Virus record (IMG/VR): IMGVR_UViG_3300025168_000103 | Coordinates: 1 to 56,292 of that record | Reading direction: 5' to 3' (one strand) | DNA length: 56,292 nucleotides | Origin: a virus | Lineage: Duplodnaviria; Caudoviricetes | Part shown: piece by piece, positions 1 through 56,292 of the stretch | Position numbering within the stretch: position 1 is the stretch's first letter | Layout of the letters: the number at the start of each line of letters is the position of its first letter | Made by a program: the position numbers and the translations under genes | Notes under the pieces: model-generated | The model's input: only the letters and a program-made list of their open reading frames with translations | Databases searched by the model: none | What the model was told of the DNA's origin: nothing

Positions 1-1
1 A

Positions 2-91
2 AGAAATAAGAAAAGACCTGGAGTTCACTCCAAGAACGCAAGTAGAAGTCAAACTAAATTTAAAAAGAAATATCGTGGCCAAGGAAGATAA
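2..91 (+). CDS. 3' end of a small basic phage protein (partial)
   Basis: Own translation: RNKKRPGVHSKNASRSQTKFKKKYRGQGR*. The KKYRGQGR ending is typical of a small basic protein family of aquatic phages. Confidence 0.6.
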   Translation, partial: RNKKRPGVHSKNASRSQTKFKKKYRGQGR

Positions 92-362
92 AAAACACAA
101 CAAACATTACTATGATTATGGTAGGAATGGATACTATCCTACAACAACATTAGATGATGAAAGAATACCTGAATACTATAAAGGTAAAGAAGGTTATGAA
201 GCTAGAAGAGTATGTGATAACTTTGAATTACCATATCATTTAGCCACAGCTGTAACATATCTACTGAGAGCTTACCATAAACACGAAAGTCCTGTAGAAG
301 ATATAACTAAAGCGATAGCTCATTTAGAATTTGAATTAGAAAAAATTAAAAGAAAAAAATAA
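75..362 (+). CDS. DUF3310-like protein
   Basis: P-x-YY...EA..V......YHLATAVTYLLRA..K....EDITKAIAHL matches the DUF3310 pattern. Confidence 0.7.
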   Translation: MAKEDKKHNKHYYDYGRNGYYPTTTLDDERIPEYYKGKEGYEARRVCDNFELPYHLATAVTYLLRAYHKHESPVEDITKAIAHLEFELEKIKRKK

Positions 363-502
363 TGCTAGTAATAATAACTTTTGCAGTTGGAATAATATCA
401 TTAATGTATATAATAACTCAAATTGAGAGGTCAATCTTTTATAATATTAAAAGAAATAAAATGAAAAAAAGATTAGAAGAAATGGACAAAAGAAAGAGAT
501 AA
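362..502 (+). CDS. small membrane protein (46 aa, not in ORF track)
   Basis: TAATG coupling to the upstream stop. MLVIITFAVGIISLMYIITQ hydrophobic helix followed by a basic tail. Confidence 0.6.
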   Translation: MLVIITFAVGIISLMYIITQIERSIFYNIKRNKMKKRLEEMDKRKR

Positions 503-504
503 AA

Positions 505-1368
505 ATGTTAAATACAATAAAAAAAGTAAATAGAAAAACATTTACCATAAGACCATCAGGTAGGAGCACAGATTTTATATCTCCTAGCTTTGGTCATGGT
601 TGTTTATATAACTGTTCTTATTGTTATATGAAACGTAATAAACCATATGGACTTAGTGTAGCAAAAAATACAGAAGCTATACTAACAGCTATAAATAATC
701 ACATAACTTTTGATGATACTTACAAACCTAATCAAACACATAGTGAGTACACAACATATGATATAAGTTGTAACGAAGATTTTGCTTTACACGCGAAGTA
801 TCACGAATGGGAAAAAATATTTAAATTCTTTAGAGACCACCCTAAAGCTATGGGTAGTTTTGCTACTAAATATGTTAATCCAGATTTAATTAGATTTAAT
901 CCTGAAGGTAAAATACGTATACGTTTTAGCTTAATGCCACAACACAAAGCGGATATACACGAACCTAATACGTCAAAAATTATAGATAGAATAAAAGCTA
1001 TAGATTCTTTTATACAATCTGGATATGATGTTCATGTGAACTTTAGTCCTATTATAGTTTATAACGGATGGTTAGAAGACTACAAATGTTTATTTAGTAT
1101 GATGAATGACTATGTAGATAATAAAAACAATGTTTTAGCAGAGTGTATATTTCTTACACACAACTTTGAAAGACATAAATACAACTTGGAAGATAATCCT
1201 AAGTCTGAAATAGATTTATGGGTACCAAGTATACAAGAGGATAAGATATCACAATACGGAGGAGTAAATAGAAGGTACAATCGTAAGTTAAAGTACCAAT
1301 ATATAAAAGACTTTGTTGAACTACATGATAGAATTATTCCATGGAATAAAATAAGATATATATTTTAA
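505..1368 (+). CDS. spore photoproduct lyase family radical SAM protein
   Basis: GCLYNCSYCY (CxxxCxxC), YDISCNED (equivalent of the SplB FEAACTSD motif), ATK, RIRFSL and NFSPII motifs. Confidence 0.85.
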   Translation: MLNTIKKVNRKTFTIRPSGRSTDFISPSFGHGCLYNCSYCYMKRNKPYGLSVAKNTEAILTAINNHITFDDTYKPNQTHSEYTTYDISCNEDFALHAKYHEWEKIFKFFRDHPKAMGSFATKYVNPDLIRFNPEGKIRIRFSLMPQHKADIHEPNTSKIIDRIKAIDSFIQSGYDVHVNFSPIIVYNGWLEDYKCLFSMMNDYVDNKNNVLAECIFLTHNFERHKYNLEDNPKSEIDLWVPSIQEDKISQYGGVNRRYNRKLKYQYIKDFVELHDRIIPWNKIRYIF

Positions 1369-1369
1369 T

Positions 1370-2188
1370 ATGATAAGTTATATAGGAGGTAAAAGCCGAA
1401 TGGCTAAATGGATATGTGAGTACATACCAAAAAACATAGAAACCTACGTAGAGGTGTTTGGAGGAGCTTTCTGGGTTTATATTAAGGGAGATATACATGA
1501 GGGTCCAAAACTAAAAGAAGTCGTCTATAACGATAAAAATAGGTTTATGGTAAACCTTATACAATGTTGTACAGAGCCGTATCTTTTTTACAGACATATA
1601 GAAGACTCTGGAATTGAATCACAAAACGAAGAATTATTTTATAAATATCAAAAAGAAATTAATAATACATGTGATTTAGGTTTTCCAGATTATTCAATGG
1701 ATTTAGCAATGAAATACGCTTATATATCTACACAAGTATTCAGTGGTAGTAAAATAATGGAATCTAAATATGTAGATTTAAAAGGTAAATATAAATCAAA
1801 ATTTGATTCTTTTCGTGACAGATTGCTTAACTTTGATACGGTTAATCGTTTGACTAAAATTACTAAATGTGAAAATTTAGATTATATAGATTGTATTATG
1901 AAATACGATGGACCAAATGCTTTCTTTTATTTAGACCCTCCTTATTGGAAAACTGAAAACTATTATTCTAATCATAATTTTGATTCATGTGACCACGATA
2001 TGTTGTCTGTGTTGTTAAATGAAATAAATGGTAAATTTGCATTGTCTTATTACTATTTTGATGAATTAGAAGAAATGTATCCAAGAAAAGATTTCCGATG
2101 GGTGAGTAAAGAGTTTACAAAAGCAGCTGGAGCTCAGAAAGGAAAGAAACAAAACAAAGGAGAAGAATTATTAATAATGAATTACTAA
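1370..2188 (+). CDS. Dam/D12-family N6-adenine DNA methyltransferase
   Basis: YIGGKS, YVEVFGGA, VVYND, FYLDPPY catalytic motif and C-terminal ELLIMNY. Confidence 0.92.
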   Translation: MISYIGGKSRMAKWICEYIPKNIETYVEVFGGAFWVYIKGDIHEGPKLKEVVYNDKNRFMVNLIQCCTEPYLFYRHIEDSGIESQNEELFYKYQKEINNTCDLGFPDYSMDLAMKYAYISTQVFSGSKIMESKYVDLKGKYKSKFDSFRDRLLNFDTVNRLTKITKCENLDYIDCIMKYDGPNAFFYLDPPYWKTENYYSNHNFDSCDHDMLSVLLNEINGKFALSYYYFDELEEMYPRKDFRWVSKEFTKAAGAQKGKKQNKGEELLIMNY

Positions 2189-2517
2189 TGGATAATATAG
2201 AACCAGGAGAAATAGTTTATTGCGATATCACTTATGAATATGAAAGACCTTATCGTAATAGAACTAAAACAGAAACAGTGGAGCTTATAAATGTTGTGTT
2301 TGGTAGGGAGTATGATGATACATACCCTCTACTAAACTACAATGTTTATAAAAGAGATATTAACAAAATAAATCCTAAAAAACCTTTAGAATGTGATGCA
2401 CGTGTTGTAGATTTAAAGATTCACGCTAGAACAGGTTTTAAAAGAAAAATTAAAGGATATACTCAAGTAAAAAGAAACGAACAAATTAGAAATAAAATAA
2501 CAGGAGCTTATGAGTAA
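2188..2517 (+). CDS. hypothetical protein
   Basis: 109-aa ORF translationally coupled (TAATG) to the MTase. Confidence 0.7.
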   Translation: MDNIEPGEIVYCDITYEYERPYRNRTKTETVELINVVFGREYDDTYPLLNYNVYKRDINKINPKKPLECDARVVDLKIHARTGFKRKIKGYTQVKRNEQIRNKITGAYE

Positions 2518-2692
2518 TTACAAAAACATCAAACTAATACTTAGAAAACAAATAGAAAAAGGAGTGAAAACACTTTGGACATTTGATGAAGAAACCAATA
2601 ATTTTACAAGTATTTATAAAAGTTATAATAACGGGCTAACTATATACACCCCGTTACAACTTTTAGAATACTTAATAGAAAAAGAAAAATGA
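2510..2692 (+). CDS. hypothetical protein
   Basis: 60-aa ORF overlapping its neighbours in operon fashion. Confidence 0.65.
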   Translation: MSNYKNIKLILRKQIEKGVKTLWTFDEETNNFTSIYKSYNNGLTIYTPLQLLEYLIEKEK

Positions 2693-2826
2693 GAAGACAT
2701 AGTAAATTAGTCCCACCTAATTATAGGAAACAAGACCAAATTAGATATTATAAAAAATATTTAAGACATCTTGAAAAATGTATGAAAACTATAGATAAAT
2801 ATATTAAAGAACTGCAGAGAAGTTAA
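2689..2826 (+). CDS. small basic hypothetical protein (45 aa, not in ORF track)
   Basis: ATGA overlap with the previous gene. MRRHSKLVPPNYRKQDQIRYY...; its stop overlaps the stop of the convergent - strand gene. Confidence 0.55.
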   Translation: MRRHSKLVPPNYRKQDQIRYYKKYLRHLEKCMKTIDKYIKELQRS

Positions 2827-4106
2827 CTTAACTCTACGTTGTAATTTAATATACCTTGAAGTCCATTCTTTCTGTGAAATAGGAAAGCTTGGGCTTTTTT
2901 AATGTTTCCAATATAACCCTTACTATCATGCCAATAATCAGTGGCAGACATAGATGAAAGATTACGAATAGTGATACCTTGTAATTCTTCAATTGCTTGT
3001 AGTTTTGTAGACTTGTTTGTATGTAGATGACCTCTATGTACTTCAACGTAGTCTACATCACTCCACGCATTTTTATATCTTTGTGATATGATACCAGGTA
3101 AATCATTAACCTTACATCCATCACCATGGTCAGATACAACCATATTCTTACCATATACTAACATTTTCATAAGACAATCGTTGTTATCTACCTTTACATC
3201 TTCATGATTTTCATAATATAATTCTAGTGTATCTCCTAAATGCATCATAGATTCTCTGTCATGATTACCAGGAATAACCATTACATGTACAGGAGCTACT
3301 TCGGTTAAATAGTTAATCGCTTTAATTAAAAGTTTTCTACCCGCTCTATATATATCTATATGGTAATCAGAATTAAATTGAGGAGTGCCTTTAGTTGTAC
3401 TAGGTATTGGCCAATCACCATCTGAATTTAAAAAATCGTGTCCTGCTATAAATAATATTTTATCAACATAATATCCTTGAGCTCTGTATAGTAAATGCTC
3501 TATAGCGTCAAACAATCTATTCTCCGCAATCTTCAAGCTGTACTTATCACCCTTGATACCAATTTTCCCTAAATGTAAATCAAATGCTGATATTTCTAAA
3601 AGGTGTTTGTCCTTCTTATCGTTACGTTCTCTTTTTTTCTTTTGAACAACAGGAGATAAATTAGACAAGTCTTTTTTAAGCTGCTTTTTAACAACCTCTA
3701 TGTTAAATTCTTGAGCAATTGGTTTTAACCAAGCTTTAGTTCTATACATAGTAATTGTAATAGGGTTACGCTCTTTGTCAAAACCTGTAACCTCATAGGT
3801 TCCTATGTCGTACTTCTCTACAAACCACTTATTTAAATCTACATCACATTGCTTAAGTAAGTCATCTAAAGACTTTACTCTTGTACAATTTTCTGCTGTA
3901 ACAATAGCTTCTTTGTCTGTTTCTTGAAAATTTAAAACTTCTTTTTCTTTTGGTTCGTTATCTGGATTTAAAGCTCTTAGTCTTCTGGCTACTAATCTAA
4001 TTTGTTCGTAATTAGTTCCAAATTTCTTTGCAGTATCTGAGTATTTACTTCGTAATAAGTGAGGGTTTTCTAAAAGATATTTTTTTATTTTATCAACTAA
4101 AGACAT
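2823..4106 (-). CDS. calcineurin-like metallophosphoesterase with N-terminal HTH-like region
   Basis: DLHLG, GHDFLN, PGNHD, DHGD and RGHLH metal-binding motifs. Confidence 0.85.
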   Translation of the reverse strand: MSLVDKIKKYLLENPHLLRSKYSDTAKKFGTNYEQIRLVARRLRALNPDNEPKEKEVLNFQETDKEAIVTAENCTRVKSLDDLLKQCDVDLNKWFVEKYDIGTYEVTGFDKERNPITITMYRTKAWLKPIAQEFNIEVVKKQLKKDLSNLSPVVQKKKRERNDKKDKHLLEISAFDLHLGKIGIKGDKYSLKIAENRLFDAIEHLLYRAQGYYVDKILFIAGHDFLNSDGDWPIPSTTKGTPQFNSDYHIDIYRAGRKLLIKAINYLTEVAPVHVMVIPGNHDRESMMHLGDTLELYYENHEDVKVDNNDCLMKMLVYGKNMVVSDHGDGCKVNDLPGIISQRYKNAWSDVDYVEVHRGHLHTNKSTKLQAIEELQGITIRNLSSMSATDYWHDSKGYIGNIKKAQAFLFHRKNGLQGILNYNVELS

Positions 4107-4199
4107 AATTATTTTGTGTTATTTAATATGTCTATAAAATTATTATATAATTCATTGAAAATTAAACACTTAAAAATAACTTATGAACAGAGTTATTAA

Positions 4200-4769
4200 C
4201 TAATCAGTAATTAGGTATGTAATCCAACTTACATTGTTAGCAAGATAATAAAAATATATATTTCTATCTACATTATTAAATAAATCTTCTATATCAAATG
4301 TTTCACTTACTTTGGCTATTGTGTTAGTATCATTAGCTCCCGCAAAAGAATCGTAAGCCGAAAGATTTCTTCTAAACAACCTTGTGGTATTTTGTATTTC
4401 GTTATTTTCATAAAAAGTGCCAGTTCCTTCTGTAAATGACAAATTTTTCTGCTCAAGATTACTCCAGTGTAAATCAAACAAAAGAGCGGATTCTGTATTT
4501 GCAATTAAAAACTTTTTTAAAGTTTGCCCTTTCGACAATGTAAAAATATTTGTGAGTGTATTTGCTGGTACATATATTGATTTTACAGAATTAAAATTAC
4601 CTGAAGATTTACTTTCTTTTAATTTTCTTTCTTCAGTGAAATTTTGTTTTTCTCTTTGAGAAGTGTTTATTGATTTATTAGGTAGATTAGAATCTTCTGT
4701 TACACGACCTCTTCCTCTATCTCTAGCTGATAACTTTTTATACCTGTCCTTGTCTTTAATTAAGGGCAT
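4200..4769 (-). CDS. hypothetical protein (basic N-terminus, beta-rich C-terminal domain)
   Basis: 189-aa ORF in the late operon. Confidence 0.65.
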   Translation of the reverse strand: MPLIKDKDRYKKLSARDRGRGRVTEDSNLPNKSINTSQREKQNFTEERKLKESKSSGNFNSVKSIYVPANTLTNIFTLSKGQTLKKFLIANTESALLFDLHWSNLEQKNLSFTEGTGTFYENNEIQNTTRLFRRNLSAYDSFAGANDTNTIAKVSETFDIEDLFNNVDRNIYFYYLANNVSWITYLITD

Positions 4770-4777
4770 AGTGTCTA

Positions 4778-5206
4778 TTAGTCGTCAGAAGCTATTCCTG
4801 TATCAGGACCATCACAAAGTAAGTATTGTACTTTTTGAGCTGCTGTTGTAGCGTCTATATCTAAATTTGCAGAGGCATCACCCGCTCCATCTATATGAAC
4901 TGGAGAAAAGAAACATTCACCTGGGTTAAGGTCTGCAATAACATCACCATCTGGTTTTACCGCAACAGGATAATCTGTGTCTACATTTTTAATAAATGTA
5001 TATATATGGTCTTTATTATGACTCGCTAAATTAATTGTAGTGTCTGAAGTACCATTAGTTAATATTTCACCAGTTGATATTAAAGCTGAATCTACTGTTG
5101 TACTAAGTGTAGTAAAGCTTGGTGCGAACGAAAATACTTGATTTCCTTCGGAGTCTGTTAATGAAAAACTTCCTGAAACTGTTACTGATAATGATTGCGT
5201 TGCCAT
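4778..5206 (-). CDS. putative virion structural protein (paralog family with 5222-5611 and 42225-42692)
   Basis: Acidic, S/T-rich, beta-strand composition; FIKNVDT...LNPGE motif. Confidence 0.6.
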   Translation of the reverse strand: MATQSLSVTVSGSFSLTDSEGNQVFSFAPSFTTLSTTVDSALISTGEILTNGTSDTTINLASHNKDHIYTFIKNVDTDYPVAVKPDGDVIADLNPGECFFSPVHIDGAGDASANLDIDATTAAQKVQYLLCDGPDTGIASDD

Positions 5207-5221
5207 ATTTTAATATTTTTA

Positions 5222-5611
5222 TTATGCGTTAGCGTCTATTTCTACTGCAGCGTACTCAATTGTTACTGTCGCTGTATCTGCTTTTGCTGTTGTTGTTGCT
5301 GTTCCTCTTATAATTGTACATAAAAACTCACCTGGCTTTAATATACCTATTAAGTCAGCAGCACTTGAAGCTCCGTCATATATTTTAACAAAGTTAGTGT
5401 CATCTAAATTTTTAACATATATTACTCTACCATATCCTGGAGCAGCCATTACCTCGGAGTCACCATCATGTTCAACATCTATTCTACCTGTAGCTATTTG
5501 GTCTACACCTGTTATGTTTAATGAATATGAGCCGCTTTGTGACTGTGAATATCCAGTCCCAGAACTAGCGGACATAGATAAGGTACATTCAAAAGTATAA
5601 TTTTTTGCCAT
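5222..5611 (-). CDS. putative virion structural protein
   Basis: YVKNLDDTN...LKPGE motif shared with the adjacent gene. Confidence 0.6.
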   Translation of the reverse strand: MAKNYTFECTLSMSASSGTGYSQSQSGSYSLNITGVDQIATGRIDVEHDGDSEVMAAPGYGRVIYVKNLDDTNFVKIYDGASSAADLIGILKPGEFLCTIIRGTATTTAKADTATVTIEYAAVEIDANA

Positions 5612-5627
5612 CGTTTTTTATTTTTTA

Positions 5628-5635
5628 CAAAGTTA
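5628..5635 (-). promoter_or_regulatory. Bacteroidota sigma-A -7 box (TAACTTTG)
   Basis: TAnnTTTG followed by TAAAAAA, 16 nt upstream of the ATG at 5611. Confidence 0.65.
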
Positions 5636-5890
5636 AGAATTTATTTTATTATATACACTATCTTTAATTTTTTTTATATCTCCACATTTTTCGTATTCCT
5701 CTGTTTTAATAAAGTGATTTATTATATCATTATATATATCTTCCTTTATTTCACTTTTTTTAGAATAAGGTTCAAATGGTAAGACACATCCATTGTACTC
5801 TATTAAATCGTCCACTGATAACACTCCTGTCAAAACAAAATATGCATTTCTATATATATCTTTATAAATAATACTATCTTCTGCTTCCAC
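5633..5890 (-). CDS. hypothetical protein with UVR-like C-terminal motif
   Basis: HFIKTEEYEKCGDIKK resembles the UvrB/C (EEYExA) motif. Confidence 0.55.
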   Translation of the reverse strand: MEAEDSIIYKDIYRNAYFVLTGVLSVDDLIEYNGCVLPFEPYSKKSEIKEDIYNDIINHFIKTEEYEKCGDIKKIKDSVYNKINS

Positions 5891-6507
5891 TATATTAAAT
5901 CTTTACTCTCTAAAAGAGTGTATGAAAATGAATTACCCCAATGTTCTCTAGCTTCTTGACATATTCCTAAAAATTCCATCCAGTCATCATTAGATGCAAT
6001 TACTTGACATCCTGCTGACCACTTGTTTACATAGGTGGAAGTCTTACCTTCTAAAGCTGTAGCTCTATGTATATTAATCCCGAATACACCTGTGTCACAA
6101 GTTGATTCGTCAAATTCATACTTATCGTTTCTATTGTTATCTCTATATACTGTTACAGGTTCTTTCTGTCCTAAGGCTAAATATTTACCTCCATGTAATC
6201 TAAGTTTATGAGAGCCTCTGTATTGTCCAGGTTTTAAAACAGCACATCCTATTTTATCAATCCAAGGATTTTCCATCCAATCATCCCCTGGGTCTGTTGT
6301 ACATTCGTATTCGTAATAATGCCACTCTCCATTTTCATCTTTAAATGATATAGTCATTATATCGTCAAACTTATTTGTAACTTTTCCATTAGTATCAGAA
6401 TTTCTTATTCCTATAATGTTTACATCGTAATTATCATTAGTAAAGTATTTGTAACCCTTTTCTAACATAACCTTATGTATTAACTCTCTATAATATAGTT
6501 TTGTCAT
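5890..6507 (-). CDS. putative endolysin (L,D-transpeptidase-like fold)
   Basis: NIIGIR, NKFDD, TTDPG, LKPGQY, GINIHRA...WSAGCQV (His...Cys dyad). Adjacent to a holin. Confidence 0.7.
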   Translation of the reverse strand: MTKLYYRELIHKVMLEKGYKYFTNDNYDVNIIGIRNSDTNGKVTNKFDDIMTISFKDENGEWHYYEYECTTDPGDDWMENPWIDKIGCAVLKPGQYRGSHKLRLHGGKYLALGQKEPVTVYRDNNRNDKYEFDESTCDTGVFGINIHRATALEGKTSTYVNKWSAGCQVIASNDDWMEFLGICQEAREHWGNSFSYTLLESKDLI

Positions 6508-6896
6508 TTTTTTGTTTTTTCCAGTGACCTACCACCAAAATACGCTCCAATCACTGTAATTAATACTAATTGTAATAAATCAGTCCATTTTGCTTCAACT
6601 ACAAAGTTAATAACTCCTGCGTCAATAAAGATTAATAAAACTGTAGATATTACTAAAAATATTAACACTAATGGTCTAACATTTTTACTCAACCAAGAAT
6701 CACTAGCCATGTCAGCCGCCCATCTTGATGAGATTTCTTTTTCCATTTGAACCTCATAGTTTGCTATAAGTTCTTTTACTTTTTGTTCTGCTTCTAATTT
6801 TTCTTCTTTAGAAGTGTGTAAGTTATCTATAACTCCACCGACACCTTCTACTAAATCTTTAGCTCCTCCACTAAATATTGTTCCTAATATACTCAT
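6504..6896 (-). CDS. holin (3TM / GTA-holin-like)
   Basis: DSWLSKNVRPLVLIFL...two TM helices...GAYFGGRSLEK. Confidence 0.8.
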   Translation of the reverse strand: MSILGTIFSGGAKDLVEGVGGVIDNLHTSKEEKLEAEQKVKELIANYEVQMEKEISSRWAADMASDSWLSKNVRPLVLIFLVISTVLLIFIDAGVINFVVEAKWTDLLQLVLITVIGAYFGGRSLEKTKK

Positions 6897-6914
6897 AATT
6901 TAATTTTTTATTTA

Positions 6915-7154
6915 TTAATAACCTCCTTGTGTGTTAATATTATTTGTTGTAGAACTCCCTTGACTTGAACCAGCAGCTTGTCCATGTGTTGCTCCAGCCA
7001 TATATCCTGTAACACCATTATATATATGTGTGTGATATCCTACTAATCCATTACTACTACCATAGTTTAAAGCTTCTGCTGGTGTACTAAATAAAGGAAT
7101 GTTGTTTATAGTTGTAAGTATTGGCATAATTTTTTTATTTTTATTATTCTTCAT
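6915..7154 (-). CDS. small hypothetical protein (probable start at MPILT, ~7127)
   Basis: PLFSTPAEA...GYHTH...GYMAG..H motif. Confidence 0.6.
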   Translation of the reverse strand: MKNNKNKKIMPILTTINNIPLFSTPAEALNYGSSNGLVGYHTHIYNGVTGYMAGATHGQAAGSSQGSSTTNNINTQGGY

Positions 7155-8169
7155 CAGTAGGAGAGCCTGGAGACTGTTCTCCTCCTCCTCCAGATTCTAT
7201 GGTTGTTCCAATTGTTCCTCCTGTTAGTGGAGTAAATCCTCCTGGTGGAGTTTGTGTTGTTGGCATACCTGGGTCTGGGTTTATTCCTTCACAACCACTT
7301 CTTAAACATTCTTGTTTAGTTTCATATTGACCTGACGCTCCATATACTTCTACGCATTTAAATCCAAACTTAGGATGGTCTCCTATTTGTACACAATCCC
7401 AAGATGTAGCATGTATAAAACTTTTACAACATGTAGGCTCCTCTTCTGGATAATTTAACATTGAATATATTGTAGCGCTCATCATGCTAGTTGTCATATA
7501 AGTACCATTCCAATAATATTGTCCTACCTGAATAGGCCAGGGTTGTGGTGTTGGATTTCCTGTTGGATTAGGAATAAGAGGATGACCTCCTATATAATGT
7601 CTTCCTACATATTCTAGACATAGTTTATTTCCTGAACCTGAACCTCCAATAGTGTTGCTCAAACACATAGGAGTTGGATGATTACTACCAACACTATTAG
7701 TCAATCCTATCCAAGGGGCTTGTTGCTCACAACAATTAAATTCTATTTTGTCCCCTACATTTATAGGCCCTATACTCTGCACCGCCCAATCATAAAAATA
7801 ATTTGTGTAATAATAATCAGTAAGTGGTAAGTACCCAGATGGAGTAGGGCTTGTTACATTATAAGCCCACGTTGTTCCAGTCCAATATCGTGTACAAAAT
7901 GGATTTCCAAAAAAAGAAAAAGGGCCTACAGTGTTAGGAGTGTAAGTGTTTACCCCAGGAAAATTACATGATGGTTTTCCTGCCCATGTAGTATTATTAT
8001 AATTTTGTGGCCATTCTGTAATTTTAAAATGATTACAAACCCTCCATATATGTAATCCCCAAAAATTACTTGGTGGATTCTTTTTACTAAATTCAGGACT
8101 TTCCCATATATGTCTAGGTCCTGGAGCGTCTGGATGACCACATTCGTAATAATCTTCTTTAAATTCCAT
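7144..8169 (-). CDS. Cys/Pro/Gly-rich protein, paralog of 8173-8874
   Basis: Shares GPINVGD and TSWDCVQIGDHPKFG.KCVE...GQY.TK..C...PDPGMP with the neighbouring gene. Confidence 0.7.
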   Translation of the reverse strand: MEFKEDYYECGHPDAPGPRHIWESPEFSKKNPPSNFWGLHIWRVCNHFKITEWPQNYNNTTWAGKPSCNFPGVNTYTPNTVGPFSFFGNPFCTRYWTGTTWAYNVTSPTPSGYLPLTDYYYTNYFYDWAVQSIGPINVGDKIEFNCCEQQAPWIGLTNSVGSNHPTPMCLSNTIGGSGSGNKLCLEYVGRHYIGGHPLIPNPTGNPTPQPWPIQVGQYYWNGTYMTTSMMSATIYSMLNYPEEEPTCCKSFIHATSWDCVQIGDHPKFGFKCVEVYGASGQYETKQECLRSGCEGINPDPGMPTTQTPPGGFTPLTGGTIGTTIESGGGGEQSPGSPTDEE

Positions 8170-8172
8170 ATC

Positions 8173-8874
8173 TTAAGGTGTTGGGGGGTTTAATGTTGGT
8201 CCTCCGCCTGGCATTCCTGGGTCGGGATTTTGTGGAACTTGTTGACTACAAGGAGAGTTGATGCAATCTGTTTTTGTAGGATACTGTCCTCCTATACCTT
8301 GTATTTCTACACACTTGTATCCAAATTTTGGGTGGTCTCCAATTTGCACACAATCCCAACTTGTTTTTATAGATGTGTTAGGAAATGATTCACAACAAGG
8401 TCCTCTGTGTATATTGTATCCTGGAACAGGATTACTAGAAGGAGCTCCTAAAGTTGTATATGTTTGTGGGCTCATATAATAATGACCTTTATACACAAAG
8501 CATATTTTTGTAACCGCATAGACATTTCCAAGACTACAACCAGCGTAATTATATGCCTGTGTATCAAAAACTATCTGGTCCCCTACATTAATTGGTCCAA
8601 CTTGAGAAACAGCGTAATGATAAAACGCATCATAGTTAGAAGGATAATTTGGATTTAAAGGATTTCCTGGGTGAGAAAAAGCTCTTGGCCACCATTGATT
8701 AGGGTCATCTGAACATAAAAAACTAGTGTCATACCAACCTGGAGCAGTGTGATTACGATAATTTGGGTTAACAGAATCACTCCATACAGCGCATACACAC
8801 CATTGATGTTCAGGTCCCCATACAGAAGATTCTGACATTAATATTTTATCCTTAGATTCGTATAGGTAACTCAT
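8173..8874 (-). CDS. Cys/Pro/Gly-rich protein, paralog of 7144-8169
   Basis: Same shared motifs as 7144-8169. Confidence 0.7.
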   Translation of the reverse strand: MSYLYESKDKILMSESSVWGPEHQWCVCAVWSDSVNPNYRNHTAPGWYDTSFLCSDDPNQWWPRAFSHPGNPLNPNYPSNYDAFYHYAVSQVGPINVGDQIVFDTQAYNYAGCSLGNVYAVTKICFVYKGHYYMSPQTYTTLGAPSSNPVPGYNIHRGPCCESFPNTSIKTSWDCVQIGDHPKFGYKCVEIQGIGGQYPTKTDCINSPCSQQVPQNPDPGMPGGGPTLNPPTP

Positions 8875-9029
8875 TTTTTATAAGGAAATAATTTATTTAA
8901 TTTTTTTCTTCTTTTATCACAACCACAATCTTCACTTATTATTTTAACATATTTAGTAATACCACTTCTTGTAATAACTTTCTCTAAAGTATCACCTAAA
9001 CCTTCCGACTTTTTATCTTTTTCCTCCAT
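8871..9029 (-). CDS. small CGC-motif protein (52 aa, not in ORF track)
   Basis: MEEKDKKSEGLGDTLEKVITRSGITKYVKIISEDCGCDKRRKKLNKLFPYKK fills the gap, with ATGA coupling to the next gene. Confidence 0.7.
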   Translation of the reverse strand: MEEKDKKSEGLGDTLEKVITRSGITKYVKIISEDCGCDKRRKKLNKLFPYKK

Positions 9030-9381
9030 GGTATTCTACTGCATGTCCTTCTCTAATTAATAATTCATTTAAGCTTTCTATAGTTAATTTTTCTTGTCCA
9101 TCTACCATGTCTAAAAATATTTCTCCTAAACATCTACCAAACTTACCTATACCATGAGAGTGTAATTGTATATTCTTACATCCCTCTAATAATTGTTTAA
9201 CTCTGTCTTTAGCCGCTAATCCTCTTGCTTTTTCTTCTAAATCTTTAGTTCTAGATTCTGGAGCGTTTATCCCCATAAATCTAACTCTTTTCTTTACTTT
9301 AATATCAAAACCTAAATCTATCTCAGCGTCGATAGTATCTCCATCAACTACTTTTAATACAGAAATTTTATAGTTATACAT
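9013..9381 (-). CDS. thermonuclease (SNase) family protein
   Basis: VVDGDTID, RVRFMGINAPE, GKFGRCLG, LIREGHA. Confidence 0.9.
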   Translation of the reverse strand: MYNYKISVLKVVDGDTIDAEIDLGFDIKVKKRVRFMGINAPESRTKDLEEKARGLAAKDRVKQLLEGCKNIQLHSHGIGKFGRCLGEIFLDMVDGQEKLTIESLNELLIREGHAVEYHGGKR

Positions 9382-10415
9382 TATCTTATTACGTAATTAA
9401 TTCCTAATTTAAAATTATACCATTCTCTATTCCAATATTTATTGTACTTTCCTTCTACAAAAATACCTACTTGTTTATTAATTTTTTTACCAAATATAGC
9501 TCCACCTGAATAATCATACCATTGTCCTCCTATAAAATTATGATACGCATATTCGTTACCGTCATCGTAATGATAAGGCATTAAATTACCCCAAGAATGT
9601 AACCAAAAATCTTTTTTGTAATAATAGTAATCAAATCCTAATACTAAAGAATGGTTCCAAATACTATTTAATTTGTTTCTTTTACTTACTGTGTAATCAT
9701 ATAATACTTCAGGTATTACTACTTGTTCCCAAACGTCTGAAGAATAAGCAACTATATTACCTTCTGGATTATAATATATTTCGTGATACACATCTACATT
9801 GTAACCTTCTTCTAATGCTAAATATGTATAGTGTATATTACCGTTATCTAATTTCCATTCTTCTAAAGGGTCGTATCCATAAGGCTCAGATATTCTTTGT
9901 ACAGCTCCAATATTAAACGAAAGATTGTTGTTGTAACTATACCTATATCTTTGTGAGCCTTCAAAGTATTCTACATCAGCAAATCCATCTTTTAAATATT
10001 CAATTTTAGCGTTCCAGTTATCTGCTACATATCTTATAAAATGATGTTGGTCTAAATACTCTACACCTTCTTGTCTTTTATAATTTAATTCAAATAAAAA
10101 CTCCGTTCCTTTTATTTTACCTATTGTAGCTGCGTCACTATAATTAGACTCACTTCCATCGTAAAATGTATTAGCTTTGTTTTCATATCCAAATCTAGCT
10201 ATTTTTCTTACGCCTAATGTAACATTGTAATCATAAGGTGTTTGTACAGTAGTAGTAGTTAATCCTTCTGTTATAGAGAATACATCTATATCAGATACAG
10301 ATGTACCTCCATTTATAGCTCCGTAAAATGTAGAAAATTTAAATTGATTTTTTAAATTTTGAGCATTAACTATAGTTGTTAATATTAAAAATATATATAA
10401 TAATAATTTTCTCAT
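9381..10415 (-). CDS. putative outer-membrane beta-barrel protein with signal peptide
   Basis: Sec signal MRKLLLYIFLILTTIVNA-Q, alternating aromatic beta strands, C-terminal FKLGINYVIR beta-signal-like strand. Confidence 0.65.
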   Translation of the reverse strand: MRKLLLYIFLILTTIVNAQNLKNQFKFSTFYGAINGGTSVSDIDVFSITEGLTTTTVQTPYDYNVTLGVRKIARFGYENKANTFYDGSESNYSDAATIGKIKGTEFLFELNYKRQEGVEYLDQHHFIRYVADNWNAKIEYLKDGFADVEYFEGSQRYRYSYNNNLSFNIGAVQRISEPYGYDPLEEWKLDNGNIHYTYLALEEGYNVDVYHEIYYNPEGNIVAYSSDVWEQVVIPEVLYDYTVSKRNKLNSIWNHSLVLGFDYYYYKKDFWLHSWGNLMPYHYDDGNEYAYHNFIGGQWYDYSGGAIFGKKINKQVGIFVEGKYNKYWNREWYNFKLGINYVIR

Positions 10416-11222
10416 TTAATAGTCTTGTCCATTTATATAAGTATACATATCACTTCTTTGTGAATCACTCAAGGCTGTTCCTTTCCAAACAAGAACATCT
10501 TTAAATACTCCTTCTGTTGGTAATGCAGTGTCAGCAGCACACCCTATATTATTTAAAGTAAAAGCATCAGAATCTCGACGAGCAGATGCATCATTATTCC
10601 AAAACTTATCAGTGTAATTTCCTCCATGTATATGATACGTTAAGTTTCCTGTACTTCCATCTTTTCTAGTAAGAGTATGAATATAATAAGTATCAGTAGC
10701 TAGGTCATCTTCTCCTTCGTCAAATTCAATTATAGGGTTATTTCCTCCTATAAAAACCCCTACTCTTGTAGAGTCTGTCCATTTAATTACTTCTTTTGCA
10801 GCACTTCCTATTAACCCCATAGCCGTGCTAAAGTCTGTCAATTTAACTCTTATCATAATAGTAAAATCTTCATTTGCTTCAATATTATTTTCTCCCCCTA
10901 CATTTGTCACCATGTTTAAATGGGTATCAGCGGTATCATCAGGCCATACTAGTCCTCCAAAATCAGCCGAGTCAGTTTCCCAGTGCGGTTTTCTATCTGG
11001 TGAAGATGTCTGAGAAGCGTGCCTATCATTTCCTGATTGGTCGTCCCATGAATTAATATCTTCACCGTCTCGCATATTACCTGCGTCAGACGTATTACCA
11101 CTAGCAGCTGTTATACCTGTATTAACCTTAAACCAAACATCTAATCCACTTATATCAGATGGTGATACTGACCCTCCTACAATAGAAGTTTTTTTACTTA
11201 TACCTACGCCTAATCCTAACAT
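10416..11222 (-). CDS. LamG/concanavalin-A-like domain protein (putative tail or receptor-binding)
   Basis: MLGLG...SGLDVWF, SWDDQSGNDRHASQ, DFTIMIRVK, DVLVWK..ALSDSQ. Confidence 0.7.
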   Translation of the reverse strand: MLGLGVGISKKTSIVGGSVSPSDISGLDVWFKVNTGITAASGNTSDAGNMRDGEDINSWDDQSGNDRHASQTSSPDRKPHWETDSADFGGLVWPDDTADTHLNMVTNVGGENNIEANEDFTIMIRVKLTDFSTAMGLIGSAAKEVIKWTDSTRVGVFIGGNNPIIEFDEGEDDLATDTYYIHTLTRKDGSTGNLTYHIHGGNYTDKFWNNDASARRDSDAFTLNNIGCAADTALPTEGVFKDVLVWKGTALSDSQRSDMYTYINGQDY

Positions 11223-11250
11223 TTATTATTTTTTAATATTAATATTTTCT

Positions 11251-13929
11251 TCATCTCATATATTTTTTATCTACACTACCGTCATTATATATGTAAAATA
11301 ATAACTGTCTTTTATGTCCCGTAACTGGCCTACCTAGTATATCTGTAATCATTATTAATTCTTTATTATATCTTTTAGGTAGCGGGCCTATCCAAGTTCC
11401 TTTACAATAATTATATGTTGCTTGACATATAGTGTCCCACTCGTTTTCACAACAATATTTGTCTACATCAATCACCCAGGCATAGCAAGGGTCGTTTAAC
11501 CAATAGGGAATGCCTGGGCCAGTGATACAGCCAGCATCATAGAGACAAGAACTACTATCGTTAATATTAGCAAGAACATTATAATTAAATGATGTTTGGT
11601 CCATACACCCTTCAACAATATCCACACACGAACCATTTTCAGTATTAGCTGCTGAATCATAGTTAAGAGCAGTACTGTCGGTACAACCATACACATAATC
11701 AATACAACTAAAATCTTCTGTATTGGCTTGGGCATTGTAATTAATAGCACTAGGGTCAGTACAACCATAAATGAAAGGAACGCAAGAGTTATTGTCAACA
11801 TTAGATAAGGGATTATAATTAAACATAGAACTGTCTGTGCAACCATAGATAGGTAACACGCAGCTGAAATCATCTGTATTACATGAGTCACAATAATTCA
11901 ATGCAATTGGGTCGGTACACCCTAGTATAACGGGTACACAACTTCCATTATCTACATTTGCTAGTAAGTTGTAATTAAAAGCTAAAGAATCCATGCATCC
12001 ATATACAGGTAATATACAACTAAAATCGTCAACATTACAACTATCGCAATAGTTTAGAGATGTAGGGTTAGTACATCCGTAAATATAAGGAATACAACTA
12101 TTGTTGTTGGCATTAGCTAGAGGGTCGTAATTAAACATACTAGAGTCTGTACAACCATAAGAGTATGGTATACATGAGTTGTTGTCTGTATTAGCTAATG
12201 AATTATAATTATACATAGTAGCGTCCATACATCCATATATAAATGGTATACAAGAGCTGTCATCTGTGTTTGAGCTAGGAGAATAGTTCCACATTGTAGA
12301 ATCTGTACACCCTAGAATAACCCCTATACAACTACCATCATCTGTATTGGCAAGAGGATTGTAATTTATAGCAATAGAACTCATACATCCATATACTATA
12401 GCTATACATGGAGAGGTAGTATTAGCGTTAGGATTATAATTAAAAGCTAAGGGCTGCATACATCCTACAACTACTGGTATACACCCACCGTTATCTACAT
12501 TAGCTGTAGAATCATAGTTAAACGATAATGAATCAGTACACCCAAATAAAGCCAATGTATTACAACTTCCATCATCTATATCTGCAATATATCCTTGAGT
12601 GTAGTATGTTAAATACGCAGGAGATACACATCCTGGATTATAATAACATATATCTGATGTATTAGCACCTGTATTATAGTTATAAGCAGTAGAATCCATA
12701 CATCCTATTACCACAGGTATACATTCATTACCACAATAAGTTGTTCCTGTGTAATTATAAAAAGGTATTATTGGATTAGAGAATCCCCCAGGAACATGTA
12801 AAGTAGTGTCTCCTGAAGAACTAACTAATATAAATCCACATTCTATTGCAGTCCCACTAGCTTGAGAGTTAACAAAGAACTTAGCTTTTATTGTTTCAGG
12901 AGAATTTAATGTTAAATAAAAAGTCTGACTGCTTCCGTATCCTAAAATATAAGACGTTGTATCATCTTGCATTATGTCTAATCTACTTCCCACCCATCCG
13001 TTACCAGCTAAATCAAATAAAGTTAATGTATATGTACAACTATCTATATAATCCATAGTATTAGCTATAGAATTGTAGTTAAACATAGTTGAATCTATAC
13101 ATCCATAAACCTTTAATGTTACACAACTACTGTCGTTTTGAGTTGCTAAAGGATTATATTCTACATAATTATCATCCATACAACCTAAAATAGGTACTGG
13201 AGGAGGACATGTATCTGAGATAAATGTATGTGTAGTATCTGTACCGTAATTTGCAACATCTCCATATACCAATGTATCCCCACATTGCATAAAATAATAC
13301 GAACCATCATTACCTCCCCACAAACTACCAGACAACCCATCTCCATATGAATCATACATAGTTAGACTCACCTCTCCTAAAGGTAAACAAACATTCTCAA
13401 ATTGAGGTTCGTAATCTGGAGCTGTTGAATAAGGACCTCCTGCATACAATAAACTACCTGTAGAATCATGTATCTCCCAAGTAGTTTCGCTTTGAAATTG
13501 GTCTAAATTTATATTAAGTATTGACGGAACGCAAGTTGATAAAACTGGAGGACCGTTACATGGAGGTATAGTTCTATTAGATATTAATCCTGTTGTAAAA
13601 GATGGGGTAGGATAATTAACTATTGTGTCTCCACAAATAGAAACAAAGTAACTTCCAGGTGAAGATATGCCGTCACCATAACTATCGTATATAACAAAAG
13701 AAATATTAGTTAAACTGTCAGGTATGTATAATGTATCGGTATAAGATGAATCTGATTGTGTATAATATCCATAGTTTACCTGTCCCAATATAGTACCGTA
13801 TAAACTATCAGCATGTAACACCCATCTAGTTTCGTTAGGATACCCGTCTGTATTTATGTGTATAATGGTCTCTTTTTGGCTAAACGCTAATAAAGGTACA
13901 AATAATAATAATAATAATAATTTTTTCAT
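11251..13929 (-). CDS. secreted Cys-repeat protein with T9SS-like C-terminal sorting domain
   Basis: Signal peptide MKKLLLLLLFVPLLAFS-Q, two DSYGDG beta domains, 17 GC(T/M)D..A.NY...AN.D..SC repeats, C-terminus ELIMITDILGR...LLFYIYNDGSVDKKY. Confidence 0.8.
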   Translation of the reverse strand: MKKLLLLLLFVPLLAFSQKETIIHINTDGYPNETRWVLHADSLYGTILGQVNYGYYTQSDSSYTDTLYIPDSLTNISFVIYDSYGDGISSPGSYFVSICGDTIVNYPTPSFTTGLISNRTIPPCNGPPVLSTCVPSILNINLDQFQSETTWEIHDSTGSLLYAGGPYSTAPDYEPQFENVCLPLGEVSLTMYDSYGDGLSGSLWGGNDGSYYFMQCGDTLVYGDVANYGTDTTHTFISDTCPPPVPILGCMDDNYVEYNPLATQNDSSCVTLKVYGCIDSTMFNYNSIANTMDYIDSCTYTLTLFDLAGNGWVGSRLDIMQDDTTSYILGYGSSQTFYLTLNSPETIKAKFFVNSQASGTAIECGFILVSSSGDTTLHVPGGFSNPIIPFYNYTGTTYCGNECIPVVIGCMDSTAYNYNTGANTSDICYYNPGCVSPAYLTYYTQGYIADIDDGSCNTLALFGCTDSLSFNYDSTANVDNGGCIPVVVGCMQPLAFNYNPNANTTSPCIAIVYGCMSSIAINYNPLANTDDGSCIGVILGCTDSTMWNYSPSSNTDDSSCIPFIYGCMDATMYNYNSLANTDNNSCIPYSYGCTDSSMFNYDPLANANNNSCIPYIYGCTNPTSLNYCDSCNVDDFSCILPVYGCMDSLAFNYNLLANVDNGSCVPVILGCTDPIALNYCDSCNTDDFSCVLPIYGCTDSSMFNYNPLSNVDNNSCVPFIYGCTDPSAINYNAQANTEDFSCIDYVYGCTDSTALNYDSAANTENGSCVDIVEGCMDQTSFNYNVLANINDSSSCLYDAGCITGPGIPYWLNDPCYAWVIDVDKYCCENEWDTICQATYNYCKGTWIGPLPKRYNKELIMITDILGRPVTGHKRQLLFYIYNDGSVDKKYMR
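11545..12720 (-). repeat. array of ~78-nt (26-aa) coding repeats
   Basis: 15 consecutive GCxD...NY...SC units; two more lie near 13030-13190. Confidence 0.85.
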
Positions 13930-14279
13930 TAGAAGTCTTCCATTAATAACTCCTCAACATATTCTTGTAATTCTTCTCTTGTAGCTGTCATTTTAAAACT
14001 TACATCAGCCTGATATCTTTTCACTTCCTCTCCATCTTTAAAAATAATAATTGTAGGTACAACTACTACTTTATGTTTCTTTTGTAATTTTGGGTTAGCA
14101 GATATATCAATATACGTTACTTCACAGTCAGTTAAATCTCCAACCCACTCAGCTTTATTTGGATTGTTCCATTCAGCATTAAAATGAGTTACTACTACTT
14201 GACTAAAAGACATTCCAGCTATTAGCATAAATACAATAATTAACATGTAAGCTGTCCATATCTTGTAAATTGGCTTCAT
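13929..14279 (-). CDS. exported thioredoxin-fold protein lacking CxxC
   Basis: Signal peptide ending FS-Q; HFNAEWN in place of FxAxWCxxC; VVPTIIIFKDGEEV cis-Pro motif. Confidence 0.75.
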   Translation of the reverse strand: MKPIYKIWTAYMLIIVFMLIAGMSFSQVVVTHFNAEWNNPNKAEWVGDLTDCEVTYIDISANPKLQKKHKVVVVPTIIIFKDGEEVKRYQADVSFKMTATREELQEYVEELLMEDF

Positions 14280-14599
14280 CTATTATAAAGCTTATCCTCT
14301 ATCTTTTCAAGAGTTTTTTTCATTTCTTCTACATCTGACTGTGTGGTTATAATAGTCTGACGAATCATCTGGTCTTTCATATCAAACTCCATTCTGCTAA
14401 TTTCAGCTTCAGGTATATCTTTTAGTATTTCTTCTTTAATAATATTAACGTCTACAGGCACAGGACTTTCTTTAGCTTCTTGTATTTCAGACATAAGTGA
14501 GTACCATCCACCTACAACAACAGCTATACCAGCTGCTATCATTCCCATTGTTTTAACACTCATTTTAAATGTAGTGTCTTCATTTAATTCTTTAGCCAT
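14276..14599 (-). CDS. single-pass membrane protein with periplasmic coiled coil
   Basis: TM segment MGMIAAGIAVVVGGWYSL followed by a heptad-rich C-terminus. Confidence 0.7.
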   Translation of the reverse strand: MAKELNEDTTFKMSVKTMGMIAAGIAVVVGGWYSLMSEIQEAKESPVPVDVNIIKEEILKDIPEAEISRMEFDMKDQMIRQTIITTQSDVEEMKKTLEKIEDKLYNR

Positions 14600-14801
14600 T
14601 AAATAACATTTTTGTAACTATTCCTATTATACTTGTAAAAAACACACCTAACCATATTCTTGCAGATTTTCTAAATGAAGTGTTTTTATTAATACGAGCA
14701 ATTGTTCCATCATCAGGGTCTAATAATCTTTTTTTTATTTCCCTAATATCTTGCTTAAGTTCTACTAACTCAGCATGCAATTGTTCGTTAGTCATTTTCA
14801 T
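14592..14801 (-). CDS. small coiled-coil plus C-terminal TM protein (holin/XhlA-like)
   Basis: LVELKQDIREIKK coil; IWLGVFFTSIIGIV TM segment. Confidence 0.6.
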   Translation of the reverse strand: MKMTNEQLHAELVELKQDIREIKKRLLDPDDGTIARINKNTSFRKSARIWLGVFFTSIIGIVTKMLFNG

Positions 14802-14974
14802 TAGATTTCTAATCCTAAATTAAATATCATTAATCTAAATCTTTTAGATGTACATTTTTTATCACAAAATAAACAAGCTTTAATTTCTAAAACTGTAAAT
14901 GTACCTAATCTAAAATTAAACTCATATTTTTGTTTTTTGTTTCCCGATTTGTATCCGTTTATCCAATTTATCAT
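14801..14974 (-). CDS. small hypothetical protein (57 aa, not in ORF track)
   Basis: MINWINGYKSGNKKQKYEFNFRLGTFTVLEIKACLFCDKKCTSKRFRLMIFNLGLEI, TAATG-coupled to the next gene. Confidence 0.6.
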   Translation of the reverse strand: MINWINGYKSGNKKQKYEFNFRLGTFTVLEIKACLFCDKKCTSKRFRLMIFNLGLEI

Positions 14975-14975
14975 T

Positions 14976-15116
14976 TTATTTATTTTTTATAAAATTAAGC
15001 GCAGATGTTATATTTGTATTATACTTAAACCAATGAGCTAATCCTGAGATACTTGTTATATCCCAAGCAGAGCCTGCCTTCATCGCATATACTAGTCCTG
15101 TTGACAGTCCTAACAT
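14976..15116 (-). pseudogene. truncated LamG-type gene remnant (46 aa)
   Basis: MLGLSTGLVYAMKAGSAWDITSISGLAHWFKYNTNITSA aligns with the N-terminus of 10416-11222, then stops. Confidence 0.6.
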
Positions 15117-15472
15117 TAGTCTCCTATATATGCCATTACGATTCCAGAAGTTATATCAATTTCAGACCATCTTCCAAAAATAGTTACTCCAGCAGGAAAC
15201 TCGTCATCTACATCTACTTGGTCACCTCCAGTTCCAGATATTCTTGTAGCTGTAGACGCGTCATGAGCCGCAGCTTCTGTACCCGCGTATTCAGCATCAC
15301 CATAATTTGTGTCGGCTACCAAACCTCCTGAACTGTCTAATTTAGTAGTAGCTAAAAAAGTAATAGCCACAAATACCTTACCTGTTGGTGGGGTAATCGC
15401 TCCAGCTACACTTGTAAATACAGAACCCAATTGACCAAAACTTTTTTTATATAAATCGTCTATGTTTGCCAT
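15116..15472 (-). CDS. putative structural protein
   Basis: SFGQLGS, FVAITFL, FPAGVTIFGRW..I....G..MAY motifs; small beta-rich protein. Confidence 0.65.
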   Translation of the reverse strand: MANIDDLYKKSFGQLGSVFTSVAGAITPPTGKVFVAITFLATTKLDSSGGLVADTNYGDAEYAGTEAAAHDASTATRISGTGGDQVDVDDEFPAGVTIFGRWSEIDITSGIVMAYIGD

Positions 15473-15494
15473 TTTATTTAATTTTATTTTTTTA

Positions 15495-15502
15495 CAAAGA
15501 TA
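15495..15502 (-). promoter_or_regulatory. Bacteroidota -7 box (TATCTTTG) heading the accessory/lysis operon
   Basis: TAnnTTTG in the 37-nt gap after the vRNAP gene. Confidence 0.7.
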
Positions 15503-15509
15503 ATGAATT

Positions 15510-18500
15510 TTATCTAATTATAGGTGTTTCTTTTTCAGAACTGCCACCATATAAACTTTTTCTTATTTCTTTATTGGTTTGACCAAATGGAGCTATTTCA
15601 TATTGTAGTTCTTTTTCCCATAAAGGAGTTCCTTCTTCTGCTAGATAAGAATCTTTACTTTGTGTTTCTCCACTAACAGCGTAGTTTACAGTATTACCTA
15701 TATTTTCAGCGGTTCCAAAAGAAGACGGTATAATTGTATAATTTTTAAATCTGTTGTAATCTGTCATAACATTTATATCCTTACTTAACTTTTTTAAGTT
15801 TCTTAAAACCATATCATCTTCTCCGTCATCTTCTAATATTAATATTAATAAAGTAACTATACCAGCTAAACTAATACCTCTTATATAAGCTCCCATTTCT
15901 TTTTGTTGGTCTTCACTTAGTTTGTCATATTGTTCTTTAAATGACTTCATAGATATTTCTCCGTTTATCATTTGTCCCCACAGTCCTTGTACATATTTTC
16001 CTGCAGTTGTATAACTACCAACTTGTACTTCTCCAAACCTATCTATATCTCTTTGTTGGAATCTATCTCCAACTAAAGTTATGTACCATTTTTTAAATTG
16101 TAAAGCAGCTCTACCTAAAGCGTATGTTCCCAGCATTCTAGAGTCTAAAGCGGTGTACCCTTCTCCGTGTAGTGTAGATATTTTATGATTTATTTGTCGT
16201 ACACGTTCTTGTGATATTTCACCAGACTTATACTCTTGTTCTGTTAACATACCTAAGAAAGCTGCTCCTTGTATATAATTTTCAGATTTATCCATAAAAA
16301 TAAATGAAGCTCTTTCTATTTTACCAAAAGCTCCTTTTTTATTATCAAGATGTATAAAATCACTAAAGCTATATTCTACAATTCTGTGTTTCTTTAATAA
16401 GTCTTGTGAATAGTTCCAGTCTTGGAAATACCTTTTTTCTCCTAAAACCATTTGCTTACCACCTCTTTTACGCAACTCTTGATACTTACCAGCTAAAACA
16501 TTACCTATAGCTACTAAAGGATTAAAACCTAAAAGCCTTAATGTAGTTAGTCTTACTAACCAATCCATAATTTTTTCTGCTGAATTTAGTTTACGTTCTT
16601 TCTTTTCTAAAAACGATTCTTTCCACCATCTAGTTAGATATTCAGCTGCGTTTTGATTACCGTTTTCTTTATTAAACTGTATTATAGAATCAACTAATAC
16701 AGACATATTTTTCATACCTACAAAAGGATTGTCTTGCATATTAATAGCATTACCATAGTTATCTCTTATAACGTCTCCATGTTTAAATAGAGTACCTCTA
16801 ACAAACTCTAACAAAGCTCCATTTAAATCCATAGACATATGTTCAAACTCTGTTAATTGTCTTCTTTTGTATTCTTCTATTAAAGCTTTATCTGCTTCTG
16901 TTAGTTTACCAGGAGGAACTCCTTCTGCCATTTTTGCAATAGCATCACCATCATTTAATAAAGCGTCTATCTCTGCATCTGTTAATGTTATCTTACTTCC
17001 ATCTTCATGTGTTCCTTTTTTCTTAAGATTTGTTGCTTTACGTTTTAGTTTCTCTAATAATGTAACACCAGCAATTCTTTCTTTTGCTGTACCAGCACTT
17101 TTTAAATAAGTTCTTATACTACTTAAAGGCATTAACACTTCTGTTCCATTTACGTCAAAATATAACTTAACATTTTCTACATTCATATTCTTACCCATTC
17201 TCATATCATATAATCCAAAAAGTCCTTCTTTTGAGAACATTTCTAAATCTCCCATTTGTATATTTTTTACTTTGTCTCCTCTCTCCTGTCTAATAATACC
17301 TCCAAACTTTTCGTTTATTTGTTGGTATAAATTCCAGTAATCATATTCTTCTTTACTTAAAGAATCTCTTTTTCTATTTATTTCCTCTCTAGACAACATT
17401 ATCACTTTACCTTCTTTGGTTCTTTGTGTAATATTGCCATAAAGTTTTTCATATCTTTCAGACATATTAAGTTTACCTTTTATTCTTTCAGATATACCTA
17501 TACCTTTCATTTTAGATTCTATTAGCTTGTCGTGTACACTATTAATTTCATTAACATACATTCTGTTTCTATCTATATAGTTGTAATAGTTTTTCTCTAT
17601 TTCATTTATCATGTATTGTATCTCAGGTCTTTTAGATGTCATATTGTTTGAACCCATCCATTTTCTTAACCAAGATATGTCATCATTTTTAGAAGGAGTT
17701 TTAAAATCATAGTTTTGTAAGTCTGCTTTTTCTTGTAAAAACTTAGTCTGTTTTTCAAAAGCTCTTTGTGCTATTTCAGTTCTAATTAAATGTTTCGCTC
17801 TATTTGTAGCTGAGCTATCTAATTTATCTAACTTAGTCATAGCGTCATATAAATACTCGTCAGTATGTTTTTGTAATTGCTCTTTAGTAAGCTTTTCGTC
17901 TGTTAAGTCTTCTGCTATATTATAATCTACTACATACATTCTGTATCTTTCTTTCAATCTAGAATATATTAAACTATCTTTTGTAATAGACTCTACAGTT
18001 ATTCCTTTGTCTTCTAACCATTCGTTAAACGACAACATATCATTGCTGTCCATATATTCCTTACCCTCACTATTATATCTGTCAAAAGCTTTCTTAGCTC
18101 TTGTAACTTCTGTAGCGGAAGAAACATTCTTTATTTTGTATATGTATATAGGAGACTCTCCTTTAATAAATGATTTGTGATATTTATTACCATTTTCTTT
18201 AATGTCCGCATAATTATCATACCCTTCACTTTGAGCCCATTTATCTAAATTACTAATTTCATCTATACTATTTCTTTTTATAGGTGGACTTATTACTACA
18301 AGAGTGTTTCCTGGTTTTATTAATTTAGTTATATCAGAATTAGTTTCGTTATAAGTACTGTAACCATGACTTATTGTTTTCTTATTTCCTAGAATTATAG
18401 CTTGTTCTTCTAATGTTTCTAGCGTCATGTTACCTTGTATATCCTGTTTTTGTTCTTTAGCTTGTTCTGCTCTTTGTTCTAGCTGTTTGTTTATATCATC

Positions 18501-21500
18501 TTCTCTTTTAGCTTCTTCTGTTAATTTAGATTCTATTGTTTCAATAATTCCTAAAGGTTTTAAATTAGAAGACGATGGTTCTTTCATAGAGTCTATAGTT
18601 TTTTCCATATACCCATTTATCTTTTTTATAAACTTATCAGAAAATAAAGGTGTAAGAGAATCTTCTTTAAATCCAAAGTCAAAAAACTTATACTCTATAT
18701 TAAACATTATAGTTTGTTCTCTTTCTGTTAATTCATTAAAGTCTTTTTTAATTTCATTAATTTCAGACTCTGTAATAAACTCATTTAATAGTTGTCTGTT
18801 TAACACAACAATCTCACGTCCCTTACTGTTTTTAACTATCTTAATAGCTTTAATAAACTTGTTGTCTGGTTTAGATTTAATTATATCTTTTAATCCATTT
18901 ATTAAACCACTCTTAGTAGATGTAGGATAAATAATACCTTCCATATTTTCTACCATTTTATCAGATATTAATTTATTTATAATCTTATTTTTTTGGTCTT
19001 TAGTTTTATATAGTAATCCTTTCTTATCGTTATAAGCCTCTTCCATTATAGATTGCATATAAGGAGTGTATCTTATATCTGTTACAGAAGCTCTCTCTAA
19101 CATACTGTCAAATAATTCTAAAGCATGTGTTAGAATAGGATTTTCAAATAAACCTCCCATATTTCTTTTAGGGTCATTCTTAACATCTTCAATCTTTTTA
19201 ACTACACCTCTTAACTCTAAAGGATTTTTTTCAATAGATTGATGCACTGTAAACGCCTTACCTATAGGTTGAGCTACGTCTTTATTAAATTGTTCTAAAT
19301 TATATACAAGTCTTAAGTCTTTTATTTCATTATCTGACATTGAGCTACTACCATAAGTGTCTTTTAACCATTTTTTAAAGTCTGAACTCTTTTTACCAGG
19401 TTTCTTTTTTGTACCTAACAGTTGCTCTATTGTAGCAGAAGAAGAAACAAATCTTTTACCATCTGTTGTTTTTTGCCATTCAAAATACTTTTGTACAATA
19501 TCAGATGTATATATATCTTTAACTTCTTGTAAAGAATACCCCAACCTTCTTAACATTACAAACCCTGCTACAGACTGTTCGTTTAATCCTAATCTATCTG
19601 CATATTGATGTTTAGCATTATCTAATACTATATTTAATAACTGAGCTAATCCAAACCAGTTTCCTACTCCGTCCTCAGCGTTTCTATCATCATAAAACTT
19701 ATCTACTTTTCTTCCGTTAATATCTACTTCAAAACCTAACTCTACACCACTAACAGAAAATATATTTAAACTTCTTTGTAAAGCAGCTACAATACCTACA
19801 AGCATTTTAGTAGGTACATTTTCTTTAAATGTTTTTGAGTCTCCTATAGGAGTTAATTGTGATTCTACTGTAGGTCTTTCTTTTCCAATTACACTCTCTA
19901 CGTCTGATACAAAATCTATGTTTGCTGTAATTTCTTTTCTTACATCTTCTCTACTAACTAAATCTACATATAAATCAAAAAATTCATTACTATCATTTCT
20001 CCAATCATCAGTTGATTTTATTTCATCTTTGTTATATTTAAAATTCATGTGAACTGAATCACCATCTAAGTCAGCTCCCCAGTACGCAGAAACTTCTGCT
20101 GGTATAGTTATCTTAGATGTAGGACTTCCTTTTAATTGTCCGTGAAATCCTTTTACTATAAATACACTTGTACTTACCTTACCGTGTGAAGGTATTCTAG
20201 TTCCTAAAAACAAATTCCCTTCTTTAACTCCTTGTTTTTGTAAATAACCAGGTACAAATGCTTCTGAAACTACAACTTTTTTACCATCAATAGTCATTTC
20301 TTCAAAAGCTTTCAAACCCATACCTAATGAAGATGACTGATAAGCGATACTTCCCTTTGTATACATCTTAGTACCCTTCTTAGCTACCCTACCATTAGCT
20401 ATAGAGTTATATACAGAATTTATTGCAGGATACCTTCCATCTATATTACCAAACATAGAAGCAATTAACTGTCCAAATACTGCTGGGTCAACAGAATCTT
20501 TGAAATTATCCATTTCATTAAACACATCTTTTGTTGTTGCCTCGGAAGATGTAATCATTCCTTCATCAAGATTTCTCTCTTTGTTAGATTTCTCCATTAC
20601 ATTTTTACGAAGTTCTAACATTCTATTAAGAGTCTCCATGTCTTTAGGAGAGTTCATGTTGTTAGCTAGATTATAAAATAATTGCGAAGGAAAGTATCTT
20701 TCTTCTTTTTGTTTATCTAACTCTAATTGTATTCCTAAACCTTTACCATCTAAACCTTTAAATTCTCTGTTAGAGTCATATCTATCTCCTTTTATAAACA
20801 ACTCATCTTGTTTGTCCATAATAAGGTCCATGTTCTTATACTCTTCTTGTAAAGATTGTTCTTCTGTAACACCATCATGTATACTACTAATTTCACTCAA
20901 GTTCCTTACATCGTATATATACTGACTTCCCTTTTCTCCGTTAATACCATCAAACCATAATTTAGCAGATGACTCAGAAGCCGCTATAACTAAGTGTCCA
21001 TGACTAAATGTATTGTCTTTTGACTCTGTGAAGTATAAAGAGTCTCTTACATCATATGTAGGTATTACTGCGTCTGCTATACGTCTATTTCTTTCCCTTA
21101 ATACATTAGCTATATTTTTATGTATCTTACTTGTATTTTCCATGTCTGGAGTCAAGACTTGTACAGCAAACTTTAAATATACGGTATTGCCATCTTCTTG
21201 TCTATAATTATATACAAACTTATATACACCTCCTACATCTTTAACTCCTCCATACTTTTCTGTAATTATTTTAGCTTGCTGTGGTAATATGTATCCTGCT
21301 GCATCATTTTCTATCCAAGCTTCTACTCCTTCAGGTATTTCGTTTTCTGTATATATATTACCTTCTTTATCTACATAATAATCTTTTGTAATAACAGGTT
21401 CAAATGTTGTGTTATGGTCATACGTAGTGTGAGAAGCAATACTTCCAGCTAATCTTTTAATATAATCTACCTCATCTTTAGCTTGTTTATGGTCGTATCC

Positions 21501-24500
21501 TAATAGTTGTTGAGCCATAAATTTATTAGCTATATAACTAGTTAAAAAGTTTTTAATTTGTTCTTCTGTTCTGTTTTGCCAAGATTTATTATTGTCATAC
21601 AAGTCAGGGTTTTTTCTTAATTCTAACATAAACTTATTGTACTCCTCGTCTATCTGTTTGATTTGATAATTACCTTTTTTATCTTTTACAATAGTATAAG
21701 GAAACACGTCACCACCTTTTATATACTTGTCTTTTAATGCTGGATTATTATATAGCGTTTCTAAAACTTTATTTCTACTAGCTACATCTGTTATAGCTAT
21801 AGACTTAACATAATATCTTCTACTCTTATCAGAGAATGTACCAATAGCTTGGTCGTATAAAACAGACTCTCCGTCTTTTTGTTTTTGTACTGTATTTAAA
21901 AAATGATACAAATCAATAGCCATCATTTCAGATGGGTCTATTTCTGTCATAGATTTAGCTCCATTGTCCCATCTCTCTATGGTTTGTTGTCCTGGAGTAT
22001 ATCTATACATACCAGCATGAACACTTATGTCAAATGGATTGTCTAGTATCTCTCCAGTTCTCCCATCAAATAATATATTCTTTTCCATTTTTTCTTGTAT
22101 CATTTTAGAATATATATTATTCTTAGGATTGAATATACTTTTCTTTCTTTTATCTATACCTAATATTTGTTCTACCGAATCATAAGCTTGATTATGTAAT
22201 GCGTTATTATTATTAAATATACTAATACCGTCACCTGTTACGTTGTCTACAATAGACAAATAGTTCATGGGTCTAGACAATACCATAACTTCTCTTAAAA
22301 CTTGTTTAAATGATTGTAAATTATTTTTAGTATAATCATAAGCTTGCGCTTGTTCATTTACTTTAGTAGTCCACTTTTCTGTTTTTTTGTTAAACAACAT
22401 CCATCTACCATGCTTTAGATTAATTCCTTGTAATCCTACTTGTGATTCAAAAAACACATCTGTTAAAAACATTGGTTTGTTGTTCCATATAATTGTTTCG
22501 TTTAATACAGCGTCTATATCTATTCTTTCAAAACCATCTGTATCTTTAAATAAAGTTTCTAATATAGCTACTGTACCTTGGTGCTTAGAAGATTCACTAT
22601 AGTTGTCTTCTGCAACTTTGTTGTATATATTTTCTAAACTAGACATTTTTTGTTTCTGTTTAGCTTTAGATAAATTAGACCAACTGTCTATCATTCTAGT
22701 AATAACACTTTGTTCTGTTGTTCTACTTAATAGCGTGTTATCTTTCCATTCATATTGTCCTTCTTTTATAAGTAACATATCTCCTTGTAATCTTTCAATT
22801 ACCATACTCTGGAATATATTAGATATTTGTAACAACTTAGCATCTGTATAGTTTTCGTTTTCAAATACTTTGTTATCTAATATAGAAAGCATTTGTTGTA
22901 TTTCAACAGAGTTACTTTCTCTTACCATCATTATAAAATCTTCTGGATTCTTTTTTACCTTTTTAGCAAGATTATATAATTGGTACATTAATTTCTTTCT
23001 TTCAAAAGGAGACTCTGTTTGTTTTACATTGTATATTTCTGCAACTGCCTTAAAAAAGTTAGTAAGAGTTTTAGGCATATTCATGTTCTTTAACTCGTCA
23101 TTATGCTGGTCAGCTAAATTTAAATCTGTTTCATCGTTAAGTTCTTGTTCCTCAAATTGTATTGTAAGTTGTTTCCCTTTTTCAGAATCAAGACCTATAC
23201 CTTTTTCTTTAAGTATTGCTTCTATTAACAATTTATCACTACCAGCTAAATTCTTTTTATACTTAGGATTAGTTGTATATAAAACAGCTCTTATATATTG
23301 TTTTAACTGGTCTTTTTGTTTTTTCTTTAATGACTTAGAATTAATTAGTCCAGACTTGTCTATTCTTTTAATTACATTATCTGCTATTTGTTCGTCTGTT
23401 AATCCCTTGCCTAACTCATAATTTAAAAATGTGTGAACTAACGAATATTCTGTAGCTTTTCTAAATGAAGCTTTTTTAGCTCTGTTAATTCCTGCGTATC
23501 CTGAATTTTGTATATCACCCTTTTTACCAAAGTTTAATAGTATGTGTTTCATTGCAGCCTCTAACGTAAGGGTAGGTACTACATCGTCTACTAAGTTTAA
23601 AAATTCCCTAGCTTCTTCGTCTGTAGCAAGTTTTTTAGTTTCTTTATAAAACTTAATTAAATCCTCTTCTAGTTGTTTTTGTACTTTACTATCCTTAATT
23701 ATAGAGTTTAAACTACCATACGTATTAGCTTCTAATGTTCTTACAAAAGACTCTTCTAGTATGTGTGTCTGTTCTAAATTAGATAGTTTTTTAGCTATAG
23801 CTCCACCTCTTCTTTTTGTAGTAAGTTGTGTTATAAGAGATGCGTATAGTTCTGCTGTTTTAGTATCATCTACACCTTCGTTCTTTACAATGTTTGTTAT
23901 AATGTCCTTAATATCACTTTTAACTTCATTACTATTATTCATGATACCTTTCTGTAACTCTACAAATGTACCTACTGTCATAACAGTTCCTCCTACATCA
24001 ATTAACGTTAGTTCAGGATATTGTATGGATGTTAAATCAAATATATCTGATTCAACTAATAATTTATTTACTCTTTTAATTAATGGAGATTCAGCTTGCA
24101 TTCTATACCAAACGTGTCCTGATTCGTGTATAATATCTGTTCCTACAGTTCCTCCTTCTGTAATTAACAGTGTACTACCTATTGCTAATGACACAGCTTG
24201 ATTACCAAAAGAGTCTAATAACTTTCCACTTACAATATAAGCTTGGTCTGCAGGTACCAATCCTTTTTTTATAAGCCTTTGTAACATAATATATTCACCA
24301 AGACCTGCGTTTGTATATACCTCATGGTTTCTTCTGGGTACAGCTCCGTCATATTTTTCAAATGTATTATCTTTAGAAGGTTTTGTTTCTTCTTGTGATA
24401 CTTTAGATTTTACTTTTTCATAAATAGATTTTATTTTATCTTTAGTCTCTTTTATCTTTTCTTTAACCGTAGTAGATTTTTTTGCTCTTGTAATGTTTTC

Positions 24501-27419
24501 GTCTTTAACATCATAGTCTCTATATTCAATAGTTCCTATTACTTGACCGTCAACTTCAGCAACCATTTTATATTGGTATAAATCATTACCAAATTGAAAA
24601 AATAATTGACCGTCTATATTAACAACATTTTCTTGACCGTCTTTAGGTAAAACTAGTTTTATTTTTACGTCTACTGTATCTTGTGATATATACTTAGCTA
24701 AAAATGTATCTACAGTTTGGTTACCTACCTTACCTTCTCTATTGTAAAATTTAATTTTACTACCCTTGCTGTCTGTTATTGTATAACTATTACCTGATTT
24801 AGTAGGAACTATAGAAGAAGCTTTTACTATAATTTCACCACCTTTTTCAGCTATAGCTTTAGCTAATTTTTTAACTTTATCTAGTATTGGAATTTTTTTA
24901 CGAACCTTTTCTGATTTAGGTTCTTCAGGTAATTTTACTTCTTTTTTTTCAGTTACCGCTTTTTTTTTACTTTCTCCCTGTTTGTTTGCCCACTCCGTGT
25001 ATGACTCTGTAATAGTTCCGTTTTGTTTACCCTTCAAATATTCTTCTGCTTTTTTATAGGTCTCTACAGATACACCAGCCATACCTTTCATCTTCTTTTT
25101 TAACTCAGTAAAAGCTCTTCTTATTTGTTGTGAAGTTTTTGACTTTTTTAATATTCTTTCAGCTCTATCTACAGCGTCAACTACATTTTTTGCGACTAAT
25201 TTTTTTGCGCTTTCTGAAACTTCTTTTGGTGTTTTACCTCTTAAGCCTTGTACTGTCTCTACACCTTTTTTAGCTACCCCTCTTACAGTGTCTGCACCTT
25301 TCTGAGCTACTCCTTTAACAGCGTCAAAAGCTCTACTTAAAAACCCCTTACCTTCTTGTTTTTTCTTAGACTCTCTGTATTCTTCTATAGACATACCAGA
25401 TTCTTTAGCTTCCCTAGCTGTCATTCTTTTTTCACCCTTCTGTGTAAATTTTTCCGTTTCCTCAGAAGTTAATCTCTTTTTATATCTTTTGTCTGCTTTC
25501 CCTTCTTTAGTTAAGACTTCTTCTTTTTGTAAATAGAAATTTTCTATCTCGTTTTTAAGTTTCTTTTCTTCTGCTTTTAATACTTCTAAAACAGCCTTTT
25601 CTTCCATCTTAATATCATTCAGCTTTTGTTTCTGATTTTCAGTAGAAACATTTTCTTTAACTTTTTTTCTTTGTTCGTTAAATATAGACTTAACTTGTTC
25701 TTGTTGTGAATTGTTTCTAGTTAATCTATTTTCTCTATAAAAAACTTGTTTAGCTCCAGCTTCTGTTAATGTAGTGTTTACAGAATGTTTATTATAGTTT
25801 TCAGTCATTCTGTCTATAGTCTGAAATATATTATCTCTTCCTTCTTCTGTTAGTTTTCCGTCTTGCACTTGTTGCTCTATTACAGATTTCATTTTACTAG
25901 CATCTCCCTCGTAATTCCATATATGGTCTGCTACTAACTCGTCAGATAAGTTTTGGAAGTCTCTCATAGATTCTTCTGAATAGCTTCCGTCTTCTGCTAA
26001 TAATCTTAATCTTTCAGTTTTCTCTATTTTTTCATCTAACATTTTTTGTCTTTCAGCAGCTCCATCTACCACACCTCTTACTCCCCCCATAGCTCCTCCT
26101 AAACCTACAGAAGTCCAAAATATGTCTCTAGCTTCTTTAGTAAAATTACCATCCGCATCTTTTATATAATCTGTATATGAATCATAACCCTTACCTTGTA
26201 CATCATTTAAGTTAGCGTATTTAATCCATTCTTGATATGTTTCTTGAACTCCTTCAGAAAATCCCTCTACTCCTGCATAAACACCAACTGTAGGTAAATT
26301 TATAAGACCTCTTTGTACTAAGGGTTTTATAACTCCACCGACACTAGCGCTAAAAGCCATTGGTTTTGGAGTTAGTCTAGCCACTCTATTTATGTTCATA
26401 GTTTTACCTAGCCCTCCAAATAATATTCCATATTGAATAATGTCTACCGCTGCCCATTTAGAGTTGTCCCAAACAACTCCACTTGCAGCACTTGCAGCTT
26501 GTTCTTTTGTTAGTCCTTCCTTAATACCCTGATTATATGTTTCACCTCCTAAATATACACCTTCAAATGTATTGGCAGCGAGACCACCTCCTATCATTTG
26601 TGAAGCATTTCTCGCTCCTTTTGTAACTATAATACCAGCTTTACCCGCATCAATAGCTAAATGTTGAGCTAGTCCAGAGCCTCCAACTCTATTTGTACCA
26701 TACAATAACTTTGAAACCTTTTCCCCTCCAGATGTAGTAGAAACTACCCTACTCATTTTTCCAACTTTTCCACTTTGAGCTAATCCTTTCATAGCCCAAC
26801 TTCCAAATCTACCACCTATCATCGCTCCTCCACCATAAGGAATCATAAACGAAGCAGCGTATGGAATTAATCTAGCAACTTTAGAAGACCACATTTCTGC
26901 TTTAAACATGTCTTGCCATGTAACATCTTGTAAGTCTTCTGATATAATTAATAAATTTTCATTTTGCAAATCTGTTCCTTTTTTCTTTAACCAATCCCCT
27001 ACAGCTGTGTTTGGTTCGGGGTCATTAGGAGATATAACAGCTGACACATAATCTATAGCATCTCCTGTACCGTACACTAAATCTCCCCAACCCGCTCTTA
27101 TAGCTCTACCTGCGTCTGATGTAAATCCTCCTATAACTGCATCTGGGTCTACCATAGAAACACTACCTGAAGCGTCTTCTTGTATAGGCTGCATAAATCC
27201 ACCCATTTCGTTTTGCAACATATTTCCTGCCGCTCTACTCTCGTAGTATTTGTCTATATTTTCTTGTTGCTGTACTTGTTCTTGCGAAGGTCCTAATAAA
27301 CTATTAAAAACATCTGTACTACTTTTTCCATCATAACTTTCAATAGCTTCGTCTGGTGTAGAAATTAAATTAGTTTCTTGTTCTGCTGGTAAATCATACC
27401 CTGTAATATTATCTGCCAT
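15510..27419 (-). CDS. virion-packaged RNA polymerase polyprotein (ejection protein) with zincin protease domain
   Basis: GADLDGD catalytic motif (20058-20078) preceded by GTRIPSHG; DYIKR motif; IIHESGH (HExxH, ~24114-24128); Gly-rich hydrophobic N-terminus; position after the tail genes as in crAss-like phages. Confidence 0.85.
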   Translation of the reverse strand: MADNITGYDLPAEQETNLISTPDEAIESYDGKSSTDVFNSLLGPSQEQVQQQENIDKYYESRAAGNMLQNEMGGFMQPIQEDASGSVSMVDPDAVIGGFTSDAGRAIRAGWGDLVYGTGDAIDYVSAVISPNDPEPNTAVGDWLKKKGTDLQNENLLIISEDLQDVTWQDMFKAEMWSSKVARLIPYAASFMIPYGGGAMIGGRFGSWAMKGLAQSGKVGKMSRVVSTTSGGEKVSKLLYGTNRVGGSGLAQHLAIDAGKAGIIVTKGARNASQMIGGGLAANTFEGVYLGGETYNQGIKEGLTKEQAASAASGVVWDNSKWAAVDIIQYGILFGGLGKTMNINRVARLTPKPMAFSASVGGVIKPLVQRGLINLPTVGVYAGVEGFSEGVQETYQEWIKYANLNDVQGKGYDSYTDYIKDADGNFTKEARDIFWTSVGLGGAMGGVRGVVDGAAERQKMLDEKIEKTERLRLLAEDGSYSEESMRDFQNLSDELVADHIWNYEGDASKMKSVIEQQVQDGKLTEEGRDNIFQTIDRMTENYNKHSVNTTLTEAGAKQVFYRENRLTRNNSQQEQVKSIFNEQRKKVKENVSTENQKQKLNDIKMEEKAVLEVLKAEEKKLKNEIENFYLQKEEVLTKEGKADKRYKKRLTSEETEKFTQKGEKRMTAREAKESGMSIEEYRESKKKQEGKGFLSRAFDAVKGVAQKGADTVRGVAKKGVETVQGLRGKTPKEVSESAKKLVAKNVVDAVDRAERILKKSKTSQQIRRAFTELKKKMKGMAGVSVETYKKAEEYLKGKQNGTITESYTEWANKQGESKKKAVTEKKEVKLPEEPKSEKVRKKIPILDKVKKLAKAIAEKGGEIIVKASSIVPTKSGNSYTITDSKGSKIKFYNREGKVGNQTVDTFLAKYISQDTVDVKIKLVLPKDGQENVVNIDGQLFFQFGNDLYQYKMVAEVDGQVIGTIEYRDYDVKDENITRAKKSTTVKEKIKETKDKIKSIYEKVKSKVSQEETKPSKDNTFEKYDGAVPRRNHEVYTNAGLGEYIMLQRLIKKGLVPADQAYIVSGKLLDSFGNQAVSLAIGSTLLITEGGTVGTDIIHESGHVWYRMQAESPLIKRVNKLLVESDIFDLTSIQYPELTLIDVGGTVMTVGTFVELQKGIMNNSNEVKSDIKDIITNIVKNEGVDDTKTAELYASLITQLTTKRRGGAIAKKLSNLEQTHILEESFVRTLEANTYGSLNSIIKDSKVQKQLEEDLIKFYKETKKLATDEEAREFLNLVDDVVPTLTLEAAMKHILLNFGKKGDIQNSGYAGINRAKKASFRKATEYSLVHTFLNYELGKGLTDEQIADNVIKRIDKSGLINSKSLKKKQKDQLKQYIRAVLYTTNPKYKKNLAGSDKLLIEAILKEKGIGLDSEKGKQLTIQFEEQELNDETDLNLADQHNDELKNMNMPKTLTNFFKAVAEIYNVKQTESPFERKKLMYQLYNLAKKVKKNPEDFIMMVRESNSVEIQQMLSILDNKVFENENYTDAKLLQISNIFQSMVIERLQGDMLLIKEGQYEWKDNTLLSRTTEQSVITRMIDSWSNLSKAKQKQKMSSLENIYNKVAEDNYSESSKHQGTVAILETLFKDTDGFERIDIDAVLNETIIWNNKPMFLTDVFFESQVGLQGINLKHGRWMLFNKKTEKWTTKVNEQAQAYDYTKNNLQSFKQVLREVMVLSRPMNYLSIVDNVTGDGISIFNNNNALHNQAYDSVEQILGIDKRKKSIFNPKNNIYSKMIQEKMEKNILFDGRTGEILDNPFDISVHAGMYRYTPGQQTIERWDNGAKSMTEIDPSEMMAIDLYHFLNTVQKQKDGESVLYDQAIGTFSDKSRRYYVKSIAITDVASRNKVLETLYNNPALKDKYIKGGDVFPYTIVKDKKGNYQIKQIDEEYNKFMLELRKNPDLYDNNKSWQNRTEEQIKNFLTSYIANKFMAQQLLGYDHKQAKDEVDYIKRLAGSIASHTTYDHNTTFEPVITKDYYVDKEGNIYTENEIPEGVEAWIENDAAGYILPQQAKIITEKYGGVKDVGGVYKFVYNYRQEDGNTVYLKFAVQVLTPDMENTSKIHKNIANVLRERNRRIADAVIPTYDVRDSLYFTESKDNTFSHGHLVIAASESSAKLWFDGINGEKGSQYIYDVRNLSEISSIHDGVTEEQSLQEEYKNMDLIMDKQDELFIKGDRYDSNREFKGLDGKGLGIQLELDKQKEERYFPSQLFYNLANNMNSPKDMETLNRMLELRKNVMEKSNKERNLDEGMITSSEATTKDVFNEMDNFKDSVDPAVFGQLIASMFGNIDGRYPAINSVYNSIANGRVAKKGTKMYTKGSIAYQSSSLGMGLKAFEEMTIDGKKVVVSEAFVPGYLQKQGVKEGNLFLGTRIPSHGKVSTSVFIVKGFHGQLKGSPTSKITIPAEVSAYWGADLDGDSVHMNFKYNKDEIKSTDDWRNDSNEFFDLYVDLVSREDVRKEITANIDFVSDVESVIGKERPTVESQLTPIGDSKTFKENVPTKMLVGIVAALQRSLNIFSVSGVELGFEVDINGRKVDKFYDDRNAEDGVGNWFGLAQLLNIVLDNAKHQYADRLGLNEQSVAGFVMLRRLGYSLQEVKDIYTSDIVQKYFEWQKTTDGKRFVSSSATIEQLLGTKKKPGKKSSDFKKWLKDTYGSSSMSDNEIKDLRLVYNLEQFNKDVAQPIGKAFTVHQSIEKNPLELRGVVKKIEDVKNDPKRNMGGLFENPILTHALELFDSMLERASVTDIRYTPYMQSIMEEAYNDKKGLLYKTKDQKNKIINKLISDKMVENMEGIIYPTSTKSGLINGLKDIIKSKPDNKFIKAIKIVKNSKGREIVVLNRQLLNEFITESEINEIKKDFNELTEREQTIMFNIEYKFFDFGFKEDSLTPLFSDKFIKKINGYMEKTIDSMKEPSSSNLKPLGIIETIESKLTEEAKREDDINKQLEQRAEQAKEQKQDIQGNMTLETLEEQAIILGNKKTISHGYSTYNETNSDITKLIKPGNTLVVISPPIKRNSIDEISNLDKWAQSEGYDNYADIKENGNKYHKSFIKGESPIYIYKIKNVSSATEVTRAKKAFDRYNSEGKEYMDSNDMLSFNEWLEDKGITVESITKDSLIYSRLKERYRMYVVDYNIAEDLTDEKLTKEQLQKHTDEYLYDAMTKLDKLDSSATNRAKHLIRTEIAQRAFEKQTKFLQEKADLQNYDFKTPSKNDDISWLRKWMGSNNMTSKRPEIQYMINEIEKNYYNYIDRNRMYVNEINSVHDKLIESKMKGIGISERIKGKLNMSERYEKLYGNITQRTKEGKVIMLSREEINRKRDSLSKEEYDYWNLYQQINEKFGGIIRQERGDKVKNIQMGDLEMFSKEGLFGLYDMRMGKNMNVENVKLYFDVNGTEVLMPLSSIRTYLKSAGTAKERIAGVTLLEKLKRKATNLKKKGTHEDGSKITLTDAEIDALLNDGDAIAKMAEGVPPGKLTEADKALIEEYKRRQLTEFEHMSMDLNGALLEFVRGTLFKHGDVIRDNYGNAINMQDNPFVGMKNMSVLVDSIIQFNKENGNQNAAEYLTRWWKESFLEKKERKLNSAEKIMDWLVRLTTLRLLGFNPLVAIGNVLAGKYQELRKRGGKQMVLGEKRYFQDWNYSQDLLKKHRIVEYSFSDFIHLDNKKGAFGKIERASFIFMDKSENYIQGAAFLGMLTEQEYKSGEISQERVRQINHKISTLHGEGYTALDSRMLGTYALGRAALQFKKWYITLVGDRFQQRDIDRFGEVQVGSYTTAGKYVQGLWGQMINGEISMKSFKEQYDKLSEDQQKEMGAYIRGISLAGIVTLLILILEDDGEDDMVLRNLKKLSKDINVMTDYNRFKNYTIIPSSFGTAENIGNTVNYAVSGETQSKDSYLAEEGTPLWEKELQYEIAPFGQTNKEIRKSLYGGSSEKETPIIR

Positions 27420-27420
27420 G

Positions 27421-29580
27421 TTATTTCTTTAATGTAAAATATTTAGACCACTTTTTGTTTGTTTGTTGGAATTTTTTAAAAGTTTCTTTATCTGTATTTT
27501 TAGAATACCAGTTCATAAATCCTTTTGGTCCTTGTTTTAAAGCTTCTTGTAGTGTTTTGTCTTTACTAATTAATGAGCTTAATCCAGACGTAGCTTGTTC
27601 AAATAATTTATTAGTTTGTTGCATATCTCCTTCTGAAGCTTTTTCTGATTCTGTTAATAGCCAGCTCATTATCATTGGTGATGTTAAGTGTCCATTTTCT
27701 GCACTTACTCCACCTACAACCAAACTAGTTTCTATATTAGACTTATATGAAGTTGCTACTTGTGGTAAAATTTCTGTATTACCCTCTGTGTATATATTTG
27801 CTAAATCTAATTCTAATCTATCTTTTTGTTTTTCATAATAAGCAGCGTTTGACTTTTTAGTTTCATATGAATTTTTTTCATTAATAACCTTACTTAAACT
27901 TTCGCTGTCTGTCATTTCATCCATTTGTTGTCTAAAAGAAACATTGTTTAAATCTACAACATCATAAAAAGCGTCATCCGCACTAAAGGTATCACTATCT
28001 ATTAATTCGTTTATCATAACTACCTCTACAGGTCTATCACCCATATTGTCTCTTATTTTTTGTAAATCGTTTTTATTTGTATTCCTAGTAATTAACATTG
28101 ATGTAGGTTGTCCTGTTTGCGGGTCTACTCCTGAAACTCTGAATCCTAAATAAGTACCATTGTATTTTAGGTCCATAGCCTCTTCTTCTCCATAAGGATT
28201 AAATCCTAGAGCTCCAAGTCCAAATCCTCCAACAGCACTAATCCCCGCTACTACTGGAGCCGCTACACCTGTTGTAACCAATCCTGCACCAAACCCTACT
28301 GTTCCTGTTGTACCTCCAACTTCTAATCCTCTTTCCCACCATGTTCCAGTTATATCATCATCTGTTACTAATACTCCGTTTTCATTGTACAATCCTTTTG
28401 ATTGCATATTATTTATTGTTCCATTTTCAGAAAAATAAGAGTCACCATACTGAGCTGTCAAAACTGCTGTTTGTATGTTTTTGTCTGTTAATATTTGTCC
28501 AGATGTATTCATTTGGTCTCCAGAACCCATCCATTTTTCATAACCTCTTGACTCTGTGTCATAACCACCTATTCCTGCCCATAATTCTGTGTATGATGTA
28601 TTGTTATTTTCAGGGTCTAAACTTTCTAATAATTGTTGGAACCCACTTATTGAACCAGTACCATGCTCTTGTTCCATATCTAAAACATCATTTACTGTAA
28701 ACCCATCTATAGAACCCTTATAATTTTGTAAAAGTTCTGGAACAGCGTCTAAGTTTTTTTCAAACTGTAAAACATAACTCGTTTCTATTGCTTTTGTACC
28801 ATACACCTCTTGGTCTTCTTCCCATCTTAAATTTTTTCTAGTCCATACTTCTACCGCTTGTTGGTTTTCTTGTAAAGTATTTCTGTCTATACCAGTATCT
28901 CTTGACATATCATTTAGTATCGCTACCTCGTTTTTAGCATAAAAATCTTCATAACTTATTTCTTGACCATTGTCAGTGTCTTCCATCATAGTAGATAAAT
29001 CCCAATCTCCTCTCATTCCCACATAATCAAATTCGTCTGTTTCTCCGTTTATAAAAGCGGTGTATCTTTCATGGTCTCCAGACATAATTAACTTTTGTGT
29101 TTCTGGGTTTTGTGCAGCTGCTGTAAAGTTAGTTAAATTAGCTTTATTATTTGTAACTCTTCTCAATATTGGATTTCCCTTAGTAGGGTCATCGTCTGGA
29201 TTATTTATATTCATCTTATATTGATTTATATAATAATCTAAATTACCATACAATCTAGCTTGTGTATAGTCTCCGTTATATTGTTGTATTATATTTTTTA
29301 TATCTCCCCATCCAGAATGTTCTGCATGCCACTTCTTCATATCGTCAACATCTTTTTGTCTACCAAAAGATGAATTTAATATTTGTGTAGCTGTATCTTC
29401 CGCCTGTTGTATTTGTTGTTGTATAGCGTTTTGTTGATTTATTCTTTGTGTTTGTTGTTGTTGCAACATTTGCATATATTGCAATTCTTTCAAAGATTCA
29501 GAATCTCTTTGACTTTTTCTGTCCTGTGCAGATTTATAACCTGTGCTCAGCGTAGACCAAAATCCATAATCTATTGCCAT
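27421..29580 (-). CDS. putative ejection (cargo) protein
   Basis: Q-rich N-terminal coil and a Gly/Ala hydrophobic segment; lies immediately upstream of the vRNAP gene. Confidence 0.65.
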   Translation of the reverse strand: MAIDYGFWSTLSTGYKSAQDRKSQRDSESLKELQYMQMLQQQQTQRINQQNAIQQQIQQAEDTATQILNSSFGRQKDVDDMKKWHAEHSGWGDIKNIIQQYNGDYTQARLYGNLDYYINQYKMNINNPDDDPTKGNPILRRVTNNKANLTNFTAAAQNPETQKLIMSGDHERYTAFINGETDEFDYVGMRGDWDLSTMMEDTDNGQEISYEDFYAKNEVAILNDMSRDTGIDRNTLQENQQAVEVWTRKNLRWEEDQEVYGTKAIETSYVLQFEKNLDAVPELLQNYKGSIDGFTVNDVLDMEQEHGTGSISGFQQLLESLDPENNNTSYTELWAGIGGYDTESRGYEKWMGSGDQMNTSGQILTDKNIQTAVLTAQYGDSYFSENGTINNMQSKGLYNENGVLVTDDDITGTWWERGLEVGGTTGTVGFGAGLVTTGVAAPVVAGISAVGGFGLGALGFNPYGEEEAMDLKYNGTYLGFRVSGVDPQTGQPTSMLITRNTNKNDLQKIRDNMGDRPVEVVMINELIDSDTFSADDAFYDVVDLNNVSFRQQMDEMTDSESLSKVINEKNSYETKKSNAAYYEKQKDRLELDLANIYTEGNTEILPQVATSYKSNIETSLVVGGVSAENGHLTSPMIMSWLLTESEKASEGDMQQTNKLFEQATSGLSSLISKDKTLQEALKQGPKGFMNWYSKNTDKETFKKFQQTNKKWSKYFTLKK

Positions 29581-32500
29581 TATTCTTCGTTTTCGTTTAA
29601 GTTAGTATTATCTTCATATTTAGAAGATATATTATATCCTCCCTGTGTATTTGCTAGTCCATTTTTAATTTGGTCTAATAATGAATTAGACCCTCTCATA
29701 CTTTGTAAAGCATTAGCAAATGTAAGTCCAGCAAATTCAGAAGCTGCTTTCTTGTTTGCTAATTGCATTTGTAAGTTCTCAGTTCTTTTAGATTCTTGTT
29801 GCTCGGAGTCAAAGTTTTCTTTAAATACAAGTAATTCGGAATATTGTTTTTGATTTTCTCTTTGTAAAGCTGCGTCTTGAGCAGATACTTCTAATAAAGC
29901 AGATGTTCTTTGAGCGTCAAATATACCTGAAGAAGCTAAATATTTTGCTCTATCTCCTGCTGTACCTCTAATACTATTCTCTAATCCTTGTTGATAAGCT
30001 TTGTCTATACCTCTTCTAATTTTTAATTCTTCTGATGGATGATACCCTCTTTTAGACAGCTCTTTTGTTTCTCTTAAGTGTTCTTGAAACATAGGGCTTA
30101 ATTTAGCTTGTTCCATAGGTGTAACATCTTTCATTGCAGCGGCTAAAGCTTTCTTACCCATAACAGCGTTTATTAAAGCGTCAGGACCTCCAAATGAATC
30201 CATAATACCATTAGCTACGTCCATCGTACCTTTTAACAACTCTTGAGCAGTAGGACCCATACTTCTCGGTTCCTCAACTGACTCTAATTCTGTGTCAAAT
30301 TCAAATGCTTCTGGATTGTATGATATTATTTGGTCTAAATCATTTTCTAAATTAGATATATCATAGTCTTCCGACTTTATCTCATCAAATTTAGCAATTT
30401 GTTCTGGACTTAAATTTATATCTGGATTAGCTCCAGTTTCAAATATTTTCTTTTTTCTATTTGCTATAAACAAATCAACTTCATCTGTACCTCCCCTATA
30501 ACGACCAGCTATTCCGTCAGGATGTCCTTTTGTTTTGTCAAAGATATAATCATTTGATAAAATATCTCTACTATGAAAGTTATTTGCTTTATAATTTTTT
30601 AACGTAATTTTTTCTTCTGGTAAAATAGTTCCATTTGTTTCTTTTTTTTCTAGTCTTTCTATTTCTTCTTCGTTTTCACTAAAACTATTTACCCAGTCTT
30701 TTAAAACATATTTACTTGTACCGTCTTTTGGATTTTCAACTAAAACATATTTATTGTTTGCAGACATATCGGTATCTGTAACCCCTGAATTTGCTACGTC
30801 CTGATTTGCTAAATCTATTATTTGTACATTTACCTTGCCTTCTTTTTCTATTAATTTTTTATCTTCTTCAAGAGCTTTTAACTTATTTATATCTTCATTT
30901 GTTGAGTTAGTCATATATAGAAGTTTATCATACTCTGAATCAAACTCTGGTAACTCGCTCTTTTGTGTTGATATGTTTATTTTTTCTAATGTCGATAGTA
31001 TTTTTTCTTTTTCTTTTTCTGTACCTTCAAAACTTCCATCTACAATTGACTTTCTTTGTGATTCTAATTTATTTATAACCGCACCTCTTTGGTCGTTATA
31101 AAACATAGAGATTTGCTGATTGTCATTATTTTCTACAGCTTCTCTAAAGGTATTAATGTCAAATACATCATCTTTATTTCCATATTCTTTTTTTAACTCT
31201 AAATACTCTAAAGCTAAATTTGTAGTTTTTATGTCTTTATCTATTTGAAATTTTTCTTCTTCTGAATCAGAAGCTTCTAAAGCGTCTTCTTTATTTTTTA
31301 AATCCTTTTTTAATTCATTTCTAAGAGCTTTCTCAGAATTAGGTGTACTAAATATTACGTTTTCGTCTTCAACTTGTACATTTGTTAATCTCCCTAAACC
31401 TTTTTCTTCGTTCTCATCTTTTTCTTTTTCTATCCTAGTATATTTTTGCTCGTCTGTTTCTCTTGTTCCGTATAACCTAAAATTTTCTTCTCTTTCTGCT
31501 TCTAATTCTTCAGATTCTATTTCTTTATCTCTTTCTTGTTGTTCTAATTCAACATTAGTAACATCTCCCTTACCAGATTCTTTATTAGCATCTTTTTCTG
31601 CTTGTTCTACTTTATTTGATTCATATAATTCATTAAGGTCGTTGTTTCCGTAACTATACATTAAGTTAGTAAGTTCAGTTTGTTCTTCTGCTGTAATTGT
31701 ATTGTTATTTTTTTTCTCTTCTAACTCGTTAAACCTAGCAGTATCACTTTCTCTTTTTGTTCTTTCTTCATTTGTTTCTAGTACTCCTGTAGCTTCTTTA
31801 TTTACTTGTCTTTGATTTTCTAACGCTACCTCTTCTTTTTCGTACATTGGTTCATACACCTCTTCATAATACCCATCTATTTCACTATATTTTTCAATAG
31901 GTACCCCTTCATATTTTGCTGCTATTTCTGGATTTTCTGCAAATATCTCATCTATATATTCTTTATTTTTTTCTAACTCTTCTATTTCTTCTTCCCTCCA
32001 TTCTTGGTCGAGTAGTTCTTGTTCATCCAATTCTTCTACTTCATCCACATCTTCTACTTCGTCTACTTCTACTTCGTCTACTTCTACTGCTTCTTCTACT
32101 GCATCTTCATTGATATCTCCCTCTAAGTCTTTTTCATCTACTTCTTCCTCTTTCTTTTTCTCATTATACTTTTTTTGTGCTTCTGCAGCTTCTCCCATGT
32201 TAATTCTGTTCCCACTTTTATCTTCTGCATAAATAAACGCATCTTTAATTCCAGCGTCATTCATAGCTTTCTTTATTGATTCTGCGTCTTCTAATGTATT
32301 TGCTCCGTCTTTTCTTTCAGCTGTATAGCTATATATTATCCCTTTATCTAATTCTTTTTTGATTACATATTCACCGCTTTCTTCTATTTTATCAAATACT
32401 GCTTGTGTTTTTTCATTTACATCTCCTTCGACAACTCCTACTTTAACTCTGTAATTTACCCCACCTGTGTTAGATATATTCTCCATCCTAATAGATAATT

Positions 32501-33872
32501 CTAACTTTTCAGCTTGGGCCATTGGAATTCTTGTTGAGCTCAATTCATCATTTTCTGTTTTCTCTGCATAGGTAAACGCGTCTACAAATCCAAAATTTCT
32601 AAGTTCTTTTTGAAGTCTGTCTGCTGCTTCTTTTGTTGTAACTGGCCCATCTTCTACCTTATACATACTGTACCTGTATAAAATTCCTTTGTCAAGTTCT
32701 TTAATTACTGTATATCCTTCATCTTCTCTTAGCCTGTTCAACAGTGATTGTGTTTTTTCATTTAATCTTTCACCTTCCCAAACTCCAACTTGAACCTTAT
32801 ATTCTAATTTAGGTAATGATGTTTCTTTATCTACCACCACCTCTTCTTCAGGAACTATCTCTTCTTCAACTACTACCTCTTCTTCTATTTCTTCTGAATC
32901 GGATTGAATCATATTTAAGTCTCTAGTAATATTACCACCTACAAAATCTTCACTATTTGTCTCTATTTTTTCCAATTCTTCACCTGCATCATTTTTTATG
33001 GAAATAGTATAATTTTTATTAATGTCTATATTTTCTGAGGTATAAGTACCATTCTCATCTGCTGTAACTACTTGTGTATTTCCATCCTGGTCTGTTATAG
33101 TTACTTTAGAATTTGGTATTATATCTCCTGTTTTTGTGTTTGTTACAACTCCACTAATTTTACCTGAAAGAGGTTCTTCGGACACTAATTCTTCTTCTGT
33201 TGATTCATTGTTTAATATTGTTTCGTTGGTATTCACCCACTTTATTTCTTCTGTGACTCCTCCTGTCTTTGGTTGTATACCATTATTATCATTTGTAGTC
33301 ATTGCTGTTAAATCTACATTTTCACCATCTTTAACAGAATTTTGATATTCTTCTGATTTATTATAATCGTTTTTTACATATGTATGTTCGTTCTTCACAA
33401 CTTGTATACCATATTCATAGGCGTCAGTTTCATGTATAGTCACTAATCTACCTTCAGTATGATATGTTGCCTCGTCTTCTGATTCTACAACGTTATCCGC
33501 TGTATCTTCTGTTACAGCTTCAAAATGAAAATGTGGTCCACCATCTGCGTTTCTTTCATCCAATATTCTTATGTTGTGTCTTTTACAAAACGCTAACCCA
33601 TCGTCAGTCATTTTTATCTTACCCATATTAGAATAATCTGACGGGTCAAAGTCTTCTCCAAAAAAGAATTGTAACATAGAAGCGTCATCACTACCCCAAA
33701 CACCTACATCCATAGCGTCAAATGAATGGTGTCTAGAACCTGGTTTACCTCGTTTAGTAGAGGTAATAGTCCATCCTAACTTCATTCCATATAACTCTTG
33801 TACAAAAGCGTTTATTTCGGAACTTAATTCTCCTCCTGAATCATTTCTTCTTCTAATTGTTGGATTTGGCAT
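29580..33872 (-). CDS. putative ejection protein with peptidase M15-like, carboxypeptidase-regulatory-like and two SPOR-like domains
   Basis: SRHHSFDAMD...GPHFHFE; ISGVVTNTKTGDIIPNSKVTI; two Y(K/R)V(Q/K)VGV...LDKGI.Y.Y...DAF.YAE repeats; long acidic linker. Confidence 0.7.
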   Translation of the reverse strand: MPNPTIRRRNDSGGELSSEINAFVQELYGMKLGWTITSTKRGKPGSRHHSFDAMDVGVWGSDDASMLQFFFGEDFDPSDYSNMGKIKMTDDGLAFCKRHNIRILDERNADGGPHFHFEAVTEDTADNVVESEDEATYHTEGRLVTIHETDAYEYGIQVVKNEHTYVKNDYNKSEEYQNSVKDGENVDLTAMTTNDNNGIQPKTGGVTEEIKWVNTNETILNNESTEEELVSEEPLSGKISGVVTNTKTGDIIPNSKVTITDQDGNTQVVTADENGTYTSENIDINKNYTISIKNDAGEELEKIETNSEDFVGGNITRDLNMIQSDSEEIEEEVVVEEEIVPEEEVVVDKETSLPKLEYKVQVGVWEGERLNEKTQSLLNRLREDEGYTVIKELDKGILYRYSMYKVEDGPVTTKEAADRLQKELRNFGFVDAFTYAEKTENDELSSTRIPMAQAEKLELSIRMENISNTGGVNYRVKVGVVEGDVNEKTQAVFDKIEESGEYVIKKELDKGIIYSYTAERKDGANTLEDAESIKKAMNDAGIKDAFIYAEDKSGNRINMGEAAEAQKKYNEKKKEEEVDEKDLEGDINEDAVEEAVEVDEVEVDEVEDVDEVEELDEQELLDQEWREEEIEELEKNKEYIDEIFAENPEIAAKYEGVPIEKYSEIDGYYEEVYEPMYEKEEVALENQRQVNKEATGVLETNEERTKRESDTARFNELEEKKNNNTITAEEQTELTNLMYSYGNNDLNELYESNKVEQAEKDANKESGKGDVTNVELEQQERDKEIESEELEAEREENFRLYGTRETDEQKYTRIEKEKDENEEKGLGRLTNVQVEDENVIFSTPNSEKALRNELKKDLKNKEDALEASDSEEEKFQIDKDIKTTNLALEYLELKKEYGNKDDVFDINTFREAVENNDNQQISMFYNDQRGAVINKLESQRKSIVDGSFEGTEKEKEKILSTLEKINISTQKSELPEFDSEYDKLLYMTNSTNEDINKLKALEEDKKLIEKEGKVNVQIIDLANQDVANSGVTDTDMSANNKYVLVENPKDGTSKYVLKDWVNSFSENEEEIERLEKKETNGTILPEEKITLKNYKANNFHSRDILSNDYIFDKTKGHPDGIAGRYRGGTDEVDLFIANRKKKIFETGANPDINLSPEQIAKFDEIKSEDYDISNLENDLDQIISYNPEAFEFDTELESVEEPRSMGPTAQELLKGTMDVANGIMDSFGGPDALINAVMGKKALAAAMKDVTPMEQAKLSPMFQEHLRETKELSKRGYHPSEELKIRRGIDKAYQQGLENSIRGTAGDRAKYLASSGIFDAQRTSALLEVSAQDAALQRENQKQYSELLVFKENFDSEQQESKRTENLQMQLANKKAASEFAGLTFANALQSMRGSNSLLDQIKNGLANTQGGYNISSKYEDNTNLNENEE
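32040..32105 (-). repeat. 15-nt EVDEV coding microrepeat
   Basis: CTTCTACTTCGTCTA-like units repeated. Confidence 0.6.
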
Positions 33873-35116
33873 TATGAATACATATTATTAGATTTCCACT
33901 TCTTTATATTTTTTTCTGCTACCATAGCAATTTGTTTATCTGACATAGTAGATTTAAACTGGTCAGAAGCGTGGTCATATATACCAGCTCCATCTCCTAC
34001 CTTAAAAGGTAACGCACCTCCACCTGCGTATATACTTCCATCTGAAGTTACAGGCATTGGATTATTTTGATGTGTTTCAGGACCAGGAGTTATTCTACCT
34101 CCTCTCATTGCTTCTCTTATGGGTTTTGCAGCTTTAGAGTAATTTTTTTCAGCAATACCTTCTTCTACAGTATTTTGATTATTTACAATCAATTCATTGC
34201 CTGTAAACTCTGCTGTTACATTTTTTAAATTAACCCCTCCTGAGTTGTAATTATATTTCATCCCACTTGCTCCCATTGTGTTTTGATTTGATAAAGCTCC
34301 TCCATAAATAGTATTTCCTTTTGCTTTTCTAGATAAATCTGACATTAAATTTCTTTTTTTTCTTTCTTCTATCATGTTTTGGGAATACAAATTTTTTGTT
34401 TCTTGCTTTATCTCTTGTTCTTGTCTTTTTAGTTTTTTAGATTTTTTACTTCTAAATAAATATCCTAAAGCAGCTGCAGCGATAGGTACCCACGGAGCTG
34501 CTACTCCCGCCATCCCCATTACTGTTTTTGCAGCCATATAATCTCCTACCCCCATACCTACAGCCTCTGGAGTTTTATATGTATACGGATTGTTGTCATT
34601 TGCTATTGTGTAAGCCGCAGCTGCTATCGCTCCACTTCCCGCTGCGGACATTCCAGTGGCAGCTGGATTTGGTATTGTTGCTGGAGCTGCCCCCATAACT
34701 CCTTCTGCTCCTGCTACCCCTTTTACTCCTGCCACGTGTCCCACATCTCCTACTGGAAAATTTGGTATTGTTGCTGGAGGAAGCGCTGTCATTCCTTGAG
34801 GAAGCCCTTTATCAATAACTTTTTGACCTATTTTACCTATGGGGCTTGATAATTTATCAACCGCTGTACTAGCTGTTGATATATTACTCATTCCTGATGT
34901 TACCTTTTGTTCTATAGATGGAGATTCGTAATACTCAGAGGGAATGTATCCTTCTGGAGCGTCTTGTAAAGCTTCTCCTTGAGCTTGATTATATAAATCT
35001 CCCGCATCTTGATAAGTATATGCTGAAGAACTGTAAGGATTAGTAGGATTAAATTCTGATAAATCAGCTCTCCTTCTGTCCTGTAATTGATTCATTAAGT
35101 CTAAGTAATTTGCCAT
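33872..35116 (-). CDS. putative ejection protein with hydrophobic Ala/Gly segment
   Basis: GMAGVAAPWVPIAAAALGYLF followed by a basic coil; located between the tail stabiliser and the cargo genes. Confidence 0.6.
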   Translation of the reverse strand: MANYLDLMNQLQDRRRADLSEFNPTNPYSSSAYTYQDAGDLYNQAQGEALQDAPEGYIPSEYYESPSIEQKVTSGMSNISTASTAVDKLSSPIGKIGQKVIDKGLPQGMTALPPATIPNFPVGDVGHVAGVKGVAGAEGVMGAAPATIPNPAATGMSAAGSGAIAAAAYTIANDNNPYTYKTPEAVGMGVGDYMAAKTVMGMAGVAAPWVPIAAAALGYLFRSKKSKKLKRQEQEIKQETKNLYSQNMIEERKKRNLMSDLSRKAKGNTIYGGALSNQNTMGASGMKYNYNSGGVNLKNVTAEFTGNELIVNNQNTVEEGIAEKNYSKAAKPIREAMRGGRITPGPETHQNNPMPVTSDGSIYAGGGALPFKVGDGAGIYDHASDQFKSTMSDKQIAMVAEKNIKKWKSNNMYS

Positions 35117-38100
35117 TAGTTATATGATTTTCGGTATTTTGCAAGTATTGCAAAGATATTAAATTTATTTATACTTCTTGTCATGTATGATATATTTATG
35201 TATGTACCTCTCATTCTAGGTCCTGAACTAACAACATCTCTCAACGGAAATCTTAATATACCTTCTTGGTACTTTGCTAGTGTACTAGCATTTATATCTA
35301 TAGTACCTTGACCCGATACCTCTGTATTAAATATTGCAAGCTGATTAGTTAAATTTGCTTTAGCGTCAGGAGTCATTACAATTTTAGCGTTATCAAAAAC
35401 TTTAACATCTGAAGGTATTTCTGATATAGATTTAGTCACAGTACTCATCGCTATATCGCCTGAGGCTGGAGAAATGTTTTCGTCAAAAAACATGTTCTTG
35501 TAGCTGTGAATTTGTTCGTCCCATTTCCACACAGATAAATGATTACTATTAAACATGTAAGATGTATTACCAGGAGCTCCTGTATATGGTCCTTTTTCAT
35601 CTAAATAAATATCACTTTCTGTAGAAGTTACATATCCACCTATTGACATCCATCTTCTTGGTGTAACAGAATAATAAGATGTAAAAGCATTTATAGATTC
35701 ACTGTAAACTATAGTTCTTGATGCTGTACTAGCTATTTGATAGCGACTTTCTCCTGTACCAACACTTCTAACGTCTCTATTATTTTCAATATCTAAATCA
35801 GAACTATGCATAGTAATAATTAGCTCATTGTTTTTATAATCAAAAATACTTGTTATTCCGTTAAATTTTAAAGCGTTATCACAAATAAAATTTCTTCCAA
35901 TTTTCTTTTTACTGTCTAAATTTCCGCGAATAGAATTGTCAAATCCCTTAATAATATTTTCAAAAGCGTTTCTTTGTCCTAAATCGTCAGATAAAACTTT
36001 TAAAGTCTCTCCTGTATACTGTATTAGTTTTGCATAAGTATTATCTATATAATATATAGCTTTTTCTGTAGAGACAACACTTTCCATATGTCTTGTTCCA
36101 AACTTAGTTGATATATATAGATGATTTTCAACTGTTTCTCCTGTACCTGTAAATAGAGAAGACCCTAATTCATCCGCTATCATAGATATAGGATTTACTA
36201 GCAATTTTGACATTGCTGACTCTTGCAATACATATATATCATTTTTCCATTTTGCTAATCTTGTAACTTCTCCATACTGACTTTCCATATCATGAAAAGA
36301 AAACTGTTTAAATACTTTAAAAGAATCCTCAGATTCTCCAGATATTTTTGTTTCAGAATATACAATTTGATAGGGGAGGTCAAGTGATTTACATGTTTGT
36401 GTTTCATCTATAGATATTGCTGATTTTAAATTGTTCTCTTGACTATATACATCATTAATCTCCCAATCATTAGTGTTTATTAATATCTCACCTGCGTCAC
36501 TAGTTATTGAGGAGTCTCCTATATTTGTATCACCAGCTCCTAAATGATAACCTAGTCTCATGTCAGTATTAGTTTCTGATTCTACAGGAAAAACTTGCCA
36601 TCTAGCATATGACTTTTTTTCTATATCACAAGCTGTTTTTTGATGCGAATAAAAATTAACAAACGTGTCTCCTCCAAAAACTTTAGATAAATGATTTGCG
36701 TCTGAGTCTCCATTCGCATCTTTTTTAATAGGATGAAAATTACCAGCAGGTATATATCTTGTTGATACAATAGAATTTAGACCTGGTCCTCCATAAGGTA
36801 TTATGTTCCTTACTATTGAACATAAAAATTTATATGGTATATATGATGGACCTCCAAATTGTCCATGTGCATTGTCTATACCAGTGTTACTAGTACTATA
36901 TGCTCTATCATTAACTTCATTAGAAATTTGACTCATACATCCATGAAAATCCCCACGTCCTACATTTTGACCTGTATTCCAACTTCTGTTTTCTAAAACT
37001 GCAGATAAGTCTCTAGGGTTTAAAAGTCCTCTTTTTTCTCCCGCTACTCCATCTCCATCTATTTGTATAAGAATACTTCTTAATCCTGTTTGTACTGTTG
37101 ACTTTGTATCGTAAGTTCTACAAGCGTCATCTGGACCACTAGCACCTGTGTATTTTACACCCTCTATCATAGAAAATAAAAACGATGTACCTCCAGAAGA
37201 TTCTTGTTTATGACTTCCAGATGTAACCGCCTCTCTTCTTGCTCCTGAATAAAACCCTAATGTATTATTAGAAAATCCATTCATACTATTGTCTGCGTCA
37301 GATTGACTACCAGGTGTAGCGAAAGCTTTTTCTCCTTCATCTATCATCAACACACCGTTTTTAAAGAATGATTGTGACACTACCTCTCCTTCTTCTAATT
37401 CTTTAGCGTTTAATATCTCATGATGATAAACATCGTGAAATTGACTAGCTCTATACTGAGTATTAAACGTACCTCCAGGATTGTTATAAGCTTCACTTAT
37501 TTGTTTAGTTGAATGACCAGAAGCGTATCCAGCTCCTCCGTCAATAGACATACCTATTCCGTAATATGTATCATATATATAATACTTTGCAATTAAAGCT
37601 CCGTATCCGTCATCATCACTACCTATATCTATTTTTTTACAATATCTTAATGTGTTATCTTTAGATAATTCATCATTATGTGGATGCCAACTTTTACCTG
37701 TTGTTGCATTAAAATTATTCTGTATTCTATGTAAACTATCAGGTGTTCCATCGTTAGTAACAGCTCCTGGTTCTGCAGTAGGTTGTGGTCCAAAAGAAGT
37801 TCCTGAATGATTCCGCATACCAAAAGGACTTCCGCTAGGGCTAGAATTTGACTCTCCTGTTGTTTTTAAGTCATAAACCAACTTCATTATAGCGTCTACA
37901 CGTACTTTATCTCCTGTTCTGTGAGCATATGGAGACATTCCAAAAGCACTATCAGGACTGTCTAATGTAAATACACTTCCTTGTACAGCTTGAGCGGAAG
38001 CTCCCTTTAAATAATGTGTATGGGTATTACTAGATAAATTATGTCTATTAACTGGAACAGTCATTTCTTTTACATTAGGCATTACCTCATAACATCCAAA

Positions 38101-41100
38101 ATAAGCACTATGTCTTCTCTTTGGGTCTGGGGTAAAAGGAGTTCTATGACCTGTTAAAGATGTGTAATCCATTGGGTTTTGCCAATATTGAAAATTACCA
38201 TTATTTTGAACCATCGCTTCTTCAAATTCATTCCAAGCAAAAACTAGGTCTCGTTTATTAGAACCACTAGGCAATAAATTGAAATTTGAGTTTGTGTCTG
38301 CTGTAAAACCTAAATTTGAATTTTCCGCTAATCCAATATAACCATTTAAAACACTATCATATGTTTCGTGTATTGTTTGGTCTGATAAACCGTTAATAAA
38401 CTGGTCTCCATCTTCTTCAGAACCTATTCTTTTGTTTGAATATCCTTTCTCTACACTATTGTGACCATAAGCTACTGTTTGATTAAGTATACCTTGTTGC
38501 AAAATACTTTTATCTGATTCTTGTCTTTCCGCTCTTACTACTCTAAAACCAGATATTTTGTCTCTAACATTACCAGGTATTCTAAATTCAAAATTTACAA
38601 ATAAATCTAAAGCATAATGAACATTATCGTAATAATTAGGAAATACTTTATAATGAGCAGGTATTTGTTTTACTGTATATTGAGAGTCTAAATAACCAGA
38701 GTGTCCTACAAGAGTATTAGGACTTATAAAACCACTGCCACTCGAACTAAAATTCACCTGCCCATTTGAACGAGCATAAGCTGCGTGCAAATCTAATCCT
38801 GCTCCAGTATTAGTAGTAGTTGAAGCTGTTATATTGGTTGGGGGAAATACGTTGTAGTCGTAACTAAATTCTCCATTTTTAATATATCTCACTGTTGGTC
38901 TAGAAGAAAAATATCCTGCTGTTTGATTAAACCAAGAAACATCTATAGAAGGGGTTGTACATCCATATATAAAAGAAGTTTTATGGTCTCCCACCCTATC
39001 TAATGTTCCAAACAATCCTTCATCAAATAGTGAGTCTGTTCCGTATGTAGGCATACCAGGATTGTAATCTGAGTCATCTGACCTAAGTCTTCGTAAGGGG
39101 TCATTCATTTCTGGCATTTCTATATCGCCTATCCATAATACGTTTCCTGCTCTACCTTTTTTATCGTAAATTTGTACACCAAATCTATACATTTCTCCTC
39201 TACGATATCCTTTAAAGTTTCCTGTAGATGGGTCTTTACTTCCCCCTAAAGACATACTAGCTATAAAGTCTGTATCAGTATTATCTGTATTTAATAAACC
39301 TGTATCATCTCTAGATATATTATCTGTTTGTAAATCTGTTATAGGTCCAGCTTGTATAAAGGGTGACGAGCTTACGTTGTTTTGAAAATCAACTTGTCTT
39401 TGCTTTAAATCAAAAGTTAATCTACATCCCCCTAATTCGTTTTCAGAGTAATCATAACTTTCTCCTCCTAGTGTTAGTCCATCAGATAAATATCTATATT
39501 CATGTGATTGTTTTTTTTGGATATTTGCCCTTCCCTTATCTTCAATAACATTAGCACCAATAGTTGTAGTGTCATCTCCTTTATATGTTCTCCACTTTGG
39601 CATTCCGTTTGACCACGTTTCTCCTAATGAAGGTGTTACTATACTAGGTTCTGTAGCTACCGAGGCTATTTCATACTCTAGTATTTGCGAATCATTTGAT
39701 GTAATAGTTCCTGTAATACCGCTTCCGCCTTCATTTATAATATTATATCTTCTAACCTTAACATTCCATTCTTTTTCAGATATTGAGTTATCTAGTCTTT
39801 GTAAATTACCAGCAAGTAATATATTATCTTTTATAGCTATGTCTTTACATACATTCCAAGTATTAATATCTATTAATATTGAGTCTATACCTTCAGATAA
39901 ATCTCCATTCCAGTTAGTATGATAAAATGTTGTTGTATCAGCGCTGCTTGAAAATTGTTGACTACCAACTAATGAAACTCTTATAGGTCCGTCATTTTGT
40001 ACGTGTAATATGGAATACAATTCAATAATATCAAAGTCATTGTCTAAATCTTTAATTGTAATTTCAAAACCTTGAGAACTAACATCTAGTATAGGGTCTC
40101 CTGATGTGCTTCCGTAGTAGTTAGAAAAAGTAGAAAAACTATGTTTGGATGTGTGATACAAATTACTAAAAGGACTCATTACTGTTTCTCCCCCATTAGA
40201 AGAGGTGTATTTATAACAATATTGTAGTTGACCTACAGGTAGACTACCATTTATAGTTTTTGTTAAAACTGGTTGAGAAGGAGAGTGAAGTGGAGTTAAA
40301 TCTAAAACATCTGGCGACAATCTATTCAATCCTGATTTACCTAAATTTAACGACCTAAGTGGATTTATATTATCTGTCCAAAATATTCTAGATATACATT
40401 CATTTTCTATAATACCCTCCATTCTTATAGGAGTGTCAACCTTCATGTTTAAATCAGGATATTTATTATTAGCTCCAACGTGGTCATAACAAACCATTAA
40501 ATCATATACCATTTCAATTCTAAGATTGTTATCAAATTTTACATCTAAAAAAATAGTTTGTGATTTATCTGGGTCAGTAGAAAAATCTACATGAGGCTTT
40601 ACAATAACAAAGATTACATTATTATTATATGAGTGATATCCAACTATACTAACTTCAAAAGATTCTACGGTTGTAAATGGTCCTGTAACTGAAGTACCAA
40701 AAAATGGTATCACTCCAGAAAAACTACCTATTTGATTGTTATTAGGACTTGGAAAAAAATCTCCTACTTCGTTACCATTACCGTCTGTTGTAGAAGGATG
40801 CATGTATATTTCAGAAAATTTATCACCAGCTGACGTAGCTCCAGCTTTAGTAATTACTCTTGTTCCTAAAATACCTTCTGTAAGACCTGGGTCATGTGTT
40901 TGTTGGCAGATGTCATTTAAATTAAACATCCTTCTGTTTCCTTGAATATTCTCTATAGTAAATGTACTTTGATTTTCGTTTGACAATCTTACATTTAGAG
41001 CGTCTCTATAACTTCCTGTAGGCTGATATCTTGGGTCTGGGTCTGAAATCATACCCCCAGTAAAACCCTGAGCTTGTGATATATATTTATTAGAATTTTT

Positions 41101-41121
41101 TTGTTCTTGTTTTTTAGCCAT
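35116..41121 (-). CDS. tail stabilisation/muzzle protein (P22 gp10-like, crAss-type)
   Basis: FTGGMISD.DP...YRDALN, RIFWTDNINPLRSLN, GYRRGEMYRFG, FGGDTFV, C-terminal RMRGTY. Confidence 0.8.
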   Translation of the reverse strand: MAKKQEQKNSNKYISQAQGFTGGMISDPDPRYQPTGSYRDALNVRLSNENQSTFTIENIQGNRRMFNLNDICQQTHDPGLTEGILGTRVITKAGATSAGDKFSEIYMHPSTTDGNGNEVGDFFPSPNNNQIGSFSGVIPFFGTSVTGPFTTVESFEVSIVGYHSYNNNVIFVIVKPHVDFSTDPDKSQTIFLDVKFDNNLRIEMVYDLMVCYDHVGANNKYPDLNMKVDTPIRMEGIIENECISRIFWTDNINPLRSLNLGKSGLNRLSPDVLDLTPLHSPSQPVLTKTINGSLPVGQLQYCYKYTSSNGGETVMSPFSNLYHTSKHSFSTFSNYYGSTSGDPILDVSSQGFEITIKDLDNDFDIIELYSILHVQNDGPIRVSLVGSQQFSSSADTTTFYHTNWNGDLSEGIDSILIDINTWNVCKDIAIKDNILLAGNLQRLDNSISEKEWNVKVRRYNIINEGGSGITGTITSNDSQILEYEIASVATEPSIVTPSLGETWSNGMPKWRTYKGDDTTTIGANVIEDKGRANIQKKQSHEYRYLSDGLTLGGESYDYSENELGGCRLTFDLKQRQVDFQNNVSSSPFIQAGPITDLQTDNISRDDTGLLNTDNTDTDFIASMSLGGSKDPSTGNFKGYRRGEMYRFGVQIYDKKGRAGNVLWIGDIEMPEMNDPLRRLRSDDSDYNPGMPTYGTDSLFDEGLFGTLDRVGDHKTSFIYGCTTPSIDVSWFNQTAGYFSSRPTVRYIKNGEFSYDYNVFPPTNITASTTTNTGAGLDLHAAYARSNGQVNFSSSGSGFISPNTLVGHSGYLDSQYTVKQIPAHYKVFPNYYDNVHYALDLFVNFEFRIPGNVRDKISGFRVVRAERQESDKSILQQGILNQTVAYGHNSVEKGYSNKRIGSEEDGDQFINGLSDQTIHETYDSVLNGYIGLAENSNLGFTADTNSNFNLLPSGSNKRDLVFAWNEFEEAMVQNNGNFQYWQNPMDYTSLTGHRTPFTPDPKRRHSAYFGCYEVMPNVKEMTVPVNRHNLSSNTHTHYLKGASAQAVQGSVFTLDSPDSAFGMSPYAHRTGDKVRVDAIMKLVYDLKTTGESNSSPSGSPFGMRNHSGTSFGPQPTAEPGAVTNDGTPDSLHRIQNNFNATTGKSWHPHNDELSKDNTLRYCKKIDIGSDDDGYGALIAKYYIYDTYYGIGMSIDGGAGYASGHSTKQISEAYNNPGGTFNTQYRASQFHDVYHHEILNAKELEEGEVVSQSFFKNGVLMIDEGEKAFATPGSQSDADNSMNGFSNNTLGFYSGARREAVTSGSHKQESSGGTSFLFSMIEGVKYTGASGPDDACRTYDTKSTVQTGLRSILIQIDGDGVAGEKRGLLNPRDLSAVLENRSWNTGQNVGRGDFHGCMSQISNEVNDRAYSTSNTGIDNAHGQFGGPSYIPYKFLCSIVRNIIPYGGPGLNSIVSTRYIPAGNFHPIKKDANGDSDANHLSKVFGGDTFVNFYSHQKTACDIEKKSYARWQVFPVESETNTDMRLGYHLGAGDTNIGDSSITSDAGEILINTNDWEINDVYSQENNLKSAISIDETQTCKSLDLPYQIVYSETKISGESEDSFKVFKQFSFHDMESQYGEVTRLAKWKNDIYVLQESAMSKLLVNPISMIADELGSSLFTGTGETVENHLYISTKFGTRHMESVVSTEKAIYYIDNTYAKLIQYTGETLKVLSDDLGQRNAFENIIKGFDNSIRGNLDSKKKIGRNFICDNALKFNGITSIFDYKNNELIITMHSSDLDIENNRDVRSVGTGESRYQIASTASRTIVYSESINAFTSYYSVTPRRWMSIGGYVTSTESDIYLDEKGPYTGAPGNTSYMFNSNHLSVWKWDEQIHSYKNMFFDENISPASGDIAMSTVTKSISEIPSDVKVFDNAKIVMTPDAKANLTNQLAIFNTEVSGQGTIDINASTLAKYQEGILRFPLRDVVSSGPRMRGTYINISYMTRSINKFNIFAILAKYRKSYN
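35151..35158 (-). promoter_or_regulatory. candidate -7 box (TATCTTTG) upstream of the ejection genes
   Basis: Inside the 3' end of the stabiliser gene, 34 nt upstream of the ATG at 35116. Confidence 0.45.
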
Positions 41122-41122
41122 A

Positions 41123-42220
41123 TTATAAATCTAATAATCCCCTAGTGCTTTTAACAGGCACCATAGTATTCCATATTTTTCCTATTTGTCTTAGTTCTTC
41201 TGCAGTAGGCATATTATCATCTCCTCTTGCTTTACCACATAAAAAATACCATCTTTTTTCTAAATCTTTTACAACGTACATGGACAACCTTCCGTTAATA
41301 TAATCTATATTTTTATGTTGCCACATAATATATTGAGCTACTGCAGTGGTATGACTATCTTTTATCATTGGATATCCTCTATCGTCTACAGGGTACGTAG
41401 AACAAACTACAGTTATTTCAGTAATTTGGTCATGCTGAATATTAAGTCTATTGCCTTGTATATAGTACCTTAAAGCTCTTTGTTGCGTGTCTAAAGCGTC
41501 CTTACCAACCCTTTCTTTGTGTACTGCCATTGGTTTTAACAACTCTGAATGACGAAAACTTGAGTCTCCTGTGCCAGCTCGTACCCCTAATACCCTTACC
41601 ATGTTGTCTGGTAATCTTAATTGTTGGTTTAAAAAAATACCTTTTCCTCCTGTTAAATGAGAGCCACTGCATTCTGCGTTTGCATTATCAGACGATAAAG
41701 TAAAGTTATTACCATCAAAACCTATAGCATCTTTTGTGATAGTTAAAGTGTTTCCCCCACTACCAACAAAGCTATACCCCTCTAAAGATTCTGTAAAATT
41801 AAGACCTGGTGTTGTCTGAGCGGGAATACTCGAAGAGACCACAGTACCATTTAATGAGGATACCAATGCCGTCAGTGTAACAGATAGACTACCACCTATT
41901 ATTACTTGATGAGGTTGAGCGTTTGAAAGACCAGTAATATTTGTACCAGAACCACCACTAGTGTCTATAAAAATAAGGTCTACACCATTTACAGATATTT
42001 TATCTCCATTAGAGGGGTTTGCTGAAAATGTTATTGTTCCTGTAGCTTGAGCTCCTGTAGAAGTGTATGTAAACTCTCTTTCTTCAAATGTATCTCTACT
42101 TCCAATTAACAACTCTGCTTCAAAAGCCCATTCTGTCCAAGAGTTAATATTATTACTATAATCTCTTAAACCAAGATTACGACCTACTGTATTATATATT
42201 CTTTCTATATGCGTATACAT
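41123..42220 (-). CDS. tail ring/tubular protein with inserted beta-rich domain
   Basis: EW..EA..LIG N-terminus and YYIQG...PVDDRGYPMI C-terminus flank an S/G/T-rich insert. Confidence 0.65.
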   Translation of the reverse strand: MYTHIERIYNTVGRNLGLRDYSNNINSWTEWAFEAELLIGSRDTFEEREFTYTSTGAQATGTITFSANPSNGDKISVNGVDLIFIDTSGGSGTNITGLSNAQPHQVIIGGSLSVTLTALVSSLNGTVVSSSIPAQTTPGLNFTESLEGYSFVGSGGNTLTITKDAIGFDGNNFTLSSDNANAECSGSHLTGGKGIFLNQQLRLPDNMVRVLGVRAGTGDSSFRHSELLKPMAVHKERVGKDALDTQQRALRYYIQGNRLNIQHDQITEITVVCSTYPVDDRGYPMIKDSHTTAVAQYIMWQHKNIDYINGRLSMYVVKDLEKRWYFLCGKARGDDNMPTAEELRQIGKIWNTMVPVKSTRGLLDL

Positions 42221-42224
42221 AATT

Positions 42225-42692
42225 TTATACTGATGCTATAAATACTTCTAGTTGTTGGTTTGCTATACCTTTTACTTTTAATGCTGTAGCATTATCCATT
42301 GTAGAACCTCCATTATCACCCTCACAAGTTACTCCTGTATACATGATACTACTGTTTGCAGCAACAGATGTATAGGCAGCGTCAGAAGCCTCATCATCTA
42401 AACCAACTTGCAGGGCATCTGTTCCGTCTAAATTAGTAACTCTAATATATCTTACATCTCCCCTTATAAACATTCCGTTATTTACATCATCATTTGAAAA
42501 GGTAACTATCTCAACTAAATTACTGTTAACTAATTTTATAATTTTTTTAGTTGAATTTAAAATTCCTGTATATGTATGAGTACAAGTTTGTGCAAAATCT
42601 CTTGCATCTGAAGTGCCTGTATCATGCCCTATAGCTAGGGCTTCTGTTATTGTTACCACCAAGTCGGCTGCATTTAAATCCGTATCTGCCAT
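42225..42692 (-). CDS. putative structural protein
   Basis: VRYIRVTNLDGT motif related to the 4778 and 5222 genes. Confidence 0.6.
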   Translation of the reverse strand: MADTDLNAADLVVTITEALAIGHDTGTSDARDFAQTCTHTYTGILNSTKKIIKLVNSNLVEIVTFSNDDVNNGMFIRGDVRYIRVTNLDGTDALQVGLDDEASDAAYTSVAANSSIMYTGVTCEGDNGGSTMDNATALKVKGIANQQLEVFIASV

Positions 42693-42698
42693 AATTTT

Positions 42699-43094
42699 TT
42701 ATTTTATATTGTTTATTACTCTTTTGTATATACCTAATGGCATAATTTTACAATTCTTATATTTCTTTGGTCTCACCCATACTAGTTTATGATAAAAATC
42801 ATCAAGTATTGGAACCTTATATTTTACCAACTCTCCTGTTTCTTTACTAGCTTTTTGGTCTATTCTAACATGAAAAGCTCTTGTATGTTCTCTTTTGTCT
42901 AAATATACATATCCCATATTGTTTGGTAAATGTATTTTTTCTTCTCTAACAACTAAATCTCTTAAAACAATTTCAAAATATCTTTTAACTATATTATAAA
43001 ATGTACTGTAGCTTATTTTTTTAAGTAAATTATTTTTTACGTTATTATAAATCTCTCTTACTTGCGTATATTTATATTTGTATTTACTACTCAT
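42699..43094 (-). CDS. IHF/HU-like DNA-binding protein
   Basis: Basic; IHLPNNMGYVYL resembles the HU 'LPGFG' turn; crAss-like position among the ring genes. Confidence 0.6.
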   Translation of the reverse strand: MSSKYKYKYTQVREIYNNVKNNLLKKISYSTFYNIVKRYFEIVLRDLVVREEKIHLPNNMGYVYLDKREHTRAFHVRIDQKASKETGELVKYKVPILDDFYHKLVWVRPKKYKNCKIMPLGIYKRVINNIK

Positions 43095-44032
43095 TATTGT
43101 GCTTGTTGTCCTCCTATATTTATTTTAGTAGTATCTACATTATCTTCTATTAAATCTTCTGGTGTTTTCATTATTAATGTCATTTCTACTTCTGCCACCC
43201 TACTTATCAACAAAGGTATATCTTCATTTGACATAGGATACGAATCTGATGAGTCTAGGTAGGGGTAGATTGGTTTCGGTATAAGTTGATTATTTGATAC
43301 GATTGTTTCCCACTCCCACGCAATTGAATCTGTTGGATTTTGTAAAATTCCATACACTTCTAATCCGTATTCGTATATGTAAGTATTAGAATCTCTATTC
43401 GCTCTAATTCTTAGTCCTCCTACCTCTAATTTTGTTTGACTATTATAATTATAAGGAATAGCGTACGGAGTTTTAATTTTGGTAAATCTATTAGCCCAAG
43501 CGTATTGAGCTTCATCTTTTGTTTTTATAGGAACAGGACTCCATCCTGTAAAGTGTCCAGGTGCACTAACGTCTAGAGAGCTAGTAGTTCTTCTTTTAAT
43601 TCTTGCGTCTGTAATACCATCTCTATTACCTACATTTATTGTATTTGGTATTGTTTCGGTGTATAAAAAATAATCATTATCATTATCGTCTAAATAATTT
43701 TTTCCATAATATGTGTTGTTTGTCCAAGCTGCTTGATATTGTTCATTCATCCCAGATACGTTATTCAACGGTAAGGTATTTTGCGCAGTTTGAGATATGT
43801 AGTAACTAGGATAATTATAATGGTCTGCAGGATAAATTCTAAACGCTTTAATTGGTTGTATCCAATTTCTATCTAAGGGAGCTCCTGATAATAACTTTTC
43901 TTCTATTATCTTTGCTCTATGATAATGTATCCAATGTTTTATTTGTCTGGTACTAATATTTTGCTCTAAAGTTTCACTACCTCCAGACATTAATTCTTTA
44001 ATGTTGTATGCTATTTCGTTTAATGTCGCCAT
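43094..44032 (-). CDS. tail ring/adaptor protein
   Basis: MATLNEIAYNI...ISTRQIKHWIHYHRA..I; GILQNP; YPM. Confidence 0.7.
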   Translation of the reverse strand: MATLNEIAYNIKELMSGGSETLEQNISTRQIKHWIHYHRAKIIEEKLLSGAPLDRNWIQPIKAFRIYPADHYNYPSYYISQTAQNTLPLNNVSGMNEQYQAAWTNNTYYGKNYLDDNDNDYFLYTETIPNTINVGNRDGITDARIKRRTTSSLDVSAPGHFTGWSPVPIKTKDEAQYAWANRFTKIKTPYAIPYNYNSQTKLEVGGLRIRANRDSNTYIYEYGLEVYGILQNPTDSIAWEWETIVSNNQLIPKPIYPYLDSSDSYPMSNEDIPLLISRVAEVEMTLIMKTPEDLIEDNVDTTKINIGGQQAQ

Positions 44033-44048
44033 ATAATTATATTAATTA

Positions 44049-44056
44049 CAAAATTA
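44049..44056 (-). promoter_or_regulatory. Bacteroidota -7 box (TAATTTTG)
   Basis: TAnnTTTG 16 nt upstream of the ATG at 44032. Confidence 0.65.
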
Positions 44057-44072
44057 CGAATTTTATTCCAAT

Positions 44073-44116
44073 TAAACAGAAATAGGCCCGCACAAATTAA
44101 TGATTAGACCTATTTC
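44073..44116 (-). terminator. possible intrinsic terminator
   Basis: GAAATAGGTC-N18-GGCCTATTTC stem followed by TGTTT. Confidence 0.45.
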
Positions 44117-44151
44117 ATTTGCACAGGGAGCAAATATCTTTAGATGTGTAT

Positions 44152-44754
44152 CTATTGTTGTTCTTCGTTTGCCTGTACAGTATAATTAGAGCTTTCTATG
44201 TTTCCTGTCATTTTTCTCACAGTTATATTTAAAATATCATGTTGATATTGTTCTGGAATACGGTCCCACTCAGTTACACTTAGATGTCTTAAATATCTTA
44301 TATTAAAAGTGTCAGCAGCAGTAAAATCTAGAGTACCTCCATTATTAAAATAAAGTCTTTCCTCATTACCATTTTGTGTTACCGCGCATATAGGATTATC
44401 ATCATTTACAGTTTTAAATGGATTATTAGTCATTATTAAAGCGGTTAGTTCGTCATCTGATACAATTCTGCATTCAGCTCCGTTTACAGCAGCGTATGTT
44501 AGATGGTGAAAGTTATGTTGAAAATCAACGTAACCAGGACCAATTGTAACCCCTGCTGAATTTTGATTTGCAGATTGCCTAGCTCCAATCATTTCCTTAT
44601 ACTCTTGATTAACTCCCATTAACTCATATCTTTTATTTAAAAACTCTGTAATAGATAAATTTATAAATATATCTTTTTCAGTATTTAAAAAGTATGGTTG
44701 ATTTGCTTTATCAATCATTAAGTCTACATATTCATACGCTGCAGCTATATTCAT
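44152..44754 (-). CDS. tail ring/head-tail connector protein
   Basis: DLMIDKANQPYF...EKDIFIN; YLR; IPEQYQHDI....VRK. Confidence 0.7.
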   Translation of the reverse strand: MNIAAAYEYVDLMIDKANQPYFLNTEKDIFINLSITEFLNKRYELMGVNQEYKEMIGARQSANQNSAGVTIGPGYVDFQHNFHHLTYAAVNGAECRIVSDDELTALIMTNNPFKTVNDDNPICAVTQNGNEERLYFNNGGTLDFTAADTFNIRYLRHLSVTEWDRIPEQYQHDILNITVRKMTGNIESSNYTVQANEEQQ

Positions 44755-44757
44755 TAT

Positions 44758-45501
44758 TTATTGCTTTTTAATGTCCTCTATTTCTTGTTCTATTTGTGAT
44801 ATTGCAGAACCAGCTCTCATTGAATGTTCTTCAACTTTTTCTACTGTTTCTTCTTTAGATTTTTTAGTCTTACCACCTCTAAGTTCTTGTTTTAATAAAG
44901 CGTAAGTATCACCATTTTCTTTTAACCATACAATAGCTTGGTCTTCAGTTAATCCAATGTTTAATGTATTGTGTTTCCATACACCATTAACTTTATTTAA
45001 AATTTTCTTATCGTAAGCTTTCTTTAAGAATACTCTATGCTCTTTATCTATATCGTCTACATAAGTTAAGAATTTTTCTGAGTTTGAACTAGCTAATTGA
45101 ATAATCTTTGCTCTTAATAATACACTTTCTATCGTAGTGTCTAAACCCATAAGTAGTGATATATCGTTTACTTCTTTTTCTTTTAATGTAGAAGCTCTTG
45201 TAATTGCTTCTGCACTTTTAATTGAATCCGCAGCATTTTGTTGTTCTTGTTTTGAAACATCTTCTATAATAAATTTTCCTTTTATTAAAGGATGGTTTTT
45301 TAAAAATGTATATAGTCTATTGTCGTACTCTTTGTCTATATCTAATGTTGTTATAGCTTGGAACATTTCATATCCACTTACTTTATTTCCATTAATATCT
45401 ACTAGTTCTTTTAACCTACCTTCTTTGTTTGTGTAGGTACCAAATTTACAATAGTTAAACTTCTCTGGTTTTTTTGACTTAATCATTACAATGTGACTCA
45501 T
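44758..45501 (-). CDS. conserved crAss-like morphogenesis protein
   Basis: Helical; LG.TEDQAIVWLK..N motif; located between the capsid and ring genes. Confidence 0.55.
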   Translation of the reverse strand: MSHIVMIKSKKPEKFNYCKFGTYTNKEGRLKELVDINGNKVSGYEMFQAITTLDIDKEYDNRLYTFLKNHPLIKGKFIIEDVSKQEQQNAADSIKSAEAITRASTLKEKEVNDISLLMGLDTTIESVLLRAKIIQLASSNSEKFLTYVDDIDKEHRVFLKKAYDKKILNKVNGVWKHNTLNIGLTEDQAIVWLKENGDTYALLKQELRGGKTKKSKEETVEKVEEHSMRAGSAISQIEQEIEDIKKQ

Positions 45502-45530
45502 CTTTTTTTGTTTTTAGTTAATACTCCCTG

Positions 45531-45734
45531 TTAATATTTAGGTATTGTTTTACCTTTGTTTTCTTTTACTAGTGTGTTTCCTTCCACCCATGTTTTATTA
45601 GCTGACTCTGTTTTCCATTTAAATCCAGACTGACCTCCAATATTAAATCTATCTTTTTTACTTTTATCGTATTCTTTAGCGGCCCTTTTTGTATGACCTG
45701 GATTTAAGTTATTTAAAAAATCTATAAAATTCAT
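45531..45734 (-). CDS. small hypothetical protein
   Basis: Probable start at MNFIDF (A-rich leader, downstream of a hairpin) rather than at 45767. Confidence 0.55.
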   Translation of the reverse strand: MNFIDFLNNLNPGHTKRAAKEYDKSKKDRFNIGGQSGFKWKTESANKTWVEGNTLVKENKGKTIPKY

Positions 45735-45756
45735 TTTTTTATTATTTAAGAATAAT

Positions 45757-45775
45757 GGAGGGGACAAGCCCCTCC
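45757..45775 (-). terminator. GC-rich hairpin (terminator, attenuator or processing site)
   Basis: GGAGGGG-CTTGT-CCCCTCC with a weak U tract. Confidence 0.5.
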
Positions 45776-45801
45776 TCTATTCAAATTTACATTACAAGTT
45801 C

Positions 45802-46302
45802 TTAACCTGCAGCAGTTACTGCACCAATAACTCCTTGATGAGCGTACACATACCAGAATGAACCATCAGCTACACACTCAATTCGTTCTCCTCCTATAGC
45901 AGCAGCTTCAACAGTAAAACTGTCAGCTAAAAGATTTGTAGCACCATCAGCGCCAGCATCAGCAGAAGCTGCGAATACTATTGTATCGGCAGTTGCAGCA
46001 GTAATTACAATATCACCTGCGCCACCTGGAGTAGACGCAACGATAAACGTTAACGTTCCACCAGCAGTAGCAGGAGGTAAAGTAATTGCTGAGTCAGAAC
46101 CACCTGATTGTGTTAAGAAAATTACTTTTCCAAAATCATCGTCTTTTAAGACAGTTGTTTGAACAACACCAGCAATAGCCATCGTTACTGGAGCTATTTG
46201 GATTTGTGGAATGTGTAATACTTCTTCACCAGCTACATCTTGTGCTTTTATAAAGCCAGATACAGCTGTTCTAAATTTGTTAAAACTAAATTTTAAAGCC
46301 AT
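45802..46302 (-). CDS. putative capsid decoration/head fibre protein
   Basis: DDFGKVIFL...AITLPPATAGGTLTFIV...DGSFWYV beta-rich domain just downstream of the MCP. Confidence 0.6.
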   Translation of the reverse strand: MALKFSFNKFRTAVSGFIKAQDVAGEEVLHIPQIQIAPVTMAIAGVVQTTVLKDDDFGKVIFLTQSGGSDSAITLPPATAGGTLTFIVASTPGGAGDIVITAATADTIVFAASADAGADGATNLLADSFTVEAAAIGGERIECVADGSFWYVYAHQGVIGAVTAAG

Positions 46303-46326
46303 TTTTTTATTTGTTTTTGTAGTATT

Positions 46327-46350
46327 GGGGGGTTTTAATTTTTACCCCCC
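46327..46350 (-). terminator. GC-rich hairpin (terminator, attenuator or processing site)
   Basis: GGGGGGT-N10-ACCCCCC with no clear U tract. Confidence 0.45.
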
Positions 46351-46416
46351 TCTACCAAGTTATTTATTGAGGTACTTATGCGCATAGGCTATCTATTCAC
46401 AAATACCAGTTAATTA

Positions 46417-46725
46417 TTATACAACAGCGTCTATAATAGTTGTAATAGAAGTACCGTAAAAATCTTTATCTACAGTGACTAAATCACCTTGTGATGCAGA
46501 GCCAATTCGCTGACAAATCATATCAGCAATTTTTAATGAATCACCACTAGCACACGTAATTGTAATTGTATCAAAAGCAGAAACATTAATACCTGTACCC
46601 AATGTATGTAATATTACAGTAGTTGCGGTTGTTTCAATGTATTCCATTTTTGACCAATCTAAGTAATAAGCTACACCAGTATCATTAACACTAGAAGCGA
46701 CCTTTACAAATTTTATCATATTCAT
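46417..46725 (-). CDS. putative auxiliary capsid protein
   Basis: 102-aa ORF directly after the MCP. Confidence 0.55.
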   Translation of the reverse strand: MNMIKFVKVASSVNDTGVAYYLDWSKMEYIETTATTVILHTLGTGINVSAFDTITITCASGDSLKIADMICQRIGSASQGDLVTVDKDFYGTSITTIIDAVV

Positions 46726-46750
46726 TTTTTTATTTTTTAAAGGTTAATAA

Positions 46751-48289
46751 TTACGATACACTCAATATACCACAAGACAATGGGTTTCTAACAACGATTC
46801 CAGTTTCTGAAAGCACGTGGCATTCAAACTTGTCATCAGCGTTAGCACTTAACATTGATTTTTGGTCATAAGGGTTTACCATTCCAGCTACATACTTCTT
46901 AATCATACTTCTGTTTACTCCTTCAGCTCCTTTAGTAACTAACTCTACGTTAGAAATTCCAGAAGTTTTTCCGAAGTCCATAAACACCATCTTAGCAGAT
47001 TCTTTAAGTCTGTTGTCACCAAAAGCATTAGTTCCACCAGCTGAAGAGTGAATGTTAGGGTCGTCAAATACAGGACAATGAGCAACAGTAATTTTGTTAC
47101 CTAATGCACTATATGAAGAAAAGTTGGCTCCTAAATGAACGTCACCAGCTACACCTTTCATAGAACCACCAGTCATTGAGCCAGAAGGCGCAACAATAAG
47201 GTCTTTCATAGCTCTGTGGAATGCTAATCTACCTTCAGTACCAGTGAATACTACCCACTCGTTACCTTCAGCAGAAGTTGCGTTTAATGAAATCTTAGCA
47301 ATAAACTCAGTAATAATATCTTCTGTTAAAGACCCCATAGAATACGAAGCTTGGTTAGAAGAATCAATTTGAGCTAATAGACCGTCTCCAGTTACAACTG
47401 AACTTCCCATAGCACCTGAAGTTCCTAATAAAGAAGATGTAATAGCTCCTGGTCTTGCAACTGTTGTAGTTTCATTTGTAATAGATTTTCTACCATACCA
47501 TCTTTGTAACTCTTGTTGGTACATAAATTCATCCATCATTTGTTGTTCTCTTGTAAAGTACCATAATCTTGAACCATTATTTTCAATCCAAGTAACGTCA
47601 GTTAAATCTTTACCAGTAACTGAACATTTCTTTCTCATTGTAGTTAAGTAGTTCTTATGTGTAGTTGGATAAGAGAAGTTTTCACCTACATCAGCTCCAT
47701 CAGAACCGTTAGGGAAAGCTGAACCAATAGAAGCTATAATTGCTTCATCAGCAATATCTGCTGGTAAAAGAGCTTGAGCACTAGCGTCAATCATCTCAAA
47801 TTGAACTATGAAGTCTGTTGCAGCTGCTGAAGCTGAAGTGTTTGCAATAGGGTCTGCAACAACTACCGCAGTAGCTCCTGACTGAAATCTAACCATATCC
47901 CATTTGTTCAAAAAGTTACCAGTTCTACCAGTAGCTGTTCCATCAGTGATTAAATAAAATACATCACCATTTGCATCTGCGTCATCTATTGTTCCTCCAG
48001 TTGCTGTTACAGAACCAGCCGCTGTAAATGATGTACCATTAGTACCAAAGAATCCTGTGTTGTAAGATGGACGATTGTATCTACCCATTACTTTCCATTC
48101 AAAAGAATTATCTCCTAATACTTTTTCTGAAGCGAATCTTCCTGTTCGCTCTAATAAATACGTTGCTGCATATCTTGGGTATTGCTGAATCAAAGTTCTA
48201 GCAATCTCTGGATATTGCATCAAGGCCGTATTCAATGCGTTTTCGGCAGTAGTTCCACTACCATAAACGTCTGTTGATAAATTTGCCAT
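46751..48289 (-). CDS. major capsid protein
   Basis: 512 aa; FEWKVMG, NYLTTMRK...VTG, GDGLLAQI, TGTEG motifs; portal-scaffold-MCP gene order. Confidence 0.85.
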   Translation of the reverse strand: MANLSTDVYGSGTTAENALNTALMQYPEIARTLIQQYPRYAATYLLERTGRFASEKVLGDNSFEWKVMGRYNRPSYNTGFFGTNGTSFTAAGSVTATGGTIDDADANGDVFYLITDGTATGRTGNFLNKWDMVRFQSGATAVVVADPIANTSASAAATDFIVQFEMIDASAQALLPADIADEAIIASIGSAFPNGSDGADVGENFSYPTTHKNYLTTMRKKCSVTGKDLTDVTWIENNGSRLWYFTREQQMMDEFMYQQELQRWYGRKSITNETTTVARPGAITSSLLGTSGAMGSSVVTGDGLLAQIDSSNQASYSMGSLTEDIITEFIAKISLNATSAEGNEWVVFTGTEGRLAFHRAMKDLIVAPSGSMTGGSMKGVAGDVHLGANFSSYSALGNKITVAHCPVFDDPNIHSSAGGTNAFGDNRLKESAKMVFMDFGKTSGISNVELVTKGAEGVNRSMIKKYVAGMVNPYDQKSMLSANADDKFECHVLSETGIVVRNPLSCGILSVS

Positions 48290-48373
48290 TTTTTTTTAAA
48301 TTTATTAATTAAACATTATTGTTATTTTGCTCAATTAACTTTCAACTATATCAGACTTTGTCTTACTTTTTGT

Positions 48374-49369
48374 CTACTCGCTCATGAACGCTTTTGGGTC
48401 AAACGCATCCCCCTTCGGTTGATATGGATTACGACTTTTCCCATTGTTAAGGTTTGGTGATTGTATAGAGTCCATTAAACTTTTACTACCTTCATTTCTA
48501 CCTTGAGAACGAAGAATGTCTTTGATTTGGTCTTTATATAGCAGAAACATAGCAACGTCAGCAACATTGGCATGACTTTTCCATAATTCATTCGCCATAT
48601 CTTTAGTAGCAAATCTATACACCTCTTCCTTCTGTTTTTTTGTTACTTTACCTCCCATGAACCTATCCATTTCTTTTAAGTGACCTTGTAAACCTTCTCT
48701 AGCTTCACTTATTTTTTTATTTTTTTCTTCTACATTTTGTTGTTGTGTAACAGATAAATTTTCTTTAGCTTGTTTTATAGCTCCCTTTATATTTCTTTTT
48801 ATTTCTCTACCTTTAATAGCAATTAAACCATTACGCTGCATTTTATCAACAGTATCGTCTATTTCAGATTGAGTTAAGCCGTCTGCCTTCAATTCTTCTA
48901 TTACTAACTCTTTATTAGAATAATCTAAGTAGTTTTGTAATGTAGAAATTTCTGGACTTGTGACTTCTTCTTCCTGAGTGTCTTGTTCTGTATCTTTACT
49001 ATTCATAGCTTTCATGGTTTGTCTAATTTCTTCTTTAGAAGCATTAGGCATTCCTAATTGTTTAGCTACTTTACCCCAGTCTAAATCGTCATCTTCTTCT
49101 ACTTCTGATTTAGCTTCCCAGTCATAAGACTCTTCCGACTCTGTTTCTTCTTCTTCTTCAATGTTTTTTTCCCATTTCCATCCATCTTCATTAGTAACAG
49201 GTTGTCCTTTATCATCCTCATCTGTCGTAGGAGTATCTGGACCTAACCCTTCTGTAGGAGTGTCTGATGCAAATGCTAATGGATTGAATGATTCTGTGTT
49301 TTCTTTTGTTTCATTAGAAGCTGATTCACTAGTAACCTCTTCTACTAAACTTGATTTTTCTTCTGACAT
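48374..49369 (-). CDS. putative scaffolding protein
   Basis: Highly acidic N-terminus and coiled coil, between portal and MCP. Confidence 0.65.
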   Translation of the reverse strand: MSEEKSSLVEEVTSESASNETKENTESFNPLAFASDTPTEGLGPDTPTTDEDDKGQPVTNEDGWKWEKNIEEEEETESEESYDWEAKSEVEEDDDLDWGKVAKQLGMPNASKEEIRQTMKAMNSKDTEQDTQEEEVTSPEISTLQNYLDYSNKELVIEELKADGLTQSEIDDTVDKMQRNGLIAIKGREIKRNIKGAIKQAKENLSVTQQQNVEEKNKKISEAREGLQGHLKEMDRFMGGKVTKKQKEEVYRFATKDMANELWKSHANVADVAMFLLYKDQIKDILRSQGRNEGSKSLMDSIQSPNLNNGKSRNPYQPKGDAFDPKAFMSE

Positions 49370-49399
49370 ATTTTTTTAATTTATTTATTCCCTATTTTG

Positions 49400-49407
49400 C
49401 AAAGATA
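49400..49407 (-). promoter_or_regulatory. Bacteroidota -7 box (TATCTTTG) for the scaffold/MCP operon
   Basis: TAnnTTTGCA in the intergenic gap. Confidence 0.7.
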
Positions 49408-49411
49408 CAAA

Positions 49412-51706
49412 TTATTTTGTAACTTTATCCTTTGCTCTTAATTTATCCTCCATTGTAGTAGGAGACTCTCCAGTAAAACTATTTTTTTCTTTTTCAGAAT
49501 TACTAGTATCTTTATTTATTTCATGGTCAGCTAATTTTTTATTGAAATCTGCGTCTTGAGCTGAGTCATGTATATCTCTCTTGTCTTCAGACTGTAATGT
49601 TGCAACCGCCATTCTAGATTCAGCTTGTATTTCCGCCACTTGTATTTTAGTGTCGTTATCCATTTTCTTAAGCTCTGCTTCTGCTTGAAATTTAGCTTGG
49701 TCAGATTCTTGTTGAGCTTGCATTTGTTGCATAACTTGTTGTTGTTCTTCAGCCGCTTGTTCTTTCATTTTATCCATACCTTGTTCTAAAACTTTTTCTG
49801 CTTCAGTCATAGTATCTGCTTTAAGTACTTTTAAAATGTTAAGTAAGTCAATATTACCTGCTTGTAATGCAGATTGAGCTAATTGTTGTACTACTTGTTT
49901 CATAGCGTCGTCTTTACCACTATCCCCAACGTGAACACCATAATCTTGTAAAGCAACTGAAGGCATAATGTTTAAAAATTTATAAGCTCCATCTCCTAAT
50001 ATCATTGCTGCTTTTTTACCACCCGACCAAGCAATCTTCATATTATTACACAAACTTTCTAAAACTCTTTGTTTTACTTCTGCGTGTGAATAAAACCAAG
50101 ACTCTGTAATAGTTGATGATTGAACTACACTTCTTTGTACGTTACCTACATATTCATACTGTTCTACCGCACCTTCTCTTTGTCTAGTAACTCCAGAAAG
50201 TTGACCAGCCATATCTTCTAACATAATTTTTAGATTAATTAACTGTTGTACAGATTGTGATAATGTAAAATCAACTTGTTGAAATTGATTGAAACTACTC
50301 ATTTGACCACCTTCATCTTTTGAGTTAATAGGTATAATACCATCTGTCTTTAAATGATACAATACAGTTTGCATATCCATACCTACATTTGTTGGTATTT
50401 GTGACGTGTCATATACTACCGCTTTGCCACCAGAACGAGCCATAGCTAATTCTATTTGGTATATTACAATATTATATAACATCTGTGTATTAGCTAATAT
50501 ATCTACCATTGAGTTTGGATGTCCCGTAGTATTACCTTTTATACATCCAATATAAGACAAACTAGTTTTACCTGGGTCATCTACACTTCTAACTTGGTTG
50601 TCTCTTCTTTTAGCTTTTACTAATATTTTGCCACCAATTTTTGTAGCTTCCCATATGTCATCTACCCACTTAGTTTCTATAGTATCACCTTTTCTTTTTT
50701 TGTATGTGTCTCTTACCATTTTTCTAAATGGTCTATCTGGGTCATATTTATTAGGAGATATTTTAAACTTAATAGCTCTTAATGATTTCCATTCAGCTGT
50801 TACTATACGAATACGATTTTCTTTACCATGAGCACTATCCACCCATAGTAATTGATTATTATAATCACTCATATCTTGACCATAAGAATTTCTCATTTCA
50901 TCTAATAAAAGTAAATCATCTTTTGTTAAGTATTCTTTGAACTCGTCATTTATTTCATTAACAGATAACCATCTTTCTTCTCCCACCCAAGCTGCGTCAT
51001 CTAAATAATCAGAATGTACAGACGTATCATATATTACAGAACGTGGGTCTACCCTACGTGCGTGAGGGTCTCCGTTTACTATGTCTACTTTAAAAAATTC
51101 TTTACCAGTAACTAATAAATCTCTAAACCCTTCTTTAAATTTATCTTTTAAATTATATCTGTTTAACACATACTCTAGTCCGTCTTGTGCATTCTCCTCT
51201 ACCATTTCTCGGTAGTTATATTTCATATATATACCTATGTCATCTGGCACTGGCATTCCTTGACCTTCATCTGTTATAGGAGCTCCGTATGTTTCTTCAA
51301 AATCTTTATGTATATCTTCCAACAACGATTTCATTTCTATAGCAACCTTATGGTCCAACTTCCTTATTACAGCTTCTTTATTTATAGTAGACACCTTCAT
51401 GTCTATAGGTCTTTTTAATTCTTCACCAACTAATAAATCAATTTTAGGAGTAATAATAGGATAATTAACTAATCTTGCAGGATATGATAATCCGTATTGT
51501 TCAGTAATATAAGCGTAGTCACCCTGATTAATATTTCCATTGTATATTGAATAGTTATTGATGTCTCTTGTTCTTGAGTCTCCATATGAACTTTCGTTAT
51601 ATGACATATAACTAACTATTGAACCTAAAACAGAATTACACCATTCGTCATTCTTTTCTTTTTCTGATACCATCATTGATGGAAATGCACTGTACTCTTT
51701 ACTCAT
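49412..51706 (-). CDS. portal protein
   Basis: NYPIITPKIDLLVGEE, DLLVTG, WEATKIG, GVTRQREG and a Q-rich C-terminal barrel helix. Confidence 0.9.
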   Translation of the reverse strand: MSKEYSAFPSMMVSEKEKNDEWCNSVLGSIVSYMSYNESSYGDSRTRDINNYSIYNGNINQGDYAYITEQYGLSYPARLVNYPIITPKIDLLVGEELKRPIDMKVSTINKEAVIRKLDHKVAIEMKSLLEDIHKDFEETYGAPITDEGQGMPVPDDIGIYMKYNYREMVEENAQDGLEYVLNRYNLKDKFKEGFRDLLVTGKEFFKVDIVNGDPHARRVDPRSVIYDTSVHSDYLDDAAWVGEERWLSVNEINDEFKEYLTKDDLLLLDEMRNSYGQDMSDYNNQLLWVDSAHGKENRIRIVTAEWKSLRAIKFKISPNKYDPDRPFRKMVRDTYKKRKGDTIETKWVDDIWEATKIGGKILVKAKRRDNQVRSVDDPGKTSLSYIGCIKGNTTGHPNSMVDILANTQMLYNIVIYQIELAMARSGGKAVVYDTSQIPTNVGMDMQTVLYHLKTDGIIPINSKDEGGQMSSFNQFQQVDFTLSQSVQQLINLKIMLEDMAGQLSGVTRQREGAVEQYEYVGNVQRSVVQSSTITESWFYSHAEVKQRVLESLCNNMKIAWSGGKKAAMILGDGAYKFLNIMPSVALQDYGVHVGDSGKDDAMKQVVQQLAQSALQAGNIDLLNILKVLKADTMTEAEKVLEQGMDKMKEQAAEEQQQVMQQMQAQQESDQAKFQAEAELKKMDNDTKIQVAEIQAESRMAVATLQSEDKRDIHDSAQDADFNKKLADHEINKDTSNSEKEKNSFTGESPTTMEDKLRAKDKVTK

Positions 51707-51707
51707 T

Positions 51708-53525
51708 TTAATTTAATTTAATTGGAGTACCATTATGACCCCTTGTATAATATTTTAGACCTATGTCTATTGACTCTTGCTTTTCTTCTACTCTCATTCT
51801 ATAATTATCTATATTATGTATTAAGCATATACCAAAAGCCATCGCTCGGTCAGTATTCTGTAATCCATAATTTGCTAATTCATCTATTAAATCTAAAAAC
51901 CAAATCTCTTTGATATTTTCTCTAATATAATCATCTATCAAATCTTCCAACAAAGTCTTCACTTGTTTGTTCATGTGAACACCGTATTGGTTTCTTGTTC
52001 TAGAGCCTGGATTATGAGCAGACTCTGGTTTTTCTTTTAAATATTTTAACGCATTCATACGTTTAAAATAATCTAATATACCTATCTTTGTATATTCTAC
52101 CAACATCTTACTGTTATAGTATACTGCTAATTTCAAACATCCGTCCCAAAAATCTTCTTTTTTCTTAGGTCTGTCTGTATATTCAGCGACAACATAATCG
52201 CTTGGTATATTTGTATTTGCAAATCTACGATAAATTATTGCACTTCCCAAAGAATCTGACGCTCCTGCTTCATCTTGGTCGTAAGAATCTATTCCTCCTA
52301 TGTCAATTCCTTTATATTCTGGCATTGGATGTGATAAAATTTTAAAGGGTCCAGCAGGATGTGGCCTCCACATAACCTTTAATTCTTGGTCATCATTTAG
52401 CACCCAGTCTAAATATCCTGACTGTATTTGATTCTTATAATCTTTACTTGCAAGTATTCTTGACCTTTGTGCATTAAGTAAGGATATGTCAAATCTACTT
52501 TCTTTAGTGTTTAAAAACGCTTCTTCAATTGTTAAGGGGTAGTTTTGTATATGTAAATTATAAGCTTCATTATCTCCAGACTTTCTAATTATTTCTCTAT
52601 CCTCACTAAGCTTGTCTTTAGCTCCATTAATATCCTCTACTCCTGTTTCTATATCAAAAAATCCATAGTAAGCTTTTGACGCTGGTATAAACATAGGTAT
52701 AAGATTATAAGCGTCGTGACTGTAATACATATCCATAAAATCTTTAGAAGCTTTAGATATATCACCACCTGTACCTCCAACAATAGGAACTCCAAATTGT
52801 ATATCACCATCCATGAAACACGCTTTAGATGACATGTATGCATTTTTCAAATGCTTAAATTCCCCCGCTTCTTCAAACACCATTAAAGAAGTTCTTTCTC
52901 CTTTAAATACCTCTGGATTATCCATTGTTCTACATATAATTGTAGATTGATATCCACCAATTTCCCACTTACCGTCTTTGTTTTTTTGTTTGTAGCCTGA
53001 ACGTAATATACCATCTGTGTCTTTTAATACTGAATGTTTAAAGTTAGGGTGTATACCATTTAATCCTTTTTTAGTTTTATCAAAGAATGCGTCAGCAGTT
53101 GCTTGTAATCCTGCCGCTACACCTATATCATTATATGGGAAGAATGTATATTCATGAGCAACCATACCAGAGTTCATATAAGAAAACCCTTTGTCCCTGG
53201 CTTTTATAACAATCATTCCCTTTCCTTCTTGTTTGCACGTTTCAAACAAATTAAAATATTCTCTATCCATCTCTCTATACCACGGATGTATTAAAGATTT
53301 TCTTCCACCTTTTTCTCCACTGTTACCTAGTATATAATAAAAATTTAAATAAAAATAATACTTACCAGATATCCAAGGCATACCTTTTGGTTTAAAACCA
53401 TTAATACATCTTTCTTGTTGCTCAGTCCACCACTCTTGATATGAAACAGAACCGTGTTCTAAATCAGGAAACCCTTTATTTGGTATAGGTCTATATCTTT
53501 GTGGGTCAAATTTAATCTTACCCAT
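51708..53525 (-). CDS. terL: terminase large subunit
   Basis: KARDKGFSY (Walker A), LMVFEEAG (Walker B), GGTGG, GGIDSYD nuclease motif, NTDRAMA. Confidence 0.93.
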   Translation of the reverse strand: MGKIKFDPQRYRPIPNKGFPDLEHGSVSYQEWWTEQQERCINGFKPKGMPWISGKYYFYLNFYYILGNSGEKGGRKSLIHPWYREMDREYFNLFETCKQEGKGMIVIKARDKGFSYMNSGMVAHEYTFFPYNDIGVAAGLQATADAFFDKTKKGLNGIHPNFKHSVLKDTDGILRSGYKQKNKDGKWEIGGYQSTIICRTMDNPEVFKGERTSLMVFEEAGEFKHLKNAYMSSKACFMDGDIQFGVPIVGGTGGDISKASKDFMDMYYSHDAYNLIPMFIPASKAYYGFFDIETGVEDINGAKDKLSEDREIIRKSGDNEAYNLHIQNYPLTIEEAFLNTKESRFDISLLNAQRSRILASKDYKNQIQSGYLDWVLNDDQELKVMWRPHPAGPFKILSHPMPEYKGIDIGGIDSYDQDEAGASDSLGSAIIYRRFANTNIPSDYVVAEYTDRPKKKEDFWDGCLKLAVYYNSKMLVEYTKIGILDYFKRMNALKYLKEKPESAHNPGSRTRNQYGVHMNKQVKTLLEDLIDDYIRENIKEIWFLDLIDELANYGLQNTDRAMAFGICLIHNIDNYRMRVEEKQESIDIGLKYYTRGHNGTPIKLN

Positions 53526-53808
53526 ATCTTAACCTTTTTGGTTTATCAAATCCAAATAAATTTTTACCTTTCATTTTATTAATTTCCTTACCCTCCATCC
53601 AATCTTTTAAATTTGTATTATAATTATCCAAAGCGTATTGATTGTATTCTTCTGCTCTTTCCCAATTATTTCTTTTGTAATGATAAGAGTATCGTCCTTT
53701 TAAGTATATAAGATTATTCTTTTTTTTAATCGTATTAGTTGTTCCTTTCCGATTGACTTCAATAGGTTTCTTTCTTAATCTTATAGGTTTTCTAATACTT
53801 TTATTCAT
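53518..53808 (-). CDS. basic hypothetical protein
   Basis: 96-aa ORF coupled to its neighbours. Confidence 0.6.
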   Translation of the reverse strand: MNKSIRKPIRLRKKPIEVNRKGTTNTIKKKNNLIYLKGRYSYHYKRNNWERAEEYNQYALDNYNTNLKDWMEGKEINKMKGKNLFGFDKPKRLRYG

Positions 53809-54338
53809 TACATTTCTTTTATTTTTTTACGATTCTCTAAGAAAGATAACCCTTTGTTACCAGCGATTTTTTGTCTTTCTCCTCTTCTTTCAATAGAGTC
53901 TAATAAAGATTGCCTTGTCTTTAATATTTTTTCTACACCTATCATAAGTTTTTGTAATAACTCTGCATTTTCTTCATTTAAAAACATACCGTCAATCAGA
54001 TTCGTAAACTCATTAATCTTTTTATTAAAAGCTATAAGTTGTTCATCTAAAGGGTCAAACTGTAATTCTTTATACTTATTTGCCGCAACAATCATTTCTG
54101 GTTTTTTATATCCAGACCATGTATAGCTTTTGTATAAATCCATAGAAACAGCTTTTACTCTTTCTTTTTCTGTATAATGTCTATAGGGACTTTCGTAATC
54201 ATATACCATTGCAATCCACTTCATTGCGTATTGTCCTAGTTTTTCCGCATCTAAAACTGCTTTAAATTCTGGTACAAGAGTTACTCCATTATCACCTTTT
54301 ACTATGTCTCCCTTTTTATCTATTTGTAATAAATACAT
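53808..54338 (-). CDS. candidate terminase small subunit
   Basis: Helical 176-aa protein with D..SPY motif shortly upstream of terL. The call rests mainly on position. Confidence 0.45.
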   Translation of the reverse strand: MYLLQIDKKGDIVKGDNGVTLVPEFKAVLDAEKLGQYAMKWIAMVYDYESPYRHYTEKERVKAVSMDLYKSYTWSGYKKPEMIVAANKYKELQFDPLDEQLIAFNKKINEFTNLIDGMFLNEENAELLQKLMIGVEKILKTRQSLLDSIERRGERQKIAGNKGLSFLENRKKIKEM

Positions 54339-54339
54339 A

Positions 54340-54603
54340 CTATAATGTTATGTGCATTAATTTAAAGGTATTTTTAAATTTTACTTTACTAGTTTTTTTT
54401 CTGTATAATTTATCTAAAGAATAGTTTGGGTTTTTACAAATTGAAACTTTATTATCTAAATATATAAAATTATTATCTTCTATTCTATCTATAAGTTTTT
54501 CTTCTTCTTTTAATAGTAAAAATATATCATCATAGTTTTTTTCTAAATAAAAAAAATTACCCTTCTTTATTATTTTTCCTTTTGCATTATTCATAATATT
54601 CAT
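54340..54603 (-). CDS. hypothetical protein
   Basis: Probable start at MNIMNN, because the ORF-track start overlaps a promoter box. Confidence 0.5.
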   Translation of the reverse strand: MNIMNNAKGKIIKKGNFFYLEKNYDDIFLLLKEEEKLIDRIEDNNFIYLDNKVSICKNPNYSLDKLYRKKTSKVKFKNTFKLMHITL

Positions 54604-54607
54604 TTTA

Positions 54608-54615
54608 CAAATATA
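54608..54615 (-). promoter_or_regulatory. Bacteroidota -7 box (TATATTTG) for the packaging operon
   Basis: TAnnTTTGTAAAATG, overlapped by the inverted repeat TATACAAA-N5-TTTGTATA (54612-54632). Confidence 0.6.
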
Positions 54616-54637
54616 CAAAATTTATTTGTATAGTTTT

Positions 54638-54671
54638 AAAAAACAGAAAACCCCTTTTTGATAAAGAGGTT
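54638..54671 (-). terminator. rho-independent terminator
   Basis: AACCTCTTT-loop-AAAGGGGTT followed by TTCTGTTTTT. Confidence 0.7.
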
Positions 54672-54721
54672 AACTGAATGAAAACATGGAAAGATAAAGA
54701 AGTTACAAAATTACAAAAAAA

Positions 54722-56287
54722 TTATTTATTATAAGGATTTATCATATTAAATATTTCTCCAGTTTTTTCTTTCACTTGATTATCGTATGCTATTTCGTCA
54801 ACTTCTTCTTTTGTAATTAATTGATTTTCATCATATATGCTGTAAGTCCCCCCGTCTTCATATCCGTAAAGATTAGACTCCGAAGGAGTCAATTTTTGGC
54901 CCATGTCTTGAGTGGGCGTAACATTCATCCCTTCCGTGGGAAGTACTTCTGTTTCTTCCGTGGGTAAAACTTTTGGCTCTACATAAGTGGCGTCATAATA
55001 TGTAAGTGATTTTTTGTCGCTAGAACCCTGATTTCCTAAATCATTCACATCTATAGTGTAATATTTTGTTTCATCATGTTCGTAATCTTCTCCTAAAGTT
55101 CCTAATGAATAGTTTAACTCTTTGTTCCATCTATTAAAAGTTGCGGATTCTTTTCCTGGATGAGAAACATCAGTTCTAACTCCTATTCCTCCTTGGTCGT
55201 CTACTATTTTATCAGTTTGATATATAACATTATGAAACTCTTCTGATGATAATTTACCATCATATTTATTCATTAAGTCTGCAATAGTAATTTGTAAAGC
55301 TCTTTTTGTAGAAGCGTTTTTATTTCTATCGATTGTTCTGTTGTCATCATCGTAATGAGAGTCTCCTGTAAAGTGTACTACAGAAGATAATACAGTAAAG
55401 TCTTCAAAGTTTGAAACTTTATTAAATAAGTCGGAATTATTATTATAATTCTTATCTACAGACTTACTGACAATCTCTGTTTGTGTTGTGTTACTAAATT
55501 TAATCTTTTCTACATATTCCTCAAGTTTATCATCATCCCAACCAAGGTCAGCTTTAATGGTCTTAATACTTTTACCAGTCATATCGTAATTGGTAAAACC
55601 TCCTTTTCCATCAGATTTTTTATATTGCAGTCCTTTTATAATAGATTTAGCGTCTTCCTTACTTATTCCGTGCTTTATTAAAGATTTTTCTGTTGTTACC
55701 GCTTTCACATCTATTCCCGAACCAAATGTAATTCCTGAACCATCAGTTACTAGATGTCCATATGGATGATATCCTTCAGTTTTTGAGAAATGTGTTAGTA
55801 AAGATTTTTGTTGTTCTGGTGTTAGTTTGTCAAAGCTTGTGTATTTAAAGTCTTCTTTAGTTACCGCTTTTTTTTTACCTCCGTCAAAATACATTTTACC
55901 TCCTTTTTTAAAAGAAGTAACTTTTGGAACTACAAGAGGGTGATTTATAGATTTACTTCCATACGGAGTTAATCCTTGATATCCACTTCCTGCTCCTCCT
56001 CCTCCAGATGCTAATGAATCGTCACCCATAAGAGAACCAGATTCTCCAGTTAAAAGGTTACCATCATCACCCATTGCTCTATTATAAGGCTGGAATTGAC
56101 GTGGTGTACCCATTCCTCCATCTCCACCATCAACCGCAGTAAACCATTGTGGAACTAATTGACCACTACCTGTACCTCCTTCTACATATTCAGGAACTTT
56201 ACCTCCACCATAATATTTATTATAAGCATTATCAGGATTTGCTAATACTTCAGGTACGTGTTTAAACTTACCTATCATTTCTATCAT
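54722..56287 (-). CDS. cargo protein with pesticin/T4-lysozyme-like muramidase domain (probably 5'-truncated by the window)
   Basis: TEGYHPYGHLV..GSGITFGSGIDV motif; repeated [YF]xxGG motifs; frame open to the window end. Confidence 0.65.
   Translation of the reverse strand: MIEMIGKFKHVPEVLANPDNAYNKYYGGGKVPEYVEGGTGSGQLVPQWFTAVDGGDGGMGTPRQFQPYNRAMGDDGNLLTGESGSLMGDDSLASGGGGAGSGYQGLTPYGSKSINHPLVVPKVTSFKKGGKMYFDGGKKKAVTKEDFKYTSFDKLTPEQQKSLLTHFSKTEGYHPYGHLVTDGSGITFGSGIDVKAVTTEKSLIKHGISKEDAKSIIKGLQYKKSDGKGGFTNYDMTGKSIKTIKADLGWDDDKLEEYVEKIKFSNTTQTEIVSKSVDKNYNNNSDLFNKVSNFEDFTVLSSVVHFTGDSHYDDDNRTIDRNKNASTKRALQITIADLMNKYDGKLSSEEFHNVIYQTDKIVDDQGGIGVRTDVSHPGKESATFNRWNKELNYSLGTLGEDYEHDETKYYTIDVNDLGNQGSSDKKSLTYYDATYVEPKVLPTEETEVLPTEGMNVTPTQDMGQKLTPSESNLYGYEDGGTYSIYDENQLITKEEVDEIAYDNQVKEKTGEIFNMINPYNK
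54915..54975 (-). repeat. 24-nt (8-aa) imperfect tandem repeat
   Basis: VLPTEETE/VLPTEGMN/VTPTQ; CTTCCGTGGG at 54931 and 54955. Confidence 0.6.
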
Positions 56288-56292
56288 ATCTT

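What the first reader, a model, noticed from the sequence alone, without database searches (positions are those of the whole stretch)
18090..24494. Repeated [IV][TN]RAKK[AS] motif partitions the vRNAP polyprotein: candidate autoproteolysis sites
Seen: ITRAKKS (aa 976, nt 24477-24494), INRAKKA (aa 1311, nt 23472-23489) and VTRAKKA (aa 3105, nt 18090-18107) in an otherwise non-repetitive 3969-aa protein, each with different codons. Sites 1 and 2 bracket the HExxH zincin (aa ~1098). Sites 2 and 3 bracket the ~1790-aa region holding the DLDGD polymerase centre. Known: zincin domains occur in crAss-like vRNAP proteins and have been proposed to process them. Inference: this is the recognition sequence of a self-processing system that would release a membrane/channel N-fragment (~980 aa), the protease (~335 aa), the RNAP (~1790 aa) and a C-fragment (~860 aa) during assembly or after injection.
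Basis: partly seen in the sequence, partly recalled or inferred. Interest (0 to 1): 0.85.

Follow-up and report, generated by a model that had tools for sequence, protein, structure and literature searches.

The report
Conserved seam motif in crAss-like polyprotein
A giant protein that a marine crAss-like phage packs into its particle carries the same short basic peptide at three joints between its modules, and relatives keep it there, which gives concrete candidate sites for a cutting step that has been proposed but never shown.

Summary
RAKK, with like flanks, occurs at aa 978, 1313 and 3107 of the 3969-aa ORF (15510-27419, minus strand). These are the only [RK]AKK in the window's ORFs.

The protein is a fused form of phi14:2 gp67, gp66 (virion RNA polymerase) and gp65:
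- Its model matches PDB 6VR4 at E 8e-12.
- hhalign gives E 2e-8 to gp67 and 4e-8 to gp65.

The motif is more than chance:
- In relatives down to about 40% identity, [KR]xKK stands at site 1 in 49 of 49 mapped sequences and at site 3 in 58 of 58. Site 2 is looser.
- 59 of 74 [KR][AGP]KK matches in 25 full-length proteins lie at the three seams.
- The motifs are islands of conservation beside indels, in low-confidence coil.

Farther clades (22-29% identity) keep HExxH but not the motif. The zincin fold could not be confirmed. Nothing here shows cutting.

Cleavage is my leading reading (about 0.4); an uncut linker motif is nearly as likely. Earlier notes of this scan report other seam motifs in other crAss-like polyproteins.

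The parts
15510..27419 (-). 3969-aa polyprotein ORF (end includes the stop codon)
26064..26921 (-). aa 167-452 of the N-module, homologous to the N-terminal part of phi14:2 gp67
   Evidence: hhalign probability 95%, E 2.4e-8
24528..24902 (-). aa 840-964, beta-rich domain that ends just before site 1
   Evidence: AlphaFold2 model residues 1-125, pLDDT 66-86
24474..24494 (-). Site 1, ITRAKKS (aa 976-982)
23520..24362 (-). aa 1020-1300, HExxH module (candidate zincin)
   Evidence: Helical core with pLDDT 60-88. No family or fold match.
24114..24128 (-). HESGH (aa 1098-1102)
   Evidence: H1098, E1099 and H1102 are kept in 45 of 45 full-length relatives
24012..24014 (-). E1136, candidate third metal ligand
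   Evidence: E in 40 of 45, L in 5. E1223 is kept in 45 of 45 and is an alternative.
23469..23489 (-). Site 2, INRAKKA (aa 1311-1317)
18108..23468 (-). aa 1318-3104, RNA polymerase module (gp66-like)
   Evidence: Foldseek match to 6VR4_A, E 8.1e-12. hhalign to gp66, E 4e-4 and 2e-4.
20058..20072 (-). DLDGD catalytic motif (aa 2450-2454)
   Evidence: D2450, D2452, G2453 and D2454 are kept in 45 of 45
18120..18407 (-). aa ~3005-3100, insert present in the window's clade only, directly upstream of site 3
   Evidence: Absent from sister clades in the alignments. Low pLDDT.
18087..18107 (-). Site 3, VTRAKKA (aa 3105-3111)
15513..18029 (-). aa 3131-3969, C-module. Its part aa 3623-3917 is homologous to phi14:2 gp65 residues 981-1373. 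It holds the only strong hydrophobic helix (aa 3844-3866).
   Evidence: hhalign probability 95%, E 3.8e-8; hydropathy scan

Best explanation
The three RAKK heptads are copies of a conserved short linear motif, roughly [I/V/P]-x-[K/R]-[A/G/P]-K-K. It marks three flexible seams of a fused gp67 / HExxH / gp66 RNA polymerase / gp65-type virion cargo protein of a marine crAss-like phage.

Shown: the motif is seam-specific, is an island of conservation in variable linkers rich in indels, and stays attached to the N-terminal end of the downstream module when domains are inserted upstream of it.

Inferred: the seams are processing sites. A protease, most simply the embedded HExxH domain, cuts the 3969-aa precursor into an N-part of about 980 aa, an HExxH part of about 335 aa, an RNA polymerase of about 1790 aa and a C-part of about 860 aa. 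This would happen in the capsid or after ejection. The position of the scissile bond and the timing are unknown. The confidence given is for cutting at the seams by any protease; that the motif is a real, selected seam feature I hold at about 0.85.
For: Identity of the protein:
- The AlphaFold2 model of aa 2150-3300 matches phi14:2 gp66 (6VR4_A) at E 8.1e-12, then QDE-1 and Pol IV/V/II.
- The N-module matches gp67 at E 2.4e-8 and the C-module matches gp65 at E 3.8e-8.
- Crassvirus muzzle, capsid and ring proteins are encoded in the window.

Conservation, among 109 non-identical relatives of which 73 could be mapped:
- Site 1: [KR]AKK in 45 of 49, [KR]xKK in 49 of 49.
- Site 3: all 58 sequences of the near clades (at least about 40% identity) have [KR]xKK. 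They split as 44 [KR]AKK, 6 KPKK, 6 KGKK, 1 KLKK and 1 XAKK.
- Site 2: [KR]AKK in 23 of 50, [KR]ANK in 13.

Seam specificity: 59 of 74 [KR][AGP]KK matches in 25 full-length near-clade proteins lie within 8 aa of the three seams. The other 15 are scattered at about the rate expected from composition.

Linker character:
- Group conservation of R-A-K-K is 9-9-9-9 at site 1 and 9-8-9-9 at site 3, against flanks of 1-6.
- All three sites lie 0-2 residues from an indel.
- All three lie in coil with pLDDT 24-35.
- One relative (L055) has a 245-aa insert directly upstream of the site 1 motif, and the window's clade has a roughly 100-aa insert directly upstream of the site 3 motif. The motif is kept in both cases.

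Peptide level, not DNA level: codons vary synonymously and A-runs range from 2 to 8 bases.

Candidate protease: HExxH is invariant in 45 of 45, and no other peptidase family was found in 38 window ORFs.

Literature: cleavage of such fused proteins, and a role for a zincin, are published conjectures.
Against: - Nothing here shows a cut.
- Clades at 22-29% identity keep HExxH but show no repeated motif at these seams. The site-pair p values are 0.2-0.97 in 5 of the 6 far proteins tested. L018 is the exception, with p 0.003 and 0.025 for two of its three site pairs and 0.40 for the third. The best 8-mer pairs of the far clades do not map to the seams.
- Site 2 is degenerate (KASN, KAAN, KANK) and sits among conserved, probably helical flanks.
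- The HExxH region matched no Pfam family and no PDB or BFVD fold, so its being a peptidase rests on the motif alone.
- In phi14:2 the HExxH lies downstream of the polymerase (gp65 residue 245); here it lies upstream.
- N4 virion RNA polymerase carries HExxH and is packaged uncut.
- Low pLDDT is weak evidence here. 264 of 611 and 529 of 1151 model residues are below 50, and the alignments held only 13 and 11 rows.
Confidence: 0.4

Rival explanations
1. The motif is a functional linker element that is not cut. It would be a short basic hinge or docking patch between the 'beads' of a giant cargo protein. It might contact packaged DNA, the portal or tail channel, or a partner during packing or ejection. 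The protein would travel as one chain, as N4 virion RNA polymerase does.
For: - The seam-specific conservation fits any linker function equally well.
- N4 virion RNA polymerase with an HExxH domain is packaged unprocessed (Iyer et al. 2017, passages).
- A 2026 N4 study describes a beads-on-a-string arrangement of that protein (PMC13434306, passages).
- Far clades have lysine- and serine-rich patches at the same seams without a fixed motif. That fits a charge-based role better than a sequence-specific protease site.
Against: - A charge patch would not need an invariant K-K with a small residue before it in 49 of 49 and 58 of 58 sequences.
- The surrounding linkers are already rich in lysine, yet only these four positions are fixed.
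Confidence: 0.35
2. The seams are cut, but by a protease other than the embedded HExxH domain. That could be a host enzyme or a phage enzyme encoded outside this window. The HExxH domain would then do something else, for example attack the cell wall, as Drobysheva et al. also suggested. This is a sub-case of the best explanation, and its confidence is part of that 0.4.
For: - Dibasic sites are common targets of many proteases (general knowledge, not tested here).
- The HExxH fold and family could not be confirmed.
- Far clades keep HExxH without the motif.
- The record is about 84% complete, so genes are missing.
Against: No other peptidase family was found in 38 window ORFs at E <= 0.001.
Confidence: 0.12
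3. There is no specific function. The three sites are lysine-rich starts of helices or linkers in an AT-rich genome. They resemble each other by chance and are kept in relatives by common descent.
For: - The protein is 10.5% lysine.
- Real proteins repeat words more often than shuffles do: 14 repeated 4-mers against about 4.
- Better-matching 8-mer pairs exist elsewhere in the protein.
- The shuffle test was defined after seeing the motif.
Against: - Conservation peaks exactly on the four motif residues while the flanks vary.
- The site 3 motif survives the gain or loss of a whole domain next to it.
- 59 of 74 matches lie in about 1.3% of the protein's length.
Confidence: 0.08
4. The signal is in the nucleic acid. 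The A-rich lysine codons would act as slippery sites for ribosomal frameshifting or transcriptional slippage, giving truncated products that end at the seams.
For: Site 1 of the window reads GCA AAA AAA, a run of seven A.
Against: - Site 3 of the window reads AAG AAA.
- Across relatives the longest A-run at the sites ranges from 2 to 8, with free AAA/AAG and GCN changes, while the peptide is kept.
Confidence: 0.03

Closest known systems
Cellulophaga phage phi14:2 gp67 / gp66 (virion RNA polymerase, PDB 6VR4) / gp65, and the 'single huge polyprotein' of other crAss-like phages mentioned by Drobysheva et al.
   Same: - Same three modules in the same order: N-module to gp67, polymerase to gp66, C-module to gp65.
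- DxDxD catalytic loop.
- An HExxH domain in the block.
- Crassvirus structural genes nearby.
- The paper itself proposes that the fused form is cut.
   Different: - Here the three are one 3969-aa chain, against 1797 + 2180 + 1421 aa.
- The HExxH lies upstream of the polymerase, not downstream in gp65, and shows no detectable similarity to gp65 or gp67 in that region.
- No cleavage motif is given in the passages I read. My two searches for crAss-like or Crassvirales with 'polyprotein' found no paper that gives one.
Polyvalent proteins of phages and conjugative elements with zincin-like metallopeptidase domains (Iyer, Burroughs, Anand, de Souza, Aravind 2017)
   Same: - A giant multidomain protein delivered with the DNA.
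- An embedded HExxH domain proposed to process the chain.
- The protein-language search of the HExxH region put clusters with polyvalent-protein domains (LPD23, LPD1) nearest. This is a lead only.
   Different: - No Pfam LPD or peptidase model matched.
- That paper notes both processed (P1 DdrB) and unprocessed (N4 virion RNA polymerase, ArdC, TraC1) cases.
- I saw no recognition motif in the passages I read.
Coliphage N4 virion RNA polymerase gp50
   Same: - A giant virion-packed polymerase with helical N- and C-regions and an HExxH subdomain.
- A proposed beads-on-a-string arrangement.
   Different: - N4 has a T7-like single-subunit polymerase; this one is a two-barrel enzyme.
- N4's HExxH lies C-terminal of the polymerase.
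- N4 gp50 is reported to be packaged uncut.
Classical viral polyprotein cleavage codes and phage maturation sites (picornavirus 3C sites, T4 gp21, phiKZ gp175). These are recalled, not checked here.
   Same: A short motif recurring at each module junction of a precursor, conserved among relatives.
   Different: Those cuts are demonstrated experimentally and made by known proteases. Here neither the cut nor the enzyme is shown.

Membership tests
crAss-like two-barrel virion RNA polymerase (phi14:2 gp66 type) | Catalytic DxDxD loop in a double-psi beta-barrel | tested here: met
   DLDGD at aa 2450-2454. D, D, G and D are kept in 45 of 45. The motif follows a run of beta strands in the model.
crAss-like two-barrel virion RNA polymerase (phi14:2 gp66 type) | Fold similarity to 6VR4 | tested here: met
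   Foldseek E 8.1e-12, probability 1.00, 926 columns, TM 0.40 on the query. The model's mean pLDDT is only 54. Sequence searches of the PDB found nothing.
crAss-like two-barrel virion RNA polymerase (phi14:2 gp66 type) | Crassvirales genome context | tested here: met
   Pfam crAss_MUZ 1.3e-130, Crass_capsid 2.7e-38, CrAss_Ring_1 1.5e-20. The portal is about 30% identical to Crassvirales portals.
crAss-like two-barrel virion RNA polymerase (phi14:2 gp66 type) | Packaged in the virion and injected | not testable with these tools
   Uncultured phage; no proteome is available.
Fused gp67-gp66-gp65 polyprotein | Homology of the N- and C-modules to gp67 and gp65, collinear with the polymerase | tested here: met
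   hhalign E 2.4e-8 (aa 167-452 to gp67 154-403) and E 3.8e-8 (aa 3623-3917 to gp65 981-1373).
Zincin-like metallopeptidase | HExxH on a helix | tested here: met
   HESGH at aa 1098-1102, kept in 45 of 45. It lies in model helix 253-268.
Zincin-like metallopeptidase | Third metal ligand downstream | tested here: inconclusive
   E1136 is E in 40 of 45 and L in 5. E1223 is kept in 45 of 45 but lies 121 residues downstream.
Zincin-like metallopeptidase | Zincin fold or family profile match | tested here: not met
   No Pfam hit. No PDB or BFVD fold match at E <= 0.001. No hhalign match to gp65. The model is poor in this region, so this is lack of support rather than disproof.
Zincin-like metallopeptidase | Peptidase activity | not testable with these tools
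   Needs expression and assay.
Polyprotein cleavage-site motif | Recurs at module junctions and is rare elsewhere | tested here: met
   59 of 74 matches lie at three seams in 25 proteins. These are the only [RK]AKK in the window's ORFs.
Polyprotein cleavage-site motif | Lies in exposed linkers | tested here: inconclusive
   Coil with pLDDT 24-35 at all three sites and 0-2 residues from indels. However, 43-46% of the model residues are below pLDDT 50.
Polyprotein cleavage-site motif | Kept at the same positions in relatives | tested here: inconclusive
   Met in clades at about 40% identity or more. Not met in clades at 22-29% identity, except partly in the L018 group.
Polyprotein cleavage-site motif | Coincides with gene borders where relatives are split | tested here: inconclusive
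   No split relative was found. P0032 looked like one but is a fragment of a 3969-aa ORF. Interpolation between hhalign anchors puts the phi14:2 borders near aa 1374 and 2986, against sites at 1313 and 3107. This is my arithmetic, and it is confounded by the moved HExxH domain.
Polyprotein cleavage-site motif | Cleavage products observed | not testable with these tools
   No proteomic data.

The most novel reading that the evidence does not exclude
The [K/R]-A-K-K seams are the recognition code of a self-processing system. The embedded HExxH domain would cut the 3969-aa precursor at three places, releasing a gp67-like part, the protease, the RNA polymerase and a gp65-like part. The code would drift from clade to clade together with the protease, which would explain why far relatives keep HExxH but not this motif. 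It would also fit earlier notes of this scan that report other seam motifs in other crAss-like polyproteins. This would be the first defined cleavage code for the injected cargo of crassviruses.
Probability: 0.25. Interest if true: 0.8.

Novelty: new variant of a known kind. Interest (0 to 1): 0.6.

Why it matters
Crassviruses are among the most abundant phages known. How their giant injected RNA polymerase proteins are packed, activated and released is an open question. Drobysheva et al. asked whether activation needs proteolysis and guessed that fused forms are cut.

A conserved, seam-specific four-residue core gives three exact places to mutate, and exact neo-termini to look for in proteomes. 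That turns the conjecture into a direct experiment. If the seams prove uncut, the motif still marks the module borders of a protein family that has no Pfam or PHROG annotation.

Tried and rejected
- Co-folding the HExxH core (aa 1019-1239) with a 51-aa peptide around site 3 gave no answer (score 0.00, controls not run). It is no evidence either way.
- Fold searches of the HExxH-region model against the PDB and BFVD found nothing at E <= 0.001.
- Pfam and PHROGs on the whole protein and on sub-regions gave no credible hit.
- phmmer and a profile search of PDB sequences found nothing.
- tblastn of aa 900-2500 against 50,697 phage records found no match.
- hhalign of the HExxH region against gp65 and gp67 found no match.
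- P0032 (1171 aa) ends about where site 2 aligns and looked like a natural split form. Locus L011 shows the same sequence running on as a 3969-aa ORF, so it is a contig-end fragment.
- 'Private' seam motifs in far clades: my calibrated test supports this only for the L018 group. The best 8-mer pairs in far clades do not map to seams.
- The slippery-sequence reading is rejected on codon variation.
I replaced it with blastp mapping.
I used A4 instead.
- Supplementary files of the papers could not be read. The virion mass-spectrometry tables of the phi14:2 and crAss001 studies might show peptide coverage that bears on processing.

Full report
**What is there.**
The window holds a 3969-aa ORF on the minus strand, 15510-27419. 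RAKK occurs three times in it:
- aa 978, ITRAKKS, nt 24474-24494
- aa 1313, INRAKKA, nt 23469-23489
- aa 3107, VTRAKKA, nt 18087-18107

HESGH (aa 1098) lies between sites 1 and 2. DLDGD (aa 2450) lies between sites 2 and 3. Two details are overstated:
- The codons differ only at GCA/GCT and AAA/AAG.
- The protein is not free of other repeats. Thirteen other 4-mers occur three or more times, and its eight best-matching 8-mer pairs are elsewhere.

**Is it more than chance within this one protein?**
- A triple of identical 4-mers with flanks this alike arose in 1 of 1000 global shuffles and 6 of 1000 block shuffles. This test was chosen after seeing the motif.
- Against 400 random position pairs, the three site pairs reach p = 0.007, 0.005 and 0.000.
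- In all window ORFs of at least 100 aa, [RK][AP]KK occurs five times. The three RAKK are the only [RK]AKK.

On its own this is suggestive, not compelling. The weight comes from relatives.

**What the protein is.**
Pfam, PHROGs, PDB sequence searches and tblastn against phage records gave nothing for the giant protein. Other evidence identifies it:
- The window encodes a crassvirus muzzle protein (1.3e-130), major capsid protein and ring protein. Its portal is about 30% identical to Crassvirales portals.
- An AlphaFold2 model of aa 2150-3300 (mean pLDDT 54) matches the phi14:2 virion RNA polymerase gp66 (6VR4_A) at E 8.1e-12. Next come QDE-1 and Pol IV/V/II.
- hhalign links aa 167-452 to gp67 (E 2.4e-8) and aa 3623-3917 to gp65 (E 3.8e-8). 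It links two stretches of the middle to gp66 (E 2e-4 and 4e-4).

In phi14:2 these genes are transcribed in the order gp67, gp66, gp65. So the window's protein is the fused form that Drobysheva et al. mention. One difference stands out: phi14:2 has its HExxH in gp65, downstream of the polymerase, while here it lies upstream.

**Relatives.**
I gathered 109 non-identical relatives from viral and marine metagenome contigs and from two protein searches. Forty-five full-length proteins (3669-4110 aa) fall into ten clusters. The window's cluster and three sister clusters are at 40-42% identity to it; I call these the near clades. Six further clusters are at 22-29%.

By blastp mapping, 73 of the 109 could be placed at one or more sites.

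| Site | Mapped | Motif counts |
|---|---|---|
| 1 | 49 | KAKK 28, RAKK 17, RVKK 2, REKK 1, KPKK 1 |
| 2 | 50 | RAKK 13, KAKK 10, KANK 9, RANK 4, QAKK 3, KASN 3, KASK 3, five singletons |
| 3 | 69 | near clades (58): RAKK 24, KAKK 20, KPKK 6, KGKK 6, KLKK 1, XAKK 1; far clades (11): RGLT, KKMK, AKSK, SGLK, KMKM |

These sequences are related to each other, so the counts are not independent events.

**Seam specificity and linker character.**
- In 25 full-length near-clade proteins, [KR][AGP]KK occurs 74 times. Fifty-nine of these lie within 8 aa of the three seams. The other 15 are scattered, at about the 0.7-1.2 per protein expected from composition.
- With 14 representatives below 80% identity, the four motif residues score 9-9-9-9 at site 1 and 9-8-9-9 at site 3 in group conservation, among flanks of 1-6. 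Site 2 scores 9-9-4-9, among flanks that are themselves conserved.
- All three sites lie 0-2 residues from an indel. The fraction of all residues that close to an indel is 0.18, 0.34 and 0.18, so the rough joint chance is about 0.01 if the sites are independent.
- Domains come and go directly upstream of the motif while the motif stays. One relative has a 245-aa insert, with its own HExxH, just before site 1. The window's clade has an insert of about 100 aa just before site 3 that the sister clades lack.
- In the models all three sites are coil with pLDDT 24-35. This is weak evidence, because 43-46% of the model residues are below 50.
- Codons at the sites vary synonymously and A-runs range from 2 to 8 bases. 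The conserved object is therefore the peptide, not a slippery DNA sequence.

- The far clades keep H-E-x-x-H in 45 of 45 and D-x-D-G-D in 45 of 45. They show no repeated motif at these seams in my calibrated test: p 0.2-0.97 in P0021, P0027, L011, L016 and L020. Only L018 passes, with p 0.003 and 0.025 for two of its three site pairs and 0.40 for the third. Their best internal 8-mer pairs do not map to seams.
- The HExxH region could not be shown to be a zincin. There is no Pfam match, no fold match in the PDB or BFVD, and no hhalign match to gp65. A protein-language search placed it nearest to clusters with polyvalent-protein domains LPD23 and LPD1. That is a lead only.
- The third metal ligand is unsettled. 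E1136 is kept in 40 of 45 and E1223 in 45 of 45.
- The proposed 'membrane/channel' N-fragment has no strong hydrophobic helix. The only one is at aa 3844-3866, in the C-module.
- No natural split form was found. The one candidate, P0032, is a contig-end fragment.
- Interpolating between hhalign anchors puts the phi14:2 gene borders near aa 1374 and 2986, against sites at 1313 and 3107. This is my own arithmetic and is confounded by the moved HExxH domain.
- N4 virion RNA polymerase carries HExxH yet is packaged uncut (Iyer et al. 2017, passages).

**Literature.**
I read passages, not whole papers.
- Drobysheva et al. [quoted passage not shown] - Iyer et al. 2017 (PMC5512222) propose processing of polyvalent proteins by zincin-like peptidases, and list both cut and uncut cases.
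- The crAss001 atlas (PMC10172136) contains none of the words proteolysis, cleavage or protease in its main text.
- Searches for crAss-like or Crassvirales together with 'polyprotein' or 'zincin' found no paper that gives a cleavage motif.
- Supplements were closed.

**Earlier notes of this scan.**
Three notes on other genomes report other seam motifs (GMDAR, [FY]xA[IL][TS]S, KFSS[FY]) in other crAss-like polyproteins. They are unchecked AI notes. I could test only their general claim that relatives carry their own motif at the same seams, and in my data it holds for the near clades and the L018 group only.

**Verdict.**
A short basic motif marks three seams of a fused crAss-like cargo protein and is under selection there. 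Whether it is cut is open.
- Processing at the seams is my leading reading, at about 0.4 for cutting by any protease. The full self-cleavage-by-zincin reading is at about 0.25.
- An uncut functional linker is at about 0.35.
- Chance or mere descent is under 0.1.

The value of the finding is that it names exact residues to test.

Noticed in passing
L055:5789-6523 (+): One relative carries a 245-aa insert with its own HExxH (…MHETIH…), placed exactly between the beta domain and the site 1 motif. It is a second candidate metallopeptidase-like module at a seam. It has no Pfam match.
   Followed up: partly
L085:1-7667 (+): In this far relative the giant ORF is broken. One ORF ends at nt 1152 and a 2141-aa ORF starts at nt 1242, about 290 aa upstream of where my RNA polymerase query (from aa 2150) begins to match and so inside the region between sites 2 and 3, not at a seam. 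This could be a real split, a frameshift or an assembly error.
   Followed up: no
window 505-1368 (+): A 287-aa ORF matches Pfam spore photoproduct lyase (SPL) at E 1.8e-25. This is a radical-SAM UV-damage repair enzyme in a marine crAss-like phage.
   Followed up: no
window 24114-24128 versus L024 (phi14:2 g065): The HExxH module sits upstream of the polymerase here but downstream of it in phi14:2 (gp65 residue 245). The two regions show no detectable similarity. Either the module moved or the two arose separately.
   Followed up: partly
window 15825-15893 (aa 3844-3866 of the polyprotein): This is the only strongly hydrophobic 19-residue stretch of the giant protein (Kyte-Doolittle 2.17). 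It lies in the C-terminal gp65-like module and is followed by an acidic run (EDDGEDD).
   Followed up: no
window, other ORFs: Pfam also finds a D12 N6-adenine methyltransferase, a staphylococcal-nuclease homologue, a thioredoxin, a 3-TM holin and a metallophosphatase among the 38 ORFs scanned. I did not record which ORF carries which.
   Followed up: no
P0032 / L011:10001-21910: A 1171-aa database protein that ends near site 2 is a truncated copy of a 3969-aa ORF. Short 'relatives' of this family in the protein collections are mostly contig-end fragments and should not be read as split genes.
   Followed up: yes
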